From Candidatus Bathyarchaeota archaeon (GTDB taxonomy: Archaea > Thermoproteota > Bathyarchaeia > Hecatellales > Hecatellaceae): a stretch of 64,000 nucleotides of DNA. The stretch lies in contig JBQPWD010000001.1 in NCBI GenBank assembly GCA_052246995.1, positions 1-64,000 on the forward strand. Reading direction: 5' to 3'. Below are positions 1 to 64,000 of this stretch, piece after piece; the stretch's first letter is position 1; each line of letters starts with the position of its first letter. The position numbers and the translations under genes were made by a program. The notes below the pieces were generated by a model that saw only the letters and a program-made list of their open reading frames with translations, was not told the origin of the DNA and did not search any database.

Positions 1-230
1 TACTGCACTACGTAATCATAATAGTAATATCATTCTCGCCTAGCAACCCGTTACGCCAACATCATTCTTAATTCTTACGTGAGATAGGAGGAGGATTTAC
101 GGGCAGACAAAAAGATTAGAGTAGTTGAGCTACATCTGGATTGAGAAATCTTTCATCTCTTTATCATTTAAATTTATTTATACAACAAAGGAAGCTTACC
201 AAGAGATTGAATTGTGAGAAGTAGGAGCTG

Positions 231-346
231 TTTCTTTTTAGGTATAATGCTCTATATGGCTCCTGCGTCAACTATACCCTCTATTTCAATAATTTTTGTG
301 GGTGAAAGTGGATTAAAACTCCAAGTTTAACCTTAATGAAACTCAA
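231..346 (-). pseudogene. Remnant of clan AA (retropepsin-like) aspartic protease
   Basis: Minus strand reads MSFIKVKLGV/[frameshift]NPLSPTKIIEIEGIVDAGAI*SIIPKK, matching the N-terminus of archaeal retroviral-like aspartyl proteases (VDTGA motif degraded to VDAGA). There is a 1-nt frameshift near 315 and an in-frame TAG at 252-254. Confidence 0.6.
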
Positions 347-701
347 TGAATTCTGCTCCTCATAATTACCTCCATGATAATTGATTTAAGAGTTTTATAA
401 GTTATTTCTGCTTATAGGCAACTTTACTATTCTGCTATTTTATCACAAATATTTAAGGTGTAAAAAGAGGGTTAGGAGAGGTATCTCAGCTATCTTCGGT
501 CGAAATCTCACCCTGGCGCTAACAGTAAATTAAATCTTTTTGTTTTAACAATCTTTGCTAACTATTTCCTCTTATTGCTGAGAGGGGGTAAGTTAATTTG
601 GTATATTCCGTACGATACTCCAATAACAGGTTGTTAAAGTTAACGTGGTTTGAGTTTTCATTATGGATGACTTAAATATTTTTGGCTTATGGTTTATCTT
701 A

Positions 702-1568
702 ATGACTAGGTTAGTTGTTTTCAGGTTTGGTAGGGTTGATGAAAAGCTTTTATGTGAGGTTTTAGGGGTTGTTGAAGAATGTTATAACCGTTTTAAAGAA
801 CTTCAACCTACACTTGTCGATTTTTATGTTTTTGAGAAATCTTCAAACATGAATGCTTTCCTTTCTAGGGAAAAGCTAGCTCTAAGAGTTTTAACATCCA
901 ATTTTGAAGAAACATTCTTTGCTACACATGATGCTTGGCATGGTATTCCAAGAATAGTTGTTTCTGCTGAGAAAATGAGAAACATTCCGAAACTCGTTAT
1001 GTTTGGGGGGTTAAGGCATGAAGTAGCTCATACAATTCTTCACGGTTCACCAGAATATTATCTACTTGTTTTAAGTAAACCTTTAAAAGAGGCTGGAAAA
1101 ACCTTTAGCCTACCTGAAAGAATCGTTAACGACATTTTTTACTTGATTTCTATAGCTGTAAAAGATTATGAGGCAACCAAGCTTCTTTACGAGAAAGGTG
1201 GGTATGTTGAAGACCAAGTTGAATATTGTAAACACCACCTTAAACCAACTTTTGAGGAAAAGATGGTATGGGAAATAGCTAACACGAACAAGTTAGCAAA
1301 AATCCTTCTACTATCATCAACATTAAAAAATTTATGTTGTGCAGCACCACTTTTAAAAGACAAAGGTTATGGTTTAAACGTTAAAGAAGAAGTGGATAAA
1401 AGCTTAGCCTACCTGCCTGAAAAAATTAAACAGAAAATTCTCGGCATCGTAGAAGAAACAGGTAAACTTAACTTTAACACTCATAAAAACATAGAGTTTC
1501 TCAGTCAAATATTTACCGAAAAAGTGTTAAAGCCAATATTAAGTAGGGAAGATTTGTCAGAATGTTAA
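702..1568 (+). CDS. Hypothetical protein with HEXXH zinc-metallopeptidase-like motif
   Basis: ORF track gives 663..1568; likelier start is ATG 702. Motif LRHEVAHTILH. Confidence 0.7.
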   Translation: MTRLVVFRFGRVDEKLLCEVLGVVEECYNRFKELQPTLVDFYVFEKSSNMNAFLSREKLALRVLTSNFEETFFATHDAWHGIPRIVVSAEKMRNIPKLVMFGGLRHEVAHTILHGSPEYYLLVLSKPLKEAGKTFSLPERIVNDIFYLISIAVKDYEATKLLYEKGGYVEDQVEYCKHHLKPTFEEKMVWEIANTNKLAKILLLSSTLKNLCCAAPLLKDKGYGLNVKEEVDKSLAYLPEKIKQKILGIVEETGKLNFNTHKNIEFLSQIFTEKVLKPILSREDLSEC

Positions 1569-1960
1569 TCAAGATTCGCCCCCACCACCTTGTATGTTTA
1601 ACATTTTTTAGAGGTAAAGGGTACAACCTTAACTTTGTTAGAAACGTTAAAAGGATACTTAGGGAAGTTGAAAAATCAACTGCGGTAGTAGTTGTAGTTG
1701 AAGGGTGTGATGATGTTTGTTTAGAATGCCCCCATAGGACAGGTGTTAAATGCATGAAGAGTAAGGATTCAGATGAAGAGGTGAGGTTGATGGATTTAAT
1801 ATGGTTAAAGGAGTTAAACTTAAACTATGGCGAAAAACTAGAAACATTAAAAATTGTTAAGGGAAGAATAACATTAAACAAACTTAAGAATGTATGTGGA
1901 AAATGTGAATGGTTGTCAGTATGCCTAGACACCGCGGAAAAATTAGGCATTAAAGAATAG
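1562..1960 (+). CDS. DUF1284 domain protein (Cys/His-rich, putative metal-binding)
   Basis: RPHHLVC..F.GKGY...F, DDVC..CP and C..CEW...C motifs. Confidence 0.8.
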   Translation: MLIKIRPHHLVCLTFFRGKGYNLNFVRNVKRILREVEKSTAVVVVVEGCDDVCLECPHRTGVKCMKSKDSDEEVRLMDLIWLKELNLNYGEKLETLKIVKGRITLNKLKNVCGKCEWLSVCLDTAEKLGIKE

Positions 1961-2063
1961 TCTTAAACATCCCTAGTTTCACTTGTTTTTATAGCCAGCT
2001 AAGTTTGGCAAAACCTGCGTTTAAGCTTCCACCCCAGAGCCAATGTTCCTAGCAACTATTGAA

Positions 2064-2522
2064 TTACGTATTCTTTAGCCATCCGCTTTTAACGTTTTCA
2101 GCTTGGTCAAACATTGGTAGATAGGGTTTAACATCTAAAACTGGTGTTCCATCTATGGCATCAAGCCTTTTAACCCTTAAAATGTTTCCTTTTTTTTCAA
2201 CAAGTTCTACAACAGAGAAACCTATAGGGTTTGGCCTGTTTGGGCTTCTGGTTGCAAAAACACCATGCGGTTGCGGGTCCCATGGTGTTACAACTGTAAG
2301 CGTATATCCTTTAGATTCATGAAACAGATAGATGATTATTAGGTGAGAAAAAGATTCAACATCCTTTAAACCTTCCTCGTATTCTCTAAAAATTTCAACA
2401 TCACAAATCTTGTCAGAAAATATACCTTGACGCGGGGCTTCACTTTTAGACTTAAACGGTGAACGGATAACCCCTATGGGTTTAAACATGTAAACTTTAC
2501 CATTTTCAATCTTTTCTGTCAT
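2064..2522 (-). CDS. trmO: tRNA (N6-threonylcarbamoyladenosine(37)-N6)-methyltransferase TrmO/TsaA
   Basis: PIG.IRSPF, APRQG, GVFATRSPNRPNPIG and DAIDGTPVLDVKPY. Confidence 0.92.
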   Translation of the reverse strand: MTEKIENGKVYMFKPIGVIRSPFKSKSEAPRQGIFSDKICDVEIFREYEEGLKDVESFSHLIIIYLFHESKGYTLTVVTPWDPQPHGVFATRSPNRPNPIGFSVVELVEKKGNILRVKRLDAIDGTPVLDVKPYLPMFDQAENVKSGWLKNT

Positions 2523-2565
2523 TATCCTACACGGAGGCAGTTTTATTCCAAATTAAAAAAATTAA

Positions 2566-3300
2566 TTAAAGGTTTGGGAATGTGGGAGGTAATGGTAGAT
2601 TTATGGGGATAGGGTACTTAACAAGACGCTGCTTTTTCATACCGTCAACTACTTCCTCTGCTTTAAATGCTGGAATTGCGAATGCTACTTCATCATCATA
2701 TACCGCTGCAAAAGCACGATGTCCAGTTCCAGGTATGGTCACTTGACATTCTCCAGTATTAAATGTGCGTATTATTTCTATTGTGCAAGCGGCAAACCCA
2801 ACAAATTCACATTTTACTTTTTCACCATTAGCATACATTACACCTTGAATTAGCCTCATAACCTGTGCAGGGTTTCCGTAAACTAGGATAACATCTGGAG
2901 CTATCCTACTTCGAGTTAATGGGGAAATAACTAAACCCTTATACTTTCCATCCTCCAACCTATCCAAACTACCTAAAAATTTTTTTGCAACATTTTCATT
3001 TGAAAAATATCCGGCATCCACGAAAAACCTTGCTAACGCTTCCTCATCAAGAATTTTAGTCCAGCCAAAAGCTAAACTGGCTGCAGGGCAGCCACTATCT
3101 TCCTCAGAAACACCCACTGTCCAGCCATACCTGCGGGACATTGTTACAGCTTGGCAAACAGCAAGCTTCTGTCCTAACCTACGTGTTTTTTCTGGAAATT
3201 CTGAAGAATTCTTCACGAACTTTATGGCAAGAGGATAAGTACTAGGTCTAAGAAGCTCCTCTAAAGTTTTTCCAATATTTATAAACCTTTCTAAGGACAA
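2566..3300 (-). CDS. DUF169 domain protein
   Basis: LL.P.TYPLAIKF, CQAV.MSRRYG, PDVILVYGNPAQVMRLIQG. Confidence 0.8.
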   Translation of the reverse strand: MSLERFINIGKTLEELLRPSTYPLAIKFVKNSSEFPEKTRRLGQKLAVCQAVTMSRRYGWTVGVSEEDSGCPAASLAFGWTKILDEEALARFFVDAGYFSNENVAKKFLGSLDRLEDGKYKGLVISPLTRSRIAPDVILVYGNPAQVMRLIQGVMYANGEKVKCEFVGFAACTIEIIRTFNTGECQVTIPGTGHRAFAAVYDDEVAFAIPAFKAEEVVDGMKKQRLVKYPIPINLPLPPTFPNL

Positions 3301-3416
3301 GAAAGTTTCACCTACAAAATTTTAACACATCTTGACTAGGTAATCAACCTGAAAACATAAAAACTTTAGCATTGTATACATTTAAACAATATCTTTAACT
3401 TCAACTCTTCCTACAT

Positions 3417-4202
3417 ATGATGTCAAAGGTTGTAGTTGTTCAAGGCGAAAATCCTTTTCAAATTGTGGAGAAGGGTTTAAAGTTTTTTAGTAAACCTGCT
3501 AGGCGTAAGATTGTTATTAAGCCAAATCTAATTTCAGCCGAAGAACCTCCTACAACAACGCCATACGATGTTGTTGAGGCGTTGGTTGATTATTATGTTA
3601 AGGATGGTTTTGATGTTATTATTGCTGAAGGTTCAGGATGGTGTGAAACTTTTCAAGCTTACAGAAAGCTGGATTATTTCAAGTTAGCCGAAAAGTATAA
3701 GGTTAAGCTTGTTGACCTTAACAACGACAACTTTAATGTTGTAAGAAATCCTCATGCCTTCTTCCTTAAAGAATTTGAGTATCCTTTAACGCTCAGAGAT
3801 GCATACATAGTTTCCACTCCAGTTTTAAAAGAGCACTCAATAACTAAGGTAACACTTTCGCTAAAAAACATGCTTGGAGCAACCTTGGGAGAGAAGGCTA
3901 AGATGGCTAAGAAGGGAAGGTTTCATAGAAAGCTGGATGAAAGCATAGTTGACGTAAACCTTTACCTTAAACCATCTCTAGCCGTGATAGATGGAAGAAT
4001 AGCGGGATTGGGAGGAGAGCTTTCAGCAAAACCAAAAAAACTTGGTATAACAGTTTTTTCAGAAGACTTGGTTGCTGCTGATGCTGTTGCGGCAGGCTAC
4101 TTGGGTATAAACCCATCTTCGGTTAGACATTTAACCTTAGCTGAGAAGGCGGGTTTAGGTGTAGCTGACTTAAGCAGAATTGAAGTTGTAAAAGTTGAAT
4201 AG
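3417..4202 (+). CDS. DUF362 domain protein
   Basis: IVIKPNL, IIAEGSG, PVLKEH..TKVTLSLKNMLG, DLVAADAVAA. Confidence 0.85.
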   Translation: MMSKVVVVQGENPFQIVEKGLKFFSKPARRKIVIKPNLISAEEPPTTTPYDVVEALVDYYVKDGFDVIIAEGSGWCETFQAYRKLDYFKLAEKYKVKLVDLNNDNFNVVRNPHAFFLKEFEYPLTLRDAYIVSTPVLKEHSITKVTLSLKNMLGATLGEKAKMAKKGRFHRKLDESIVDVNLYLKPSLAVIDGRIAGLGGELSAKPKKLGITVFSEDLVAADAVAAGYLGINPSSVRHLTLAEKAGLGVADLSRIEVVKVE

Positions 4203-4308
4203 TATCCTTAAAAATGCTACGCTTATTTGGAAATTTTTTCATTAAGAAGGGGAAAGCTTTAAAGTTTAAAATTTTTTATAATCTAAATATTCACCAGTAG
4301 CGACCCAT

Positions 4309-5436
4309 ATGGTTTCATACAACTGGCGTTTAAACATTGCAGCCATGCTTTTCTTTACCTTTATCCAGATTGTTGTTCCACTCATACCTCGGTATGCTGT
4401 AGCCATAGGGATTCAACCCTTTCTTATAGGTGTAGCAGTTTCAAGCATTTCAATAACTGCCATAATATGCCGGCCTCTTGGAGGGTTTTTAAGTGATAGA
4501 TGGTCAAGGAGAAACTTAATGATAATTGGGGTTATTTTGGGTTCTTTTTCCTATGCCGTACTTTCAATTTCAAAGGATGTAAACACAGTAATATTGTCGA
4601 GGGTTTTAGAAGGGGTGGCTGTAGCATTTTTTATTCCATCTTCAATTGCAAGCGCTATAGACTATGCTCCTGAAGGTAGGGTTGGTGAGGCTTTAGGTTG
4701 GAGGAGTCTAATGATAGGGGTTGGTTTCTCAGTAGGACCTGCTTTGGGCGGAATTCTATCTGAACTTTTTGGTTACAACGAAACCTTTGCAATTACAGCA
4801 GTATTGTTGCTTGGAATTATCCCATTGGTAATCTCCCGTGGAGAAATACTACATGGTAATCCTTCTGGAAGGTATTTCTCTGGATTAAGAGATTCGCATT
4901 TCCTTCTTGCTCTCATAAGTTTAACAATATACTCAGTCGCATGGATGGGTCTTTTGACGTTTCTATCAGCATATCTAAAAATCTTGGGATATGGTGATCT
5001 GGATATAGGGCTTTTTGCTTCAATTCAAGCTACAATAAGCTTGGTTGTCCGAGTTTTTGCGGGAAGGGCTTCTGATGTAAGGCCATGTTTTATGACAGCT
5101 TTAGGTCTTCTTATAGTATCTATATCCTTCTTTGCAATCTACATGTTTGAAACTCCTCCTCTGCTTTACATAGCGTCGTTAATATTTGGGGTTGGTGTTG
5201 GGTTGTTTATTCCAGCATCACAAACTCTTGCCCTTGCAAGGTCTCCCGCTGACAGTAGGGGTTTTCTTTCTAGCATATACACCATGGGGTTGGACGTTGG
5301 AAACCTAAGCGGTCCAATAATGTTTGGAGCATTAATTGAAAAATATGGTAGCTATCAAATTGCATTTTTTGTAGCTCCGTTTCTACCATTAGTTTCATTT
5401 TTCATACTGTTTTTATACTCGCTTAAGAACGAGTAA
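4309..5436 (+). CDS. MFS transporter
   Basis: About 12 hydrophobic segments; motif A-like GGFLSDRWSRR. Confidence 0.9.
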   Translation: MVSYNWRLNIAAMLFFTFIQIVVPLIPRYAVAIGIQPFLIGVAVSSISITAIICRPLGGFLSDRWSRRNLMIIGVILGSFSYAVLSISKDVNTVILSRVLEGVAVAFFIPSSIASAIDYAPEGRVGEALGWRSLMIGVGFSVGPALGGILSELFGYNETFAITAVLLLGIIPLVISRGEILHGNPSGRYFSGLRDSHFLLALISLTIYSVAWMGLLTFLSAYLKILGYGDLDIGLFASIQATISLVVRVFAGRASDVRPCFMTALGLLIVSISFFAIYMFETPPLLYIASLIFGVGVGLFIPASQTLALARSPADSRGFLSSIYTMGLDVGNLSGPIMFGALIEKYGSYQIAFFVAPFLPLVSFFILFLYSLKNE

Positions 5437-5549
5437 AGTTTAAAACATGGCTTTAAGGAGCTTGTGCTAACCTTAGACTTTTACAGGTCTCTAAATTTCG
5501 TAAAAAGAATTGAGAGTAAGTTGTGCAATGTTGATGGTGTTATAAGTTA

Positions 5550-5571
5550 CCTTACAAGATTTCTTGTAAGG
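5550..5571. repeat. Perfect 10-bp inverted repeat between convergent genes (possible terminator hairpin or protein-binding site)
   Basis: CCTTACAAGA-TT-TCTTGTAAGG. Confidence 0.55.
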
Positions 5572-5614
5572 AAAATTGGGAGTTAGATATGAAGCCTTTA
5601 AGGTAAAGCTTGCT

Positions 5615-6535
5615 CTAGTCTCCACTAAAAAATTTTTCACCAGTTTTAAGTTTTTCATCCTCAGATACAGGATACCTTTCATATAGCTCTTTACGTCTAG
5701 CTTCAAGCATGTCTTGAGGTTTACCTGCAAATTTTGCAGCTGTTGTAACCTTAACTTTTCTTTTTGATGTCTCCTTAACTATTTCTAAAACTCTATTTTC
5801 CCATTCTAAATCCCTTAACAAATGATGATCTAGAATTAACGTTTTTAACGGACACATTTTTGTAACTTTTACAAGATTTCTAACAGATTCGTCAAAACTT
5901 TTTAAACTATACCTGTAACCAAGCATGTACGTCATGGGGCCGTCAACATAAAGAACTTCAGGCTTAGATTCCAAGATAAAGTTAACTTGATTTTGAATAC
6001 TTGGACCTTCAACATCAGATGTAAAAAGAAACTTTTCACCAATCCCATCTTCAATTAAAACTTCAACTACATATCCGAGTCTAGGATTGGTTCCATGATA
6101 AACAGGCTCTGAAAACCTTACTATAGTATTCCCAAAAGTAAAACTTTTACCATCACAATACTCAAGCCTACTAGGCCTACCCTTAATTTGCTCAAGAAAA
6201 AAAGCTGAACGTCCAACTTGGCTTCTATTAATCTTCTCTTTTGGATGCTTAACCAGAACAAGCTTACCATCGTAAATATTTAGGTCATCCCAGGGTGAAT
6301 GGTGGTCATAATGATAATGGGTTACAACTATTACTTCAGCATTAGATGCGTACTCTACAACTTCACACCAATGTTCATCAAGCCTTTTAAGCTCCAACGG
6401 ATGAGGTGGAAGCCCATAGCGACTTGGACCTAAAGCCACACCTGGATCAATAAATATTTTTACATCTCTTGTTTCTACGTAGGTTGCCATGCTTCTTGTT
6501 CCCATAGAATCTGAAGCCACAAGCTTAATCTTCAT
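5615..6535 (-). CDS. MBL-fold metallo-hydrolase, UPF0282 family
   Basis: ASDSMGTRSMAT, IDPGVALGP.RYGLPPH, THYHYDHH, DHHLLRD. Confidence 0.88.
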   Translation of the reverse strand: MKIKLVASDSMGTRSMATYVETRDVKIFIDPGVALGPSRYGLPPHPLELKRLDEHWCEVVEYASNAEVIVVTHYHYDHHSPWDDLNIYDGKLVLVKHPKEKINRSQVGRSAFFLEQIKGRPSRLEYCDGKSFTFGNTIVRFSEPVYHGTNPRLGYVVEVLIEDGIGEKFLFTSDVEGPSIQNQVNFILESKPEVLYVDGPMTYMLGYRYSLKSFDESVRNLVKVTKMCPLKTLILDHHLLRDLEWENRVLEIVKETSKRKVKVTTAAKFAGKPQDMLEARRKELYERYPVSEDEKLKTGEKFFSGD

Positions 6536-6811
6536 CTTAGGAACACTACAACAATAGTATATAAGAAACTTAAAAATATGTTTCAGCTTTTTGAAAAAAG
6601 TTTAACGTAGATCTGCTTGTTTGAGGGTTAAGCTGCTGGAAAGCTAAAAATTCAAAAACTAGGTTTAGAAATCAAGATTCTTAAAAATCTTAAAACGGAT
6701 AGGGTATGGTAGAAGGTTTACTGGATGTTTTTGTTGGGCTTTCCAAGTATAGCAGTAGGTGTTAAAATCTACATTCTCTAAAATTTCGTCACCTGTTTAA
6801 AGATGTAAGTT

Positions 6812-7699
6812 TTACTTAAAATCTTTGAACTTTAAGCTTACAACATCCCCACTACTCAACTTTAACCTTAAACCTATAAGCTTCAGTAAACCGGAATTTA
6901 GAATACCCTCAACGCCATGAATTTCCTTACCATTAACTACTGGCCTAACATTAGTTTTAAAAGCAACACCAGAATACACCTTCCTAAAACCTTTGCCAAC
7001 AATGTCTCCACTTAAAACCCTCAGAAACCCTAACCTTTTAACCCCAACAGCAACTCCAAATTTGTAAAGAGGAATTCCACCGTCGAAGCAGTAAAATTTT
7101 CCAGAAAATTTTAATGGTAAGCCTGTTTTGCCTTCTCCATTAAAGTTTAAAGGTTTAACTAAAGAAAAGCTTTTAAAGGTTTCAACGATCTCAAAAAGCA
7201 TTTCATTGTTAACCATAGATTTAACTTTTAAAGGTTTCATAAATTCTTCATCAACATTAACTTTAAAGGCTCCCTTAGCCCTGTAAGGGTTATTTTTAAG
7301 GTTTCTAAGTTCAAAATGTGCATGTAAACTTGTCCAAGGCGGAAAATATCCTGAAACAATCATTCTACCTAAAGGATCTCCAAGAAAAATTTTTTCACCA
7401 ACCTTGACTTTAGGTTTAACATGTAAAACCTTTAAAGCATGTTTTTCATCAAGCCTGATGAGAATTAAAGGCTCTTTACCGTATGCATCACTTCTAAGCT
7501 TTAAAGATTCAAACCATTTAACCTCAGCAACCATGCCTTCGTCAAAAGGCATTAGAGCATCAGTATCCCCAAAATAAACATCTAAAGCAGATTCAGATTT
7601 ATGAGCTGGGTAGGGGCTGTTAAAAATGCTAAAACATGCTTTCCATGGAAGCTTAAAAATAAATCCCCTACTCTTAGCAACAACCCTAAAACTTTTCAA
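6812..7699 (-). CDS. Hypothetical protein with M23/LytM-like metallopeptidase motifs
   Basis: NSPYPAH....ALDVY, LHVKP.VKVGE.I.LGDPLG, LHAHFELR. Confidence 0.6.
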   Translation of the reverse strand: MKSFRVVAKSRGFIFKLPWKACFSIFNSPYPAHKSESALDVYFGDTDALMPFDEGMVAEVKWFESLKLRSDAYGKEPLILIRLDEKHALKVLHVKPKVKVGEKIFLGDPLGRMIVSGYFPPWTSLHAHFELRNLKNNPYRAKGAFKVNVDEEFMKPLKVKSMVNNEMLFEIVETFKSFSLVKPLNFNGEGKTGLPLKFSGKFYCFDGGIPLYKFGVAVGVKRLGFLRVLSGDIVGKGFRKVYSGVAFKTNVRPVVNGKEIHGVEGILNSGLLKLIGLRLKLSSGDVVSLKFKDFK

Positions 7700-8648
7700 C
7701 GGTACACCCGGTAAACTCTAAAACTTTTTTAGCCGCCTCAACAGCCGCAGCCTCCATGGCTTCAAATGTTTCAGCTCCAATATGTGGTGTGCAAACAACG
7801 TTTGGATGATTAAGCATTTTAAGATTTTTTGGGGGCTCTTCAGAGTATACATCTAAACCTACACCAGAAATTTTACCTTCAACAAGAGCTTTATAAAGCG
7901 AATCTTCATCTATAATTCCACCTCTTGACGTGTTAATCAGTATTGGTTTTTTACGCATAAGGTTAACCTCTTTTTCACCTATAAGCATCCTACTACTCTC
8001 TGTTAACGGAATGTGAATAGTTATAACATCAGACCCGGCAAGCAACTCCTCAAGCTTTAAAACAACTTTAAACCCCTCGTTTAAAGCCTCTTTAAGCTTA
8101 GCTTTAGCTAATTCTCCACCTTCCATAAAAAGGACATCATAAACCATAACATTCATACCAAAAGCTTTACCTATTTTTGCAACTTTTGAACCTATTCTGC
8201 CAAACCCAATAACCCCTAAAGTTTTACCTGAAAGCACTGTTCCTGTAAGCTTACTTTTTATCCATTCACCCCTCTTAACAGAAGAATCTGCGTAAGGAAT
8301 TTTTCTTGCAACAGCTAAAATAAGCCCAAAAGTTAGCTCTGCAACGGATTGAGCTGTAGCTTCACCAGTATTATAAACTTTTACACCTTTAACCTCAGCC
8401 TTTCTAACATCAATGTTATCTAAACCAACTCCGGCTCTAACAATAACTTTAAGCCTTCCACAATCCTCCAAAATTTCCCCTGTAATCTTTGTTTTTCCAC
8501 GTAAGATTATACCGTCAAAGTTTTTAAGGATGTTTTTAAGTTCCTCAGCTGAAACATCATCTTTAACTTCAACTTCAAATCCAGCTTTCCTTAAAATTTC
8601 AGCACATTTTTTGTGAACTCTATCACAAATAAGGACTTTAAAGCTCAA
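7686..8648 (-). CDS. serA: D-3-phosphoglycerate dehydrogenase / D-2-hydroxyacid dehydrogenase
   Basis: RAGVGLDNID, GVIGFGRIG, INTSRGG, LDVYSEEP, TPHIGA. Confidence 0.8.
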   Translation of the reverse strand: MSFKVLICDRVHKKCAEILRKAGFEVEVKDDVSAEELKNILKNFDGIILRGKTKITGEILEDCGRLKVIVRAGVGLDNIDVRKAEVKGVKVYNTGEATAQSVAELTFGLILAVARKIPYADSSVKRGEWIKSKLTGTVLSGKTLGVIGFGRIGSKVAKIGKAFGMNVMVYDVLFMEGGELAKAKLKEALNEGFKVVLKLEELLAGSDVITIHIPLTESSRMLIGEKEVNLMRKKPILINTSRGGIIDEDSLYKALVEGKISGVGLDVYSEEPPKNLKMLNHPNVVCTPHIGAETFEAMEAAAVEAAKKVLEFTGCTVEKF

Positions 8649-8655
8649 GTTTTAT

Positions 8656-9864
8656 TTATCCCCTCCCCTTGGCTGAAACAATTTTTATAACGTCCTTATG
8701 CCTTAAAATATACTCTTCTCCAACCCTTCTTTTACTTCTAACGTCTACGGCATATATAAACGTTTCAGCAAGTTCGCTGTGAATCATTCCTGCAAACTCT
8801 TTAACACTTGTACCTTTAGGTACAAGGTAGCAGTCTGGTAAAACCCTTCCATGGTGGTCTGCAAGTTTATTTTCATCTTCAACAGGAAAAACAGCAATTA
8901 AACCTACAACGTTAAAAAGTGAGAAATTTAATGCTTGTTGTACACCAGTGTTACCGTAAACCCTTAAAACTTTATCTTTAACCATTTTTAAAGCTAAAAT
9001 TTGCTTTTCAGTAAGTCTATCCTTATCTAAAACTTTAAAATCAGAATCTCCAGGCTTGTAATCTATAAGCCTCGCTTCAGCAGCTCTTCTTAAAACAAGC
9101 TCAGCCTCGGCTGAGCATGGAATAACGGGATAACCAGTTTCCTTAAGAAGTTTAATGTTCTTCTCAGCTTGAGGTATGTCAACTTTGTTAGCTACAACAA
9201 CCACGGGTTTAGCTCTTCTTCTAATGTTTGATGCAAGTTTTTCAAGGTCTTCGTCAGTAAAGCTTGAAGGCTTCCTAGATTTAAGGTTAAGCTCATCCAA
9301 GCTTTCCTCAATAAACCTTCTTTTAACCTGTAAACCTGAAAGCTTTGATGTTAAAAGGTTTACTAAATCTTCTCTTAAAGTTTCAGTTTTTCTAGCAATT
9401 TTATCCCAATCCTTCTTTAAAACCTGAAAAAACCACATATCAAACTCTTTTTCAAGAAACTTTAAATCTTCAACAGGATTTCTTGTTCCAGGTTCGCATA
9501 GACGACCCTCCTCATCTGTTGCTCCAGCAGCATCTAAAATCAGAAGAAGAACATCAGCTCTTCTAACCTCATCTAAAAACTGGTTTCCTAAACCTCTTCC
9601 ACGCCAGGCTTCGGGTACAAGTCCAGGGCAATCAACAAGATTTACAGGGCAAAATCTTACTCCATCTATACATGCAGAATTTACAGGGTTATCTTTCACA
9701 TTAAACTCTTTACAAACACATTCAACAGCAACATAAGTCACTCCAACATTAGCTTTTTTGGTGGTGAAGGGATAATTTGCTATGGGAACTGAAGCTAGAG
9801 TTGCAGCTGAGAAAAATGTGCTTTTACCAACATTAGGTTTACCAACTAAACCTACAACAACCAT
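8656..9864 (-). CDS. ychF: Redox-regulated ATPase YchF (Obg-like, with TGS domain)
   Basis: GKPNVGKSTFF, ANYPFTT, GRGLGNQFLD, ANKVD, C-terminal TGS domain. Confidence 0.92.
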   Translation of the reverse strand: MVVVGLVGKPNVGKSTFFSAATLASVPIANYPFTTKKANVGVTYVAVECVCKEFNVKDNPVNSACIDGVRFCPVNLVDCPGLVPEAWRGRGLGNQFLDEVRRADVLLLILDAAGATDEEGRLCEPGTRNPVEDLKFLEKEFDMWFFQVLKKDWDKIARKTETLREDLVNLLTSKLSGLQVKRRFIEESLDELNLKSRKPSSFTDEDLEKLASNIRRRAKPVVVVANKVDIPQAEKNIKLLKETGYPVIPCSAEAELVLRRAAEARLIDYKPGDSDFKVLDKDRLTEKQILALKMVKDKVLRVYGNTGVQQALNFSLFNVVGLIAVFPVEDENKLADHHGRVLPDCYLVPKGTSVKEFAGMIHSELAETFIYAVDVRSKRRVGEEYILRHKDVIKIVSAKGRG

Positions 9865-10016
9865 TCATTAACAACCAAGAAAATAGTAAAGCTTAACTAA
9901 AAAACTTAGAAAAAAATTAGAATATAAGCTTTAACAACTTAAAACTTCTACATAAAAATTTTTGCAGGAGGAAAAAATAAGCAAAAAGATTTTGAAAAAC
10001 AATTAAAATATTCACA

Positions 10017-11531
10017 TTAAACTTGAATAGCACTCCAAGCAAGCTCTTCCCCAGCTTCTAACAGATTTTCAAGCTTGAAACCTAAAATTTTTAGAGCTTT
10101 ACTCCAACCAGCTAAACCTCCACCATGTTTAACAGCCTCCAAGATTAGTTCACCAAGCTTTTCATTACCGATGGATAAAGCTGCCTGAATTTGAGCGTGT
10201 CTAGGGTTTAAAGTTTCAACTACAAACCTTTTATCACCCTTTAAACCTGAAACTATTCTTTTATAGCACCTTTCAAGATACTCTAAAGATCTAATCTTGT
10301 AAAGTTGGAGAGGTGTGTGAGGTTTGGGTATAAATGGGTTAACACTTAATCTTACACCTCTAAAACCAAAACCGACGTCAGCAACCTTTTTGGCAAGGTT
10401 AACGATTTCATCTAAATCGTCAATAGTTTCGTTTGGAACACCAACCATAAAGTAAAGTTTAACATTTCTTATCCCCGCTTTAAAAGCTAGTTTGGCAGCC
10501 TCAACAACATCTTCATCACTAAAAAGCTTACCTAAATCTTTTCTAAGTTGCCAACATCCAGTTTCAGGTGCAAAAGTTACTGTTCGCTGTCTACCTTTAA
10601 CAAGACATCTAAAAAGCTTCTCAGAAACATTATCTACGGCTAATGATGGAACCGAAATTTCAGCGTAATTGTTTCCTAGGCTTATGATATATTCACATAA
10701 ATCTTCAAGTTTAGGGTAATAAGCCAAACCTGCACCTACAAGCGTAACCTTGTCAACACCAGTAAACCTTAAACCTTCAAAAATAATCTCTTCAAGTTTC
10801 CTTAAACTTCTAAACCTCATAGGCCAACCAATATGGGTTATAAGGCAAAACTTGCACTTTCTTGGACATCCTCTGACAACCTCAGCCATAAAAGTTTTAC
10901 CAAAAATAGGCATATAGGGGCTTTTAGAGTCAACCTCAGGTAAAACTTCGGCTAAAGGATGGGGCGCCTCATCCAGCTTTTCAACATAAACTCTCTTAGC
11001 TTTTAAAGCTTCAGCAGGAAAAAAACCATTTTTACCTTCAAAAACATTTAAAGATTTCTCTTTTAACGCCTGTTTTAAACCTTCAACAAAAAAATCTAGA
11101 ACAGGTTCAACTTCACCTACAACAAAAAGGTCTACAAAGTTTTTTATTGGAAATGGGTTCTCAGTAACACATGGTCCTCCCGCAACTATTAAAGGTTTAA
11201 ACCTTCTTTTCCACTTTGAAACTTCAATTCCTGAATCTGAAAGCATCTTTAAAGCATTAAGGTAGTCTTCCTCAAACTGGAATGTAAAAGCTACAACGTC
11301 AAACCTGCTCAATGGTTGATGAGACTCTAAACTTAATATGGCTTCTCCCTTTAATGGGAGAAAAAATCTTTCACAAACAACATCCTCCCTAGAGTTTAAA
11401 AGAGCGTAAAGAATCTGGATGGTGAAACCTGACATTCCAACCCTGTAGATGTTAGGGTAGCATAGGGCTACTTTAAGCTCAACTTTACGCCAATCCTTCT
11501 TAACAACATTTCTCTCCTTAAAATTCATCAA
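10017..11531 (-). CDS. Radical SAM protein with N-terminal B12-binding-like region
   Basis: YPN.YRVGMS, AGGPC.TENP, RGCPRKCKFC, APETG, KLYFMVG.P.ET. Confidence 0.85.
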   Translation of the reverse strand: MMNFKERNVVKKDWRKVELKVALCYPNIYRVGMSGFTIQILYALLNSREDVVCERFFLPLKGEAILSLESHQPLSRFDVVAFTFQFEEDYLNALKMLSDSGIEVSKWKRRFKPLIVAGGPCVTENPFPIKNFVDLFVVGEVEPVLDFFVEGLKQALKEKSLNVFEGKNGFFPAEALKAKRVYVEKLDEAPHPLAEVLPEVDSKSPYMPIFGKTFMAEVVRGCPRKCKFCLITHIGWPMRFRSLRKLEEIIFEGLRFTGVDKVTLVGAGLAYYPKLEDLCEYIISLGNNYAEISVPSLAVDNVSEKLFRCLVKGRQRTVTFAPETGCWQLRKDLGKLFSDEDVVEAAKLAFKAGIRNVKLYFMVGVPNETIDDLDEIVNLAKKVADVGFGFRGVRLSVNPFIPKPHTPLQLYKIRSLEYLERCYKRIVSGLKGDKRFVVETLNPRHAQIQAALSIGNEKLGELILEAVKHGGGLAGWSKALKILGFKLENLLEAGEELAWSAIQV

Positions 11532-12820
11532 AAGCTAGAATTCTCCAACTGACTTAAACTTTTAAACTTTAATTTTTGCTCAATTATAACTCGTGTATTC
11601 GGAGGGATATCTTGATAAACACAAACATTTGGACCTATTTGAGCGTTGGGCCCAACTCTTACCCCTGGCATTAAACTTACATTTATACCTGTTTGAACGT
11701 TATCCCCTAAAATAACTCCAAGTTTTTCTCTTCCACTATCAACAAGTTTACCTTTTAAAAACATTCTAACAGTTTTTCTATCAAATCTAAGGTTTCCAAC
11801 AAGCGTTCCTGCACCAAGATTACAATTTTCACCTATAATGCTATCTCCAATATAGGATAAATGAGGAATCTTAGAGTTATCCATAACTAAAGAGTTTTTA
11901 ACTTCACATCCACTTCCAACTTTAACATTTCTGCCAAGACTGGTGTAAGCTCTAAGGTAGCAGTTAGGTCCAATAGCTGAGTTTTCACCAACATAAACTG
12001 GGCCTTCAACGTATACCCCCGACTTTAAAATAGCATTTTTCTCAACAACAGCTAAACCTGAAATTTTAACATTTTTCTCAATTTTACCCTTAATTTTTGG
12101 TTGTTTAAGGCTTAGAAGATAGCGTTTGTTTGCTTCAAGTAAATCCCATGGTTTTCCAATATCAAGCCACTCCAAGTTTTTAACTTTCACGGTGTAAACC
12201 TCATATCCTTCACCAACCATAAGCCTAATAGCATCTGTAAGTTCAACTTCCCCTCTAACGGATTTTTCAACCTTACCTAAAAACTTGAAAACATCCTGGT
12301 TAAACACGTATACGCCCGCATTTACAAGTTTACTTAAAGGTTGACTGGGTTTTTCGATTAGATCCTTAACTTTACCATCATCATCCACCATGAGGACACC
12401 GTAATCTTCAGGGTTATCAACTTCAACAGCAGCTAAAATAGGTGAACCTTTTTTTCTATAAGCCCTATAAATTTTTGCTAAAACACCATCTGCAAGATAC
12501 AGGTCTCCATAGGTAACAATAAATTCTTCTTCAAGCATCTTATCCAAAATTTTTAAGGCATCACCAGTTCCAGAAATATCCTTCTGCCACACATACTTCA
12601 ACTTTAAACCTTTTTTTTCACCATCACCAAAAAACTTGATAATATTTTCACCAAGATAGCCTACAACAATGTAAACTTCCTTAACCTTTAAAGTTTTAAG
12701 CTGGTCTAGAAGATGGCTTAAAAGAGGCCTACCGCCGACAGGTAAAAGTGGTTTAGGTTTAGTTAAAGTTAAGGGTTGAAGTCTCTCGCCAACTCCGGCT
12801 GCCAGAATAACAGCCTTCAA
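11528..12820 (-). CDS. glmU: Bifunctional sugar-1-phosphate nucleotidylyltransferase/acetyltransferase (archaeal GlmU)
   Basis: KAVILAAG.GERL.PLT...PKPLL, RGEVELTDA, hexapeptide repeats, HLSYIGDS. Confidence 0.88.
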   Translation of the reverse strand: MKAVILAAGVGERLQPLTLTKPKPLLPVGGRPLLSHLLDQLKTLKVKEVYIVVGYLGENIIKFFGDGEKKGLKLKYVWQKDISGTGDALKILDKMLEEEFIVTYGDLYLADGVLAKIYRAYRKKGSPILAAVEVDNPEDYGVLMVDDDGKVKDLIEKPSQPLSKLVNAGVYVFNQDVFKFLGKVEKSVRGEVELTDAIRLMVGEGYEVYTVKVKNLEWLDIGKPWDLLEANKRYLLSLKQPKIKGKIEKNVKISGLAVVEKNAILKSGVYVEGPVYVGENSAIGPNCYLRAYTSLGRNVKVGSGCEVKNSLVMDNSKIPHLSYIGDSIIGENCNLGAGTLVGNLRFDRKTVRMFLKGKLVDSGREKLGVILGDNVQTGINVSLMPGVRVGPNAQIGPNVCVYQDIPPNTRVIIEQKLKFKSLSQLENSSF

Positions 12821-12831
12821 GCTTTAAAACC

Positions 12832-13449
12832 TTAACTTGAAGGTTGACTGGGAACTTCCTGCAAAATCTCTAAAGGTCTAGTTAAAAGCTTAGTTTTCAT
12901 TATGCCAACATGTCTTAAGGGTGCAATTTTCACCGCATGATTGTAAATGTCTGATGCAATCTTACCTAAAACAGCTTCTTGAACAAATTGCTCGTAGGTT
13001 AAGTTTTTACTTTTTTCGAGAATAACTTCACCCATAATTTTCCTTATACTCCTTTCCTTGGATGGTAGAAGCCTTCTTTTTGAGAAGGCTAAACCATAAA
13101 CCCTAATTTTCCACCTATCCTTGGTTTCAACATCAAATATTCCCTCAATTTTTGAGCTTCCACGACGTACAAGACTCCTAAGATATTCTCTACTATACTC
13201 ATGACCTTTAAATACTGTCTCAAGCCTTAAACCATCAACCTTAACAACTTGAAAGTAAATTTTAATATTCATATGTGAAAAATCTTTTTTTGTTAAATCG
13301 TAAAGTGTAACTTCGACAACCCTTCCAATAGCGTTTTCAGGGTTTGTTACAGGAATTAAAGCTATTTCATGACCTCCAAAATATTTTGGAGCATAAACTG
13401 TACACCATGTTTTTAAACGCCACTTATCCCTAACCTTGCTACTGGACAT
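12832..13449 (-). CDS. rps3ae: 30S ribosomal protein S3Ae (eS1)
   Basis: RDKW..K.W..VYAP..FG, GRVVEVTLYDL, YLRSLVRRGSSKI. Confidence 0.95.
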   Translation of the reverse strand: MSSSKVRDKWRLKTWCTVYAPKYFGGHEIALIPVTNPENAIGRVVEVTLYDLTKKDFSHMNIKIYFQVVKVDGLRLETVFKGHEYSREYLRSLVRRGSSKIEGIFDVETKDRWKIRVYGLAFSKRRLLPSKERSIRKIMGEVILEKSKNLTYEQFVQEAVLGKIASDIYNHAVKIAPLRHVGIMKTKLLTRPLEILQEVPSQPSS

Positions 13450-13495
13450 TTCGCCTCAAACCTTTAACCTCAACACGATAAACATAGACAATTAA

Positions 13496-15058
13496 TCAAC
13501 CTTTAAAACTTTTAGGCCAGAGAAGCGTTCTAGGCAGTTTATACTCGCCAAATCTACGTTTAACCTCTAAAGGCCAATCTTCAACATTTAAACCATGGGT
13601 TGAAAGGAGTGCGGTAACCCATCTTGAAACACCCAACCCTGTACATCCTGTCCATATTTCTCTATTTTTAGCTTCATGAATACTAAAACTTTTAACAAAC
13701 TTATCTTTATGTACAAAACAACCCGCAATTTCAAGCCATTCAACCTTACTCCTTTCACCACGATACGGCAGGTAAACCTCAACATCAAATGCTGCAACAT
13801 TTTCACTTTTACTTACATCTCCAACCTCTCCCCCTTTCATGTAAAATGGTGTTGCTGCAACAACGCGCCACTCAAGTTCTAAAACTTTATCAACAACTTT
13901 AACAACCTCATCAACAACAGAATCTCTAACCTCAACAACTTGTTTAGGTGTTCCAATGTAAACAAGTTCAATCCTTCTGAACTCTTGAAGTCTGGCTAGA
14001 CCTTCAACACCACCACCCTCCCAACGGTAGGTCCAACCGGACCTATCATAAAGCTTAAATGGTAAATCTTCAACCCTTAACGTTTCATGGCTAAAAAACT
14101 GCCAAAACGGTTCACATTGAGCTGGTGCTAGAACATATTCAGGGTCTTTAATAATCCTTTTTAACAGATCCCTTGGAACAGTTTTTGTAAGCTTAACAGC
14201 TTCTTTAAACTCTTCAAATGCTTCAGGATCTCTTGGTGGAGGACAAACATAGTACATTCCTTCAGGAATTTCCTCAAGATATCCCGGCATCCTTTGCATA
14301 ACGTCTAACGGTATAAGCTTAGGCAGCATAAACGGCTGGAAATTAAGTTTATGGACAACCTCATCTAAAAGTAGGCCTTCAATAGCCTCTAAAAGCTTAG
14401 CATAAGGAGTAGTGTAGATCCATTGACCCCTACCAGGAAACTCTTTAATCCAACCATAATCCAAACAAGCTTTGGCAGGGTCCTCACAAAATTTGACCTT
14501 TTTAGGCTGAGATTGCCTAACAACAAGGGTTTTAACAGTAATTTCCTTGGTTTTTTCAAGTTTTTCAAGATTTTCTTTTATAATGCTAAAAGCCCTATCA
14601 GGTACGCTTGTTTTAAGCTCGGTTTCACTCATAGGTTTAAGTTTAACATATAATTTTCCGTTTTCGAGCTTAACTTCGTCAACATAAGTTAAACTTTTAA
14701 TTTTACCTAAAACTTCCTCAGAAATCTCTTTAACTGGAATTTGAAAAATTGCTGTTGAAACTTCAACTCTTCTTAAACCAATCTTAAATTTTAACCCAAA
14801 ATCTTCAGCTAGAATTTTTCTAAACCTTAAAGCTAGGCTTGTTGGCCTAATCTTTGGATTTGAAGTAAAATTCATAGTTAAAACATTTTCGTTTAAACTC
14901 AGAACTTCAATTTTTACTTTTTCTAAATCGTCCTTGTAAGTTTTTCTAAATGCTTCAAGAGTTTTTTCGACAACTTCCCTAACGCTTCCGTTTAAACCTT
15001 TAACGCTATGGCTCATTGTAAAGTTACATGTAATGCTTAGCTTAACATCCTCCTGCAA
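13496..15058 (-). CDS. serS: Serine--tRNA ligase, type 2 (methanogen-type, Zn-dependent)
   Basis: 520 aa; KIGLR.VEV, GRGQW, YYVCPP.RDP, AQCEPFW, DRSGWTYRWEGGG, EFRRIE, WTGCTGLG. Confidence 0.92.
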   Translation of the reverse strand: MQEDVKLSITCNFTMSHSVKGLNGSVREVVEKTLEAFRKTYKDDLEKVKIEVLSLNENVLTMNFTSNPKIRPTSLALRFRKILAEDFGLKFKIGLRRVEVSTAIFQIPVKEISEEVLGKIKSLTYVDEVKLENGKLYVKLKPMSETELKTSVPDRAFSIIKENLEKLEKTKEITVKTLVVRQSQPKKVKFCEDPAKACLDYGWIKEFPGRGQWIYTTPYAKLLEAIEGLLLDEVVHKLNFQPFMLPKLIPLDVMQRMPGYLEEIPEGMYYVCPPPRDPEAFEEFKEAVKLTKTVPRDLLKRIIKDPEYVLAPAQCEPFWQFFSHETLRVEDLPFKLYDRSGWTYRWEGGGVEGLARLQEFRRIELVYIGTPKQVVEVRDSVVDEVVKVVDKVLELEWRVVAATPFYMKGGEVGDVSKSENVAAFDVEVYLPYRGERSKVEWLEIAGCFVHKDKFVKSFSIHEAKNREIWTGCTGLGVSRWVTALLSTHGLNVEDWPLEVKRRFGEYKLPRTLLWPKSFKG

Positions 15059-15306
15059 CCTGCCACCTCCCTTAAAGTTTTTTCTGCAAGCTGGAAACTT
15101 GCTAAAACATCGTCTACGGTTGAAAGAAAAGTTTCAAAGCTTTTTTTACATTCAATATAGGTTAAAATTTTTTTATCTCTACACCATGTTTTAACTTTTA
15201 AACCCTCTGGTGTTGGAACATTATCCGGAGATATGCTACCCGCTAAAATTTTAGCATATTTTGCACTTTTAACAGGAATAGTAATTTTGGCTTTGAAGGC
15301 TTTCAC
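15037..15306 (-). CDS. KEOPS complex Pcc1-like subunit (probably the Pcc2 paralog)
   Basis: SISPDN...P and STVDDVL motifs; lies in the rps15-DHH-pcc-serS-rps3ae cluster. Confidence 0.75.
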   Translation of the reverse strand: MKAFKAKITIPVKSAKYAKILAGSISPDNVPTPEGLKVKTWCRDKKILTYIECKKSFETFLSTVDDVLASFQLAEKTLREVAGCRRMLS

Positions 15307-15346
15307 GTAACATCCTTAAACTTAATGTTTTCGGTTAAATAAAAGT

Positions 15347-16792
15347 TTAGCTTTTAGTTCTTTCCAGCACTTTACCAATCGTCATGTTAACATGTTTAAT
15401 AAATTCCCATTCACTTTTTTCCGGTATGGTTGCACCAGCAGCAATGTTGTGTCCGCCACCTTTACCATCAAACTTTTCTGAAACCTCCTGCATGATTAAA
15501 CCTAAGTTTAAACCCTTATCTACAAGAATTTGGCTTGCACGAGCTGAAATCTTAATTTTACCATCTTTTGTTTTTGTTAATGCTATAACTGGTTTATCAA
15601 GTTTAAAGTTGAAGGAATTTGAAAGTATTGAAGCTATGGGGCTAAGCATCTTCTCATCAACAACGTTATGGCATTTAACCACGTAGACATTTTCATCTTC
15701 AACAATCAGTTTATCCTTTTTCTCCATTAAAACACTGATATAACCTCCAATAGTTTTACGGTACTCATTTAAAAGATTTTGAGCCTCGTCGAGAAACTCA
15801 TCTCTACAACCAAGACATAAACTTACAGCAAGTCCAGGTTTACCCATTTTTACACATGCGTTAAGAAGAGCAGCATATTCACGTGCATCTCTAAGCGGAG
15901 TCCACTTATCCTCCAAGGTAAAACTATAAACACAGCCTATCAGCTGAAAAATTGAATCCTCTGTAAAACCTTTAGATGTAAGATAAACTGTAAGTTGTGA
16001 AAAAATTTTCTCCTTCTCCTCCTTACTTAAATCTACAAGTGAACGCCACCTATCATCAACCTTAACAGGTATCCCTAAACCTGTAAGAAAACTTAAACAT
16101 CTATCCTCCTCACCACTAAGTCCAGGTATGAAGGGGTTCATTGTTGTAGCTATAGCCTTGTGAACAGGTCTTGTCTCCCTACCATAAAAAAGTAGGTCTG
16201 TTTCAACATTAACAAGCCCAGCTTTTTCAGCATCTTCAACGACAAGCTTGTTTAAGCTTTGAAGACATCTATTTCTACCCTTATCTTGAAGGTCTCCTAA
16301 AGCTCCAACAATAGCTAAGCATGAAAGGTCTATGTTATTTTCACTCATGTTTTTTGCAACAAAGTAGCATACACTTGAACCACTAACCTCCGAAGCACCG
16401 TCAATCCCGTAAAGCATAGGATTTAAATGAAGAACGTTTTTAGGGTTTAAGTTTAAAGGTTTATGGTGGTCTAAAACGATAATCTTTAAATTTTCAGGCA
16501 TATTTTTCTGCAAAATATCGAGGTAGCCGCTTCCAATTTCAGCAAAAAAGTAAATGTTTGAAGATATCTCTTTAATCTCCCTTAATACCTCTTCATCAAT
16601 TCTGTCTATAATTCTTAAAAGAAACTTTCCTCCAAGCTTATAGATAGCCTTTCCAATTATTGAGCCCGCAGCAACTCCATCGGCATCGCTATGAGCAAAA
16701 ATTGGAATAAATTCTTCAGCTTTAACAAGTTTGACAATCTCCTCCGCAATAATTTTACAATCTTTAAAAAAATCCTCAAACCTTTTATTCAT
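15347..16792 (-). CDS. DHH/DHHA1 family phosphoesterase (RecJ-like)
   Basis: HSDADG, LDHH, VGALGDLQ, GGGHNIAAGA. Confidence 0.9.
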   Translation of the reverse strand: MNKRFEDFFKDCKIIAEEIVKLVKAEEFIPIFAHSDADGVAAGSIIGKAIYKLGGKFLLRIIDRIDEEVLREIKEISSNIYFFAEIGSGYLDILQKNMPENLKIIVLDHHKPLNLNPKNVLHLNPMLYGIDGASEVSGSSVCYFVAKNMSENNIDLSCLAIVGALGDLQDKGRNRCLQSLNKLVVEDAEKAGLVNVETDLLFYGRETRPVHKAIATTMNPFIPGLSGEEDRCLSFLTGLGIPVKVDDRWRSLVDLSKEEKEKIFSQLTVYLTSKGFTEDSIFQLIGCVYSFTLEDKWTPLRDAREYAALLNACVKMGKPGLAVSLCLGCRDEFLDEAQNLLNEYRKTIGGYISVLMEKKDKLIVEDENVYVVKCHNVVDEKMLSPIASILSNSFNFKLDKPVIALTKTKDGKIKISARASQILVDKGLNLGLIMQEVSEKFDGKGGGHNIAAGATIPEKSEWEFIKHVNMTIGKVLERTKS

Positions 16793-16808
16793 AGATTAAA
16801 ATAAACCT

Positions 16809-17267
16809 CTAAAGAAAAGACCCTACCTTAGGCTCATAACGCCAGTCTGGTGGAAGAACTCCCTCCCTCTTATAATACTCTGAAAGCCTATGAATTTTAG
16901 ATTCTAAAAGCTGAAGATTGTGAATGTTCATACGGTCGCCTCTATTTTTCTCCAAATGTCTAACCATTCTTTCAGCTTTTTTAAGCAGGTTTGAAAGGTC
17001 TTCAGGGGTCTTTGGGGCTAAGTTATGACTCCTAAGAATTTGAAGGATACTTTTATCAGTTATAGCCTTAACAAGCGGAACACCATGCTGGTCTCTAAGA
17101 ATTTGGCCTATCATACTTGGAGAATAACCTTCTTTTGCAAGTTTAACAACTAAAGCTTCAACCTCATCGGCTCTATACTTACACCATGAGGGTACTCTTT
17201 TAAACACTGGTCTCGTTGAATGCGACTTACCTCTTTTATGGGAGTGAGTTCTCGCCATAAAATTCAC
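16809..17267 (-). CDS. rps15: 30S ribosomal protein S15 (uS15)
   Basis: MAR.H..KRGKSHSTRP, SMIG.ILRDQHG, ESKIHRL..YYK. Confidence 0.96.
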   Translation of the reverse strand: MNFMARTHSHKRGKSHSTRPVFKRVPSWCKYRADEVEALVVKLAKEGYSPSMIGQILRDQHGVPLVKAITDKSILQILRSHNLAPKTPEDLSNLLKKAERMVRHLEKNRGDRMNIHNLQLLESKIHRLSEYYKREGVLPPDWRYEPKVGSFL

Positions 17268-17383
17268 CTAGATTCAACAGAATTATGGTTATAGATACTT
17301 ACTTATAAGGTCAACTTTTACAGAGAATTCGACAAGAAATCCTAAAAACCTTAATTATGAGGGAATAGTGAATAGTTTCTAGG

Positions 17384-17971
17384 CTAGTGTTGATAGGCTT
17401 TAGTTGAAGAGTTAGTAAAGTTTCTAAACCACCTAAAAAATGCTTTAAAAGCTTTTGACCTATGAGAAAACCTGTTTTTTTCTTCAACGCTCATTTCAGC
17501 AAAGGTTTTTCCAGAATTTTTAGGTTTAAATATCGGATCAAAGCCAAAGCCTTGCCTTCCACGAGGATTACTAACAATTACCCCATCAACTTTACCATTA
17601 AAAACTCTAGGTGGAATGTTTGGAGAGCCAAAAGCAATAACCGACAAAAAGTAGGCTTTCCTGTTTTTAACATTAAGCATAAGCTTCAAAATTCCTTCAA
17701 AACCAATAGTCTTATAAATGTAAGATGAGTAGGGGCCTGGAAAACCTTTAAGAGAGGAAATAAACAAACCTGAATCCTCAACAAAAACAGGAAGATGATA
17801 TTCGTCTAAAACACTTTTAAGGCTAGTTAAGGCTATTTGTTCAAGATTTTCAGATTGAATTTCAACACCTTTAAAATCTAAATGCTTAACCTTAATATTG
17901 TATTTTAAAGCTAAACTTTCAATTTCTTTAAACTTTCCAGCATTACTGGTTGCAAAATAAACCTCATTCAT
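17384..17971 (-). CDS. rdgB: Non-canonical purine NTP pyrophosphatase RdgB/HAM1
   Basis: ATSNAGK, EDSGL, GFPGPYS, GFGFDPIF, KNRFSHR. Confidence 0.93.
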   Translation of the reverse strand: MNEVYFATSNAGKFKEIESLALKYNIKVKHLDFKGVEIQSENLEQIALTSLKSVLDEYHLPVFVEDSGLFISSLKGFPGPYSSYIYKTIGFEGILKLMLNVKNRKAYFLSVIAFGSPNIPPRVFNGKVDGVIVSNPRGRQGFGFDPIFKPKNSGKTFAEMSVEEKNRFSHRSKAFKAFFRWFRNFTNSSTKAYQH

Positions 17972-18251
17972 TAAGTATTAAAACGCTTAAAAACCTTTAA
18001 GTTTAATGTCCACCTCTTACTATATCTTTAAAAATTTTTAACTTCATTTTGAAGTTTGACAATTTTTCAAAACACTTAAATGTTTCAGGATTTTTACTAT
18101 AAGCTCTATTATATTCAATTTTTTTTCTGATGGCCAATAGGAAATGTAGATTGGATGCTACTATAAGTAGAAAATAAAGTTAAGACATATTTTGAAAAAT
18201 TTACTTAAAAACTGTTACACACGCAACCCTTAAACCTGGAAATGTGTCAGT

Positions 18252-19712
18252 TTAACTATGACTAAAATTTTTTATCCTCGAAAGTTTATCTCTAACAATC
18301 TTGTTTGTTAATGCAGGGTCAGCCAATCCATTGGTTGCCTCCATAATTTTCCCTATTAGGAAGTTTACTGCTTTTTCGTCAAACAACGCATCTCTCACGG
18401 CTTTTTCGTTTTCTCTGAAAATTTTTTCAGTTACAACCTCAATTGTGTTTACATCAAAAATCCTCCTCCAACCTTTTTCCTCAGTAATTGTTAAGGCTGT
18501 TTTACCTGTCTTCATCATTTCCCATAAAACTTTCTTAGCAATTTTAACGCTTATAACCCCTTCATCCATTAATTTTAACATTTCAGCTAAATGTTTAGGT
18601 GTAACTTTACAATTTCTAACCGAAGTATCTAAACTATAAATACATTGGAGGAAGTCACCCATAAGCCAGTTTGCAATAAGTTTAGGTTTATTGTAGAGTT
18701 TTGCACATTCCTCAAAAAAATCAGCTAAACTTTTATCGGAAACCAGAACTTCAGCATCATACTCCGGAAGCCTATATTGAGTGGTAAAACGCTCCTTTCT
18801 AGCATCTGGAAGCTCAGGCATTTGTATCTTAATTTTTGTTATAAAATCTTCATCGATTACTATTGGACATAAATCTGGTTCCATAAAATACCTGTAATCT
18901 TTTTCCTCTTCCTTCACACGTAAACCTACTGTTATTTTTCTAGCTTCATCCCAGTGTCTAGTTTCCATTCCAACCTTAATACCCTTCTTTAAAAGCCCCT
19001 TTTGTCTAACAATCTCATAACCTAAAGCTCTTTCAACATCCTTAAATGAAGAAATATTTTTAACTTCAACTCTCCCTCCACCCTCAACAGAAACATTTGC
19101 GTCGCACCTCATAGAACCCTCAAGGCTACCATCAAAAACACCTAGATGCTCAAGAACAGACCTAAGCTTCTGTAAAAAACTTCTAGTTTCACTAGGCTCC
19201 TTAAAATCAGGTTCGGTTACAACCTCAAGTAATGCAACACCAGACCTGTTATAATCTATCAACGTGTAAGGTGCAAAACCTAAACCACCTGGATGGTAAA
19301 GTTTGCCAGGGTCTTCCTCCAAGTGAATTCTTTTAATCCTGATGGTTCTTTTTTCTCCGTTAACGGTAAATGTTACATAACCATTTGAAGCTAAAGGTTC
19401 AAAACCCTCTAAGTCGTACTGGGATATTTGAAAGTTCTTTGGTAAATCTGGGTAAAAGTAGTTTTTACGTGCAAAAATCGTCATTTTTGCAGGTTTACAG
19501 TTTAAGGCCAAAGCAACCATAACCGCATACTCAACGGCTTTTCTGTTTAAAACAGGAAGTGAACCAGGTAGACCTAAACATACCGGACAAACATTTGTAT
19601 TTGGAGGCTTACCCCTATAATCTGAGGGACATCCACAAAAAAGTTTCGTGTTTAAGCTTGTAAGTTGACAATGAACCTCCAGTCCAATTTTGGTTTTAAC
19701 ATCTTCAACCAT
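18252..19712 (-). CDS. gatB: Asp-tRNA(Asn)/Glu-tRNA(Gln) amidotransferase subunit B
   Basis: IGLEVHCQL, RKNYFYPDLPK.FQISQY, DYNRSG..LLE.VTEP, DYRYF.EPDL. Confidence 0.96.
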   Translation of the reverse strand: MVEDVKTKIGLEVHCQLTSLNTKLFCGCPSDYRGKPPNTNVCPVCLGLPGSLPVLNRKAVEYAVMVALALNCKPAKMTIFARKNYFYPDLPKNFQISQYDLEGFEPLASNGYVTFTVNGEKRTIRIKRIHLEEDPGKLYHPGGLGFAPYTLIDYNRSGVALLEVVTEPDFKEPSETRSFLQKLRSVLEHLGVFDGSLEGSMRCDANVSVEGGGRVEVKNISSFKDVERALGYEIVRQKGLLKKGIKVGMETRHWDEARKITVGLRVKEEEKDYRYFMEPDLCPIVIDEDFITKIKIQMPELPDARKERFTTQYRLPEYDAEVLVSDKSLADFFEECAKLYNKPKLIANWLMGDFLQCIYSLDTSVRNCKVTPKHLAEMLKLMDEGVISVKIAKKVLWEMMKTGKTALTITEEKGWRRIFDVNTIEVVTEKIFRENEKAVRDALFDEKAVNFLIGKIMEATNGLADPALTNKIVRDKLSRIKNFSHS

Positions 19713-19726
19713 GTTTCCTAAACTCC

Positions 19727-21223
19727 CTAAACATCTGGTTTAAGATTTTTAAGTTCTGTAAGTTCTTCAGATAAAAGTGCAAATCTTAACACTAAATCCT
19801 CTCTAAGCTGAGGAGCCATAATTTGAACACCTATTGGCAGATTATGATAAAAACCGCAAGGGATGCTTATTGCAGGAATACCTGTAAGATTTGCTGGAAC
19901 GGTATCTATATCACATAAGTACAAAGATAATGGGTCATCAATTTTTTCACCAAGCTTAAAGGGTGGGATAGGCATAGTTGGACTTATAAGAATATCAAAT
20001 TTTTTAAATGCATCATCAAAACCTCTCTTGATTAAGGTTAAAACTTTAAGAGATTTAAGGAAAAACTTATCGTAGTATCCTGCAGATAAAGCATATGTTC
20101 CAAGAATTATTCTACGTTTAACCTCAGCTCCAAAACCATTTCCTCTATTTTTGGAGTAAAACCTATTCCAGTCTAAAGTTTCATCCTCAACTTTTAAGCT
20201 GTAACCATACCTTACCCCATCAAATCTTGCAAGATTAGAGCTTGCCTCGGACATTGCAATAAGGTAGTAAACTGGAATAACATACTTGAGAGTCGGCATA
20301 GAAACTTCACCAAGCACAATATTTAAACTTTCAAGTTTTGAAACATAGTTGTAAAAAACTTTTAAAACAGCTTCATCAACACCCTCGCCAACCATCTCCT
20401 TAACAATACCTACTTTTAATTCGCTAGTTTTATCAGCAAGTTTAGTGATGTAATTAGTATCTTCAACATTAATAGATGTCGAATCTCGCCAATCCCACCC
20501 AGCGATTACACTTAAAAGTAGAGCACAATCATAAACATTCCTAGCAATAGGGCCTATTTGCTCAAAACTGTTAGCATAGGCAACCAAACCATAACGGCTA
20601 ACAAGCCCGTAAGTTGGTTTTAAACCAACAACTCCGCAAAAACTTGCAGGACAACGTATAGAACCTCCAGTATCACTACCTAAAGCTAAAAAAGCTTCTC
20701 CAGAGGCAACAGCAGCAGCACTTCCGCCGGAGGAACCTCCAGGAACCTTTGAGGTATCCCATGGGTTTTTCGTTGGACCAAAGTAGCTTGTTTCTGTTGT
20801 TGTGCCCATTGCAAACTCATCCATGTTTGTTTTTCCTATAATTACTGCATCTTCAGTTTCAAGTTTTTCAATAACGGTTGCGTTGTATGGTGGAATGTAG
20901 TTGTAAAGCATTTTCGAACCGCATGTTGTTCTAACGCCTTTCGTGCTTATGTTATCTTTAACAGCTATAGGTATTCCTGCTAGGATTCCAGTTTTCTCTC
21001 CACTAGCTATTTTACTATCAACTTCTCTAGCTTTTTTAAATGCTTCTTCTTTACATAACGTTATAAAAGCGTTAATCTTACCTTCAACATTTTCTATTCT
21101 TTCAAAAGTTTCGGCTAAAACTTCTTCAGCTTTAACCTCTCCACTCAAAATTTTATCTTTAACTTCTTTAGCTGACAACCAGCAAAGCTTCAAAGGCTTC
21201 AACCTCAAACAATTTTTGCACAC
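19727..21223 (-). CDS. gatA: Asp-tRNA(Asn)/Glu-tRNA(Gln) amidotransferase subunit A
   Basis: GKTNMDEFAMG, PGGSSGGSAA, GSDTGGSIR, EASSNLARFDG; the true start may lie a few codons downstream. Confidence 0.96.
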   Translation of the reverse strand: MCKNCLRLKPLKLCWLSAKEVKDKILSGEVKAEEVLAETFERIENVEGKINAFITLCKEEAFKKAREVDSKIASGEKTGILAGIPIAVKDNISTKGVRTTCGSKMLYNYIPPYNATVIEKLETEDAVIIGKTNMDEFAMGTTTETSYFGPTKNPWDTSKVPGGSSGGSAAAVASGEAFLALGSDTGGSIRCPASFCGVVGLKPTYGLVSRYGLVAYANSFEQIGPIARNVYDCALLLSVIAGWDWRDSTSINVEDTNYITKLADKTSELKVGIVKEMVGEGVDEAVLKVFYNYVSKLESLNIVLGEVSMPTLKYVIPVYYLIAMSEASSNLARFDGVRYGYSLKVEDETLDWNRFYSKNRGNGFGAEVKRRIILGTYALSAGYYDKFFLKSLKVLTLIKRGFDDAFKKFDILISPTMPIPPFKLGEKIDDPLSLYLCDIDTVPANLTGIPAISIPCGFYHNLPIGVQIMAPQLREDLVLRFALLSEELTELKNLKPDV

Positions 21224-21510
21224 TCAAAAAACAATTCCTTTTTTCTTGAAGTGTTCATTAAAACCTCATTAACATTAAGTGGCGGTTTAGGTTCATCTTC
21301 ACGGAAAACATTAACTTTACCTACAAGATGGTAGGTTGGCGGAGTTTTTTCCGTATTTAGCTCTGAAAGTATGCTAAAATACTCTAAAACCTTGTTAAGC
21401 TGTTTAACGTAAAGTTTTTTTTCATCTTCGGTAAGCTCTAATCTTGCAAGCCAAGCTAGATGCTCAATCTCCTCTATTGAGATGCTGGCTTTAGTTTTTT
21501 CCATCTTCAC
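21205..21510 (-). CDS. gatC: Asp-tRNA(Asn)/Glu-tRNA(Gln) amidotransferase subunit C
   Basis: HLAWLARLEL, NVFRED; first gene of gatCAB. Confidence 0.92.
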   Translation of the reverse strand: MKMEKTKASISIEEIEHLAWLARLELTEDEKKLYVKQLNKVLEYFSILSELNTEKTPPTYHLVGKVNVFREDEPKPPLNVNEVLMNTSRKKELFFECAKIV

Positions 21511-21580
21511 TTAAAGTAAGCTGTCATCCTAAATTAACTTTACCACAATAATTTTAAAAAAAGGTTCTTCCCTTCTAAGG

Positions 21581-21594
21581 TAGTGTATACACTA
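21581..21594. promoter_or_regulatory. Perfect 14-bp palindrome in the gatC/yjbQ divergent region (candidate TF site)
   Basis: TAGTGTATACACTA. Confidence 0.35.
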
Positions 21595-21619
21595 ACTGTC
21601 AGTTTTTGGAGGAATAAAG

Positions 21620-22039
21620 ATGGTAATGGAAATTTTCTCAAAAGAATTTTCAGTTTCAACAAGTAAAAAGTTAGAAATTATTGATGTTACAAGGGAAGTT
21701 GAGGGCGCTGTTACAGCATCAGGTATTAGGGATGGTTTATGTGTTATTCACACACCACATGCAACAGCAGCAATAATTACAAACGAAGCAGAGGAAGGGC
21801 TTATCCATGATATAACCAGAAAAATTGAGGCGTTTTTTCCCTTAACTGGAGAATATAGACATAATAGGATTGATGATAATGCGCATGCTCACCTAGCATC
21901 AGCGTTTTTAGGTTCATCTAAGGTTTTTCCGGTTAAAAATTCCAGAATTTTAAGAGGAACATGGCAAAATATTTTACTAGTTGAGCTTGACGGTCCAAGA
22001 ACCCGTAGAGTGGTTTTAACGGTCATAGGTGAAAAATAA
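21620..22039 (+). CDS. yjbQ: YjbQ/UPF0047 (secondary thiamine-phosphate synthase family) protein
   Basis: PHATAAI..NE, HNRIDDNAHAHL, GTWQ.I...ELDGPR. Confidence 0.9.
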   Translation: MVMEIFSKEFSVSTSKKLEIIDVTREVEGAVTASGIRDGLCVIHTPHATAAIITNEAEEGLIHDITRKIEAFFPLTGEYRHNRIDDNAHAHLASAFLGSSKVFPVKNSRILRGTWQNILLVELDGPRTRRVVLTVIGEK

Positions 22040-22042
22040 GGG

Positions 22043-23809
22043 TTAGGCCAAGTTTTCAAAGTTAAGTTTTCCTTTAAGAAGTTTTCTTAATGTTTCAGGT
22101 AAACTTTCAATTTTAACCCTTACCTGTCTCCAACTATCTCTATCCCTAATTGTTACAGTGTCATCATTTAATGTTTGATAATCTATTGTTATGGCAAAAG
22201 GTGTTCCCACTTCATCCATTCTAGCATATCTTCTTCCAATACTTCCAGACTCATCATACTCAACAATAAAACCTTCCTTAACAAGCATGTTATAAACTTC
22301 TAAAGCTTTCTCTGGAAGTCTATCTTTACTCATCAAGGGGAAGACTGCAGTCTCTATTGGAGCTAGATCCTTAGGAAGCTTTAAAACAACTCTTCCCTCC
22401 TTCTCGGAATAGCCATACTCTAATGTTGCGTAAAGAAGTCTATCTAAACCGAATGATGGTTCAGCAACGTAAGGTAGAAATCTCCTACCTTTCTCTTCAA
22501 CATCAATCTCCTTAAATTCCACATGGTTGGTTGTTATCCTGTAGGTTTTACCATCACATTTAAGCTCATAATATCCAAGCTTGCTGACGGATTCGGCGAC
22601 TTCATCGGCGTCTGTTAAGCTTAAAAACCTTAAAATCTTTGAAGCATCGTCGCCAAAACTTTTGGTGACAACATCCTTTCTAACTTCAAGAATAACTTTC
22701 CTAGTTTTTAAAGGACTGCTATACGGGACATAAACCCGTAAATCTTCACCACTATAAACCATGTGCATTTTTAAATCATAGTTTAAACGTAAAGCATGAC
22801 CTGAAACTTCAACCCAACCCCACCTTGAAAGCTCAACAAGCTGGTCATATGTTTGGGATGAGTAATGTGCACGCTCAGATGGGAGTTTTTCCCTGAAAAT
22901 TTGCTTTTCAGCCGGTATACCAAGTTCTTCAACAAACTTTTTAGCTTTAACCATGAAATACGCCATCCACTCAGATTTAATGTAACCTTTATCTAAAGCT
23001 TCTTCAACACTAATCTCTAAGGGTTGTTTTCCACCTTTCACTAAAACCTCCTCAGGTAAAAGTCTTAAAACCTCGTTTTTAACGTTAGAAAGTTTCCAAC
23101 ATTTAGGATTTTCAGGGTCATAGAAGAACTCAAACTCCATTATGGTTAGCTCTCTAAGCCTAATAGGCCCCTGCCTGGGTGAAATTTCATTTCTAACACA
23201 TCTACCAATCTGGGCGACACCCAAAGGAAGTTTTCCTCTTGCAATCTCATAAAGCCTCTTAAAATTTACAAAAATTCCTTGAGCTGTTTCAGGTCTACCA
23301 TAACCAACATTTTCAGTATAAGGACCTATTGTTGTTTTAAAAAGCTCATTAAAAGGTTTAGGGTCCTCCAAATCGCCCTTACATTGAGGACATTTTACAT
23401 TTATCTCCCTCATCTTTAATCTAAGTTCCTCAATAGTCAAACCTTCAAAAGAAGTTTCTGTAGCTTCTTCAAGTAGGTGGTCGGCTCTCCATTTTCTCCC
23501 ACATTTAAGACATGTTGTTATGGGGTCTGTAAAGTGGGTTGTATGACCTGAAGCCTCAAAAACAGTCGCAGGGGTGATTATTGGTGTATCAATAAGCATT
23601 AAACCTTCTTCCTTAACAAAAACATCAATCCATTTATTTTCAATCTTTCTTTTAAGTAGGGCTCCAAGTGGACCATAATCTATAAAACCGCTTTCACCAC
23701 CATAAATTTCATAGGATTGCCAAAAAAAGCCCCTCTTCTTTGCAAGTTCAACAACCTTCTGAGACTTATCAGCTTTACCTACGTCCAAATTGTTCACCCA
23801 TAGCGTCAA
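22043..23809 (-). CDS. glyS: Glycine--tRNA ligase (alpha2 type)
   Basis: RRGFFW.SYEIYGG, RPETAQGIF, RNEISPRQG, EPSFGLDR, GSIGRRYAR.DE.GTP. Confidence 0.96.
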   Translation of the reverse strand: MTLWVNNLDVGKADKSQKVVELAKKRGFFWQSYEIYGGESGFIDYGPLGALLKRKIENKWIDVFVKEEGLMLIDTPIITPATVFEASGHTTHFTDPITTCLKCGRKWRADHLLEEATETSFEGLTIEELRLKMREINVKCPQCKGDLEDPKPFNELFKTTIGPYTENVGYGRPETAQGIFVNFKRLYEIARGKLPLGVAQIGRCVRNEISPRQGPIRLRELTIMEFEFFYDPENPKCWKLSNVKNEVLRLLPEEVLVKGGKQPLEISVEEALDKGYIKSEWMAYFMVKAKKFVEELGIPAEKQIFREKLPSERAHYSSQTYDQLVELSRWGWVEVSGHALRLNYDLKMHMVYSGEDLRVYVPYSSPLKTRKVILEVRKDVVTKSFGDDASKILRFLSLTDADEVAESVSKLGYYELKCDGKTYRITTNHVEFKEIDVEEKGRRFLPYVAEPSFGLDRLLYATLEYGYSEKEGRVVLKLPKDLAPIETAVFPLMSKDRLPEKALEVYNMLVKEGFIVEYDESGSIGRRYARMDEVGTPFAITIDYQTLNDDTVTIRDRDSWRQVRVKIESLPETLRKLLKGKLNFENLA

Positions 23810-23895
23810 AATTTTTTAGTAGAAATGCTTATAAAGATTTACTTAAACCTATAAGGTTTTTAGTTTCTTTTAGCCTTATCATAAAGTTGATTAAA

Positions 23896-24498
23896 ATGTT
23901 TCCACAAGATATGCTTGTAGAGCTTGCTAAAGCTGTAATTACACTTTTTATTATCGTTGACCCTCTTGGAAACATTCCAATTTTCATGGGCCTAACTGAA
24001 AATTTAAGTAGAGAAGAAAGAAGAAAAGTTTTTAGAGTTGCAACCATCGTCGCTTCAGCTCTTTTAATAGTTTTTGCTATTATTGGTAGAGAGCTTTTAA
24101 GTATCTTTGGAATATCGACTCACAGTTTTATGGTTGCAGGGGGTGTTCTGCTTTTAGTTATAGCTGTAAAGCTTGTTATTTACGGAGGATGGGAAGAGAA
24201 AACCCTTTCACCTGAAAGTCTGGGGGCAGTTCCTATCGCATGTCCATTACTTACAGGCCCAGGGGCGATAACAACAACCATAGTCATCATTCAAACTTCA
24301 GGAATTATAATAACATTGTTTGCTGTTATAGTAATATCCATAATTAACTGGGTTATCTTAAGGTTTGTTGAGCCTATAAACAGGTTTCTAGGCAAAACAG
24401 GATCGGCTGTTGTTGCAAGGGTTATGGCTATATTTATCGCAGCTATAGCTATAGGGTACATAGTCAACGGGATAACCCACTTTGTAGAGTTGAGCTAA
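23896..24498 (+). CDS. MarC family membrane protein
   Basis: DPLGNIPIF, AVPIACPLLTGPGAI; start moved from 23740 to ATG 23896 to avoid overlapping glyS. Confidence 0.88.
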   Translation: MFPQDMLVELAKAVITLFIIVDPLGNIPIFMGLTENLSREERRKVFRVATIVASALLIVFAIIGRELLSIFGISTHSFMVAGGVLLLVIAVKLVIYGGWEEKTLSPESLGAVPIACPLLTGPGAITTTIVIIQTSGIIITLFAVIVISIINWVILRFVEPINRFLGKTGSAVVARVMAIFIAAIAIGYIVNGITHFVELS

Positions 24499-24500
24499 AA

Positions 24501-25751
24501 TTGTTGCTTTATGATGTTGTAGTTGTTGGAGGAGGACCAGTAGGATGCATGACCGCCCACCTAGTTGCAAAAAGTGGTTTTAAAACGTTAGTTGTTGAAG
24601 AACATAAAGAGATTGGTAAGCCTGTTCACTGTGCTGGGAAAATTTGTGTTAAAGCTTTTGAGGAATTTAACCTTCCAGAAAACTCTGTTGTGAACAAGGT
24701 TAGGGGGGCATACCTTTATTCTCCAAGCAACTACTATTTTAGGGTTTCCAAACATACGGTTGAATCCTATATTGTTGATAGGGAAGTTTTTGATAAGAAA
24801 ATTGCACAGCTGGCTGAAAACGCTGGAGCTGAAATTTTAACATCAACAAGATGCTTTAAAGTTGAAAAAGATAGGGAAAAATTTAGTTTAAAGTTTAGAT
24901 GCGAAAAAAATGGTCAGCTTAATACCACTACTGCCAAGTGTAAAGTTGTTGTTGACGCTGAAGGTTGGAGACCTATGTTGTTAAAAAATTTAGGTATTAA
25001 ACGGAAAAGGTTAAAGTTTTTAGCAGGTTTTCAAGCTGACATGGAAGATGTTGAATTTAATAGACAGGACCATGTTGAAGTATATTTTGGAAGAAAATTT
25101 TTTCCAGGATTTTTTGGATGGCTTATTCCTTTAAGCAGCTATGAGGCTAGAGTTGGTTTATGTGTAAACATGGAAGCTGTAAAAAAGCCACCTTCAACCT
25201 ATTTTAAACTTATGTTAAAGAATCATTCAGTATTATGTAAGAGGATTAAGCAGAAGAAGATAAAAAGAGTCTTCGGCGGAATAATACCCATTCATGGACC
25301 ATTAAACATGGAAATTTTTAATAACTTTTTTGTTGTTGGGGATGCTGCTGGACATGTTAAATCAACTACTGGTGGAGGTGTTTATGTTGGCTTAAAGATG
25401 GCTAAGATAGTAAGTAAAAAAATATTGCATGGTTTAGGCGGTGAAGAGGTCGAAAAAAATGCTAATCTAGATTATTGGAAAACTGTTTTTGATGTTAAGT
25501 TTACATCGTTTTTAAGAAGGTTTCTGGACAAACTTTCAGATGAGGAACTAGACTATATTTTTAAAGTTTTAGGGGGAAAAACATCCCTACTAAGGGAGAT
25601 TGAAGAAAAATACTACTCGCAACAACAGTTCCATGTTTTTTTGTCTATTGTGAAAAATATTGGAATTTGTTTTAAATTTAAAAGCTTAACACCAAAGATG
25701 GGTTTAGCGCTCTTAGAAGAGACTTTAAACCGCTCCCTAATGAATTTTTAA
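24501..25751 (+). CDS. Geranylgeranyl reductase family FAD-dependent oxidoreductase
   Basis: GGGPVG, IGKPVHCAG, F.WLIP, VGDAAG.VK..TGGG. Confidence 0.85.
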   Translation: MLLYDVVVVGGGPVGCMTAHLVAKSGFKTLVVEEHKEIGKPVHCAGKICVKAFEEFNLPENSVVNKVRGAYLYSPSNYYFRVSKHTVESYIVDREVFDKKIAQLAENAGAEILTSTRCFKVEKDREKFSLKFRCEKNGQLNTTTAKCKVVVDAEGWRPMLLKNLGIKRKRLKFLAGFQADMEDVEFNRQDHVEVYFGRKFFPGFFGWLIPLSSYEARVGLCVNMEAVKKPPSTYFKLMLKNHSVLCKRIKQKKIKRVFGGIIPIHGPLNMEIFNNFFVVGDAAGHVKSTTGGGVYVGLKMAKIVSKKILHGLGGEEVEKNANLDYWKTVFDVKFTSFLRRFLDKLSDEELDYIFKVLGGKTSLLREIEEKYYSQQQFHVFLSIVKNIGICFKFKSLTPKMGLALLEETLNRSLMNF

Positions 25752-25757
25752 CCTCAC

Positions 25758-26921
25758 CTACGCACCCCTTACATTAAGAAACCTTCTACCTATTATCCAT
25801 TTTTCAATTTCTGTTGCACCCTCGTAAATCCTGATGACTCTTACATCCCTGTAAAATTTTGAAATTTTGGATTCACTAAAGTACCCAATACCTCCATGAA
25901 GTTGTAGACATTGATCAACAACTTTGAATGCAACTTCGGTAGAATACCACTTAGCCATCGCGGAAAGCTCCGGGAGAACTTTACCACTATCTAGTGCTGA
26001 ACATGCCTTATAGGTTAAGCTTCTTGCAGCCTCAATTTCTGTAATCATTTCAGCAACTTTAAACTGGATTGCCTGAAAATGGGATAATGGTCTTTCAAAA
26101 GCCTCTCTAGTTTTAACATAGTTTAAAGCCTCCTCCAATGCTCCCTGAGCAATTCCTAACCCCTGGGCAGCAACCCACGTTCTACTCCTGTTAAAAAAAT
26201 CCATAATGTGGTAAAAACCCTTTCCTCTCTCCCCCATTAAATTTTCTTTTGGAACATGAACATTTTCAAAGCTTACTTCTGCAGTATCGCTAGCTCTCAT
26301 ACCAAGTTTACCTTTAAGTTTTCTTCTTTCAACACCATCACTTTTTAAATCAACCATGATGGTGCTGAACCTTCTATGTCTATCACCACTATCTTCAGTT
26401 TTGCAAAGAACAATAGCATAATCTGCTAAAGTTCCATTGGTTACAAAAGTTTTTGTACCATTAATAACCCAGTACCCTCCCTCAAGCTTAGCTGTAGTCT
26501 GGATTCCAGCAACATCACTACCTGCAACAGGCTCGGTTATCATTATAGCCATGATAGCTTTACCATTAGGTAGTGGTGGGAGGTATATGCTTTTTAAATC
26601 TTCACTACCATTAACCAGTAGTGTTTCAGCACCTAAAACAGTACATAAAACTGCGAACCCGCATGCAGGATCAACTTTATGAAATTCTTCATAGATTAAC
26701 GCATTTTCAAAATATCCTAGACCTTGTCCACCATGCTTTTCGTCTATAAAGACGCCGACAAATCCATGTTTACATGCTTCTTTCCATAACTCCCATGGAA
26801 ACTCCTCGTTTTCATCACAACGTGTAGAATACTTTAAAAATTCTCCTTTAGCAAAATCCTTAGCTGACTCCTTAATTTGCTTTTGCTCACTAGTTAACCC
26901 GAGAAACTCATACTCACTCAA
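25758..26921 (-). CDS. Acyl-CoA dehydrogenase
   Basis: ITEPVAGSD, NGTK.FVTNG, GMRAS.T, QLHGG.GY, IYEGA (catalytic Glu present). Confidence 0.93.
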   Translation of the reverse strand: MSEYEFLGLTSEQKQIKESAKDFAKGEFLKYSTRCDENEEFPWELWKEACKHGFVGVFIDEKHGGQGLGYFENALIYEEFHKVDPACGFAVLCTVLGAETLLVNGSEDLKSIYLPPLPNGKAIMAIMITEPVAGSDVAGIQTTAKLEGGYWVINGTKTFVTNGTLADYAIVLCKTEDSGDRHRRFSTIMVDLKSDGVERRKLKGKLGMRASDTAEVSFENVHVPKENLMGERGKGFYHIMDFFNRSRTWVAAQGLGIAQGALEEALNYVKTREAFERPLSHFQAIQFKVAEMITEIEAARSLTYKACSALDSGKVLPELSAMAKWYSTEVAFKVVDQCLQLHGGIGYFSESKISKFYRDVRVIRIYEGATEIEKWIIGRRFLNVRGA

Positions 26922-26959
26922 CTCTTTAACCTCCTATACAATATATTTTATATTGCTCT

Positions 26960-27736
26960 TTAAATTTTAGGTAAAATGCCCCAAAACTTTCTTTCCTTTA
27001 ATCTCTCCTTTTTAAGCCATGCATTACCTCTTTCCTTAAACTCCTCTGAAAACCAGACAAATGCTGTTAAATCCCTTGAAAGAGGCCAGTTTAGCATAGC
27101 TAAATCTGTCCAAAAGTTGAGACAAGACTTTATAACTCTGAATGCCTGGGGGCTAACTCTTTCAACAGTGTTAAGTGCAATTTTTTCTGCTTCTTTTTCA
27201 ACTTCGTCATCGCCTGCAACCAAGTTTATAAGCCCCCAATTATAAGCTTCTTCAGCTGATAAAAGTCTACCAGTAAACAAAAGTTCTCTTGCTCTTTTTT
27301 CTCCTATAAGTATTGGGAGAAGTTGAACACCACCACCCATAGCTGTTGAACCTACAATTGCTTCTGGTTGGCCAAATCTTGCAGATTTTGAAGCTACAAC
27401 TAGGTCACACATCATTACAAGCTCATTTCCACCTGCAACACAACTACCCTTAACAGCCGCAATAGTAAGCTTACCAGTTTCCCTGATAAGTCGGAGGGTA
27501 TCCCAGTAAGCTTTAAGCCATCTAACTCCGTTTTTAGCCCCATTCATGGATAAAAGCTCTTTTAAATCTGCTCCGCCAATGGTTTCAAAACAAATTATTA
27601 TTGCTGAAACATCATCATCTCTATCTGCCTCCTTAACAGCTTTACATAACTCTTTAAGTGTTTTAAGATTAAGCAAGTTTATTTTCTCTGTAAACCTAAT
27701 CCAAAAAATTTTTTTATCCTTTCTAGTCTCCAGCAT
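26960..27736 (-). CDS. Enoyl-CoA hydratase/isomerase (crotonase) family protein
   Basis: GGADLKE, AAVKG.CVAGGNEL...CDL, FGQPE. Confidence 0.88.
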   Translation of the reverse strand: MLETRKDKKIFWIRFTEKINLLNLKTLKELCKAVKEADRDDDVSAIIICFETIGGADLKELLSMNGAKNGVRWLKAYWDTLRLIRETGKLTIAAVKGSCVAGGNELVMMCDLVVASKSARFGQPEAIVGSTAMGGGVQLLPILIGEKRARELLFTGRLLSAEEAYNWGLINLVAGDDEVEKEAEKIALNTVERVSPQAFRVIKSCLNFWTDLAMLNWPLSRDLTAFVWFSEEFKERGNAWLKKERLKERKFWGILPKI

Positions 27737-27971
27737 GTTTTATCACCAAGAAGAAGGATAAGAGTTTTCCCTACTTATTGGTTATCCTATTTAAAATTCT
27801 ACGTAAATTACGTATGAAAACTGAATGTTTAAACTTAAGACGGGTTACCTTATTTACTTTGATTTAACGAACAGATTCTAGACAACTTTATCTTTTAGGT
27901 AAGAGTTATAAAGGCTTTTTAAAATACACTTTTTTAACCACAAAACATCTTGGCTTTAAGGGGGGCATTGA

Positions 27972-30443
27972 TTGCTTTATCCCGTAAGGATGGTTAGGGT
28001 GGAAGCCGTTGTTCCTGCGGATAAGGTTGAAGAAGTCATAAGGAAACTTGGGGAATGTGGTGTTGCTCACTTTATAGATGTAGTAAAAACTAAAGACTAC
28101 AAGTATAAGGAGGTTGCAAAGGAAGTTAAACGTCTTCAACGTGAAAATTATTTACTTCAACTCTCAAACAGAATCAACAATCTTTTAAGAAGACTTGGAG
28201 AGCCACCATACCCCAAACCAGTAGTTGTTAAAGATTCATCAAAAGTTTTAGCTGAAGCTGAAAAAGAAGTTGAGAAACTTGAAGCTGAATATATGAAAAT
28301 TGAAAATGAAATGAAGCTTTTGAGCGAGGAGAAAGCTTCGCTCGAAAGGGATATGCGTCAAGTTTTTAGTGAATACAAAAGCTTGGAGAAATATCTTTCT
28401 GAAAAGAAGATAGATGTTGACACTGTTTTGGCTGTTAAGGTTCCTGAGATATTAAAGGTTAGGGAAATTTTAAGGAACATTCATGAAGATCTTATCGAAG
28501 TACAAAAAAATCTAGTCTTCATAGATGTAGCTGGAAAACTAGCTTTAACGTATGAAGCTATTTCAAATGAAAAAGACAAGTTAGAAAAAGTTAAGGTTGA
28601 AGTTGAGGATACCTTAAAAGCTAATGAAGAGGTTAAGAAGAACATTCCTAAAGCGTTGAGTGAAGCATTAAAAGTTGAGGAGGTTCTTTATGAAGTTAAA
28701 AATGTTGTTGAAAAAAAGCTTGAAGCTTGGAGAAAAATTGATGAGTTAAAAGTATTTTTAAAACAGCTTAAATCTAAGCTTGATGATGCTGAAAAGAGCC
28801 TTACAAGTGACATCATACCATTAATTGGTGAAGACGTCTTCAAAGTTTTTGAAGAATTTAGGAGTATCTTTAATGTCGCTGAAAAGCTTAGTCTAGGTTC
28901 AGCTGAAATTGAAAATGTTACTAAAAAAGCCTCGTTAACAGCTTCTCTGCTTAAAGATAAGATTGATATTTTAAATAACACTGAAAGATTTATTCTCCTC
29001 TATAGTGTAGTTAGGCTTGTTGAGGAAATACGTAAAGAAAAAGTTGTTGATGTGGAAAAGTTAGCTGAGGAAAGTAAGAGACTTATTTCGATTCTACCTG
29101 CAAAACAGCTTGAAATTGTTAAGAGAGCTTTTGATGTTGTTGCAATGGAGCGTAAAATAGAAGAATTGGCAAGAAAACCTGAAGAATTAAAGGAGAAAAT
29201 ATCCAGTTTAGCTGGCACAGCAGATTTTCTTCACGTTTTTAATGAAATAGTTGACATTGAACTTAAAATCGAGGATTTATATAAAAAGTTTAGGCAAACT
29301 AGGCGGACGTACGTTTTTGAATTTTGGGTTGACAAGTCTAATGTTGAGAAGGCTGTAAGTATTGTTAAAAGTGAATGTCCATCAGCAATTGTAAATGTTG
29401 GTGGAGAGGAAAAGGGAGATAAACCCCCAACTTTAATGAAAAATCATCCAATAGCTAAACCATGGGAAAAACTTGTTGCAGCATACGGATTACCAAATTA
29501 TCATGAAATAGACCCAACAATCATTACAGTTTTAACTTTTCCAGTAATTTTTGGTTTAATGTTTGGAGATATGGGTCACGGTTTAATTCTTCTTGTAGGT
29601 GGACTTTTAATACCTAAAATATGGAGTAAACTTAACCTTAAAGGCGAACTTTGGGATTACATTTACAAGGGTAGAAATCTCATAGTGCTTTGCGGAATAA
29701 CATCTATAGTCTTCGGTTTCCTTTACGGGGAATTTTTCGGCCCAACAAACTACCATTATGCTTTACACCATGCAGTTCCAACATGGTATTCAGATTTAAC
29801 AGGGCTGGATAAGGCACCATGGTTTAGTCCAATGGCGGATCTTATGCTGTTCTTTAAGGTTGCAATTTCTGTTGCAATATTTCATATACCATTCGGCATA
29901 ATCCTCGACTTAGTTAACAAGCTTAAAGCTGGTGAAAAAAGGGAGGCCTTAGTGCCAATCTCGTGGCTTTGGTTTTACTTTAGTTTTGCAACTTTACTCA
30001 TACTTATAATGACGCCAGCATACGGTATAACCGATGTAATTTTTAATCCCACATTACTAGGATTGTTTTTTATTACACCCTTTGTAGGTATGCTTCTTCT
30101 TCATAAATTTGCAGTGGGAGGTTTCTTTGAAGCTTTTTCTGAAACAATAACCAAAGCTATAGAATCATTATCAAACACCTTTTCATATTCACGAATTTTA
30201 GCTTTAGGGCTTACCCACGCAATCTTTAGTGATATAGCCTTGCTTGGAGCAGGAAATCCCGTGTTGTTCTGGGTTACTTTCTTAATGGTCACAATCTTCA
30301 TGATTATAGCATTGGAAGGGATAATAACATTTGCACATTCCCTTAGGCTTCACTGGGTTGAATGGTTCAGCAAATTCTACAGTGGGGATGGAGTAGCTTT
30401 TGAAGGTTTCACTATTAAAAGGAGGTTTACAGTTGCTGGTTAG
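27972..30443 (+). CDS. atpI: A/V-type ATP synthase subunit I (a)
   Basis: PPT, YGLP.Y.EIDPT, FGLMFGD.GHG, SYSRILAL, HSLRLHWVEWFSKFY. Confidence 0.92.
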   Translation: MLYPVRMVRVEAVVPADKVEEVIRKLGECGVAHFIDVVKTKDYKYKEVAKEVKRLQRENYLLQLSNRINNLLRRLGEPPYPKPVVVKDSSKVLAEAEKEVEKLEAEYMKIENEMKLLSEEKASLERDMRQVFSEYKSLEKYLSEKKIDVDTVLAVKVPEILKVREILRNIHEDLIEVQKNLVFIDVAGKLALTYEAISNEKDKLEKVKVEVEDTLKANEEVKKNIPKALSEALKVEEVLYEVKNVVEKKLEAWRKIDELKVFLKQLKSKLDDAEKSLTSDIIPLIGEDVFKVFEEFRSIFNVAEKLSLGSAEIENVTKKASLTASLLKDKIDILNNTERFILLYSVVRLVEEIRKEKVVDVEKLAEESKRLISILPAKQLEIVKRAFDVVAMERKIEELARKPEELKEKISSLAGTADFLHVFNEIVDIELKIEDLYKKFRQTRRTYVFEFWVDKSNVEKAVSIVKSECPSAIVNVGGEEKGDKPPTLMKNHPIAKPWEKLVAAYGLPNYHEIDPTIITVLTFPVIFGLMFGDMGHGLILLVGGLLIPKIWSKLNLKGELWDYIYKGRNLIVLCGITSIVFGFLYGEFFGPTNYHYALHHAVPTWYSDLTGLDKAPWFSPMADLMLFFKVAISVAIFHIPFGIILDLVNKLKAGEKREALVPISWLWFYFSFATLLILIMTPAYGITDVIFNPTLLGLFFITPFVGMLLLHKFAVGGFFEAFSETITKAIESLSNTFSYSRILALGLTHAIFSDIALLGAGNPVLFWVTFLMVTIFMIIALEGIITFAHSLRLHWVEWFSKFYSGDGVAFEGFTIKRRFTVAG

Positions 30444-30756
30444 GTATAAGGTTAAAATCAAGGTTAAAAAGCTTAAACCACTAATTAAGTTAAGAAATTT
30501 TTTACGTGAAAAAACAGCTTTAAAGCCTGTTCCAGGTTATTCTATGAGCAAAATTATGGTTTCAGGTTTAATCCTACCAATAATAACTAGCATTTTTCTT
30601 CTTTTCTCCATTAACCTTTCATCAATATTGGATCTTCCACCTTTAACCATGTTTCTTTTTATGTGTTTATGTACTTTTTCAGGCTTTTTTCTTGCTATAG
30701 TAATATTAACCAAACTTACAGGTAAAATCTTAAATTGGGCTAGGGAGGAAAAATGA
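30400..30756 (+). CDS. Small two-TM hypothetical membrane protein within the ATPase cluster (start uncertain, possibly ATG 30544)
   Basis: Two hydrophobic helices; stop overlaps the atpC start (ATGA). Confidence 0.55.
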   Translation: MKVSLLKGGLQLLVRYKVKIKVKKLKPLIKLRNFLREKTALKPVPGYSMSKIMVSGLILPIITSIFLLFSINLSSILDLPPLTMFLFMCLCTFSGFFLAIVILTKLTGKILNWAREEK

Positions 30757-31829
30757 GAAAGTTTACTGACTATATTGAGTTAACCCCTAGAATTAGAGGA
30801 AAAAAATCGTTTATGCTTGTTAAAAGCGACTATGACAGCATGCTTACGGCTGAGAATGTTCAGGCGGCTCTTAGAAGGCTTGAAGGCTCAAGATATCAAC
30901 CATACATAAGCCAGTTTCTTGTGAGAGAGTTCAACGTTGATGAGGTTGAGGATAGTCTAATAAAAGCTTATAATGATGAGTTAAACTTTGTTCTACTTAA
31001 AACAAGAAATAAAGCTGCAGCGGATTTTATAAGTGAGTTTAACCGTTTAAATGAGCTTAGAACTTTAGGTTTAGTGTTAAAGGCAATTTTACTTGAAAAT
31101 TCATGGGAAGAGGCTTCAAGATTTATTTTTCCCTATGGAAAACTAAACATTGAAACCTGTAGAAGCCTTGTTGAGACAAAAAACGTTGAAGAAGTTTTTA
31201 GGCTTATGGGTGAGAAGTCTTTAATTGGAAAAGTAAGGGAGATTTTAAGTGGCTCTGAGAATTCTTTGCTTAAAAGTATTAAGACCGAATTAACATTAAC
31301 AAGGCATGGTTTAGAAAAAGTTTTTAAAAAAGCTCAGAACCTCGAAGGAAGAGATAGATTTTGTATAAAAATTCTTGGTATACTTATTGACATCTCTAAC
31401 ATAACGGCCATTTTAAGACTTAAAAAACTCAAGTTTGAAAAAGAAGGAATAGAAGATTACATTTTCCCAGTTTACTACATTCTTAAGGAAGACGAGGTAA
31501 AAAGGGCTTTAATCGCTGAAAACGAGAAGGATGCCTTAAAAGTTTTCTCCTCAGGCAGATACGTGAACATAGTTTCACCTTTAACCCCCATCTATGAGGT
31601 TAAAAATGACCTCTCAATCTTTGAGATAGCGTTAAAACGCTACCACGCAAAAGAATGCGAAAGAGCGTTTTACCAGCTTTTCCACTTTACTGAGGCGTTT
31701 GCATATCTCTACCTTAAGCTTTACGAGGTTAAGGATTTAATAACAATAGTAATTGGAAAACAGTTTAACATTCCACCAAGCGAAATAGAATACTTGTTAA
31801 CGCTTCATCAACCACTCTACCCAACTTAA
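30753..31829 (+). CDS. atpC: A/V-type ATP synthase subunit C (d)
   Basis: RIRGKKS..L, DI.NI..ILRLK, YLYLK.YEVKDL..I..GK; lies between atpI and atpK. Confidence 0.82.
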   Translation: MRKFTDYIELTPRIRGKKSFMLVKSDYDSMLTAENVQAALRRLEGSRYQPYISQFLVREFNVDEVEDSLIKAYNDELNFVLLKTRNKAAADFISEFNRLNELRTLGLVLKAILLENSWEEASRFIFPYGKLNIETCRSLVETKNVEEVFRLMGEKSLIGKVREILSGSENSLLKSIKTELTLTRHGLEKVFKKAQNLEGRDRFCIKILGILIDISNITAILRLKKLKFEKEGIEDYIFPVYYILKEDEVKRALIAENEKDALKVFSSGRYVNIVSPLTPIYEVKNDLSIFEIALKRYHAKECERAFYQLFHFTEAFAYLYLKLYEVKDLITIVIGKQFNIPPSEIEYLLTLHQPLYPT

Positions 31830-31891
31830 ACCAAAAGTTTTAAATTAGATTTCTCCTAACCAATCAAACCATAGGAAAAGGTTAGGCCTGA

Positions 31892-32251
31892 GTGGAGGGT
31901 AAAAAAATGAGTTTAAAGTTAAATTTGATGTTAGCATTAACCTTAGTTTCAATCATGTTGGGAGCATGCTACAGTCTTACTTATGCTGAGGCTGCAGAAG
32001 CTGAGCAAGCGGAACATTCCTCGGCAGAATTAGGTTATATTGCTATAGGTGCAGGTATTGCTATAAGTATCCCTGGTTTTGCCGCTGCTTGGAGTCTTGG
32101 TACGGCAACCTCTGCTATTGCTGCCGCTGGAGCTGAAAGACCTGAAATTATAGGTAGGTTCTTTATCTATGTTGTGTTTATTGAAGCTATTGCAATCTAT
32201 GCGCTTATAGTTGCAATATTCATCATAACGATGCTTCCAGCGTATCTATAA
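31892..32251 (+). CDS. atpK: A/V-type ATP synthase subunit K (c, proteolipid) with N-terminal signal-like segment
   Basis: IGAGIAI, AAGAERPE, FIEAIAIY. Confidence 0.9.
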   Translation: MEGKKMSLKLNLMLALTLVSIMLGACYSLTYAEAAEAEQAEHSSAELGYIAIGAGIAISIPGFAAAWSLGTATSAIAAAGAERPEIIGRFFIYVVFIEAIAIYALIVAIFIITMLPAYL

Positions 32252-32292
32252 TACAAGTTCAGGTTAAAAACTTACAAGTTTGGCTAAACTGG

Positions 32293-32499
32293 TTAGTCTA
32301 AAGGCCATGCCTTGAAAAAATCGCTTAAATTATACTCTAAAACCCTTTTTATATTTTTGTTTTCACTAAGCCTTAAACCACAACCAGGACATATATAGCT
32401 TAAGGATAGTTTTACGATGAAAAATCTATTCATGTTAGGACAGTAGAGTAAGGCTTCTGCGTCAGAGATGTTTGAAATCTTTAGTAAATGCTTTTTCAA
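32293..32499 (-). CDS. Small hypothetical protein, possible Zn-ribbon
   Basis: YCPN...ICPGCG; fills the intergenic gap. Confidence 0.4.
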   Translation of the reverse strand: MKKHLLKISNISDAEALLYCPNMNRFFIVKLSLSYICPGCGLRLSENKNIKRVLEYNLSDFFKAWPLD

Positions 32500-32646
32500 A
32501 TAAGTCGCCTAGGTATAACATTAAAATTTATTAATTTTTATTAAGTTAAATTTATCTTGACAAACCTAAGAGGTTTTAGTCTTGGTGATAGGAGGTTATG
32601 CGGATTTTTTTCCTTTTATGTTTTTTATCTCTAGGTGTTTTAGAGT

Positions 32647-32940
32647 ATGAACATGGAAGTTAAAAAATGTTTTCCTAAATGTGAGTTTTTCAGATGTGGA
32701 CAAAAGGCTCTTCAACTCAAGTTTGGAAAACAGTACTGTAAACTTGTAGATGATGTTTGTGAAGGGTATAAGTGTAGGTATGCTATTTGTATAAGGAATA
32801 GGCTTTTACCCGACGGTATATGCAGTTTAACAATCAAGAGAGAGCAAAAGCAAGTTGAAATACCCCTAGAGGATGATGCTTTAAAGAAAATTAGGGTTAA
32901 AGGCAAACTTCAAAAAAGACTTGGAAAAGAAATTTTTTAA
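32647..32940 (+). CDS. Cys-rich conserved hypothetical protein (likely metal-binding)
   Basis: 8 Cys in C...C.FFRC...C....D.C.GY.C.YA.C....LLPDG.C; co-oriented with the Brix gene. Confidence 0.75.
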   Translation: MNMEVKKCFPKCEFFRCGQKALQLKFGKQYCKLVDDVCEGYKCRYAICIRNRLLPDGICSLTIKREQKQVEIPLEDDALKKIRVKGKLQKRLGKEIF

Positions 32941-32952
32941 TCTGGTAAGAGG

Positions 32953-33537
32953 TTGAAGAGCAGTATTAAACTCTTGATTACAAGTTCACATAGACCAACA
33001 AAACTTATAAGAAGTTTTATGAACGATTTAGCTTCGGTTATACCCAACTCCATTAGAGTTAACCGTGGAAAAATGAGTTTTATGGATGTGGCTAAAAAAG
33101 CTCTAGCCCTAAACATAAACTTGGTTTTAATTGTTAGTAGGTGGAAAGGTGGGCCTGGAAAGATTGAGTTTTATGGGTTTGAAGATAGAAAGATGAAGCT
33201 TTTACCTCCAATTATATACGTTAAAGGTGTGCGTTTACAAAGAACCCATAAAATCTTCTTTAGAAGATTTAAAGTTAAACCAAGAAGCTTATCAATAGTT
33301 AAGCCTTTAAACAACGATTCTGAAGTTCAAAAACTTGCTGAAACTTTAGCTGAAACCCTTAAAATTCCATTTGTAACCTCTACTGAAAACGTGGTATCCG
33401 ATGTTTTCATGAAAATTTATAGGAACAATGAGGGAAAACTTAAGATTACCTTTATTTCCGTCATGAATGACGGAATTGAAGTTGGACCTGAAATTTTTAT
33501 TAAGCATATTAGATGGGCGAGTGTTAAGCATGATTAA
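32953..33537 (+). CDS. Brix/Imp4 domain ribosome biogenesis protein
   Basis: LITSSHRPT..IRSF..DL, RVNRGKMS, RWKGGPG. Confidence 0.88.
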   Translation: MKSSIKLLITSSHRPTKLIRSFMNDLASVIPNSIRVNRGKMSFMDVAKKALALNINLVLIVSRWKGGPGKIEFYGFEDRKMKLLPPIIYVKGVRLQRTHKIFFRRFKVKPRSLSIVKPLNNDSEVQKLAETLAETLKIPFVTSTENVVSDVFMKIYRNNEGKLKITFISVMNDGIEVGPEIFIKHIRWASVKHD

Positions 33538-33778
33538 AGCAAAAATAACGTTTAAAACTTCAAAGAAAAAATGTAAAAAAATTGTTAAAGTGTTAAAGCC
33601 TGAAACAAGATTTACACCTACATCTAGAAGTAAAACTAAAATCAAAAATGGAGGTAACACGGTTGAGGTCACATTTTATGCTAAAGATTTTTCAGCATTA
33701 AGAGCATCAATAAACTCATTTTGCCGCTGGGTTAAAATGGTTGATGAGGTTTTAGATGTTGCTAAAGATTTAAGATGA
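33530..33778 (+). CDS. pcc1: KEOPS complex subunit Pcc1
   Basis: LKPE...P.SRS, AKDFSALRASINSF.RW; follows the Brix gene. Confidence 0.82.
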   Translation: MIKAKITFKTSKKKCKKIVKVLKPETRFTPTSRSKTKIKNGGNTVEVTFYAKDFSALRASINSFCRWVKMVDEVLDVAKDLR

Positions 33779-34060
33779 TACCCTTTTAAATTCATGAGTT
33801 TATGTAATAATGTTGTCCACTTTTTATGGGTTGGTAAGCTTCATACACTTTGGTTTAAGGTTGAATTAGTAAAAATAATCATTAATCTGTTATGTAAACT
33901 CTTCTGCGACTTCAAATAACGCTAACATGGAAAGCTTAAACAAGGCACTACTTGATGTTAATAATAACTTTACTTTTTAAGGCTAAAAACAACTAAGCTG
34001 AAAAATTCGATAAAACCTAAGGAACGTTACACTTAAAAGTTTTAGATACTTAAAAGTTTA

Positions 34061-34121
34061 TAGGTGATGAAATCGCTACACCCTGAAAAATGTTAATGAT
34101 GAGGGTTCAAAGCTCTGAAGT
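34061..34121 (+). ncRNA. Box C/D 2'-O-methylation guide sRNA, predicted double guide for tRNA-Gln(UUG)
   Basis: C box GTGATGA 34064-70; 12-nt guide AATCGCTACACC; D' CTGA 34083-86; C' ATGATGA 34096-102; 12-nt guide GGGTTCAAAGCT; D CTGA 34115-18; intergenic. Confidence 0.88.
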
Positions 34122-34129
34122 CTTAACTT

Positions 34130-34708
34130 TTAATTTACTTCCCCAGCATTGTTGTTGGCTATGATTATTGCTTTAAATTCTGTTTGTCTCCAAACTTCTA
34201 AAAGTTTTTCAGGTTTACATTTAAGATATGAACCTACAGCTGGGTCATGAATATACAAGTAATTCTCATCGTAACCTACAACAACAACCGTATGTAAATA
34301 CTCGTTGATTTGTATCCTTATGATAACAGGTTTTCCATTATCAATTTCACTTTTAAGTTGCTTCATGTTTAAGGATGCGTAGTAACACTTTCCAAGGTAG
34401 TTTGAAAGTAGAGGAAGCATGTTTTCAAATCTATCGTAACCCAAATAATTGATTTCATCTTGAGTTAAATTATATCCATAATATGCTAGGACCATGCTTG
34501 CAGATGCTTCTGAACAAAACCATGGTTTCTGGTAGAAGAATGGTACGTCTAATATTTTGATTTTAGTTAAGTTTTCCTCTTCAAGCTTGCCAGAATAAAT
34601 TTGGAGGTTTGTTTGTGGAGCTTTACTGATAAAGGTTAAACATAAAATAATTAGTGTAAGTGTAATAGTTAAGACTAAAATTTTGATGCATGTTTTTCCA
34701 TTTATCAT
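34130..34708 (-). CDS. Membrane-anchored C39-like cysteine peptidase
   Basis: N-terminal TM helix; VPFFYQ...FCSEASASMVL.YYG, HTVVVVGYD, IHDP. Confidence 0.85.
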   Translation of the reverse strand: MINGKTCIKILVLTITLTLIILCLTFISKAPQTNLQIYSGKLEEENLTKIKILDVPFFYQKPWFCSEASASMVLAYYGYNLTQDEINYLGYDRFENMLPLLSNYLGKCYYASLNMKQLKSEIDNGKPVIIRIQINEYLHTVVVVGYDENYLYIHDPAVGSYLKCKPEKLLEVWRQTEFKAIIIANNNAGEVN

Positions 34709-34753
34709 TACTTACCTAATTAGGTTAACTCAGCTTAAAGTTTTTCGAGCTTT

Positions 34754-35752
34754 CTAACTTGAAACAAACCTTTTTAAAAGAAGGTTTGCTGCTGAGTATG
34801 GATCTACTTCCCCTGATGTTACTTTGCTTAACACGTTTTTAAATTCACCATCTATGTTTGCTTTCTTTAAAACATGTTCATATATTTTTTGGGATAAAAT
34901 TTCTAAAACTTCTAACTTATTTTTTTCCATTTTAAGTTTTTCCATCATTCCTGACTCTACAAGGAAGTTTTTATGGTTATCAATTTCTTCAACAAGTTTG
35001 TCTATTCCATCACCCCTAACAGCAATAGTTTTAACAACTGGTTTTTTCCATATTTTATGGAAACCTCTTTCCTTGAGTTTCTCATAATCATATTCAACAT
35101 ACTCTTCAATTTCCCTGACAGTCTGGTCAGCATTATCTTGGTCAGCTTTATTAACAACAAATATGTCTCCAATTTCATAAATACCGGTTTTCATAGCTTG
35201 AATTTCATCTCCAAGCTTAGGCATAAGTACAAGAACAACCGTGTAAGCATACTTTATAACATCAATTTGAGTTTGCCCAGCTCCAACTGTTTCGATAATC
35301 ACTACATCTTTTCCAGATGCATCAAGAACCTTAACAGCATAACCAGTAGCCCTAGACAATCCTCCAAGCGACCCACGACTCCCCATGCTTCTAATAAAAA
35401 CACCACTATCCGTTGAATGTTCTTTCATTCTTATTCTATCACCAAGTAAAGCTCCTCCTGTAAATGGGCTTGTTGGGTCAACCGCCAAAACACCAACACT
35501 TAATCCCTTCTTCCTATATTCCCTGATAAGCCTATCAATAAGGCAGCTTTTACCTACTCCCGGTGGCCCTGTTACCCCTATAACATGCGCTTTTCCGGTG
35601 TAGGTATGAAGCTTTGCAAGGACATTCATAGCCTCACTGTTACCTTCCTCAATTAAAGTTATAAGTCTAGCAATTGCTCTAGTTTCACCATTTAAAACCT
35701 TCTTAACAAATTCGTCAACATCCTCATGTAGTATTCTGTTTAGTGTGGACAT
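34754..35752 (-). CDS. meaB: Acyl-CoA mutase-associated GTPase MeaB
   Basis: GPPGVGKS, DPTSPFTGGALLGDRIRM, ETVGAGQ, VNKAD. Confidence 0.95.
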   Translation of the reverse strand: MSTLNRILHEDVDEFVKKVLNGETRAIARLITLIEEGNSEAMNVLAKLHTYTGKAHVIGVTGPPGVGKSCLIDRLIREYRKKGLSVGVLAVDPTSPFTGGALLGDRIRMKEHSTDSGVFIRSMGSRGSLGGLSRATGYAVKVLDASGKDVVIIETVGAGQTQIDVIKYAYTVVLVLMPKLGDEIQAMKTGIYEIGDIFVVNKADQDNADQTVREIEEYVEYDYEKLKERGFHKIWKKPVVKTIAVRGDGIDKLVEEIDNHKNFLVESGMMEKLKMEKNKLEVLEILSQKIYEHVLKKANIDGEFKNVLSKVTSGEVDPYSAANLLLKRFVSS

Positions 35753-35863
35753 CCAAAACCTCCTACCTAGAACTTAAGTATTGAGAGCTTAATAGGAGTG
35801 TTTAAATTTTTCCATGTTCTAATATTTTTGAACATACACTTTTAACTGTATGGGTGTTAAGTT

Positions 35864-37528
<1,665 letters not shown>

Positions 37529-37540
37529 GAGGTTTTCCTT

Positions 37541-37960
37541 TTGTCTGACAGTAAGAAAATTAGGGTTTTGATTGCTAAGCCTGGTCTTGATGGGCATGAC
37601 CGTGGAGCTAAGGTTGTTGCTAGAGGTTTGGCTGATGCTGGAATGGAGGTTATTTACGCTGGCTTATGGAATTCTCCTGAGGAGATAGTAGATATAGCCA
37701 TTCAGGAGGATGTTGATGTAGTTGGGCTTAGCATTCTTTCAGGTGCACATGACGTTATTGTGCCAAAGGTTAGAAAGCTTCTTGACGAAAAAGGTGGAAA
37801 GGATATTATTCTCCTTGTAGGCGGTACAATACCTCTTGAAGACGTTGAGTATTTAAAAAGAGAATGCAGGGTAACTGAAGTTTTCCTTCCGGGCTCAAGT
37901 ATACAGTCAATAGTTAAATGTGTAGTGGAAAACGTTAAAAAGACTGGAAAAGACTGTTAA
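37541..37960 (+). CDS. Acyl-CoA mutase small, cobalamin-binding subunit
   Basis: [10 protein letters not shown] (DxHxxG), [14 protein letters not shown]. Confidence 0.93.
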
Positions 37961-38037
37961 ATTTTTCTTAAAACCATTTTTTTTAAATCATTTTTAAAAC
38001 AAAAAGTATAATTGTAGATTAAAAGCTAGGTAAAGTT

Positions 38038-39219
38038 ATGACTCGTAGGGTTGCCCTTGTTGGTTATGGATGCTTAAAAATCGGTAAGTATGGTGCTGAG
38101 CTATCTGAAAATGAGATGGCTGTTAAAGCTATAAAGCTTGCTTTGCAGGATGCTGGAATTTCTAAGAATGATGTTGAAGGATTTGTTACAACTCCAAACT
38201 ATCTTTTAACAATGGGTCTTCAACTATCAATAATTTCAGAATACTTAAGAATTTCGCCTAGAGTTGCGGCTGAAATTGCTTGTGGTGGTGTTGCTGGGGG
38301 TTTAGCACTTAAACATGCTATAAATGAAATTATGCTTGGCTATGCAGACATAGTGGTTTGTTATGGTTCTGTTAAAGAGTCTATACGTTTTAAAAACGTT
38401 GCATTAATTGAACCTGGTATGGGTATTGAAGTTTACGAGCCTACAACTCAACCGTATGCTGTTGCAGGTGTTATGTGGGCTTATGCATGTTCAGGTAGAA
38501 GGTATATGTATGAGTATGGGGCAACAGAGGAGCATTTTGCAATGGCTTGCGTAAGAGATAGGAAAGGTGCTATGCATAATCCTTGGGCGTCATTTACCAC
38601 ACCAATAACAGTTGAAGATGTTTTAAAATCACCTGTTTTATGTTCACCGTTAAAACTTTTAGACTGTTCCGCTGCAAGAGACGGTGCAGTTGCAATAGTT
38701 TTAGCTTCAGAGGAAAAGGCTAAAAAAATAACCGATATCCCCATTTACGTTACCGGTGTTGGGGAGTATCATGATAATTCAAGCATAATTCCAACAGATG
38801 GATGCGATAAACCTATAACCTCATTTATTGCCGCTAAAGAGGCTGCTCAACAAGCATTAAAGATGGCAAAAATTGATGTTAACGATGTTGATGTTGCTGA
38901 ACTTTACGCGCCTTTCAGTCCTCAAGAACTTATACTTCCAGAAGATATTGGGTGGTTTAAGAAGGGTGAAATGGTTAAGGCTATTATGGACGGCTCTACT
39001 GAGGTTGGTGGGAAAATTCCGATAAATACTGATGGGGGTCTCCTATCTAGGGGGCATCCGGCTATGGTTACTCCTCTATACGAAACCGTAAGCATTATAA
39101 GGCAGCTTAGAGGTGAAGCAGGGAAGGTTCAGGTTGCTGGTGCTGAGATAGGTTTAATGCATTGTGAGGGTGGAATGCTTAACAACTGTATGGTTTTCAT
39201 TTTTAAAAGAGGTGATTAA
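38038..39219 (+). CDS. Thiolase-fold (SCP-x/Ltp2-like) protein with non-canonical active-site motifs
   Basis: NPWA, ITVEDVL.SP....PL.LLDCS...DGA.A, NTDGGLLSRGHP; LYAPF replaces HDCF. Confidence 0.88.
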   Translation: MTRRVALVGYGCLKIGKYGAELSENEMAVKAIKLALQDAGISKNDVEGFVTTPNYLLTMGLQLSIISEYLRISPRVAAEIACGGVAGGLALKHAINEIMLGYADIVVCYGSVKESIRFKNVALIEPGMGIEVYEPTTQPYAVAGVMWAYACSGRRYMYEYGATEEHFAMACVRDRKGAMHNPWASFTTPITVEDVLKSPVLCSPLKLLDCSAARDGAVAIVLASEEKAKKITDIPIYVTGVGEYHDNSSIIPTDGCDKPITSFIAAKEAAQQALKMAKIDVNDVDVAELYAPFSPQELILPEDIGWFKKGEMVKAIMDGSTEVGGKIPINTDGGLLSRGHPAMVTPLYETVSIIRQLRGEAGKVQVAGAEIGLMHCEGGMLNNCMVFIFKRGD

Positions 39220-39625
39220 GCTGTCTTCTCCATCAGAAATAGTTCATCTCCAACCAAAAATTACAAGTTTGACTTTAAAGTTTTGGGAAGGATTAAGAAA
39301 CAGGAAACTTTTAGCACCTAAGTGTAAAGAGTGTGGTGAAACATTTTTCCCACCTAGAGGTTTTTGTCCAAAATGTTTTTCTGAGGATATTGGATGGATT
39401 GAGCTTAGCGGTAAGGGTAAGCTTTATAGTTGGACTGAAGTTCACTACTTAACCACTAAACCATACATTCTTGGTGTTATAGAGTTAGCTGAGCGTGTTG
39501 GTAGAATGATTTCTAGAGTTGAAGCCAAAGCTGAAGAGCTAGTAATAGATATGCCTGTAAAAATTGACTTTATAAAAGTTTCAGATAAGCTTACTATTTT
39601 TATCTGGAAACCTGATAAAAACTAA
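39212..39625 (+). CDS. DUF35 Zn-ribbon/OB-fold protein (thiolase partner); start uncertain
   Basis: FWEGL, KC.ECG..FFPPR.FCPKC, SGKGKLYSWT. Confidence 0.9.
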   Translation: MIKLSSPSEIVHLQPKITSLTLKFWEGLRNRKLLAPKCKECGETFFPPRGFCPKCFSEDIGWIELSGKGKLYSWTEVHYLTTKPYILGVIELAERVGRMISRVEAKAEELVIDMPVKIDFIKVSDKLTIFIWKPDKN

Positions 39626-39653
39626 GAAAACCTAAAAATTTATATCTTTTTTC

Positions 39654-39673
39654 TATTCCTATATTTAGGAATA
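39654..39673. promoter_or_regulatory. Inverted repeat just downstream of the TATA box of the CoA-ligase gene (candidate operator)
   Basis: TATTCCTA-TATT-TAGGAATA; TTTATAT at 39639-39645. Confidence 0.45.
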
Positions 39674-39722
39674 TAGTAGACTTTATGTAAAATTTAGTCT
39701 GCAAATTTTAGGTGAGATTTGT

Positions 39723-41210
39723 TTGTCTACTCGTCTTGAACGTTTAAAAATGATTAAAGGTTGGTGGCGTCCGGATAAAATCTCCCCCGAACTTGTTAAA
39801 AAATTTGTAGACATGTATCCAATTTACAGAAATGATGTCAACGACCCCAACTTTAAACCTCAAAAAGAAATTGTTGAAATTCAAAACAGAAATTTAAGAA
39901 GGCAGGTTGAGCTTTGTGCAAAATACAGTCCTTATTATAGGGAGTTGTTTAAAAAGCATAACATTGACCCATCATCCATTAAAACTGTAGATGACTTAGT
40001 GAAGATTCCTTTAACATTTAAAAGAGATTACATGGCCAACCCTGAAGCTTTTAGGCTTGCTATAGATAAGCCAACACTTTATGAACTTCCATGGGATGTA
40101 ACATTTACTACGGGAACAACCACGGGTGTACCTACTCCATTTTATAATACTGTTCATGACCTATATTCGATATCCCTGTTTCTTATGAGGAGTGCAAAAA
40201 TTTGCTGGGGGTCTCCTGACGGAGTAATCTTTAATGCGTTTCCTTATGGTCCTGTACCTCATATTGGCTATCTTAGGGCGATAACTTCAGCTTTAGCTAT
40301 AGGTGCTTCTGTTGTTTCAGGTCATACTGGTATACCTCATCCAGAGTTTCCTGTTCATAGAAGGATGGATGAGGCTATTAGAATGATTGAAAACCATAAG
40401 TGTAATACCATAATGGGTATTGCAAGCTATGTTAGAAGGATGATTATGAGAGCTGAAGAGCTTGGAGCTGACTTTTCATCGATAATGGTTATCCATGTTC
40501 TTGGTGAAGGTTGTCCTAAAGGTATGCGTGATGATTTAAGAAGAAGGTTGGAGAAGCTTGGTGCTGAAGATGTTTTTGTGCATAATGGTTATGGGTTTAC
40601 AGAGTGTCAAGGCTCTTTTAGTGAGTGTACTGAGCTTGTAGGCAACCATAACCCCTCCCCAGACCTATACTTTATTGAAGTTGTTGATGAAGAAACTGGT
40701 GAACGTAAAGCTGACGGTGAAACAGGGCTAATAGCTTTAACTCATCTAAACCGTAGAGGTACAGTGCTACTTAGATATGTTATAGGCGATATTGGTAGGA
40801 TAACCCATGAACCATGTTCATACTGTGGTAGAACTGGAGATAGGCTTTTAATTGTTGCTGGAAGTACTTATGCAACAAGAACAAAGGAGCTTGTAAAGTT
40901 AAAAGGTACATTAATCAATCCTGCAATTTTATCTCATGAAATTGAAAATATTCGTGGGGTTGCGGAATATCAGATAGTTTTCACGAAGGAGGATCCAAAC
41001 GACCCTTACTCCATGGATAAACTTGTGGTAAGGATAGCTCCTTCAGGTGAAGTTCCACTTGAAGAGTTAAAAGGGAAAATTATTGATGCTACGTTTAGAG
41101 CTGTAGAAATGAGACCCGAGGTTGAGTTTACAACTCCTGAGAAAATTTTTGATGCAACAGTTTCCTTAAAGGCTTCAAGAGTTGTTGACAAACGTCCACA
41201 GGTGGCTTAA
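39723..41210 (+). CDS. Phenylacetate-CoA ligase (PaaK)-like acyl-CoA ligase
   Basis: SPYYR.LF, FTTGTTTG.P, YGFTE, LLRY.IGD, KLKG..I.P, KASRVVDKR. Confidence 0.88.
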   Translation: MSTRLERLKMIKGWWRPDKISPELVKKFVDMYPIYRNDVNDPNFKPQKEIVEIQNRNLRRQVELCAKYSPYYRELFKKHNIDPSSIKTVDDLVKIPLTFKRDYMANPEAFRLAIDKPTLYELPWDVTFTTGTTTGVPTPFYNTVHDLYSISLFLMRSAKICWGSPDGVIFNAFPYGPVPHIGYLRAITSALAIGASVVSGHTGIPHPEFPVHRRMDEAIRMIENHKCNTIMGIASYVRRMIMRAEELGADFSSIMVIHVLGEGCPKGMRDDLRRRLEKLGAEDVFVHNGYGFTECQGSFSECTELVGNHNPSPDLYFIEVVDEETGERKADGETGLIALTHLNRRGTVLLRYVIGDIGRITHEPCSYCGRTGDRLLIVAGSTYATRTKELVKLKGTLINPAILSHEIENIRGVAEYQIVFTKEDPNDPYSMDKLVVRIAPSGEVPLEELKGKIIDATFRAVEMRPEVEFTTPEKIFDATVSLKASRVVDKRPQVA

Positions 41211-41257
41211 GCACTGTCATCCTACAACTGGAGCTAGCAACTTATTTATATCCATTT

Positions 41258-41274
41258 AATGTATACTATACATT
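41258..41274. promoter_or_regulatory. Perfect inverted repeat downstream of the TATA box of the ACAD-wHTH gene (candidate operator)
   Basis: AATGTATA-C-TATACATT; TTTATAT at 41245-41251. Confidence 0.55.
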
Positions 41275-41308
41275 TTAAACATCTTTAAAAATCAGGTTGG
41301 GTGTTTAG

Positions 41309-42841
41309 ATGGAACCTTTTCCTTGGTGGAGGGAGGAACACAAAAAGCTTGCTGAGGATGTTGAAAAGTTTGTTGAAGAGAATGGTTATATTGCTGCTGA
41401 AACTACATGGTTGAGAAAAGTTCCATGGGTCCTTATAAAAAAAATCGGTGAGAAAAGATGGTTTGGTGTTTCTGTTCCTAAGGAGTATGGTGGTTTAGGT
41501 TTAGGCATTACTGGTGCTTGTATTGTTGCTGAGGGGCTTGCAAAACTTGGAAACATCGCCCTTATTTACGATACAACAATGTTTGGTGGCGTTCATCAAA
41601 TATTGGAGTTTGGAAGTGAGGAGCAGAAGCGTAAGTGGCTTCCACGTATTGCTAGAGGTGAAATTCTAGGTGCAATAACTATAACTGAACCTTATGTTGG
41701 TTCTGATGTTGTTTCTATTGAAACTAAGGCTAAGCTTGTTGGAAATGAGTATATTGTTAATGGTAAGAAAAGGTTTATCAGTAACGCTGGAATAGCCGGA
41801 ATATATTTAGCTTATGTTAGAACAAGCGATAAGCCTGAAGATGTTGCCGCTTACAAACATCTTACAGCTTTAGTTATTGAGAAAGGTACACCTGGTTTTA
41901 CGATTGAAAAGATTAATGAGCTTTGCGGTTGGGATGGTGTGTACAACGGCTATTTAAGTTTTGATGATGCACGTGTACCTGTTGAAAACAGGCTTGGTAA
42001 CGAGGGTGATGGTTGGCAGGTTGCTGTTACAGGGTTAAACTTTGAAAGAACTTTGGGAGCTGCGTCTGCTCTTGCAGGTATAGCTGAGTGTTTAAGGTAT
42101 GCTGTTTTCCATTCTAGGAGGCGTGTACAGTTTGGTCAACCTACAAGCGAGTATCAAGCAAACCAGCTTAAAATTGCTGATATGATGATGAAGCTTAAAG
42201 CTGCAAGATTACTGGTATACTATACTGCATATCTTATTGATTCCGGACAATCTCCAATCATCGAGTCTACAGCTTCAAAGGTTCTTGTTTCGGAGATTTA
42301 TAAGGAGGTTTCTGACAATGCTATTCAAGTTATGGGTGGAGATGGTTGGACTAAGTTTTACCCTGTTGAATCTGTTTTTAGAAGCTCAAAAATCTTGGAG
42401 ATTGGTGCTGGAACAAATGAAATTCTTAGGTTGCTTGTTTACAGGCTTGGTTTAAGACTTATGGCTAACTACCTCAAACCCCCACGTAGAGTAATTCATG
42501 AGAAGCTTGGAATCCCTGTTCCTCCACAACTAGGTAAACCTAAAATACCCCGAGAACAGGTTAATGAGGATAGACTTTTAGAACTTTTAGCTGAAAACTA
42601 CAAAGTTAATCCTGGACTTTACATGGCAAGAGAGGATGTTAAGGAAGAGATGGATATAACTGATGAGCAGCTTGACATGATAACCATCTCCTTGGAGAAG
42701 AAAGGTTTAGTTAAAGTTTACAGGGATAGGCATGGTAACATTAGACTTATAAGGCCAACTTATGACGCCTTAAGAAAGACTAAACCAAGTGAATACTATA
42801 GGTGGTATCCTGAGTGGGTTGACATGAGCGAGCTCTTCTGA
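41309..42841 (+). CDS. Acyl-CoA dehydrogenase (isovaleryl-CoA dehydrogenase-like) fused to a C-terminal winged-helix-like domain
   Basis: ITEP..GSD, NGKKRFISN, GLNFER, QVMGGDG, EIGAGTNEILR; extra ~120-aa C-terminal region. Confidence 0.88.
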   Translation: MEPFPWWREEHKKLAEDVEKFVEENGYIAAETTWLRKVPWVLIKKIGEKRWFGVSVPKEYGGLGLGITGACIVAEGLAKLGNIALIYDTTMFGGVHQILEFGSEEQKRKWLPRIARGEILGAITITEPYVGSDVVSIETKAKLVGNEYIVNGKKRFISNAGIAGIYLAYVRTSDKPEDVAAYKHLTALVIEKGTPGFTIEKINELCGWDGVYNGYLSFDDARVPVENRLGNEGDGWQVAVTGLNFERTLGAASALAGIAECLRYAVFHSRRRVQFGQPTSEYQANQLKIADMMMKLKAARLLVYYTAYLIDSGQSPIIESTASKVLVSEIYKEVSDNAIQVMGGDGWTKFYPVESVFRSSKILEIGAGTNEILRLLVYRLGLRLMANYLKPPRRVIHEKLGIPVPPQLGKPKIPREQVNEDRLLELLAENYKVNPGLYMAREDVKEEMDITDEQLDMITISLEKKGLVKVYRDRHGNIRLIRPTYDALRKTKPSEYYRWYPEWVDMSELF

Positions 42842-42843
42842 GG

Positions 42844-43812
42844 CTAAGCTTCACGTAGGTGAATGTCTCCAGCAACAACTCTAACAACTAAGCCATCCCT
42901 AACTTTTACAAGCAGAAATCCATCCTCATCAACATCTAAAGCTTCACCTACGAAGCTTTCTTCGTAAGATTCAACTTTAACCTTTTTACCTAACGTTTGT
43001 GATAACTTTCTCCATTCCTCAATTATTCTGGAGAATTCTCCATGCTTAAACTCTAAGTATAGTTTTTCAAATTCTTCCAAAAGTTTTACTGTAAGCTTAA
43101 CCATTGAGACTTCTTTTCCAAGTAGTTCTAGGATTGATGTTGCTGCAGTTGATAGTTCTCTTCTACCCGTAAACCTTACATTTATGTTTATTCCTATACC
43201 CACAATAACGTAGTTTACTTTATCAACATCCCCTGAAGCTTCAACAAGAATTCCACAAATTTTTTTACCTTCAATTAAAACGTCGTTAGGCCACTTTAAT
43301 TTTGCATTCAACTTGTAAAGTTTTTTTAAAGTTTTAGCAACGGCAACCCCTGCAAGCAAACTAAGCCTTTGAACTTTTGATGTTGGAATGTTTGGCTTTA
43401 ATATTATGGATAGCCATAATCCTCCTTTAGGTGAAAACCACTCACGTCCAACTCTTCCTCTTCCTCTAGTTTGTTTTTCAGCAATAACAACAGTTCCCTC
43501 CTCTAAACCAGCATCAACAAGAGTTTTAGCAACATTTTGGGTTGATTCAACCTCCTCAAAATAAAAAATCTTCTTACCAATTATTTTTGTTCTTATTTCT
43601 GATTTTATTTCTGCTGGTAATGGTTTGTTTGGTGTGCTTACAATCGTATAACCTATTTTTGGTGTACCTTGAATGTTGTATCCTTCTATTCTTAGATTTT
43701 TGATTTGCTTCCATACGGCTGCTCTTGAAAGTTTAAGTTTTTTACCTAATTCTTCTCCGGATATTTGTTTTTTTCTTTTTAGCATTTTTACTATTTTTTC
43801 TTTGATATCCAA
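42844..43812 (-). CDS. birA: Bifunctional biotin--protein ligase / repressor BirA
   Basis: N-terminal HTH ISGEELG..L.LSRAAVWKQI; QTRGRGR.GREW.SP, KWPND, KKICGIL. Confidence 0.95.
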   Translation of the reverse strand: MDIKEKIVKMLKRKKQISGEELGKKLKLSRAAVWKQIKNLRIEGYNIQGTPKIGYTIVSTPNKPLPAEIKSEIRTKIIGKKIFYFEEVESTQNVAKTLVDAGLEEGTVVIAEKQTRGRGRVGREWFSPKGGLWLSIILKPNIPTSKVQRLSLLAGVAVAKTLKKLYKLNAKLKWPNDVLIEGKKICGILVEASGDVDKVNYVIVGIGININVRFTGRRELSTAATSILELLGKEVSMVKLTVKLLEEFEKLYLEFKHGEFSRIIEEWRKLSQTLGKKVKVESYEESFVGEALDVDEDGFLLVKVRDGLVVRVVAGDIHLREA

Positions 43813-43844
43813 TGTAAACCCTAAATAAATTTATAGTTGACGTT
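43811..43844. promoter_or_regulatory. Predicted BirA operator (BIO box) spanning the bioY TATA box
   Basis: AATGTAAAC-N16-GTTGACGTT matches the wwTGTnAAC-N15/16-GTTnACAww consensus; TTTATA lies in the spacer. Confidence 0.7.
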
Positions 43845-43870
43845 TGTTTAAAAGCATTAAGGGGCTTTTT

Positions 43871-44425
43871 ATGGTTTTTAAGGTGAATTCCTTAGATTTA
43901 GCTTTAGCTTCAACTTTTGCTGCTTTAACAGGTATGGGTGCATATATAATGATTCCCTTACCCTTTACACCTGTACCTGTTACGGCTCAAACATTTTTCA
44001 CCCTTTTATCAGGTGTTGTTCTTGGTGGGTTTAGAGGTTTTTTAAGTCAGATAATCTATGTTGGCTTGGGTTGTGTTGGTTTACCTGTTTTTGCTGGTGG
44101 TAAAGCTGGTTTGCCTGTTTTACTTGGACCGACTGGTGGATATCTTTTAGGTTTTATTGTTTCAGCCTACATTGTTGGTAGGCTTAACGAGCTTAGAGAA
44201 AATGTAAGTTTTGCATGGGTTTTTGCTTCAACAATCGTTGGAAACTTGGTAATCTACTTTTTTGGTCTTCTTCAACTTATGTTTTGGCTGGGGTTAACCT
44301 TTATTGAGGCGGTAGTTGTTGGTTTTTTACCATTTATTTTTGGAGATGTGGTTAAAGTTTTTCTTGCATCAGTTGTTGGTTTAAGAATTGTTAAAATTTT
44401 TCCTAACTTAGGAAAGAGAGGTTAG
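43871..44425 (+). CDS. bioY: Biotin transporter BioY
   Basis: IPLPFTPVPVT.QT, GLPVFAGG, GPTGGYLLGF, PFIFGD..K; ATG 43871 follows a GGGG RBS (ORF track start 43844). Confidence 0.95.
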   Translation: MVFKVNSLDLALASTFAALTGMGAYIMIPLPFTPVPVTAQTFFTLLSGVVLGGFRGFLSQIIYVGLGCVGLPVFAGGKAGLPVLLGPTGGYLLGFIVSAYIVGRLNELRENVSFAWVFASTIVGNLVIYFFGLLQLMFWLGLTFIEAVVVGFLPFIFGDVVKVFLASVVGLRIVKIFPNLGKRG

Positions 44426-44436
44426 TGTTTACCTAC

Positions 44437-44745
44437 CTAAGCTAAAATTTTACCTGTTTTTAATGCTTCCTTAACAATGCCTATTTCCTGGGATTTTCTT
44501 TTAAACTCCTCTACCGTATAGCATAGAATATCTAGTGGTTCTTTAACCCCCTCCCTGTACAATATCCTTAACACGTTAGCTGGTCTTTCAACAAATTCTA
44601 CATCCTTAAACCTGTTTGAGACAACTATAAGGTCTATATCTGAATCTGTTAAGTATTCTCCACTTACCCTAGAGCCAAAAAGCAGGATAAGCGCATCAGG
44701 GTAGTGTTTTTTGATGATTTTTGCAATTTCTTCGGGGGAGGTCAT
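44437..44745 (-). CDS. Minimal nucleotidyltransferase (MNT), putative antitoxin
   Basis: LFGSR..G....DSDIDL.VV, LDILCYT.EEF. Confidence 0.9.
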   Translation of the reverse strand: MTSPEEIAKIIKKHYPDALILLFGSRVSGEYLTDSDIDLIVVSNRFKDVEFVERPANVLRILYREGVKEPLDILCYTVEEFKRKSQEIGIVKEALKTGKILA

Positions 44746-45140
44746 CTTTCTTCAAGCCTTCCCTTACAGTATTCAATTATGCGTAAAGCTTTCTCATATC
44801 TCTCCTTTGCTATTCTTTCGTTGTACATCTGGGCCGGAACACCGTTTGCCGCATCTGGATATCTTGAAACAACATATTCTGGGTTAAGCTCTATGGCTGC
44901 ATCTACTATTTCCTCGTTAACAATGTTTAAACCCTCTAAAATTTCTAGAAGGTTATGGGTTTTAGGGCTAATTTCTCTTTTTAGGTGGATGAAAACTGCT
45001 TTTAAAGCTTTTTCAGCAGCTTGATGGGAAAAAAAGGCTGAAGCATAATATCTGCGAGTTTCCAGCATTATCTTGGCTGTTTCCAGGTCTTCAAGGGCTT
45101 GAAGCCAAAGTCTACGAACTTCCTCTCTCATAAAAACCAC
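44742..45140 (-). CDS. HEPN domain protein, putative toxin or partner of MNT
   Basis: W.QA.EDL..A, HQAAEKALKA, KTHNL..., Y..SRYPD; stop overlaps the MNT start. Confidence 0.9.
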   Translation of the reverse strand: MVFMREEVRRLWLQALEDLETAKIMLETRRYYASAFFSHQAAEKALKAVFIHLKREISPKTHNLLEILEGLNIVNEEIVDAAIELNPEYVVSRYPDAANGVPAQMYNERIAKERYEKALRIIEYCKGRLEER

Positions 45141-45240
45141 GTAGGGTGGTGTTAATGTAAAACAATCAACCGTCTTTTATAAGTATCTTCCAGGTTTTAA
45201 GGTTAAAGTAAAATGGTTGTTTGCCTCATTGGGTGGGTAT

Positions 45241-45903
45241 TTATGTTTTTTGTATGATTTTTTGTGTTTCTCTTTTAATTGGTATTACCTTTTTTATTAT
45301 ATGCCCACAGCACATTCTTTTAGCATAAATTATGAAGCTTTTTCCATCTTCACTTATTTTCTCAACAATTTTTGATGGGCTTTCTCTGTCACATTTTGGG
45401 CATTTACTGTTGCATATTTTTGTCTTTTCTTTTAGTATCTTGTATCCTATGTTTAGGGCTAGGTCTGTTTCCCCTAAATCTATTCCACCCTCAAGTTGCC
45501 ATTGGCTTAAAATTTTTAACGCGTATTTTTTTGTTTGGTTTAGGTTTCTAATTTTATCGAGGGTTTTTAATGCTGAATCTACCGCCCTACATGAGCTTGC
45601 AATTAATGTAAATTTTGTGTTTTGAGGGTTTGAAACAACTTCAAAATCTTCTCCTTTAACAAGTTTTCTTTTTTCTAGGAGAATTGTTAGTGTGGATACT
45701 TCGAAAAGGTTTAAGTCGTCTATTATTGTAAAGTTTTGAGGGTTTGGTAAGTCTATTAAGACTAATTGATTTTTTGTTAAAGCTTTTCCAACATTTTCAA
45801 GCTTAGCTGGGTCTATTTTTAATGTTAAAAGCGTGAGAAACCTAAATCTTTTATCTACCTTTTTTTCTACGTCTTCATTAAGCATGCTTTTAACCTTCAA
45901 CAA
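45241..45903 (-). CDS. Hypothetical protein with C-terminal Cys cluster
   Basis: 220-aa ORF with CNSKCPKC...MCCGH; no recognisable family. Confidence 0.6.
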   Translation of the reverse strand: MLKVKSMLNEDVEKKVDKRFRFLTLLTLKIDPAKLENVGKALTKNQLVLIDLPNPQNFTIIDDLNLFEVSTLTILLEKRKLVKGEDFEVVSNPQNTKFTLIASSCRAVDSALKTLDKIRNLNQTKKYALKILSQWQLEGGIDLGETDLALNIGYKILKEKTKICNSKCPKCDRESPSKIVEKISEDGKSFIIYAKRMCCGHIIKKVIPIKRETQKIIQKT

Positions 45904-45985
45904 AATAATGATGTTAAGGTTATTTTAGTTTTTCTTAGATGTTTATGGCTAATAAGCCATTAAGCCGATAAATTTTCCACTTGAT

Positions 45986-46109
45986 AAGGTAAACTTAGAT
46001 CATCTTAGGTTTGCGGTTTTGTTAATGTAACTTATTTCTCCTCGGAATATTTACCAAATCTTAACTTATCACGTACTTCTAAACCTAACTCAATGAGTAA
46101 GTTTACCTT
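45986..46109. repeat. Imperfect long inverted repeat in a divergent intergenic region
   Basis: AAGGTAAACTTA..TCAT.TTAGGTTT (45986-46012) pairs with AAACCTAA....ATGA.TAAGTTTACCTT (46081-46109). Confidence 0.5.
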
Positions 46110-46183
46110 TAAAGATTTCTTAATGAAACAACGAAATAGTGAAGGGAAAGGTCTATATGTATATTAAACACCACATAACTTAC

Positions 46184-46198
46184 GTGGAAAATTTCCAC
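46184..46198. promoter_or_regulatory. Palindrome upstream of the DUF116 gene (candidate TF site)
   Basis: GTGGAAA-A-TTTCCAC; half-sites at 45973-45980 and 46981-46988. Confidence 0.4.
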
Positions 46199-46253
46199 AG
46201 CTCTCTACAAAGCTCAACTTTCAGAAGAATAAAGGTAAAGGCGAAAAAAATAA

Positions 46254-46895
46254 ATGCCGTATAAGTTTAATTTTGACCTAACAAAAGTTTCAAGCAAACT
46301 TTTTAGAGAGATGGTTAAAGTAGCATATGAAAAAGGGGCTCATAGAAGGATATCCTATTTAGCAAGGAACCTAATAAAAAAGCTTAAAATAGACCAGCTA
46401 ACAGGTCTTCAATTTTCAGAGGCGCTTCAGCTAGTAGAAGACTTGGTAGATATCTACCTTCTTAACGCAATCCAAAAAGAAAAATTTGAAAAAACAAGAA
46501 AAAGAGTACTATTCTTACCGCATTGTGCAAGAAAGTACATGGATGGTAGATGTAAATCAGTTTTTAAACCAGAAGTACCAACCTACATCTGCCAAAATTG
46601 CTCAGTAAACTGTCTAGTAAACCAAGCATTAAGCTACGCTCAAAAAATGGATTATGACACATACATCGTTGCAGGAGGCTCATGTATACCTCAAATCCTA
46701 AGAAAAAACAGATACGAAGGTGTTGTAGGTGTAGCATGCAGTGAAGAACTAAAATTAGCAGAAAACTACATAAAAACGTTTAACATACCTGGTCAAGCAG
46801 TACCCCTAATAAGAAACGGATGCTCAGAAACAAAATTCAGCTTGGAAGAGCTAATAGAAATCCTAAAAATGGGAAAACAGGACGTTACAATTTAA
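46254..46895 (+). CDS. DUF116 domain protein
   Basis: RVLFLPHC.R, C..C...C, YIV.GGS, GVVGVAC..EL, PL...GC..T. Confidence 0.85.
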   Translation: MPYKFNFDLTKVSSKLFREMVKVAYEKGAHRRISYLARNLIKKLKIDQLTGLQFSEALQLVEDLVDIYLLNAIQKEKFEKTRKRVLFLPHCARKYMDGRCKSVFKPEVPTYICQNCSVNCLVNQALSYAQKMDYDTYIVAGGSCIPQILRKNRYEGVVGVACSEELKLAENYIKTFNIPGQAVPLIRNGCSETKFSLEELIEILKMGKQDVTI

Positions 46896-47023
46896 GCTAA
46901 AATTTTAAAGTTTATTTTACATCATTAAATCTCCCTATTTTGCTCAATGTTATGTTTTAACATTCCAAAGCATTAAATTCGTGGAAAAACTTTTATACGT
47001 CAAGCCAGCTTGGGTGTGTAGCT

Positions 47024-48244
47024 TTGTCTGAAGGACTACCTTTTAAGTTTTTGGTATCTTATGAAGAGGCTTTAAAAATTATTCTGGATAACGTAACACC
47101 CGTTAAGGAAAAGGAGAAGGTTAGTATTGAAGAGCTAGCTGGTAGGGTCTTAGCTGAGGATGTAGAGGCTGACATTTCTATACCTCCCTTTAACAGAGCT
47201 GCAATGGATGGTTATGCTGTTAAGGCTGAAGATACCTACGGGGCAACCCAAACCAAACCTAGAAGATTAAGGCTTATAGGTGTTTTAACTGCTGGTAGCC
47301 GGGTAGATAAGGTTGTTGGAAAGGGTGAATGTGTTGAAATTACAACAGGCTCACCCATACCTGATGGTGCTGATGCTGTTGTTATGCTTGAATTTACAGA
47401 AAAAATTGGCGAGGAAGTTCATGTTTTTAAGCCTGTTTATCCTGGAGCAAACATTTCTTTTATGGGTGAAGATGTTAAAAAAGGTGAGCTTGTTTTAAGA
47501 GATGGTGAATTTTTAACACCTGCAAAGGTTGGGGTTTTAGCATCCCTTGGTAGAAAGGAGGCTTACGTTTACAGGAAACCTAAAGTAGCCATAGTTCCCA
47601 CCGGTGCGGAGGTTAAGGAGCCAGGTTCCAAGTTAAACGAGGGAGAAATCTACGATATAAACTCCTACACCTTAATCTCCACCCTCAGCCAGAATGGTGT
47701 TATACCTAAAAGGTTTCCACCCGCTCCAGATGTTTTTGATAAGCTAAGCAGGATTGTTAAAAGCTTAGCTGAAGAATATGATATGCTGGTTTTTTCCGGC
47801 GGAAGCTCTGTTGGTAAATATGACCTTCTAGCACAGGTTGTTGAAGAATTTGGAAAAATACTTTTTCATGGTGTTCAGATTAAACCTGGTAAGCCAACAT
47901 TGTTTGGGTTGGTAAACGGGAAACCTGTTTTCGGCATGCCAGGTTACCCAACATCTTGTCTTAGCAACGCATACCTGATGCTTATACCTGCTGTTCGGAA
48001 AATGGCAAGATTACCGCCTAAAACTAGGAAAACTGTTAAAGTAAAAATTTCTCAAAGAATTGTTTCAGGTTCTGGTCGTGCACAATTCCTTCCAGTTAAA
48101 ATTAAGGATGGTAAAGCTATTCCAGTTTTTAAGGAGTCAGGAGCCATTACAAGCATGGCTGACGCTGATGGTTATATTCTTCTACCAACAAACCTTGACG
48201 TTTTAGAAGCTGGAGAAGAAGTTGAAGTTACATTGTTAGATTAA
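47024..48244 (+). CDS. moeA: Molybdopterin molybdenumtransferase MoeA
   Basis: GRVLAEDV, PPFNRAAMDGYAV, GADAVVM.E, SGGSSVG, IKPGKP, MPGYP.S. Confidence 0.95.
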   Translation: MSEGLPFKFLVSYEEALKIILDNVTPVKEKEKVSIEELAGRVLAEDVEADISIPPFNRAAMDGYAVKAEDTYGATQTKPRRLRLIGVLTAGSRVDKVVGKGECVEITTGSPIPDGADAVVMLEFTEKIGEEVHVFKPVYPGANISFMGEDVKKGELVLRDGEFLTPAKVGVLASLGRKEAYVYRKPKVAIVPTGAEVKEPGSKLNEGEIYDINSYTLISTLSQNGVIPKRFPPAPDVFDKLSRIVKSLAEEYDMLVFSGGSSVGKYDLLAQVVEEFGKILFHGVQIKPGKPTLFGLVNGKPVFGMPGYPTSCLSNAYLMLIPAVRKMARLPPKTRKTVKVKISQRIVSGSGRAQFLPVKIKDGKAIPVFKESGAITSMADADGYILLPTNLDVLEAGEEVEVTLLD

Positions 48245-48753
48245 GCATTAAGCTAGATAACAGTCCTACAAGAATAGACAAGCACTAAGCTTAATTTCCT
48301 TTTTCTAAACAGCTTATAATCCCAGCCATTTTACATAGTATTTAAATTTTTAAATCTAAAATTCAGTTTAGGCTTTCTCTGCAAACCTGTTAAAGTTGAA
48401 CGTGACAGATTAGGTTTGTTTATGTGAAGAATGTTTGAAGATTTTTGGTGTTAATTCCGTTAAACCTATCAACTTTCAACCAGCTAACCAAGAAAGTTAA
48501 AGACATAAAAACACGTTTTTAGCTGGGAAAAAGGGGAAAAGGGGAAAAAAAGCTTCGTTAAGAAAAAGCCACAATACTTGAGGAGTTTAGCAAAAAAAGC
48601 TTAAACCTCTATTTAACTTTTTCAACTTAACTCTTACAGCAATGTTTAAAATTTCCAATCATAAAACTAAAACTCTAGATTAGAGCCAAAAGCAACTAAA
48701 ATTAATATACTCTAAGCTAATACTAGTTAGACGCGATTTTAAGGTTTTTCGGG

Positions 48754-51129
48754 GTGGTTAATTTCATGGAGATAAGAAAGGGCCCTGTTAAGCTTCAAGT
48801 TAAAGACCTAAGAACAGGCACAATTCAGGCAAAAGACCTTGAAGTGATGATAGGTAAGCTTGCAATGGAAGAAGAATGGGAACCTCAGGGACCAACACCA
48901 TTTCCAGGAATATACACACTTAGAAACTGGGATCATAAGCTTTTAACCCGTTACAAGCCATTCTATGCGCCTTTTTGTGACATGTGTTGTTTATGTACAT
49001 ATGGTAAATGTGATTTAACCGCTGGAAAACGTGGTGCATGTGGAATAGACATTAAAACCCAGCAAGCAAGGATAGTTTTACTTGCATGTTGTATAGGTGC
49101 TTCATGCCATACAGGACATGCCCGCCACATGGTGGAACATTTACTTAGAAAGTATGGTGAAGATTACCCAATAAATCTTGGAGGAGAAATCGAGTGTGAA
49201 ATGCCTCATGCAAGGCTTGTATGTGGAATAAAACCTAAAACAATAGGCGATTTAAGTTATATTTTAAACTACTGTGAGGAGCAGATTGTTCACTGTCTTT
49301 CTGCAACCCATACAGGTCAGGAGGGAAGCTACATAGATTTTGAATCAAAATCTCTTCATGTAGGTATGATTGACCATGTGGCCATGGAAGTTGCTGATGT
49401 AGCTCAAATAGTTACATTTAACTTTCCTAAAGGTGACCCTAACGCACCGCTTACAGAAGTTGGAGCTGGATGTGTAGATATAAATAAACCTCTAGTTTTA
49501 TGTATAGGTCATAATGTTGCATCAGGAGTAGAAATCATAGATTATATGCGTAAAAACAATCTGGGGCTTCCAGGACAAACATTGGAGGTTGCAGGTTTAT
49601 GTTGCACCGCTCATGATATAACAAGGTATTGTGAGGAAGCAAAAATTATTGGGCCTATGTCCCATGAGCTTAGATTTATCCGTAGCGGGATTGCTGATTG
49701 TATAGTTGTCGACGAACAATGCATTAGAACTGATGTTGTTGAGGAGGCTTGGCTTACAAAAACACCAGTTATTGCTTCAAACGATAAAGCTTTCTACGGC
49801 CTCCCAGACTTAACAGAAGAACCTGTAGAAGTTATAGTTAACAAGCTGGTTAACAGGGAGATTAAAGGTGCTTTAATATACGATCCGGAAAAAGTTGGTG
49901 CGGTTGCAACTTTAACAGCTTTAAGGATGCATCCAGTACGTAAAAAGTTTAAGGCTATTCCAGATTTAAACCAAATTAAGGATGTAGCCTCAAAATGCAC
50001 ACTCTGTGGTAGATGTCGTAGAAACTGTCCATGGGGTCTTTCAACAGATGAGGCTATAAATGCCGCTGCGCATGGTAATATAGAGCCTCTTGTCAAGCTT
50101 TACGATTACTGTGTTGGTTGTGGTAGATGTGAGGAAGCGTGTCCTCAACGCATCCCCGTTCACAGCCTGATTGTTGCTGCCGCTGACCGCAAATTTAAAA
50201 CTGAAAAATTCAAGATTAGGGTTGGACGTGGACCAATTTTAGATACCGAGATCAGGGAAGTCGGCTCCCCAATTGTCCTTGGAGAGATTCCTGGTGTTGT
50301 TGCCTATGTTGGCTGTGCAAACTGGCCTTCCCCAATGCAGGATGTTGGAAGAATGGCTTATGAGTTTGCGCGTAGAGGGTACATCGTTACAGCTAGTGGA
50401 TGTTCAGCCATGGCAATGGCATTCTATAAAGATGAAGAAGGACGTTCACCCTACGAAGCCTTCCCAGGAGAATTTAATCGTGGTGGTATTGTAAATGTTG
50501 GCTCATGCGTGGCCAACTCCCACATTACTGGCGCAGCAATAAAGATTGCAAACATTTTTGCTAGAAGAAGGCTTAGAGGAAATTATGAGGAAATAGCTGA
50601 TTACGTACTTCATAGGGTTGGTGCTTGTGGTGTTGCATGGGGTGCTATGAGCCAGAAGGCAGCATCCATAGCTACAGGATGTAATAGGCTTGGCATTCCA
50701 GTAATTATTGGTCCTCAAGGCTCAAAGTATAGGAGACTTTACCTTGGTAGAATTGAGGATAAAGAAAGTTTTAGCACGTTGGATGCACGTACAGGCCAGA
50801 AAGTATTTATTGGTCCAGCACCCGAACACCTAGTTTACATTGCTGAAACAATTGAAGAATGTATGGTTTGGACAGCAAAACTTTGTTTACGTCCAAACGA
50901 TACAACCAAGGGTAGAATGATTAAGCTAACCCATTATGTTGAACTTTACAAACGCTTTTACGGTAGACTTCCAAAAGACTTGCCCATGCTTGTTAGAACA
51001 GAAGCGGATATTCCAATAACCTTTAAGGATGAAGTTTTAGAATTTTTGAAGGCTGAAGGCTGGGAACCTCATCCTCAACCATCAATAGACCCAACACTGC
51101 TGGAGAGGCTTGTAAGGGTAAAGGTTTAG
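48754..51129 (+). CDS. cdhA: CO dehydrogenase/acetyl-CoA synthase (ACDS) alpha subunit
   Basis: CDMCCLCTYGKCDL, GHNV, GLCCTAHD, DEQC, two extra CxxCxxC 4Fe-4S motifs, GSCVANSH; alternative start ATG 48766. Confidence 0.97.
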   Translation: MVNFMEIRKGPVKLQVKDLRTGTIQAKDLEVMIGKLAMEEEWEPQGPTPFPGIYTLRNWDHKLLTRYKPFYAPFCDMCCLCTYGKCDLTAGKRGACGIDIKTQQARIVLLACCIGASCHTGHARHMVEHLLRKYGEDYPINLGGEIECEMPHARLVCGIKPKTIGDLSYILNYCEEQIVHCLSATHTGQEGSYIDFESKSLHVGMIDHVAMEVADVAQIVTFNFPKGDPNAPLTEVGAGCVDINKPLVLCIGHNVASGVEIIDYMRKNNLGLPGQTLEVAGLCCTAHDITRYCEEAKIIGPMSHELRFIRSGIADCIVVDEQCIRTDVVEEAWLTKTPVIASNDKAFYGLPDLTEEPVEVIVNKLVNREIKGALIYDPEKVGAVATLTALRMHPVRKKFKAIPDLNQIKDVASKCTLCGRCRRNCPWGLSTDEAINAAAHGNIEPLVKLYDYCVGCGRCEEACPQRIPVHSLIVAAADRKFKTEKFKIRVGRGPILDTEIREVGSPIVLGEIPGVVAYVGCANWPSPMQDVGRMAYEFARRGYIVTASGCSAMAMAFYKDEEGRSPYEAFPGEFNRGGIVNVGSCVANSHITGAAIKIANIFARRRLRGNYEEIADYVLHRVGACGVAWGAMSQKAASIATGCNRLGIPVIIGPQGSKYRRLYLGRIEDKESFSTLDARTGQKVFIGPAPEHLVYIAETIEECMVWTAKLCLRPNDTTKGRMIKLTHYVELYKRFYGRLPKDLPMLVRTEADIPITFKDEVLEFLKAEGWEPHPQPSIDPTLLERLVRVKV

Positions 51130-51131
51130 AG

Positions 51132-51692
51132 GTGAAATTTATGTCTTCAATTCTACCCTCGAGAACATCTCCATATGAAACTGCCAACATTCCAGGTCCC
51201 CAGATGGCTTTATCCCCAGATAAAGCTCCAACAGTCTTTGCCGCCATGGTTAAAAGAGCTAAAAATCCACTTTTAATAGTTGGAAAATATGTTTTAGAGG
51301 TTGAACTAGAAGGTAAAAAGCTGATAGATTACGCTATAGAAATATCTAAGAAAAAGAATATACCTATTGTTGCAACAACCAACACCCTTAAAGGCTTTAT
51401 TGAAAAAAACTACCCGGTTGTTGAAATGAGTTTAGTTGACATAGTTAACAGACTTCAAGACCCAAAATTTACAGTAACCCCTGCGAAGACACCACCACAC
51501 GACCTAGTTCTATTCCTAGGAATAACCTACCAGTTTGCATCTCAAGGGCTTTCAACATTAAAACATTTTGCACCACATCTAAGAACAGTAACTCTATGTA
51601 AATGGTACCATCCAAACGCGCATTGGAGCTTCCCAAACATGGATGATAAGGAATGGAAAAAAATGCTTGAGGAATTTATTCAAGCATTGTAA
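51132..51692 (+). CDS. cdhB: ACDS epsilon subunit
   Basis: KRAKNPLLIVG, HDLVLFLG, LSTLKHFA, YHPNA.WSF.N. Confidence 0.93.
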   Translation: MKFMSSILPSRTSPYETANIPGPQMALSPDKAPTVFAAMVKRAKNPLLIVGKYVLEVELEGKKLIDYAIEISKKKNIPIVATTNTLKGFIEKNYPVVEMSLVDIVNRLQDPKFTVTPAKTPPHDLVLFLGITYQFASQGLSTLKHFAPHLRTVTLCKWYHPNAHWSFPNMDDKEWKKMLEEFIQAL

Positions 51693-51770
51693 CAAAAAAT
51701 ATTAAAACATCAAAACCAATAAAAAGGATAAGTATTTTCTAGACAAAAATGCGGGAAGGAATGAGTTACC

Positions 51771-53183
51771 ATGTCTGAGGAGAAATTTCCTGTTGAAGTT
51801 AGTCCTGTATACGAGGGTGAAAGGATAAGAAAGGAGGACATGTTTGTTGAGCTTGGAGGTCCGAATGTTCAACATAAGTGTGAACTTGTTCAAGCAAGGT
51901 CAGCAGAGGAAGTTGAGGATGGAAAAATTAGCGTTGTAGGACCAGACCTAAACCAGCTTAAAGAGGGTGAATCCTACCCCTATGGAGTTTTAGTTGAGGT
52001 TGCGGGGGCTCAAGTTGAAAAGGACCTTGAATCGGTTATTGAACGTCGTATTCATGACTTCTCAAACTACATTGAAGGATACATGCACCTAAACCAACGA
52101 TATGATATATGGTGTAGACTTAGCAAAAGAGCTTACGCTAAAGGTTTAAACTCTTTTAAGTGGATTGGTAAAGCATTAATAAGGTTATTTAAAGCTGAAC
52201 TTCCATTCATAGAAAAGATGCAAATAACCTTTTACACCGACCCTGAAAAAGTAAAAGAGCTTTATGATTTTGCTATCAAAGTTTACGAGGCTAGGGATGC
52301 TAGAACAAGAGGTATAAGAGATGAGGATGTAGATGTATTTTACAGCTGTGTTTTATGTCAATCTTTCGCTCCACAACATGTATGTATAATCGCCCCAAAC
52401 AGGGTTTCTCTTTGTGGTGCGATAAACTGGTTTGATGCTAGAGCTGCTGCAAGAGTAGACCCAAAGGGTCCAGTAATCCCTGTACAAAAAGGAGAATGTG
52501 TAGACTCTATAAGAGGAGAATATACTGGTGTAAACGAAATTGTTGAAAAAAGGTCTCTTGGGGCAAACAAACGTTTCTACCTTTACAGCGCATTTGGCTA
52601 CCCGCATACATCATGCGGATGCTTTGAAACAATAGCATTTTACATTCCCGAAGTTGAGGGTTTTGGATGTGTTGATAGAGGATTTAAGGGTCCAACAGTT
52701 AACGGTTTACCCTTCTCAACCATGGCAACCCAGGTTGGTGGAGGTATTCAAAGTCCAGGCTTCCTAGGTTTAGGTATAGAGTACTATAGGTCTCCAAAGT
52801 TTTTCCAGGCTGATGGTGGGTGGGCTAGAATAGCATGGATGGCTTCAACATTAAAAGGAAGAGTTAAGGATGCAATACCCTCAGAACTTGTAGATAAAAT
52901 TCCAACAGAAAAAGAAGTATCCTCAATAGAGGACCTTAAAAAGTTTCTTGTTGAGAAAGGCCACCCATTAGCCGAAATCATTAAAGCTAAGGAGGCTAAA
53001 GAAGTAAAAGTTGAAGTTGCTGAAGTAGCTGAAGCTGTAGCACCTGAAATTGCACCTGGAATTTCTGTAACAGGCTTACCTACACTAGGTATACCTACCG
53101 CCGGTGTTGGCGGAGGATTCCGTGTTACATTTAAGGGTGCAAAAATTAAGATAGACAAACTGGTTATAAAAAAGAAAGAGTAG
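51771..53183 (+). CDS. cdhC: ACDS beta subunit (acetyl-CoA synthase)
   Basis: YEGERIRK, ERRIH, C.LCQSFAP.HVC...P.R.SLCG, PHTSCGCFE. Confidence 0.97.
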   Translation: MSEEKFPVEVSPVYEGERIRKEDMFVELGGPNVQHKCELVQARSAEEVEDGKISVVGPDLNQLKEGESYPYGVLVEVAGAQVEKDLESVIERRIHDFSNYIEGYMHLNQRYDIWCRLSKRAYAKGLNSFKWIGKALIRLFKAELPFIEKMQITFYTDPEKVKELYDFAIKVYEARDARTRGIRDEDVDVFYSCVLCQSFAPQHVCIIAPNRVSLCGAINWFDARAAARVDPKGPVIPVQKGECVDSIRGEYTGVNEIVEKRSLGANKRFYLYSAFGYPHTSCGCFETIAFYIPEVEGFGCVDRGFKGPTVNGLPFSTMATQVGGGIQSPGFLGLGIEYYRSPKFFQADGGWARIAWMASTLKGRVKDAIPSELVDKIPTEKEVSSIEDLKKFLVEKGHPLAEIIKAKEAKEVKVEVAEVAEAVAPEIAPGISVTGLPTLGIPTAGVGGGFRVTFKGAKIKIDKLVIKKKE

Positions 53184-53188
53184 TTAAG

Positions 53189-54448
53189 GTGATGCTTATG
53201 TCCTCCATGGAAAAAAAGAAGAAGGAAGAAGAAGGCATCTCAAGTGTTAGGGGGATAGGTGTTCAGGAGCTTCTAGCTTTACTAGACAAGGCTAAAACTC
53301 TTGAACTTGAAAATGTTGAAATTGTTGCTGAGGAGCTTACATTTGAACTTTTACCATTAGTTCTTCAAGCAGTTACACCCCCACCCCCTCCAACACCCCC
53401 TCCACCTGTTGAAAAACCTCTTAAACTTGAAGAAGTCATGTTTGAACCGCCAATTTTCACCTACACCAGTCAAATTGCTGAAGTTCAAATCGGTGCAACT
53501 GCAAACGAGGGTGGTACAAGGAAGAAGGTTATAAAGATTGGCGGAGAAAAATCTCCTGCGTTTTACAGGTTTGAAAATCCAACACCAAATCGGCCTGTTG
53601 TTGCTTTAGACGTTTTTGACGAACTTCCCCCACTACCAAAAACTATCAAGGACTACTATAAGGATGTTTTTAAAGACCATATTGCATGGATAAATAAGTG
53701 TATTGAAGAGTATAAAGCTGACCTTGTAACAGTGCATCTTGTAAGCACCGATCCATCTGGTACAAATACTCCTGCACCAAAAGCAGCAGAATTTATAGAT
53801 AAATTGCTGGATACTGTAGATTACCCATTTATTGTTGGAGGTTCAGGTGACCCTGAAAAGGATTTAAAAGTTTTTAATGAAGTTGGTAAGGTTGCTAAAG
53901 GTGAAAGAATAGTTTTAGCATCTGTAACTCTTGACATGGATCTACAGCAATCTGCAAAAATAGTTTCCGAGAATGGTTTAAATGTGATTGCTTTAGCTTT
54001 TCTAGACATAAACCAAGTTAAAGAGTTAAACAGTAAACTTATGGATTATGGTGTAAGTAAAAACAACCTTATCACCGACCCCTCAACGGGTGGACTTGGC
54101 TACGGGTTAGAATACACCTTCAGCATGATGGAAAGAATGAGACTTGCAGGGCTTATGGGCGACCCATCTATGCAATCTCCAATATCATGCGCAGCCACAA
54201 ATGGCTGGGCTGCCAGGGAAGCTTGGCTTAAAGTTGATGAATGGGGTCCAAGAGAGTATAGAGGACCAATATGGGAAGCAGTAACAGGGCTTTTAGGTTT
54301 GTTTGCAGGTGCAGACCTTTTCATGATGATGCATCCTCTTGCAGCTCAAATAGTTAAAAATACTGCTGAAATTCTGTCAAAACATAAAATTAAAGAGGAT
54401 ATTAAAGAGATTCCATATGAAAACTGGGTTAAAATGAAGATTTGGTAA
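53189..54448 (+). CDS. cdhD: ACDS delta subunit (corrinoid Fe-S protein small subunit)
   Basis: GAT..EGGTR, GGSGDPEKD, LGYGLEY, WAAREAW, MMMHP. Confidence 0.95.
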   Translation: MMLMSSMEKKKKEEEGISSVRGIGVQELLALLDKAKTLELENVEIVAEELTFELLPLVLQAVTPPPPPTPPPPVEKPLKLEEVMFEPPIFTYTSQIAEVQIGATANEGGTRKKVIKIGGEKSPAFYRFENPTPNRPVVALDVFDELPPLPKTIKDYYKDVFKDHIAWINKCIEEYKADLVTVHLVSTDPSGTNTPAPKAAEFIDKLLDTVDYPFIVGGSGDPEKDLKVFNEVGKVAKGERIVLASVTLDMDLQQSAKIVSENGLNVIALAFLDINQVKELNSKLMDYGVSKNNLITDPSTGGLGYGLEYTFSMMERMRLAGLMGDPSMQSPISCAATNGWAAREAWLKVDEWGPREYRGPIWEAVTGLLGLFAGADLFMMMHPLAAQIVKNTAEILSKHKIKEDIKEIPYENWVKMKIW

Positions 54449-54469
54449 GCTTAAGGGGGTGTATACGTT

Positions 54470-55888
54470 ATGCCCAAAATTCTCCGTCCACTAGATGTTT
54501 ACAAGTATCTTCCAGGAACAAACTGTGGTGAATGCGGTGAAGTTAACTGTATGGCTTTTGCAGCGAAACTTATTGAACGCCAAGTTTCTATTGAGAAATG
54601 TACTCCACTATTTAAGGAGCCAAAGTTTAAAGATAAACTTGAAGGTTTACTTCAAGTTATAAGGCCACCAGTAAAAGAGGTTGTTATTGGTGTTGGAGAT
54701 AGAGCTGTAACCGTTGGTGGTAAAGTTTGTGTTTACAGGCATGAGTTAACATGGTATTATCCAACAGCAATAGCTGTGGATGTTCATGATGAAGCAGCTG
54801 AAGACGAGCTTGTTAAAAGGGTTAAACAAGTTGAAGGATACGTTATTGAAAGAATAGGTCAAAAGCTTATGCTTAACATGATTGCTGTTAGATGTGTTTC
54901 AGAGAATGGTGAAAAGTTTGCAAGGGCTGTTAACATTATTTGTAAAAATACCAACCTGCCCTTAATACTATGTAGCTATAATCCTGATATAATGGAGGAA
55001 GCTTTAATAGTTGCTGGAGAAAAAAGACCTTTAATATATGCTGCAAACGAGAAAAACTGGAAGGATTTTGCCAAGCTTGCCTCAAAGTATAAATGTCCAC
55101 TTACAGTTTCAGCGCCTGGAAATCCTTCAATGTTAAAATCTATCTGCAGGTCTCTGAGAAACTATGGTTTAGACGACCTTATACTTGACCCTGGAACCTT
55201 TACTAAGGGTGATAGTTTTAATGAAACAATAAATAATTTTACAATGCTTAGAAGGGCTGCAATAGAAAAGGATGCTAAAGATGTAGGATACCCCTTACTA
55301 GGTATACCTGCAACAGTCTGGCTCAACCCTGAGGATGATGAAGTTTCAACAAAAATAAAAGAATCTTACTTGGCATGCGCGTTAATGGTTAGATATGCCG
55401 ATATCATTATTTTACACAGCATAGACCCATGGGTTTTACTTCCAATACTTGTATGTAGACAAAACCTTTACACCGACCCAAGAATTCCTCTCTCAGTTAA
55501 GCCTGGGTTGTACCCCGTTAAGGAGCCAACGGAGAATTCACCTGTATTTGTTACATGCAACTCAGCCTTAACATACTTCCTTGTTAGAAACGATGTTGAA
55601 AATGCTGGTGGCGGCTGGCTAGTTTCTGTTGACACTGGTGGAATTAGTCTACAATCTTCTGTTGCTGGTAGAAGGTTTACAGCTGAGATGGTGGCTAACA
55701 CAATGAAAGAAACCAATATAATGGATAAGGTTAAACATAAAACTGTAGTTATTGGGGGTTATGCTGCCAGAATAAGCGGTGAACTTGAAGAGCTTCTCCA
55801 GGGTTGGCGTGTTTACGTAGGTCCAAGAGATTCATCAGCCATACCCGAGTTTATCAAGAATGTTTGGTTAAAAGAGGTTAAAGGGTAA
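54470..55888 (+). CDS. cdhE: ACDS gamma subunit (corrinoid Fe-S protein large subunit)
   Basis: LPGTNCGECG..NCMAFA, YTDPR.P, SPVFVT.N.ALTY, VGPRDSS. Confidence 0.96.
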   Translation: MPKILRPLDVYKYLPGTNCGECGEVNCMAFAAKLIERQVSIEKCTPLFKEPKFKDKLEGLLQVIRPPVKEVVIGVGDRAVTVGGKVCVYRHELTWYYPTAIAVDVHDEAAEDELVKRVKQVEGYVIERIGQKLMLNMIAVRCVSENGEKFARAVNIICKNTNLPLILCSYNPDIMEEALIVAGEKRPLIYAANEKNWKDFAKLASKYKCPLTVSAPGNPSMLKSICRSLRNYGLDDLILDPGTFTKGDSFNETINNFTMLRRAAIEKDAKDVGYPLLGIPATVWLNPEDDEVSTKIKESYLACALMVRYADIIILHSIDPWVLLPILVCRQNLYTDPRIPLSVKPGLYPVKEPTENSPVFVTCNSALTYFLVRNDVENAGGGWLVSVDTGGISLQSSVAGRRFTAEMVANTMKETNIMDKVKHKTVVIGGYAARISGELEELLQGWRVYVGPRDSSAIPEFIKNVWLKEVKG

Positions 55889-56068
55889 AAGTTAAGTTTC
55901 AACAACACTTTCTTTACCCTCTATTAAGTCAATCGGTGGCATTTAAGCTTAAGACTACCTAAAACATGTTTTCATATTATGAGTTTCCCGGTAACATCAT
56001 AAACTTTCCAAAGAAAATTTTTATTTTTAAACTTTCAGCTTTAAGTGTTCTTATAGTTTTCAACTTAG

Positions 56069-56497
56069 TTAAACTTTAATTAAAGATTTAACCTTAACCT
56101 TTTGTCTATCTCTTTCTCCTTTCTCAATAATGCAAACTAAGCCGGAAACGTGAATATTCATTCTTTTAAGGAAATTTAAATCCTCTATAAGATGAGTTTT
56201 TGAATAGTCTACTATGTCCGTTACAACCAGAACATTTTTTTTCTCAATTGTTGAAAATCCTTCAACAGGCAAAACTTTATCTTCCTTAACTACTCTTAAC
56301 ACTGAAAATGTTTTTCCTAATTCATCAGCAACAACCAGCGCTAAGGTTAATCCCATAAAGTCTAAACCTACAACAACTTCAAAATCTTCAAACTCGCCAC
56401 GTGAAACTCCTTCTTTTGCTAGGTCTGCTAAAGCCCACCCAATAAGGCTTACTCTTCTTGTGCTTGAAATTAAGCTTGAAAGGTCAATACTATCCAT
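56069..56497 (-). CDS. Orotate-phosphoribosyltransferase-like (GfcR-like) protein lacking the N-terminal HTH
   Basis: IDLSSL.SS..R...I..ALAD, VVVG...G..LA.VVADELGK, VLVVTD, SLIKV; adjacent to nob1. Confidence 0.7.
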   Translation of the reverse strand: MDSIDLSSLISSTRRVSLIGWALADLAKEGVSRGEFEDFEVVVGLDFMGLTLALVVADELGKTFSVLRVVKEDKVLPVEGFSTIEKKNVLVVTDIVDYSKTHLIEDLNFLKRMNIHVSGLVCIIEKGERDRQKVKVKSLIKV

Positions 56498-56556
56498 GAT
56501 TTTTCATTCCACCACCAAATCTGCTATCTTTTTAAGATAAAACGAGTTTTTAAACC

Positions 56557-57075
56557 TTACCGTTGAGTTTTAACAGCTTTTCTTTTAAGCTGGGTTCCAC
56601 AAATAGGGCAAGACTTTAAACCTTCCTTTGATGGAAATAAACTTCTACAGGCTGGGCAGTACCATGCCCATTTGATGTAAAACTTTATTTTATCATGAAT
56701 TACAGGAATGCACTCTATGTTTAAATGTTGTGCAACATTCTGAACCGAAAAGTCATCAGTTACTATTGCTGGATCAAACCCTCCAGCTTTTAACTCTAAT
56801 GCTAAGGCTAAAATTGATAAGTCTGCTTCTGAAAGCTTCTGCTTATCTCCTGTTTCTTTTGATGCCTCAAAAACCTTTTTTAAAAAACCTTCTTTAGGAA
56901 GAATTACTTTAAGCTTTTTAAGATCCAAAACTGTTAAACATTTAACCTTAACCCAAAAACTTTTAAGTTCTTTAATAATGTTTGGGGTTGTATAAAGCGG
57001 TAAACATATGTTTAAGAGGTTTAACCCTGTGATAAATGCTGGAGTATCCAAAACTAGAACTTTTTCTTTACACAT
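56557..57075 (-). CDS. nob1: Nob1 family PIN endonuclease with Zn ribbon
   Basis: VLDT.AFI, LSEAD..ILALA, TDDFSVQNVA, CPAC...CPICG. Confidence 0.92.
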   Translation of the reverse strand: MCKEKVLVLDTPAFITGLNLLNICLPLYTTPNIIKELKSFWVKVKCLTVLDLKKLKVILPKEGFLKKVFEASKETGDKQKLSEADLSILALALELKAGGFDPAIVTDDFSVQNVAQHLNIECIPVIHDKIKFYIKWAWYCPACRSLFPSKEGLKSCPICGTQLKRKAVKTQR

Positions 57076-57170
57076 CTGATACCATCCTGCTATATACTCA
57101 AGCTTTAAGTAAAAGTTTTTGTTCTTACTCTATCATATTGCTGAGTGAGGTTATGACTTAGGGTTGGACG

Positions 57171-57995
57171 TTGTTTAAAAAAGTTGTTATTGCCGGGAGA
57201 AGCGATATTGAAGACTCCATCAAACTTGCTGAAAAAATAGCTAAGTTTCTCTTAGAAAGAGGTTTAAATGTTACCTTTGAAGATGGTGTTGCCTCTAAGC
57301 TTGGTTTTAAAGGCGAGCCTTTAAACGCGGTTGAAGGAGATTTTGTAATAGCTATTGGTGGAGATGGAACTGTTTTAAGAATTCTTCATCGTATGCATAA
57401 CAAAATGCCCATTTTTACCGTTAAAATGGGCAGGATTGGATTTTTTGCTGAAACCACTCCGGAAAACGTTTTTACTGACCTAGAAAAAGTTTTAAATGGC
57501 AACTTTTTTTACGAAGAACATTTTTTACTTAAAACAAGCTTAAATTTACCTGAAGCTTTAAATGAAGTTCGCATTGGAACCCTAATACCTCAGCAAATGG
57601 TTGAAGTAAATGTCCTTGTTGACGAGTTTCAGATTGCAAAAGACAGAGTTGACGCTATTATTATCTCAACACCAGTAGGCTCCACAGCCTATGCCTTAAG
57701 TACAGGTGCAAGCATTGTCTGTCCTGGTGTTGAAGCTATAGTTATAACTCCAGTATGCCCCTTATCACCAAACTTTAAACCTTATGTTGTTCCATCAAAA
57801 AGTGTTATCACGGTAACACTTGAAAACGAAATAGATTACCTAATTTTAATCGATGGTCAAATAAAAAAGGAGTTTTCCGGTAGAAAGAAAATAAAAGTTT
57901 GGAGGTCGGAAGAAAAGATTAGCTTTATAAGAGTTAGAAAAAGCTTCTATGAAAGGCTTAAGAGAAGACTTAAAGCTTCTAGTGTAAATTTTTAG
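57171..57995 (+). CDS. nadK: NAD(+) kinase
   Basis: GGDGTVL, GRIGF, ALNE, STPVGSTAY.LS.G. Confidence 0.93.
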   Translation: MFKKVVIAGRSDIEDSIKLAEKIAKFLLERGLNVTFEDGVASKLGFKGEPLNAVEGDFVIAIGGDGTVLRILHRMHNKMPIFTVKMGRIGFFAETTPENVFTDLEKVLNGNFFYEEHFLLKTSLNLPEALNEVRIGTLIPQQMVEVNVLVDEFQIAKDRVDAIIISTPVGSTAYALSTGASIVCPGVEAIVITPVCPLSPNFKPYVVPSKSVITVTLENEIDYLILIDGQIKKEFSGRKKIKVWRSEEKISFIRVRKSFYERLKRRLKASSVNF

Positions 57996-58089
57996 CCAAA
58001 ACTTTTTACGTTAACTTATACTAGACTTTCTTAAACCTTAACCTTTATTTAAAGTTAGAAACCTAATTTTTAGTTGGAGGCTGGTACGT

Positions 58090-58485
58090 GTGAGCAAACC
58101 TGTAGATATAGGTTCAATTAAAGAGGGACAATACATTATAATTGATAATGAACCTTGTAGGGTTGTTGAATACGAAAAATCTAAACCTGGAAAACATGGT
58201 TCAGCTAAAGCTAGAATTGTTGCCATAGGCTTATTTGACAACGTAAAAAGAAGCATCGTCAGCCCTGTAGATTCTAAAATAGATGTTCCTATAATTGAGA
58301 AAAAGTCTGGCCAAATTGTTTCTGTTACCCCTTCATCCATCCAACTTATGGACCTTGAAACCTATGAAATTTTTGAGGCAGCCCCACCAGCTGAGGAGGA
58401 TTTAAAAAATAAGCTTAAAAGTGGAGTTGAAGTTGAATACTGGAAAATTCTTGGAAGAATAAAAGTTGTTAGGGTTAAAGGTTAA
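58090..58485 (+). CDS. eif5a: Translation initiation/elongation factor aIF5A
   Basis: SKPGKHGSAKAR hypusine motif. Confidence 0.97.
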   Translation: MSKPVDIGSIKEGQYIIIDNEPCRVVEYEKSKPGKHGSAKARIVAIGLFDNVKRSIVSPVDSKIDVPIIEKKSGQIVSVTPSSIQLMDLETYEIFEAAPPAEEDLKNKLKSGVEVEYWKILGRIKVVRVKG

Positions 58486-58487
58486 GC

Positions 58488-59426
58488 ATGAACAATGTTT
58501 TAAAAAAAGAAACTATTTACCAGATGAACATCAAGCCAAACATGACTGTTTTAGAACTTGTCAACTCTATGGATTTATGTGGTGTTTTAGGTGCTGGTAA
58601 GGTTGCAAAAGCATCAAAAATTTTATTGGAAATGTTTACTGATAAAGATTACACAATATTTTTAGCTTTAGCCGGACCTGCGGTTGCTGGAGGTTTAAGA
58701 AGTATAATCTCAAGTCTTATAAGGAATAAGTTTGTTAACGCTATTGTTACCAATGGTGCAAATTTAACACATGATCTTATAGAAGCTTTAGGTTTTAAAC
58801 ATCTACGTGGAGAAGAGAATCCAGATGATTCCCGGCTAAGCTTTAAAGGTTTAGGTCGTATAAGAGATATCTATGTTGAAGAAGAGGCTTTTAAAGGCTT
58901 AGAAAAAGGTACTTATGCTATACTTGATAAGGTTGTGGAGAAGAAAAGTTACCCTGTTTATGAACTTTTAGAAAAAATAGGTCATCATGTTGGTGATGAA
59001 AACTCGATTATAGCCTCAGCCTCAAAAAATGGTATACCAATTTTTTCCCCTGGAATTTATGATTCAATGCTTGGTTTACATTTATGGATGTACAGTAAGC
59101 TTAAAGGTTTAAGTTTAGATTTTAATAAAGACATGGATAAAATGTACGACATCGTTTTTTCATCTAAGAAGATAGGTGCTATCATTCTTGGTGGAGGTAT
59201 TCCTAAGCATTTTACGTTGGGTGCAAGCATGGTTAAAGGTGGAGTTGACATTGCTATTCAAATAACAATGGATAGAGCTGAAGCTGGAAGCCTTTCAGGT
59301 GCACCCCTAGAGGAGGCTATTTCATGGAAGAAAGCTAAGGTTAAAGGTAAACTTGTAACGGTTATAGGTGATTTCACCATAATTTTTCCATTAATTGTGG
59401 CTTCAGCTTTATCCAGCTTACATTAA
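58488..59426 (+). CDS. dys: Deoxyhypusine synthase
   Basis: VTNGANLTHDL.EA, GGGIPKH, GSLSGAP.EEAISW.K; follows aIF5A. Confidence 0.93.
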   Translation: MNNVLKKETIYQMNIKPNMTVLELVNSMDLCGVLGAGKVAKASKILLEMFTDKDYTIFLALAGPAVAGGLRSIISSLIRNKFVNAIVTNGANLTHDLIEALGFKHLRGEENPDDSRLSFKGLGRIRDIYVEEEAFKGLEKGTYAILDKVVEKKSYPVYELLEKIGHHVGDENSIIASASKNGIPIFSPGIYDSMLGLHLWMYSKLKGLSLDFNKDMDKMYDIVFSSKKIGAIILGGGIPKHFTLGASMVKGGVDIAIQITMDRAEAGSLSGAPLEEAISWKKAKVKGKLVTVIGDFTIIFPLIVASALSSLH

Positions 59427-59485
59427 AAAGCTAAAGTTATATGTAGTACCTAAGTGTTAATATTAGCTTACTTATGTGACCTTGA

Positions 59486-60820
59486 ATGGTTTTAGAAAGG
59501 ATAGGCTTAACAATTCAGAATTCTCTTAAAAAGCTTCTTAAACTTACCATTGTTGATGAAGCCGCTGTTAGGGAGCTTATAAGGGATGTTCAGAGAACAC
59601 TTTTACAGTCTGATGTTAATGTACGTCTGGTTTTTGAGCTATCCAAAAGGCTTGAGGAAAGAGCTTTACATGAAAAACTTCCTCCAGGTTTTTCTAGAAA
59701 GGAACATATAGTAAAAATTCTCTATGAAGAGTTTACAAGGTTTCTTGGAGAAAAACCCGCAAAAATTCCTGTTGAACCTGGAAAAAGAAACGTTATGATG
59801 CTTGTTGGGATTCAAGGTTCAGGTAAAACAACTACAACAATTAAGATTGCAAGGTTTCTAAGAAAAAGAGGAGTAAAAGTTGCTGTTGTTTGTGCTGATA
59901 CCTATAGACCTGGCGCTTTTTCTCAGCTTAAACAACTTGCATCCCAAGCCGGAATCCCTGTTTATGGTGATGAAAATGTTAAAGATACCGTTAAACTTGC
60001 ACTAGATGGTGTTAAAAAGTTTAGTGAAGAAGGTTATGAAGCTATACTTGTGGATACTGCTGGAAGACATAAAGATGAGAAAAGCTTAATGGAAGAAATG
60101 AAAACTTTAGCGGAAGTAATGAAACCAGACCATATAATCCTTGTGATTGATGGAACGATAGGTCAACAGGCCATGACCCAGGCTGAAGCGTTTAATAATG
60201 CAACAAAGATAGGGTCGATTGTTGTAACAAAACTTGACGGTTCAGCTCGTGGTGGAGGAGCGCTTTCAGCTGTTGTTGCGACAAAAGCTCCAATAACCTT
60301 TATCGGTACTGGTGAGAAAATTGAGGATATAGAGCTTTTTGACCCTCCAAGGTTTGTTGGAAGATTACTTGGTATGGGTGACCTTAAAAGTTTACTTGAA
60401 AAAGCTAGTGAAGCTGAGTTAGCTGTGCCTGAAAAAAAGGTTAAAAGTATTTTAGCTGGAAAATTTACCCTTGAAGATCTTTACAATGAAATTGAAAGAG
60501 TTAGAAAGATTGGACCTTTAGGAAAAATTCTTAAAATGATTCCTGGCTTAAGTTTCCAACTAGAAGATTCTGTTTTAAAGGTTACTGAGGATAAAATGGA
60601 AGCATGGAAAGCAATAATTCAATCTATGACAAAAGAGGAACGTGAAAACCCAAAAATCTTAAATGCATCAAGAATTAGAAGAATTGCAAGAGGATCTGGA
60701 AGAAACGAAGCCGAAGTTAAGGAACTTATTAAGCAGTTTGAAGTAGCAAAAAAGACTTTAAAATCGTTAAGAAGACAGCTTCCAATTAAAATGTTTAAAA
60801 AAGATTCCTTTAATTTTTGA
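59486..60820 (+). CDS. srp54: Signal recognition particle protein SRP54
   Basis: GIQGSGKTTT, DTAGR, TKLDG.ARGGGALS, M-domain SRIRRIARGSG. Confidence 0.97.
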   Translation: MVLERIGLTIQNSLKKLLKLTIVDEAAVRELIRDVQRTLLQSDVNVRLVFELSKRLEERALHEKLPPGFSRKEHIVKILYEEFTRFLGEKPAKIPVEPGKRNVMMLVGIQGSGKTTTTIKIARFLRKRGVKVAVVCADTYRPGAFSQLKQLASQAGIPVYGDENVKDTVKLALDGVKKFSEEGYEAILVDTAGRHKDEKSLMEEMKTLAEVMKPDHIILVIDGTIGQQAMTQAEAFNNATKIGSIVVTKLDGSARGGGALSAVVATKAPITFIGTGEKIEDIELFDPPRFVGRLLGMGDLKSLLEKASEAELAVPEKKVKSILAGKFTLEDLYNEIERVRKIGPLGKILKMIPGLSFQLEDSVLKVTEDKMEAWKAIIQSMTKEERENPKILNASRIRRIARGSGRNEAEVKELIKQFEVAKKTLKSLRRQLPIKMFKKDSFNF

Positions 60821-60834
60821 GGAAAAACTTTAAG

Positions 60835-61323
60835 TTAAAGCTTGTAACCAATCTTTCTAAGAAATTCTTTTCTCTCCTTGATTTCCTTTTCACCTTCAAT
60901 ACCTTTACTTTTAAATCCATCAACTACCCCAATAATTCCTCTTCCTTGGCTTGTTTCCGCTATTAAAACCTGAACAGGATTTGCAGTTGCACAGAATATG
61001 CTGCAAACTTCTGGGACCTCCTTTAACTTTCCCAGCACATTAATTGGATATGCATTTTTTATGAAAATAATGAAACAATGTCCTGCTCCAATTTCAAATG
61101 CAGTTTTTCTTGCTAATTCACGTAACTCTTCATCATTTCCTTCATGTCTTACTAGACACGGGCCTGAGCTTTCACAGAAAGCTAATCCAAACCTTATAGT
61201 TGGAACACTGTTAACAAGTGTCTCATAAATGTCTTCCACCGTTTTTATAAAATGAGCTTGACCAATAATTACATTAACATCCTTAGGTACATCCACTTTA
61301 ACCAGCTTTAATTCTAAACTCAT
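60835..61323 (-). CDS. Adenosine-specific kinase family (DUF355)
   Basis: [43 protein letters not shown]. Confidence 0.88.
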
Positions 61324-61544
61324 ATTTTACCACCATATTAGCAACTTAAAAGCTTTAACACATAATACTCTATATTTAAAAAACAGTAAATTGCTGTTAA
61401 ACTTAAATTTTTTAGGATAATTGTCATTTACTTTTTATCCTTTAATTGCATTCTAAGCTTATCTTAAAATATAGGTAGGCTCTAACCCCTAATTAAAGGG
61501 GTAACCCCGGTAGGTTAAGAATTCGAAAAATAAATTCTATAAAC

Positions 61545-61586
61545 TTTGCCATATCACGGTGAAATATGCTTACTGACTATGGCAAA
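61545..61586. other. Intergenic hairpin (possible terminator or structured RNA)
   Basis: TTTGCCATA...TATGGCAAA 9-bp stem with inner CGGTGA/TTACTG stem. Confidence 0.45.
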
Positions 61587-61618
61587 TTTTTCACTGTATA
61601 CTGTATTTAGTTTAAAGT

Positions 61619-61897
61619 TTAACCATACTTCCAGCAAACCCCCGTCCCACCTTTGGGGTAATTAAACTCTATAGCATTAGAAGGGCAAACTATCCAGCAG
61701 CATCCACACTCAACACATTTTTCAGTATAATCTTCTAGTATGGAAACCTCCCTATCCTTCAAACTCCACAATCCCATAGGGCATACATTAACACATCTGC
61801 CGCATCTTGTGCAGCGATCTTTATTATGATGTATAAAATTTCCCGTACCCTTAACTCGCTCTACTAATGTTCTAACATCCTCCATTTTAAGCTTCAT
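61619..61897 (-). CDS. FixX-like 2x[4Fe-4S] ferredoxin
   Basis: CTRCGRC..VCP, CVECGCC.IVCP, C-terminal YPKGGTGV.WKYG. Confidence 0.88.
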   Translation of the reverse strand: MKLKMEDVRTLVERVKGTGNFIHHNKDRCTRCGRCVNVCPMGLWSLKDREVSILEDYTEKCVECGCCWIVCPSNAIEFNYPKGGTGVCWKYG

Positions 61898-63270
61898 TCT
61901 CCAATGCTGCCTTTCTTTTTCCTAGTTTTAAGCCACTTCCAACCAAAATTAAGAAACATCTTAAAAGGCGAAACACCTGACTTTCTGATAAGAGGTAGTA
62001 GATAACCTTTTACAATTTCTAAAATAAACTCATAGTTTTCAGAATAATACTTCAATTGTCTCCTAAGGCTTATTATATGTGGAGCAGACCAGTTACCCCA
62101 AAACATAATATTACTTGCAAGTGGGGTAATTTTTTCCCACATAGGTGGGTTAAAAAAGATAGCTGTCCAAAGTTCAGCCCACTCTTTTGCAGCAGAAAAC
62201 TCCTCTCCTATTTCTGACTTTATCCATCTTTCCTCATACATTTTAAGAAATGATGATGAGGTATCTCCTTTTGAAACTGCTTCTGCGGCTACTTCTCCAG
62301 CAATCTTACCTGAAAGCATTGCATAATATATCCCTTCTGCCTCTAAGGGGCAGGGAAACCCTGCCGCGTCTCCAACAAGCATTATTCCATTTCCATATGT
62401 TTTAGTTGGAAGTCTAGGCATCCACGGTAGTAGATGTGCATGAAACTCTCTTGGTTTAGCTTGAAGCAGCTCTATTAACCTTTTTACAGGCTTAGATTCC
62501 AGTATTGGCTTTAAGTACTCGTAGGATTTTGTTTTTGAGGATGCAAGACGCCCCACCCATTGACCAAATCCAATATGAAATCCTTCAGGCATCATTGCAA
62601 TGTAAGTAGCTGGGTAGAGAGGTGAAACATAAACATGATTACAATATTCATCACTGAGTATAGTATTCATCCTCTCTTTGGAAGCAGCAAAATCACAATC
62701 AATCACTAAAGTTATCTCATCAGTTTTCCATTTATCCCGTAAGCCAGCCTTGTAAGCAATAAGAGAAAGAGCCCCGTCAGCTGCTATTACTACACCAGCA
62801 TCAACTTTTTCACCCCTATCAGTTACAACTCCAATAACCTCACCTGTCGACTTTTTTAAAACATCAACTACAAGTGTTGAAGTTTTTAATTCAACACCAG
62901 CCTCAACAGCTATCTTAGCTAGATAACGGTCAAAATCACGGCGATAAACATCATACTGGAAGAATTCTTTTGCTTCAGGAAAATCTACCAAATCACTTGT
63001 AGACCACCATACCTCAAAACGTTCATTTAACTCCTTGTCAAGCAGATGAAGTGCTTGATGTTTTATCTTCACGCCAGGAATGTTCATTTCCTTAACAAAC
63101 CTAAAATCACGAAAAATTCTTGGGGAAAGACCGCATCCTGATGAAGATTTATCACCAGGCTGGGCGCCTCTCTCAAAAATCACGGTTTTTAATCCAGCCT
63201 CGGAGGCTGTTTTTGCAGCTAAAGATCCGCCTGGCCCTGCACCAATCACAACGACATCATACTTTTTCAA
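61894..63270 (-). CDS. FixC-like FAD-dependent oxidoreductase (FixC/GGR superfamily)
   Basis: GAGPGG, ERG.QPGDK, RRDFDRYLA, ADG, VGDAAG; translationally coupled to the FixX-like ferredoxin. Confidence 0.8.
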   Translation of the reverse strand: MKKYDVVVIGAGPGGSLAAKTASEAGLKTVIFERGAQPGDKSSSGCGLSPRIFRDFRFVKEMNIPGVKIKHQALHLLDKELNERFEVWWSTSDLVDFPEAKEFFQYDVYRRDFDRYLAKIAVEAGVELKTSTLVVDVLKKSTGEVIGVVTDRGEKVDAGVVIAADGALSLIAYKAGLRDKWKTDEITLVIDCDFAASKERMNTILSDEYCNHVYVSPLYPATYIAMMPEGFHIGFGQWVGRLASSKTKSYEYLKPILESKPVKRLIELLQAKPREFHAHLLPWMPRLPTKTYGNGIMLVGDAAGFPCPLEAEGIYYAMLSGKIAGEVAAEAVSKGDTSSSFLKMYEERWIKSEIGEEFSAAKEWAELWTAIFFNPPMWEKITPLASNIMFWGNWSAPHIISLRRQLKYYSENYEFILEIVKGYLLPLIRKSGVSPFKMFLNFGWKWLKTRKKKGSIGE

Positions 63271-63420
63271 ACAATACTTCCTCCATTTTCTTTATAGTAA
63301 AAGCTTATGATGGAGAATTTACATGAAATTTACATTATATATTAATTATTGTATACTAGTAAAATATAAATGTAAATGTATTTTAAAATCGACTTCTCTA
63401 CTCTAAATGTTTGGTGATGC

Positions 63421-64000
63421 ATGTTGAGTAGTAACGTTTTCATTGACAAACTTATTGAAATTGTTGGCAAGAATAACGTTACATGCGAAAAAAGTTTTCT
63501 TGAAAACTACTCTAAAGACATTAGCTTTGTGCCGCCAATGTCTCCTCAATGTGTTGTATGGCCGATGAACAGAGAAGAAATAGTAAAGATTGTGAATACC
63601 GCAGTAAAGCATAATGTTCCACTAGTTCCAGTAAGCTCAGGTTCTCCTAGGCTTCGTGGTGACACCATTCCAGAAGTTGAGGGGACAGTAGTAGTACACT
63701 TAAGCAGAATGAATAGAATTTTGAGAATAGACAGGAAAAATAGAGTTGTCATGGTTGAGCCTGGAGTTACATTTAACGTGCTTGTGAAAGAAATGTATAA
63801 GCATGGTCTTAGATTGTTAGCACCTCTCTCCCCAAGGTCGTCCAAATCTGTTTTGGCAAGCTGCTTAGAAAGGGAGCCAGTCACTATACCCAAGTATCAC
63901 TGGGATGCGGCTGACCCCCTGCTTTGTACTGAAGTAGTTTTTGGTACAGGAGATGTTTTTAGAACTGGGGCTGCTGCAGGTCCAGGTGGTCTTGAAGAGC
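63421..64000 (+). CDS. FAD-binding oxidoreductase (VAO/PCMH, GlcD-like), truncated by the window end
   Basis: Not in the ORF track. ATG 63421 follows a GGTGA RBS and translates MLSSNVFIDKLIEIVGKNNV...P.CVVWP..REEI...VPLVPVSSG...LSRMNRIL.ID......VEPGVTF...EVVFGTGDVFRTG, open to the window end. Confidence 0.9.
   Translation, partial: MLSSNVFIDKLIEIVGKNNVTCEKSFLENYSKDISFVPPMSPQCVVWPMNREEIVKIVNTAVKHNVPLVPVSSGSPRLRGDTIPEVEGTVVVHLSRMNRILRIDRKNRVVMVEPGVTFNVLVKEMYKHGLRLLAPLSPRSSKSVLASCLEREPVTIPKYHWDAADPLLCTEVVFGTGDVFRTGAAAGPGGLEE

Follow-up and report, generated by a model that had tools for sequence, protein, structure and literature searches.

Positions 34064–34118 (plus strand) of the window hold a genuine archaeal box C/D double-guide sRNA for tRNA-Gln. 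The window is the whole stretch of DNA that was analysed, 64,000 nt in length, from a Candidatus Bathyarchaeota archaeon. One guide pairs with the anticodon arm of tRNA-Gln(UUG) and the other with the D arm of the same tRNA, and homologous loci in related archaea display guide changes that accompany changes in the tRNA. The locus probably gives rise to an independently transcribed box C/D sRNA of about 55–60 nt that works with L7Ae, Nop5 and fibrillarin and carries both of its guides to tRNA-Gln. Methylation of the wobble uridine of tRNA-Gln(UUG) (Um34) is a well-supported predicted function. The D-arm guide may serve chiefly for binding.

The features of the locus are as follows.

33467–33778, plus strand: gene of a Pcc1-family protein, the upstream neighbour
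34033–34039, plus strand: TATA-like element TTAAAAG, its start 31 nt 5′ of the C box
34050–34056: second copy of TTAAAAG
34064–34070, plus strand: box C, GTGATGA
34071–34082, plus strand: D′ guide AATCGCTACACC, 12 nt, pairs with G9–G19 of tRNA-Gln(UUG) and tRNA-Gln(CUG)
34083–34086, plus strand: box D′, CTGA, invariant in six of six collinear homologues
34087–34095, plus strand: D′–C′ spacer, 9 nt, variable (6 to 12 nt in homologues)
34096–34102, plus strand: box C′, ATGATGA, invariant in six of six collinear homologues
34103–34114, plus strand: D guide GGGTTCAAAGCT, 12 nt, pairs with G30–C41 of tRNA-Gln(UUG)
34115–34118, plus strand: box D, CTGA
34128–34131, plus strand: T run 10 nt past box D, a possible archaeal termination signal
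34130–34708, minus strand: Peptidase_C39-like gene, the convergent neighbour, with a MeaB GTPase gene beyond it

The perfect C, D′, C′ and D boxes and the two 12-nt guides that an earlier note had described are read directly from the DNA at 34064–34118. Box C (consensus RUGAUGA) is near the 5′ end, box D (CUGA) is near the 3′ end, and the internal D′ and C′ boxes are present between them. The C–D′ and C′–D spacings are both 12 nt. A spacing of about 12 nt at both places is the rule that Tran and co-workers reportedly put forward in 2005 for archaeal box C/D sRNAs. The TTAAAAG element would be suitable as an archaeal promoter, and in G001, which belongs to the same genus, TTAAAAG is likewise found 31 nt before box C. 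The T run may act as a terminator, and T runs are found 3′ of box D in the homologues as well.

The sRNA gene sits inside a 351-nt intergenic gap. The distance from the Pcc1-family gene to the sRNA is 285 nt, and because of this gap and the TATA-like element that the sRNA has of its own, co-transcription of the two seems unlikely. Pcc1 is a subunit of KEOPS, which is another tRNA-modification system.

The genome consists of 17 contigs with 36% G+C and is 100% complete. A strict four-box regular expression finds one site in the 1,530,043 bases of the genome and none in the reversed genome; a relaxed form of the expression finds four sites in the genome against none in the reversed genome. The sequence at 34064–34118 is the only fully canonical four-box candidate of the 1.53 Mb genome. 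DNA of the sRNA locus is contained in hot-spring metagenomes (four runs, two of which are labelled metatranscriptomic but flagged as “probably DNA”). Run X5, which is on record as RNA and is represented by assembled contigs only, shows a single 255-nt contig, at 34360–34614, which corresponds to the neighbouring gene.

The tRNA-Gln genes lie outside the window, as the earlier note had stated, and both were located elsewhere in the genome.

C3:88373–88448: tRNA-Gln(UUG) gene, on a contig other than that of the sRNA
C2:139181–139274: tRNA-Gln(CUG) gene, intron-containing, wrongly labelled Pyl by aragorn

Both guides pair with the tRNA-Gln(UUG) gene on contig C3. The tRNA-Gln(CUG) gene of this genome has an 18-nt intron after position 37.

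The D guide target had been placed in the anticodon arm from consensus, and the sequence inferred at that time, GGCUUUGGACCC, is identical in the genome's own tRNA-Gln(UUG). The guide pairs with G30–C41 at 12 of 12 positions, with 10 Watson-Crick pairs and two G-U pairs, which involve G30 and G37. Counting from box D, A-U34 is the fifth pair, and the N+5 rule therefore points to the wobble uridine, U34, on the real gene as it had on the consensus. The N+5 index, 35, is the anticodon start called by aragorn. In tRNA-Gln(CUG) the corresponding C34 is mismatched to the guide A at N+5, thus N+5 falls on U34 of tRNA-Gln(UUG) and not on that position of the CUG isoacceptor. The next-best sites of the D guide in stable RNAs all carry mismatches, and its best rRNA match is 8 bp in length including three G-U pairs. 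The scan of 16S and 23S rRNA that had been proposed gives no better target for this guide. The D guide also resembles the tRNA T arm, which leads to spurious similarity matches to tRNA genes.

The D′ guide pairs with G9–G19 of both tRNA-Gln genes over 10 bp (nine Watson-Crick pairs and one G-U pair), contiguous from the box, and N+5 falls on U13 in both. D-loop position 20 of this genome's tRNA is mismatched to the guide. The D arm of tRNA-Gln was correctly named as the target in the earlier note, but the genome has the sequence GGUGUAGCGGCC at this place and the duplex is 10 bp in length and not 11. The D-arm sequence that the note had inferred, GGUGUAGCGGUC, is present in the relatives G006, G007 and G009. 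An equal 10-bp match of the D′ guide is found in 23S rRNA, GGUGUAGCGG, at about C5:189395–189406; for this guide the rRNA scan thus gave an equal site. The D′ guide also matches tRNA-Val(UAC) at 11 of 12 positions, with the mismatch beside N+5. With 12 bp for the D guide and 10 bp for the D′ guide, both pairings reach the minimum of 9–10 bp for an archaeal box C/D sRNA, and both have an A-U pair at N+5. In the folded tRNA, U13 is part of the D stem, which counts against the Um13 model. The 23S rRNA match of this genome (G000:C5:189101–192517) spans 3417 nt against 2987 model positions, and it may hold an insertion or an intron.

Chance matches were assessed with 4000 random genomic 12-mers compared with 8703 nt of tRNA and rRNA. 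Pairing of 12 bp with at most two G-U pairs is reached by 46 of them, and pairing of 10 bp with at most one G-U pair by 208. By rough arithmetic, the probability that both guides land on one tRNA of about 80 nt by chance is about 1e-5. Over the whole genome each guide has many matches of at least 10 bp in coding DNA, as chance predicts, and the target call therefore rests on the restriction to stable RNAs, on the double hit and on conservation.

Homologues were sought with model R1, for which six collinear copies (alignment A2) were used. The sRNA is found in six of the 14 genomes of family f1, the Bathyarchaeia family to which this genome belongs; it was not found by the model search in the other eight. 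The carriers belong to genera g1, g6 and g7, with none in g2–g5. Alignment A2 displays invariant sequences for the four boxes and both guide cores, and variation in the spacer and flanks. A class-wide pattern search has matches in f1 alone (six of 401 genomes). The phylum-wide search with the collinear pattern gave five matches in 301 genomes, of which those in G461, G424 and G494 were dropped as they are without C′ boxes. Matches with three mismatches in G003 and G004 were judged to be chance from their box-less context. A pattern search gave none in 26 genomes of f53 and none in 26 genomes of f47.

A second form of the sRNA is circularly permuted. The order in G401 is C, anticodon guide, D′, C′, D-arm guide, D; the anticodon guide occupies the C–D′ slot and the D-arm guide the C′–D slot. 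Model R2, built from four permuted copies (alignment A3), finds the permuted form in 21 of the 23 genomes of family f58, several of which are single-contig genomes. Family f58 belongs to the same phylum as f1 and to another class. The permuted form keeps both guide cores, …CAAAGC… and …CCGCUAC…, together with the U34 register. Its boxes show variants, namely AUGAAGA for C and CCGA or GUGA for D in some copies, and D′ is often degenerate.

A phylum sample searched with model R2 has 47 of 151 genomes with a match at E 0.05 or better. Among the 25 loci listed outside f1 and f58, 10 are clear permuted double guides (seven in f44, two in f65 and one in f57), two in f59 have CAUAG, and 13 are other C/D RNAs or coding-sequence matches. 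Pairing with tRNA-Gln in f44, f57, f59, f65 and f53 is predicted solely from guide similarity. The two f59 loci, L116 (G506) and L117 (G478), keep the D-arm guide and have CAUAG in place of CAAAG in the anticodon guide; with a UUG anticodon, CAUAG would mismatch exactly at N+5. Three further R2 matches, L126 (G543) and L133 (G427) in f53 and L125 (G448) in f54, carry in the D slot the sequence GGGGCCAAAGCU, an anticodon guide of the Gln type. These three have the collinear order and a different D′ guide. Look-alikes in f53 with UAAAAG would fit U34 of tRNA-Lys(UUU).

Paired changes are also seen in the boxes. Loci of genera g6 and g7 (L006 in G006, L007 in G009 and L008 in G007) have the C box GTGAAGA paired with the D box CAGA, and this change falls on the U-U position of the kink-turn. 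In f44 (L111, L112, L118, L121, L122, L131 and L132) the D box is GUGA and C is found at C-box position 6. The paired C and D box changes in g6/g7 and in f44 look like compensatory evolution of the C/D motif.

The guide and target co-variation that the earlier note had proposed to look for in relatives is present at tRNA positions 38 and 20. The tRNA-Gln(UUG) genes of G686 and G689 have CUUUGGC, with C38, and the guides there are GCCAAAG compared with UUCAAAG elsewhere, which restores the pairs at 37 and 38. The guide U opposite G37 (G-U) is retained by every f1 copy and by G401, and is C in G686 and G689. On the D-arm side, G006 and G007 have U at D-loop position 20 and A in the guide, and G401 has C in the tRNA and G in the guide at the same place. 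In G001 the guide pairs at 12 of 12 positions with the D arm of that genome's tRNA-Gln(CUG). The guide changes agree with the tRNA sequence but not with the bases that continue the match in 23S. Introns occur in some of the tRNA-Gln(UUG) genes examined: that of G007 (L039, G007:C1:29018–29123) has one of about 30 nt in the D arm, and that of G686 (L075, C171) has one of about 29 nt in the anticodon loop.

The two guides behave differently with respect to the predicted methylation site. In every copy read, the anticodon guide has CAAAG two nt before the D or D′ position. This distance is constant and thus the U34 register is fixed. The distance of the D-arm guide to box D is not constant among families. 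The f1 register is U13 in six of six copies, with a Watson-Crick A-U pair at N+5. Read by eye from the D boxes CUGA, CCGA and AUGA, the f58 register is U13 in 13 of 21 copies, A14 in five and G12 in two, with one ambiguous. All seven f44 copies have G12 (by eye from the D box GUGA) and the single f57 copy has A14. Thus the predicted pairing is conserved and the D-arm nucleotide predicted to be methylated is not conserved. The Um13 assignment of the earlier note agrees with the N+5 rule in this genome, but the register shifts between G12, U13 and A14 in relatives and a rival 23S match exists. Because of the drift in register Um13 is uncertain, and the prediction carries moderate weight. In the article texts searched, no report of ribose methylation at tRNA position 13 was found.

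The mechanism that we consider probable is as follows. The sRNA would form a particle with L7Ae, Nop5 and fibrillarin. The D guide would open the anticodon arm of tRNA-Gln(UUG) and direct SAM-dependent 2′-O-methylation of the wobble uridine. The D guide would leave position 34 of tRNA-Gln(CUG) unmethylated, as the C34 of that tRNA forms a mismatch at N+5. The D′ guide would bind the D stem and loop (G9–G19) of the same tRNA, giving extra affinity and holding the tRNA unfolded, and its N+5 position would place fibrillarin on U13. The genome encodes all three proteins: fibrillarin and Nop5 genes are adjacent on C7 (PF01269, 321 bits, and PF01798, 237 bits), and there are two L7Ae-family genes (PF01248 at 111 and 70 bits). 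The boxes, their spacing, the pairing, the conservation, the co-variation and the three protein genes are observed directly. Transcription of the locus, RNP assembly and methylation at either site are what these observations lead us to infer.

The role of the D′ guide may be read in another way. It is possible, and we hold this tentatively, that the guide is a non-catalytic clamp or chaperone that keeps the anticodon arm open for Um34, and that D-arm methylation is not selected. U13 would then be unmethylated, or methylated incidentally only. The pairing core, which is the complement of G12–G19, is kept in f1, f58, f44 and f57, the indels beside box D shift N+5 between G12, U13 and A14, and the box-proximal guide positions 1–2 are free to vary, all of which speak for binding as the selected property. 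Ziesche and co-workers are said to have found in 2004 that a double guide is most effective when its two targets are in cis, which suits the same reading. Double guides are also described as binding more stably and acting as chaperones, some of them with one non-methylating guide (Dennis 2015, PMC4644070). Against a purely structural role, the f1 register is U13 in all six copies with the A-U pair at N+5, and D-loop G18 of the Sulfolobus acidocaldarius tRNA-Gln is modified, according to the account in Wolff 2020 (PMC7668247), so that D-arm guides of this type can be catalytic. A different target for the D′ guide is improbable. It would be the 23S rRNA stretch GGUGUAGCGG, where N+5 falls on a U (23S index 299), and the tRNA match would be a coincidence. 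In this genome the 23S match is equal in length and quality (nine Watson-Crick pairs and one G-U pair). However, conservation of the stretch is not seen in the two f1 members with readable 23S, G002 and G003, both outside the sRNA-bearing set. The tRNA D arm is constant. Where the guide has changed, in G001, G006, G007 and G401, it gains pairs at tRNA positions 20 and 20a and none with the GG that continues the 23S match, and several families share the D-arm guide. These points make the rRNA alternative less likely for this genome; the 23S is unassembled in the sRNA-bearing genomes G001, G006, G007, G009, G011 and G401.

That the locus is a chance box-like motif, or an untranscribed relic without function, is hardly credible. 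Rfam gives no match for the sRNA at gathering thresholds, which is a point in favour of this explanation. The best sub-threshold matches are snoPyro_CD (22.6 bits, gathering threshold 45) and sR3 (17.2 bits, gathering threshold 41), with only the boxes aligned, and the shortfall counts against those particular families and not against the C/D sRNA class. The strict motif occurs once in the genome and is absent from the control, the boxes and guides are invariant across six genomes in which the flanks diverge, the permuted homologue recurs in another class (21 of 23 genomes), and the guides show compensatory changes with the tRNA. These observations all stand against chance.

A further idea, that Um13 replaces a missing pseudouridine 13, was dropped, as the enzyme and the double guide show no link. 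TruD/Pus7 (PF01142) is present throughout f58 (23 of 23 genomes), the family that carries the same double guide. The four archaeal control genomes are all positive as well. Family f1 gave no PF01142 match in any of its 14 genomes, the present 100%-complete one among them, and the f1 lineage may be without the synthase for pseudouridine 13 and 35. The sequence context of Pus7 is described by Muller et al. 2009 (PMC2651775), and G9–G15 of tRNA-Gln fits that context.

The genome has other putative guides of this class. A scan with the Rfam snoPyro_CD model below its threshold shows eight candidates, all with variant boxes, the guides of which match 23S and 16S sites and two wobble positions.

C2:194121–194176, minus strand: candidate C/D sRNA, tRNA-Leu(CAA) C34, 12 bp
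C3:58346–58405, minus strand: candidate C/D sRNA, tRNA-Glu(UUC) U34, 11 bp
C3:57577–57633, plus strand: candidate C/D sRNA, variant boxes
C5:129760–129815, plus strand: candidate C/D sRNA, variant boxes
C1:234316–234371, plus strand: candidate C/D sRNA, variant boxes
C2:47875–47933, minus strand: candidate C/D sRNA, variant boxes
C2:51238–51303, plus strand: candidate C/D sRNA, variant boxes
C1:293993–294049, minus strand: candidate C/D sRNA, variant boxes

Two of these candidates are no more than about 1 kb apart and adjoin tRNA-Leu(CAA) on C3. The tRNA-Gln sRNA is one of a small set of ordinary guides in this genome, several of which are aimed at wobble positions.

To our knowledge, the C/D sRNAs of Bathyarchaeia have barely been described. 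The present analysis gives a concrete annotation for tRNA-Gln in uncultured hot-spring Bathyarchaeia, i.e. a predicted Um34 and a D-arm contact. It also links at least five families of one phylum by one double-guide sRNA, which occurs in two gene orders related by circular permutation. Drift of the D-arm register, set against the fixed U34 register, constitutes a natural experiment on whether second guides serve methylation or binding. As a tentative proposal, the D-arm guide may be an ancient, phylum-wide “second hand” whose register wanders (G12, U13 and A14, with G18 in Sulfolobus) and which has been selected for holding the tRNA unfolded, or else it may write Um13 on both tRNA-Gln species in this lineage. 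The known picture of how the C/D sRNP works is unchanged by these results.

Among the closest known systems is that of S. acidocaldarius, where a C/D sRNA for U34 and G18 of tRNA-Gln(UUG) is attributed to the Lowe snoRNAdb and Ziesche 2004 as cited by Wolff 2020 (PMC7668247). Um34 itself is reported there as observed in S. acidocaldarius tRNA-Gln(UUG). The likeness is that one sRNA addresses the wobble U34 and the D arm of the same tRNA. Unlike the Sulfolobus form, with its second guide on G18, the sRNA analysed here pairs with G9–G19 and has its D-arm N+5 at U13; the two were compared by description only.

Pyrobaculum has a listed sR27:U34Gln (Lui et al. 2018, PMC6009581), and the present D guide is likened to it by the described U34 target alone, both guides being directed to the unique sequence that surrounds U34 in tRNA-Gln. 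sRNAs with two guides for a single tRNA are described as rare in Pyrobaculum (sR46, sR61, sR123 and sR126), and sR27 is absent from that list. The same source describes a circular permutation between the sRNA families sR56 and sR57 and reports target migration by indels for Pyrobaculum sRNAs. Both phenomena, in the form in which they are described there, are seen in the homologues of the tRNA-Gln sRNA.

The C/D guide in the intron of Haloferax pre-tRNA-Trp directs Cm34 and Um39 (as summarized by Breuer et al. 2021, PMC7994747). This is comparable in that two guides address two sites of one tRNA including position 34. However, the Haloferax guide is encoded in an intron of the tRNA that it modifies, and its two sites share the anticodon arm, whereas the tRNA-Gln sRNA is free-standing and its sites are in different arms. 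The earlier note had regarded a single sRNA on the D arm and anticodon arm of one tRNA as unusual; the S. acidocaldarius sRNA recounted in Wolff 2020 (PMC7668247) had already provided such a case. The double hold on the D arm and the anticodon arm is an already known arrangement, which is here found to be widespread in related archaea.
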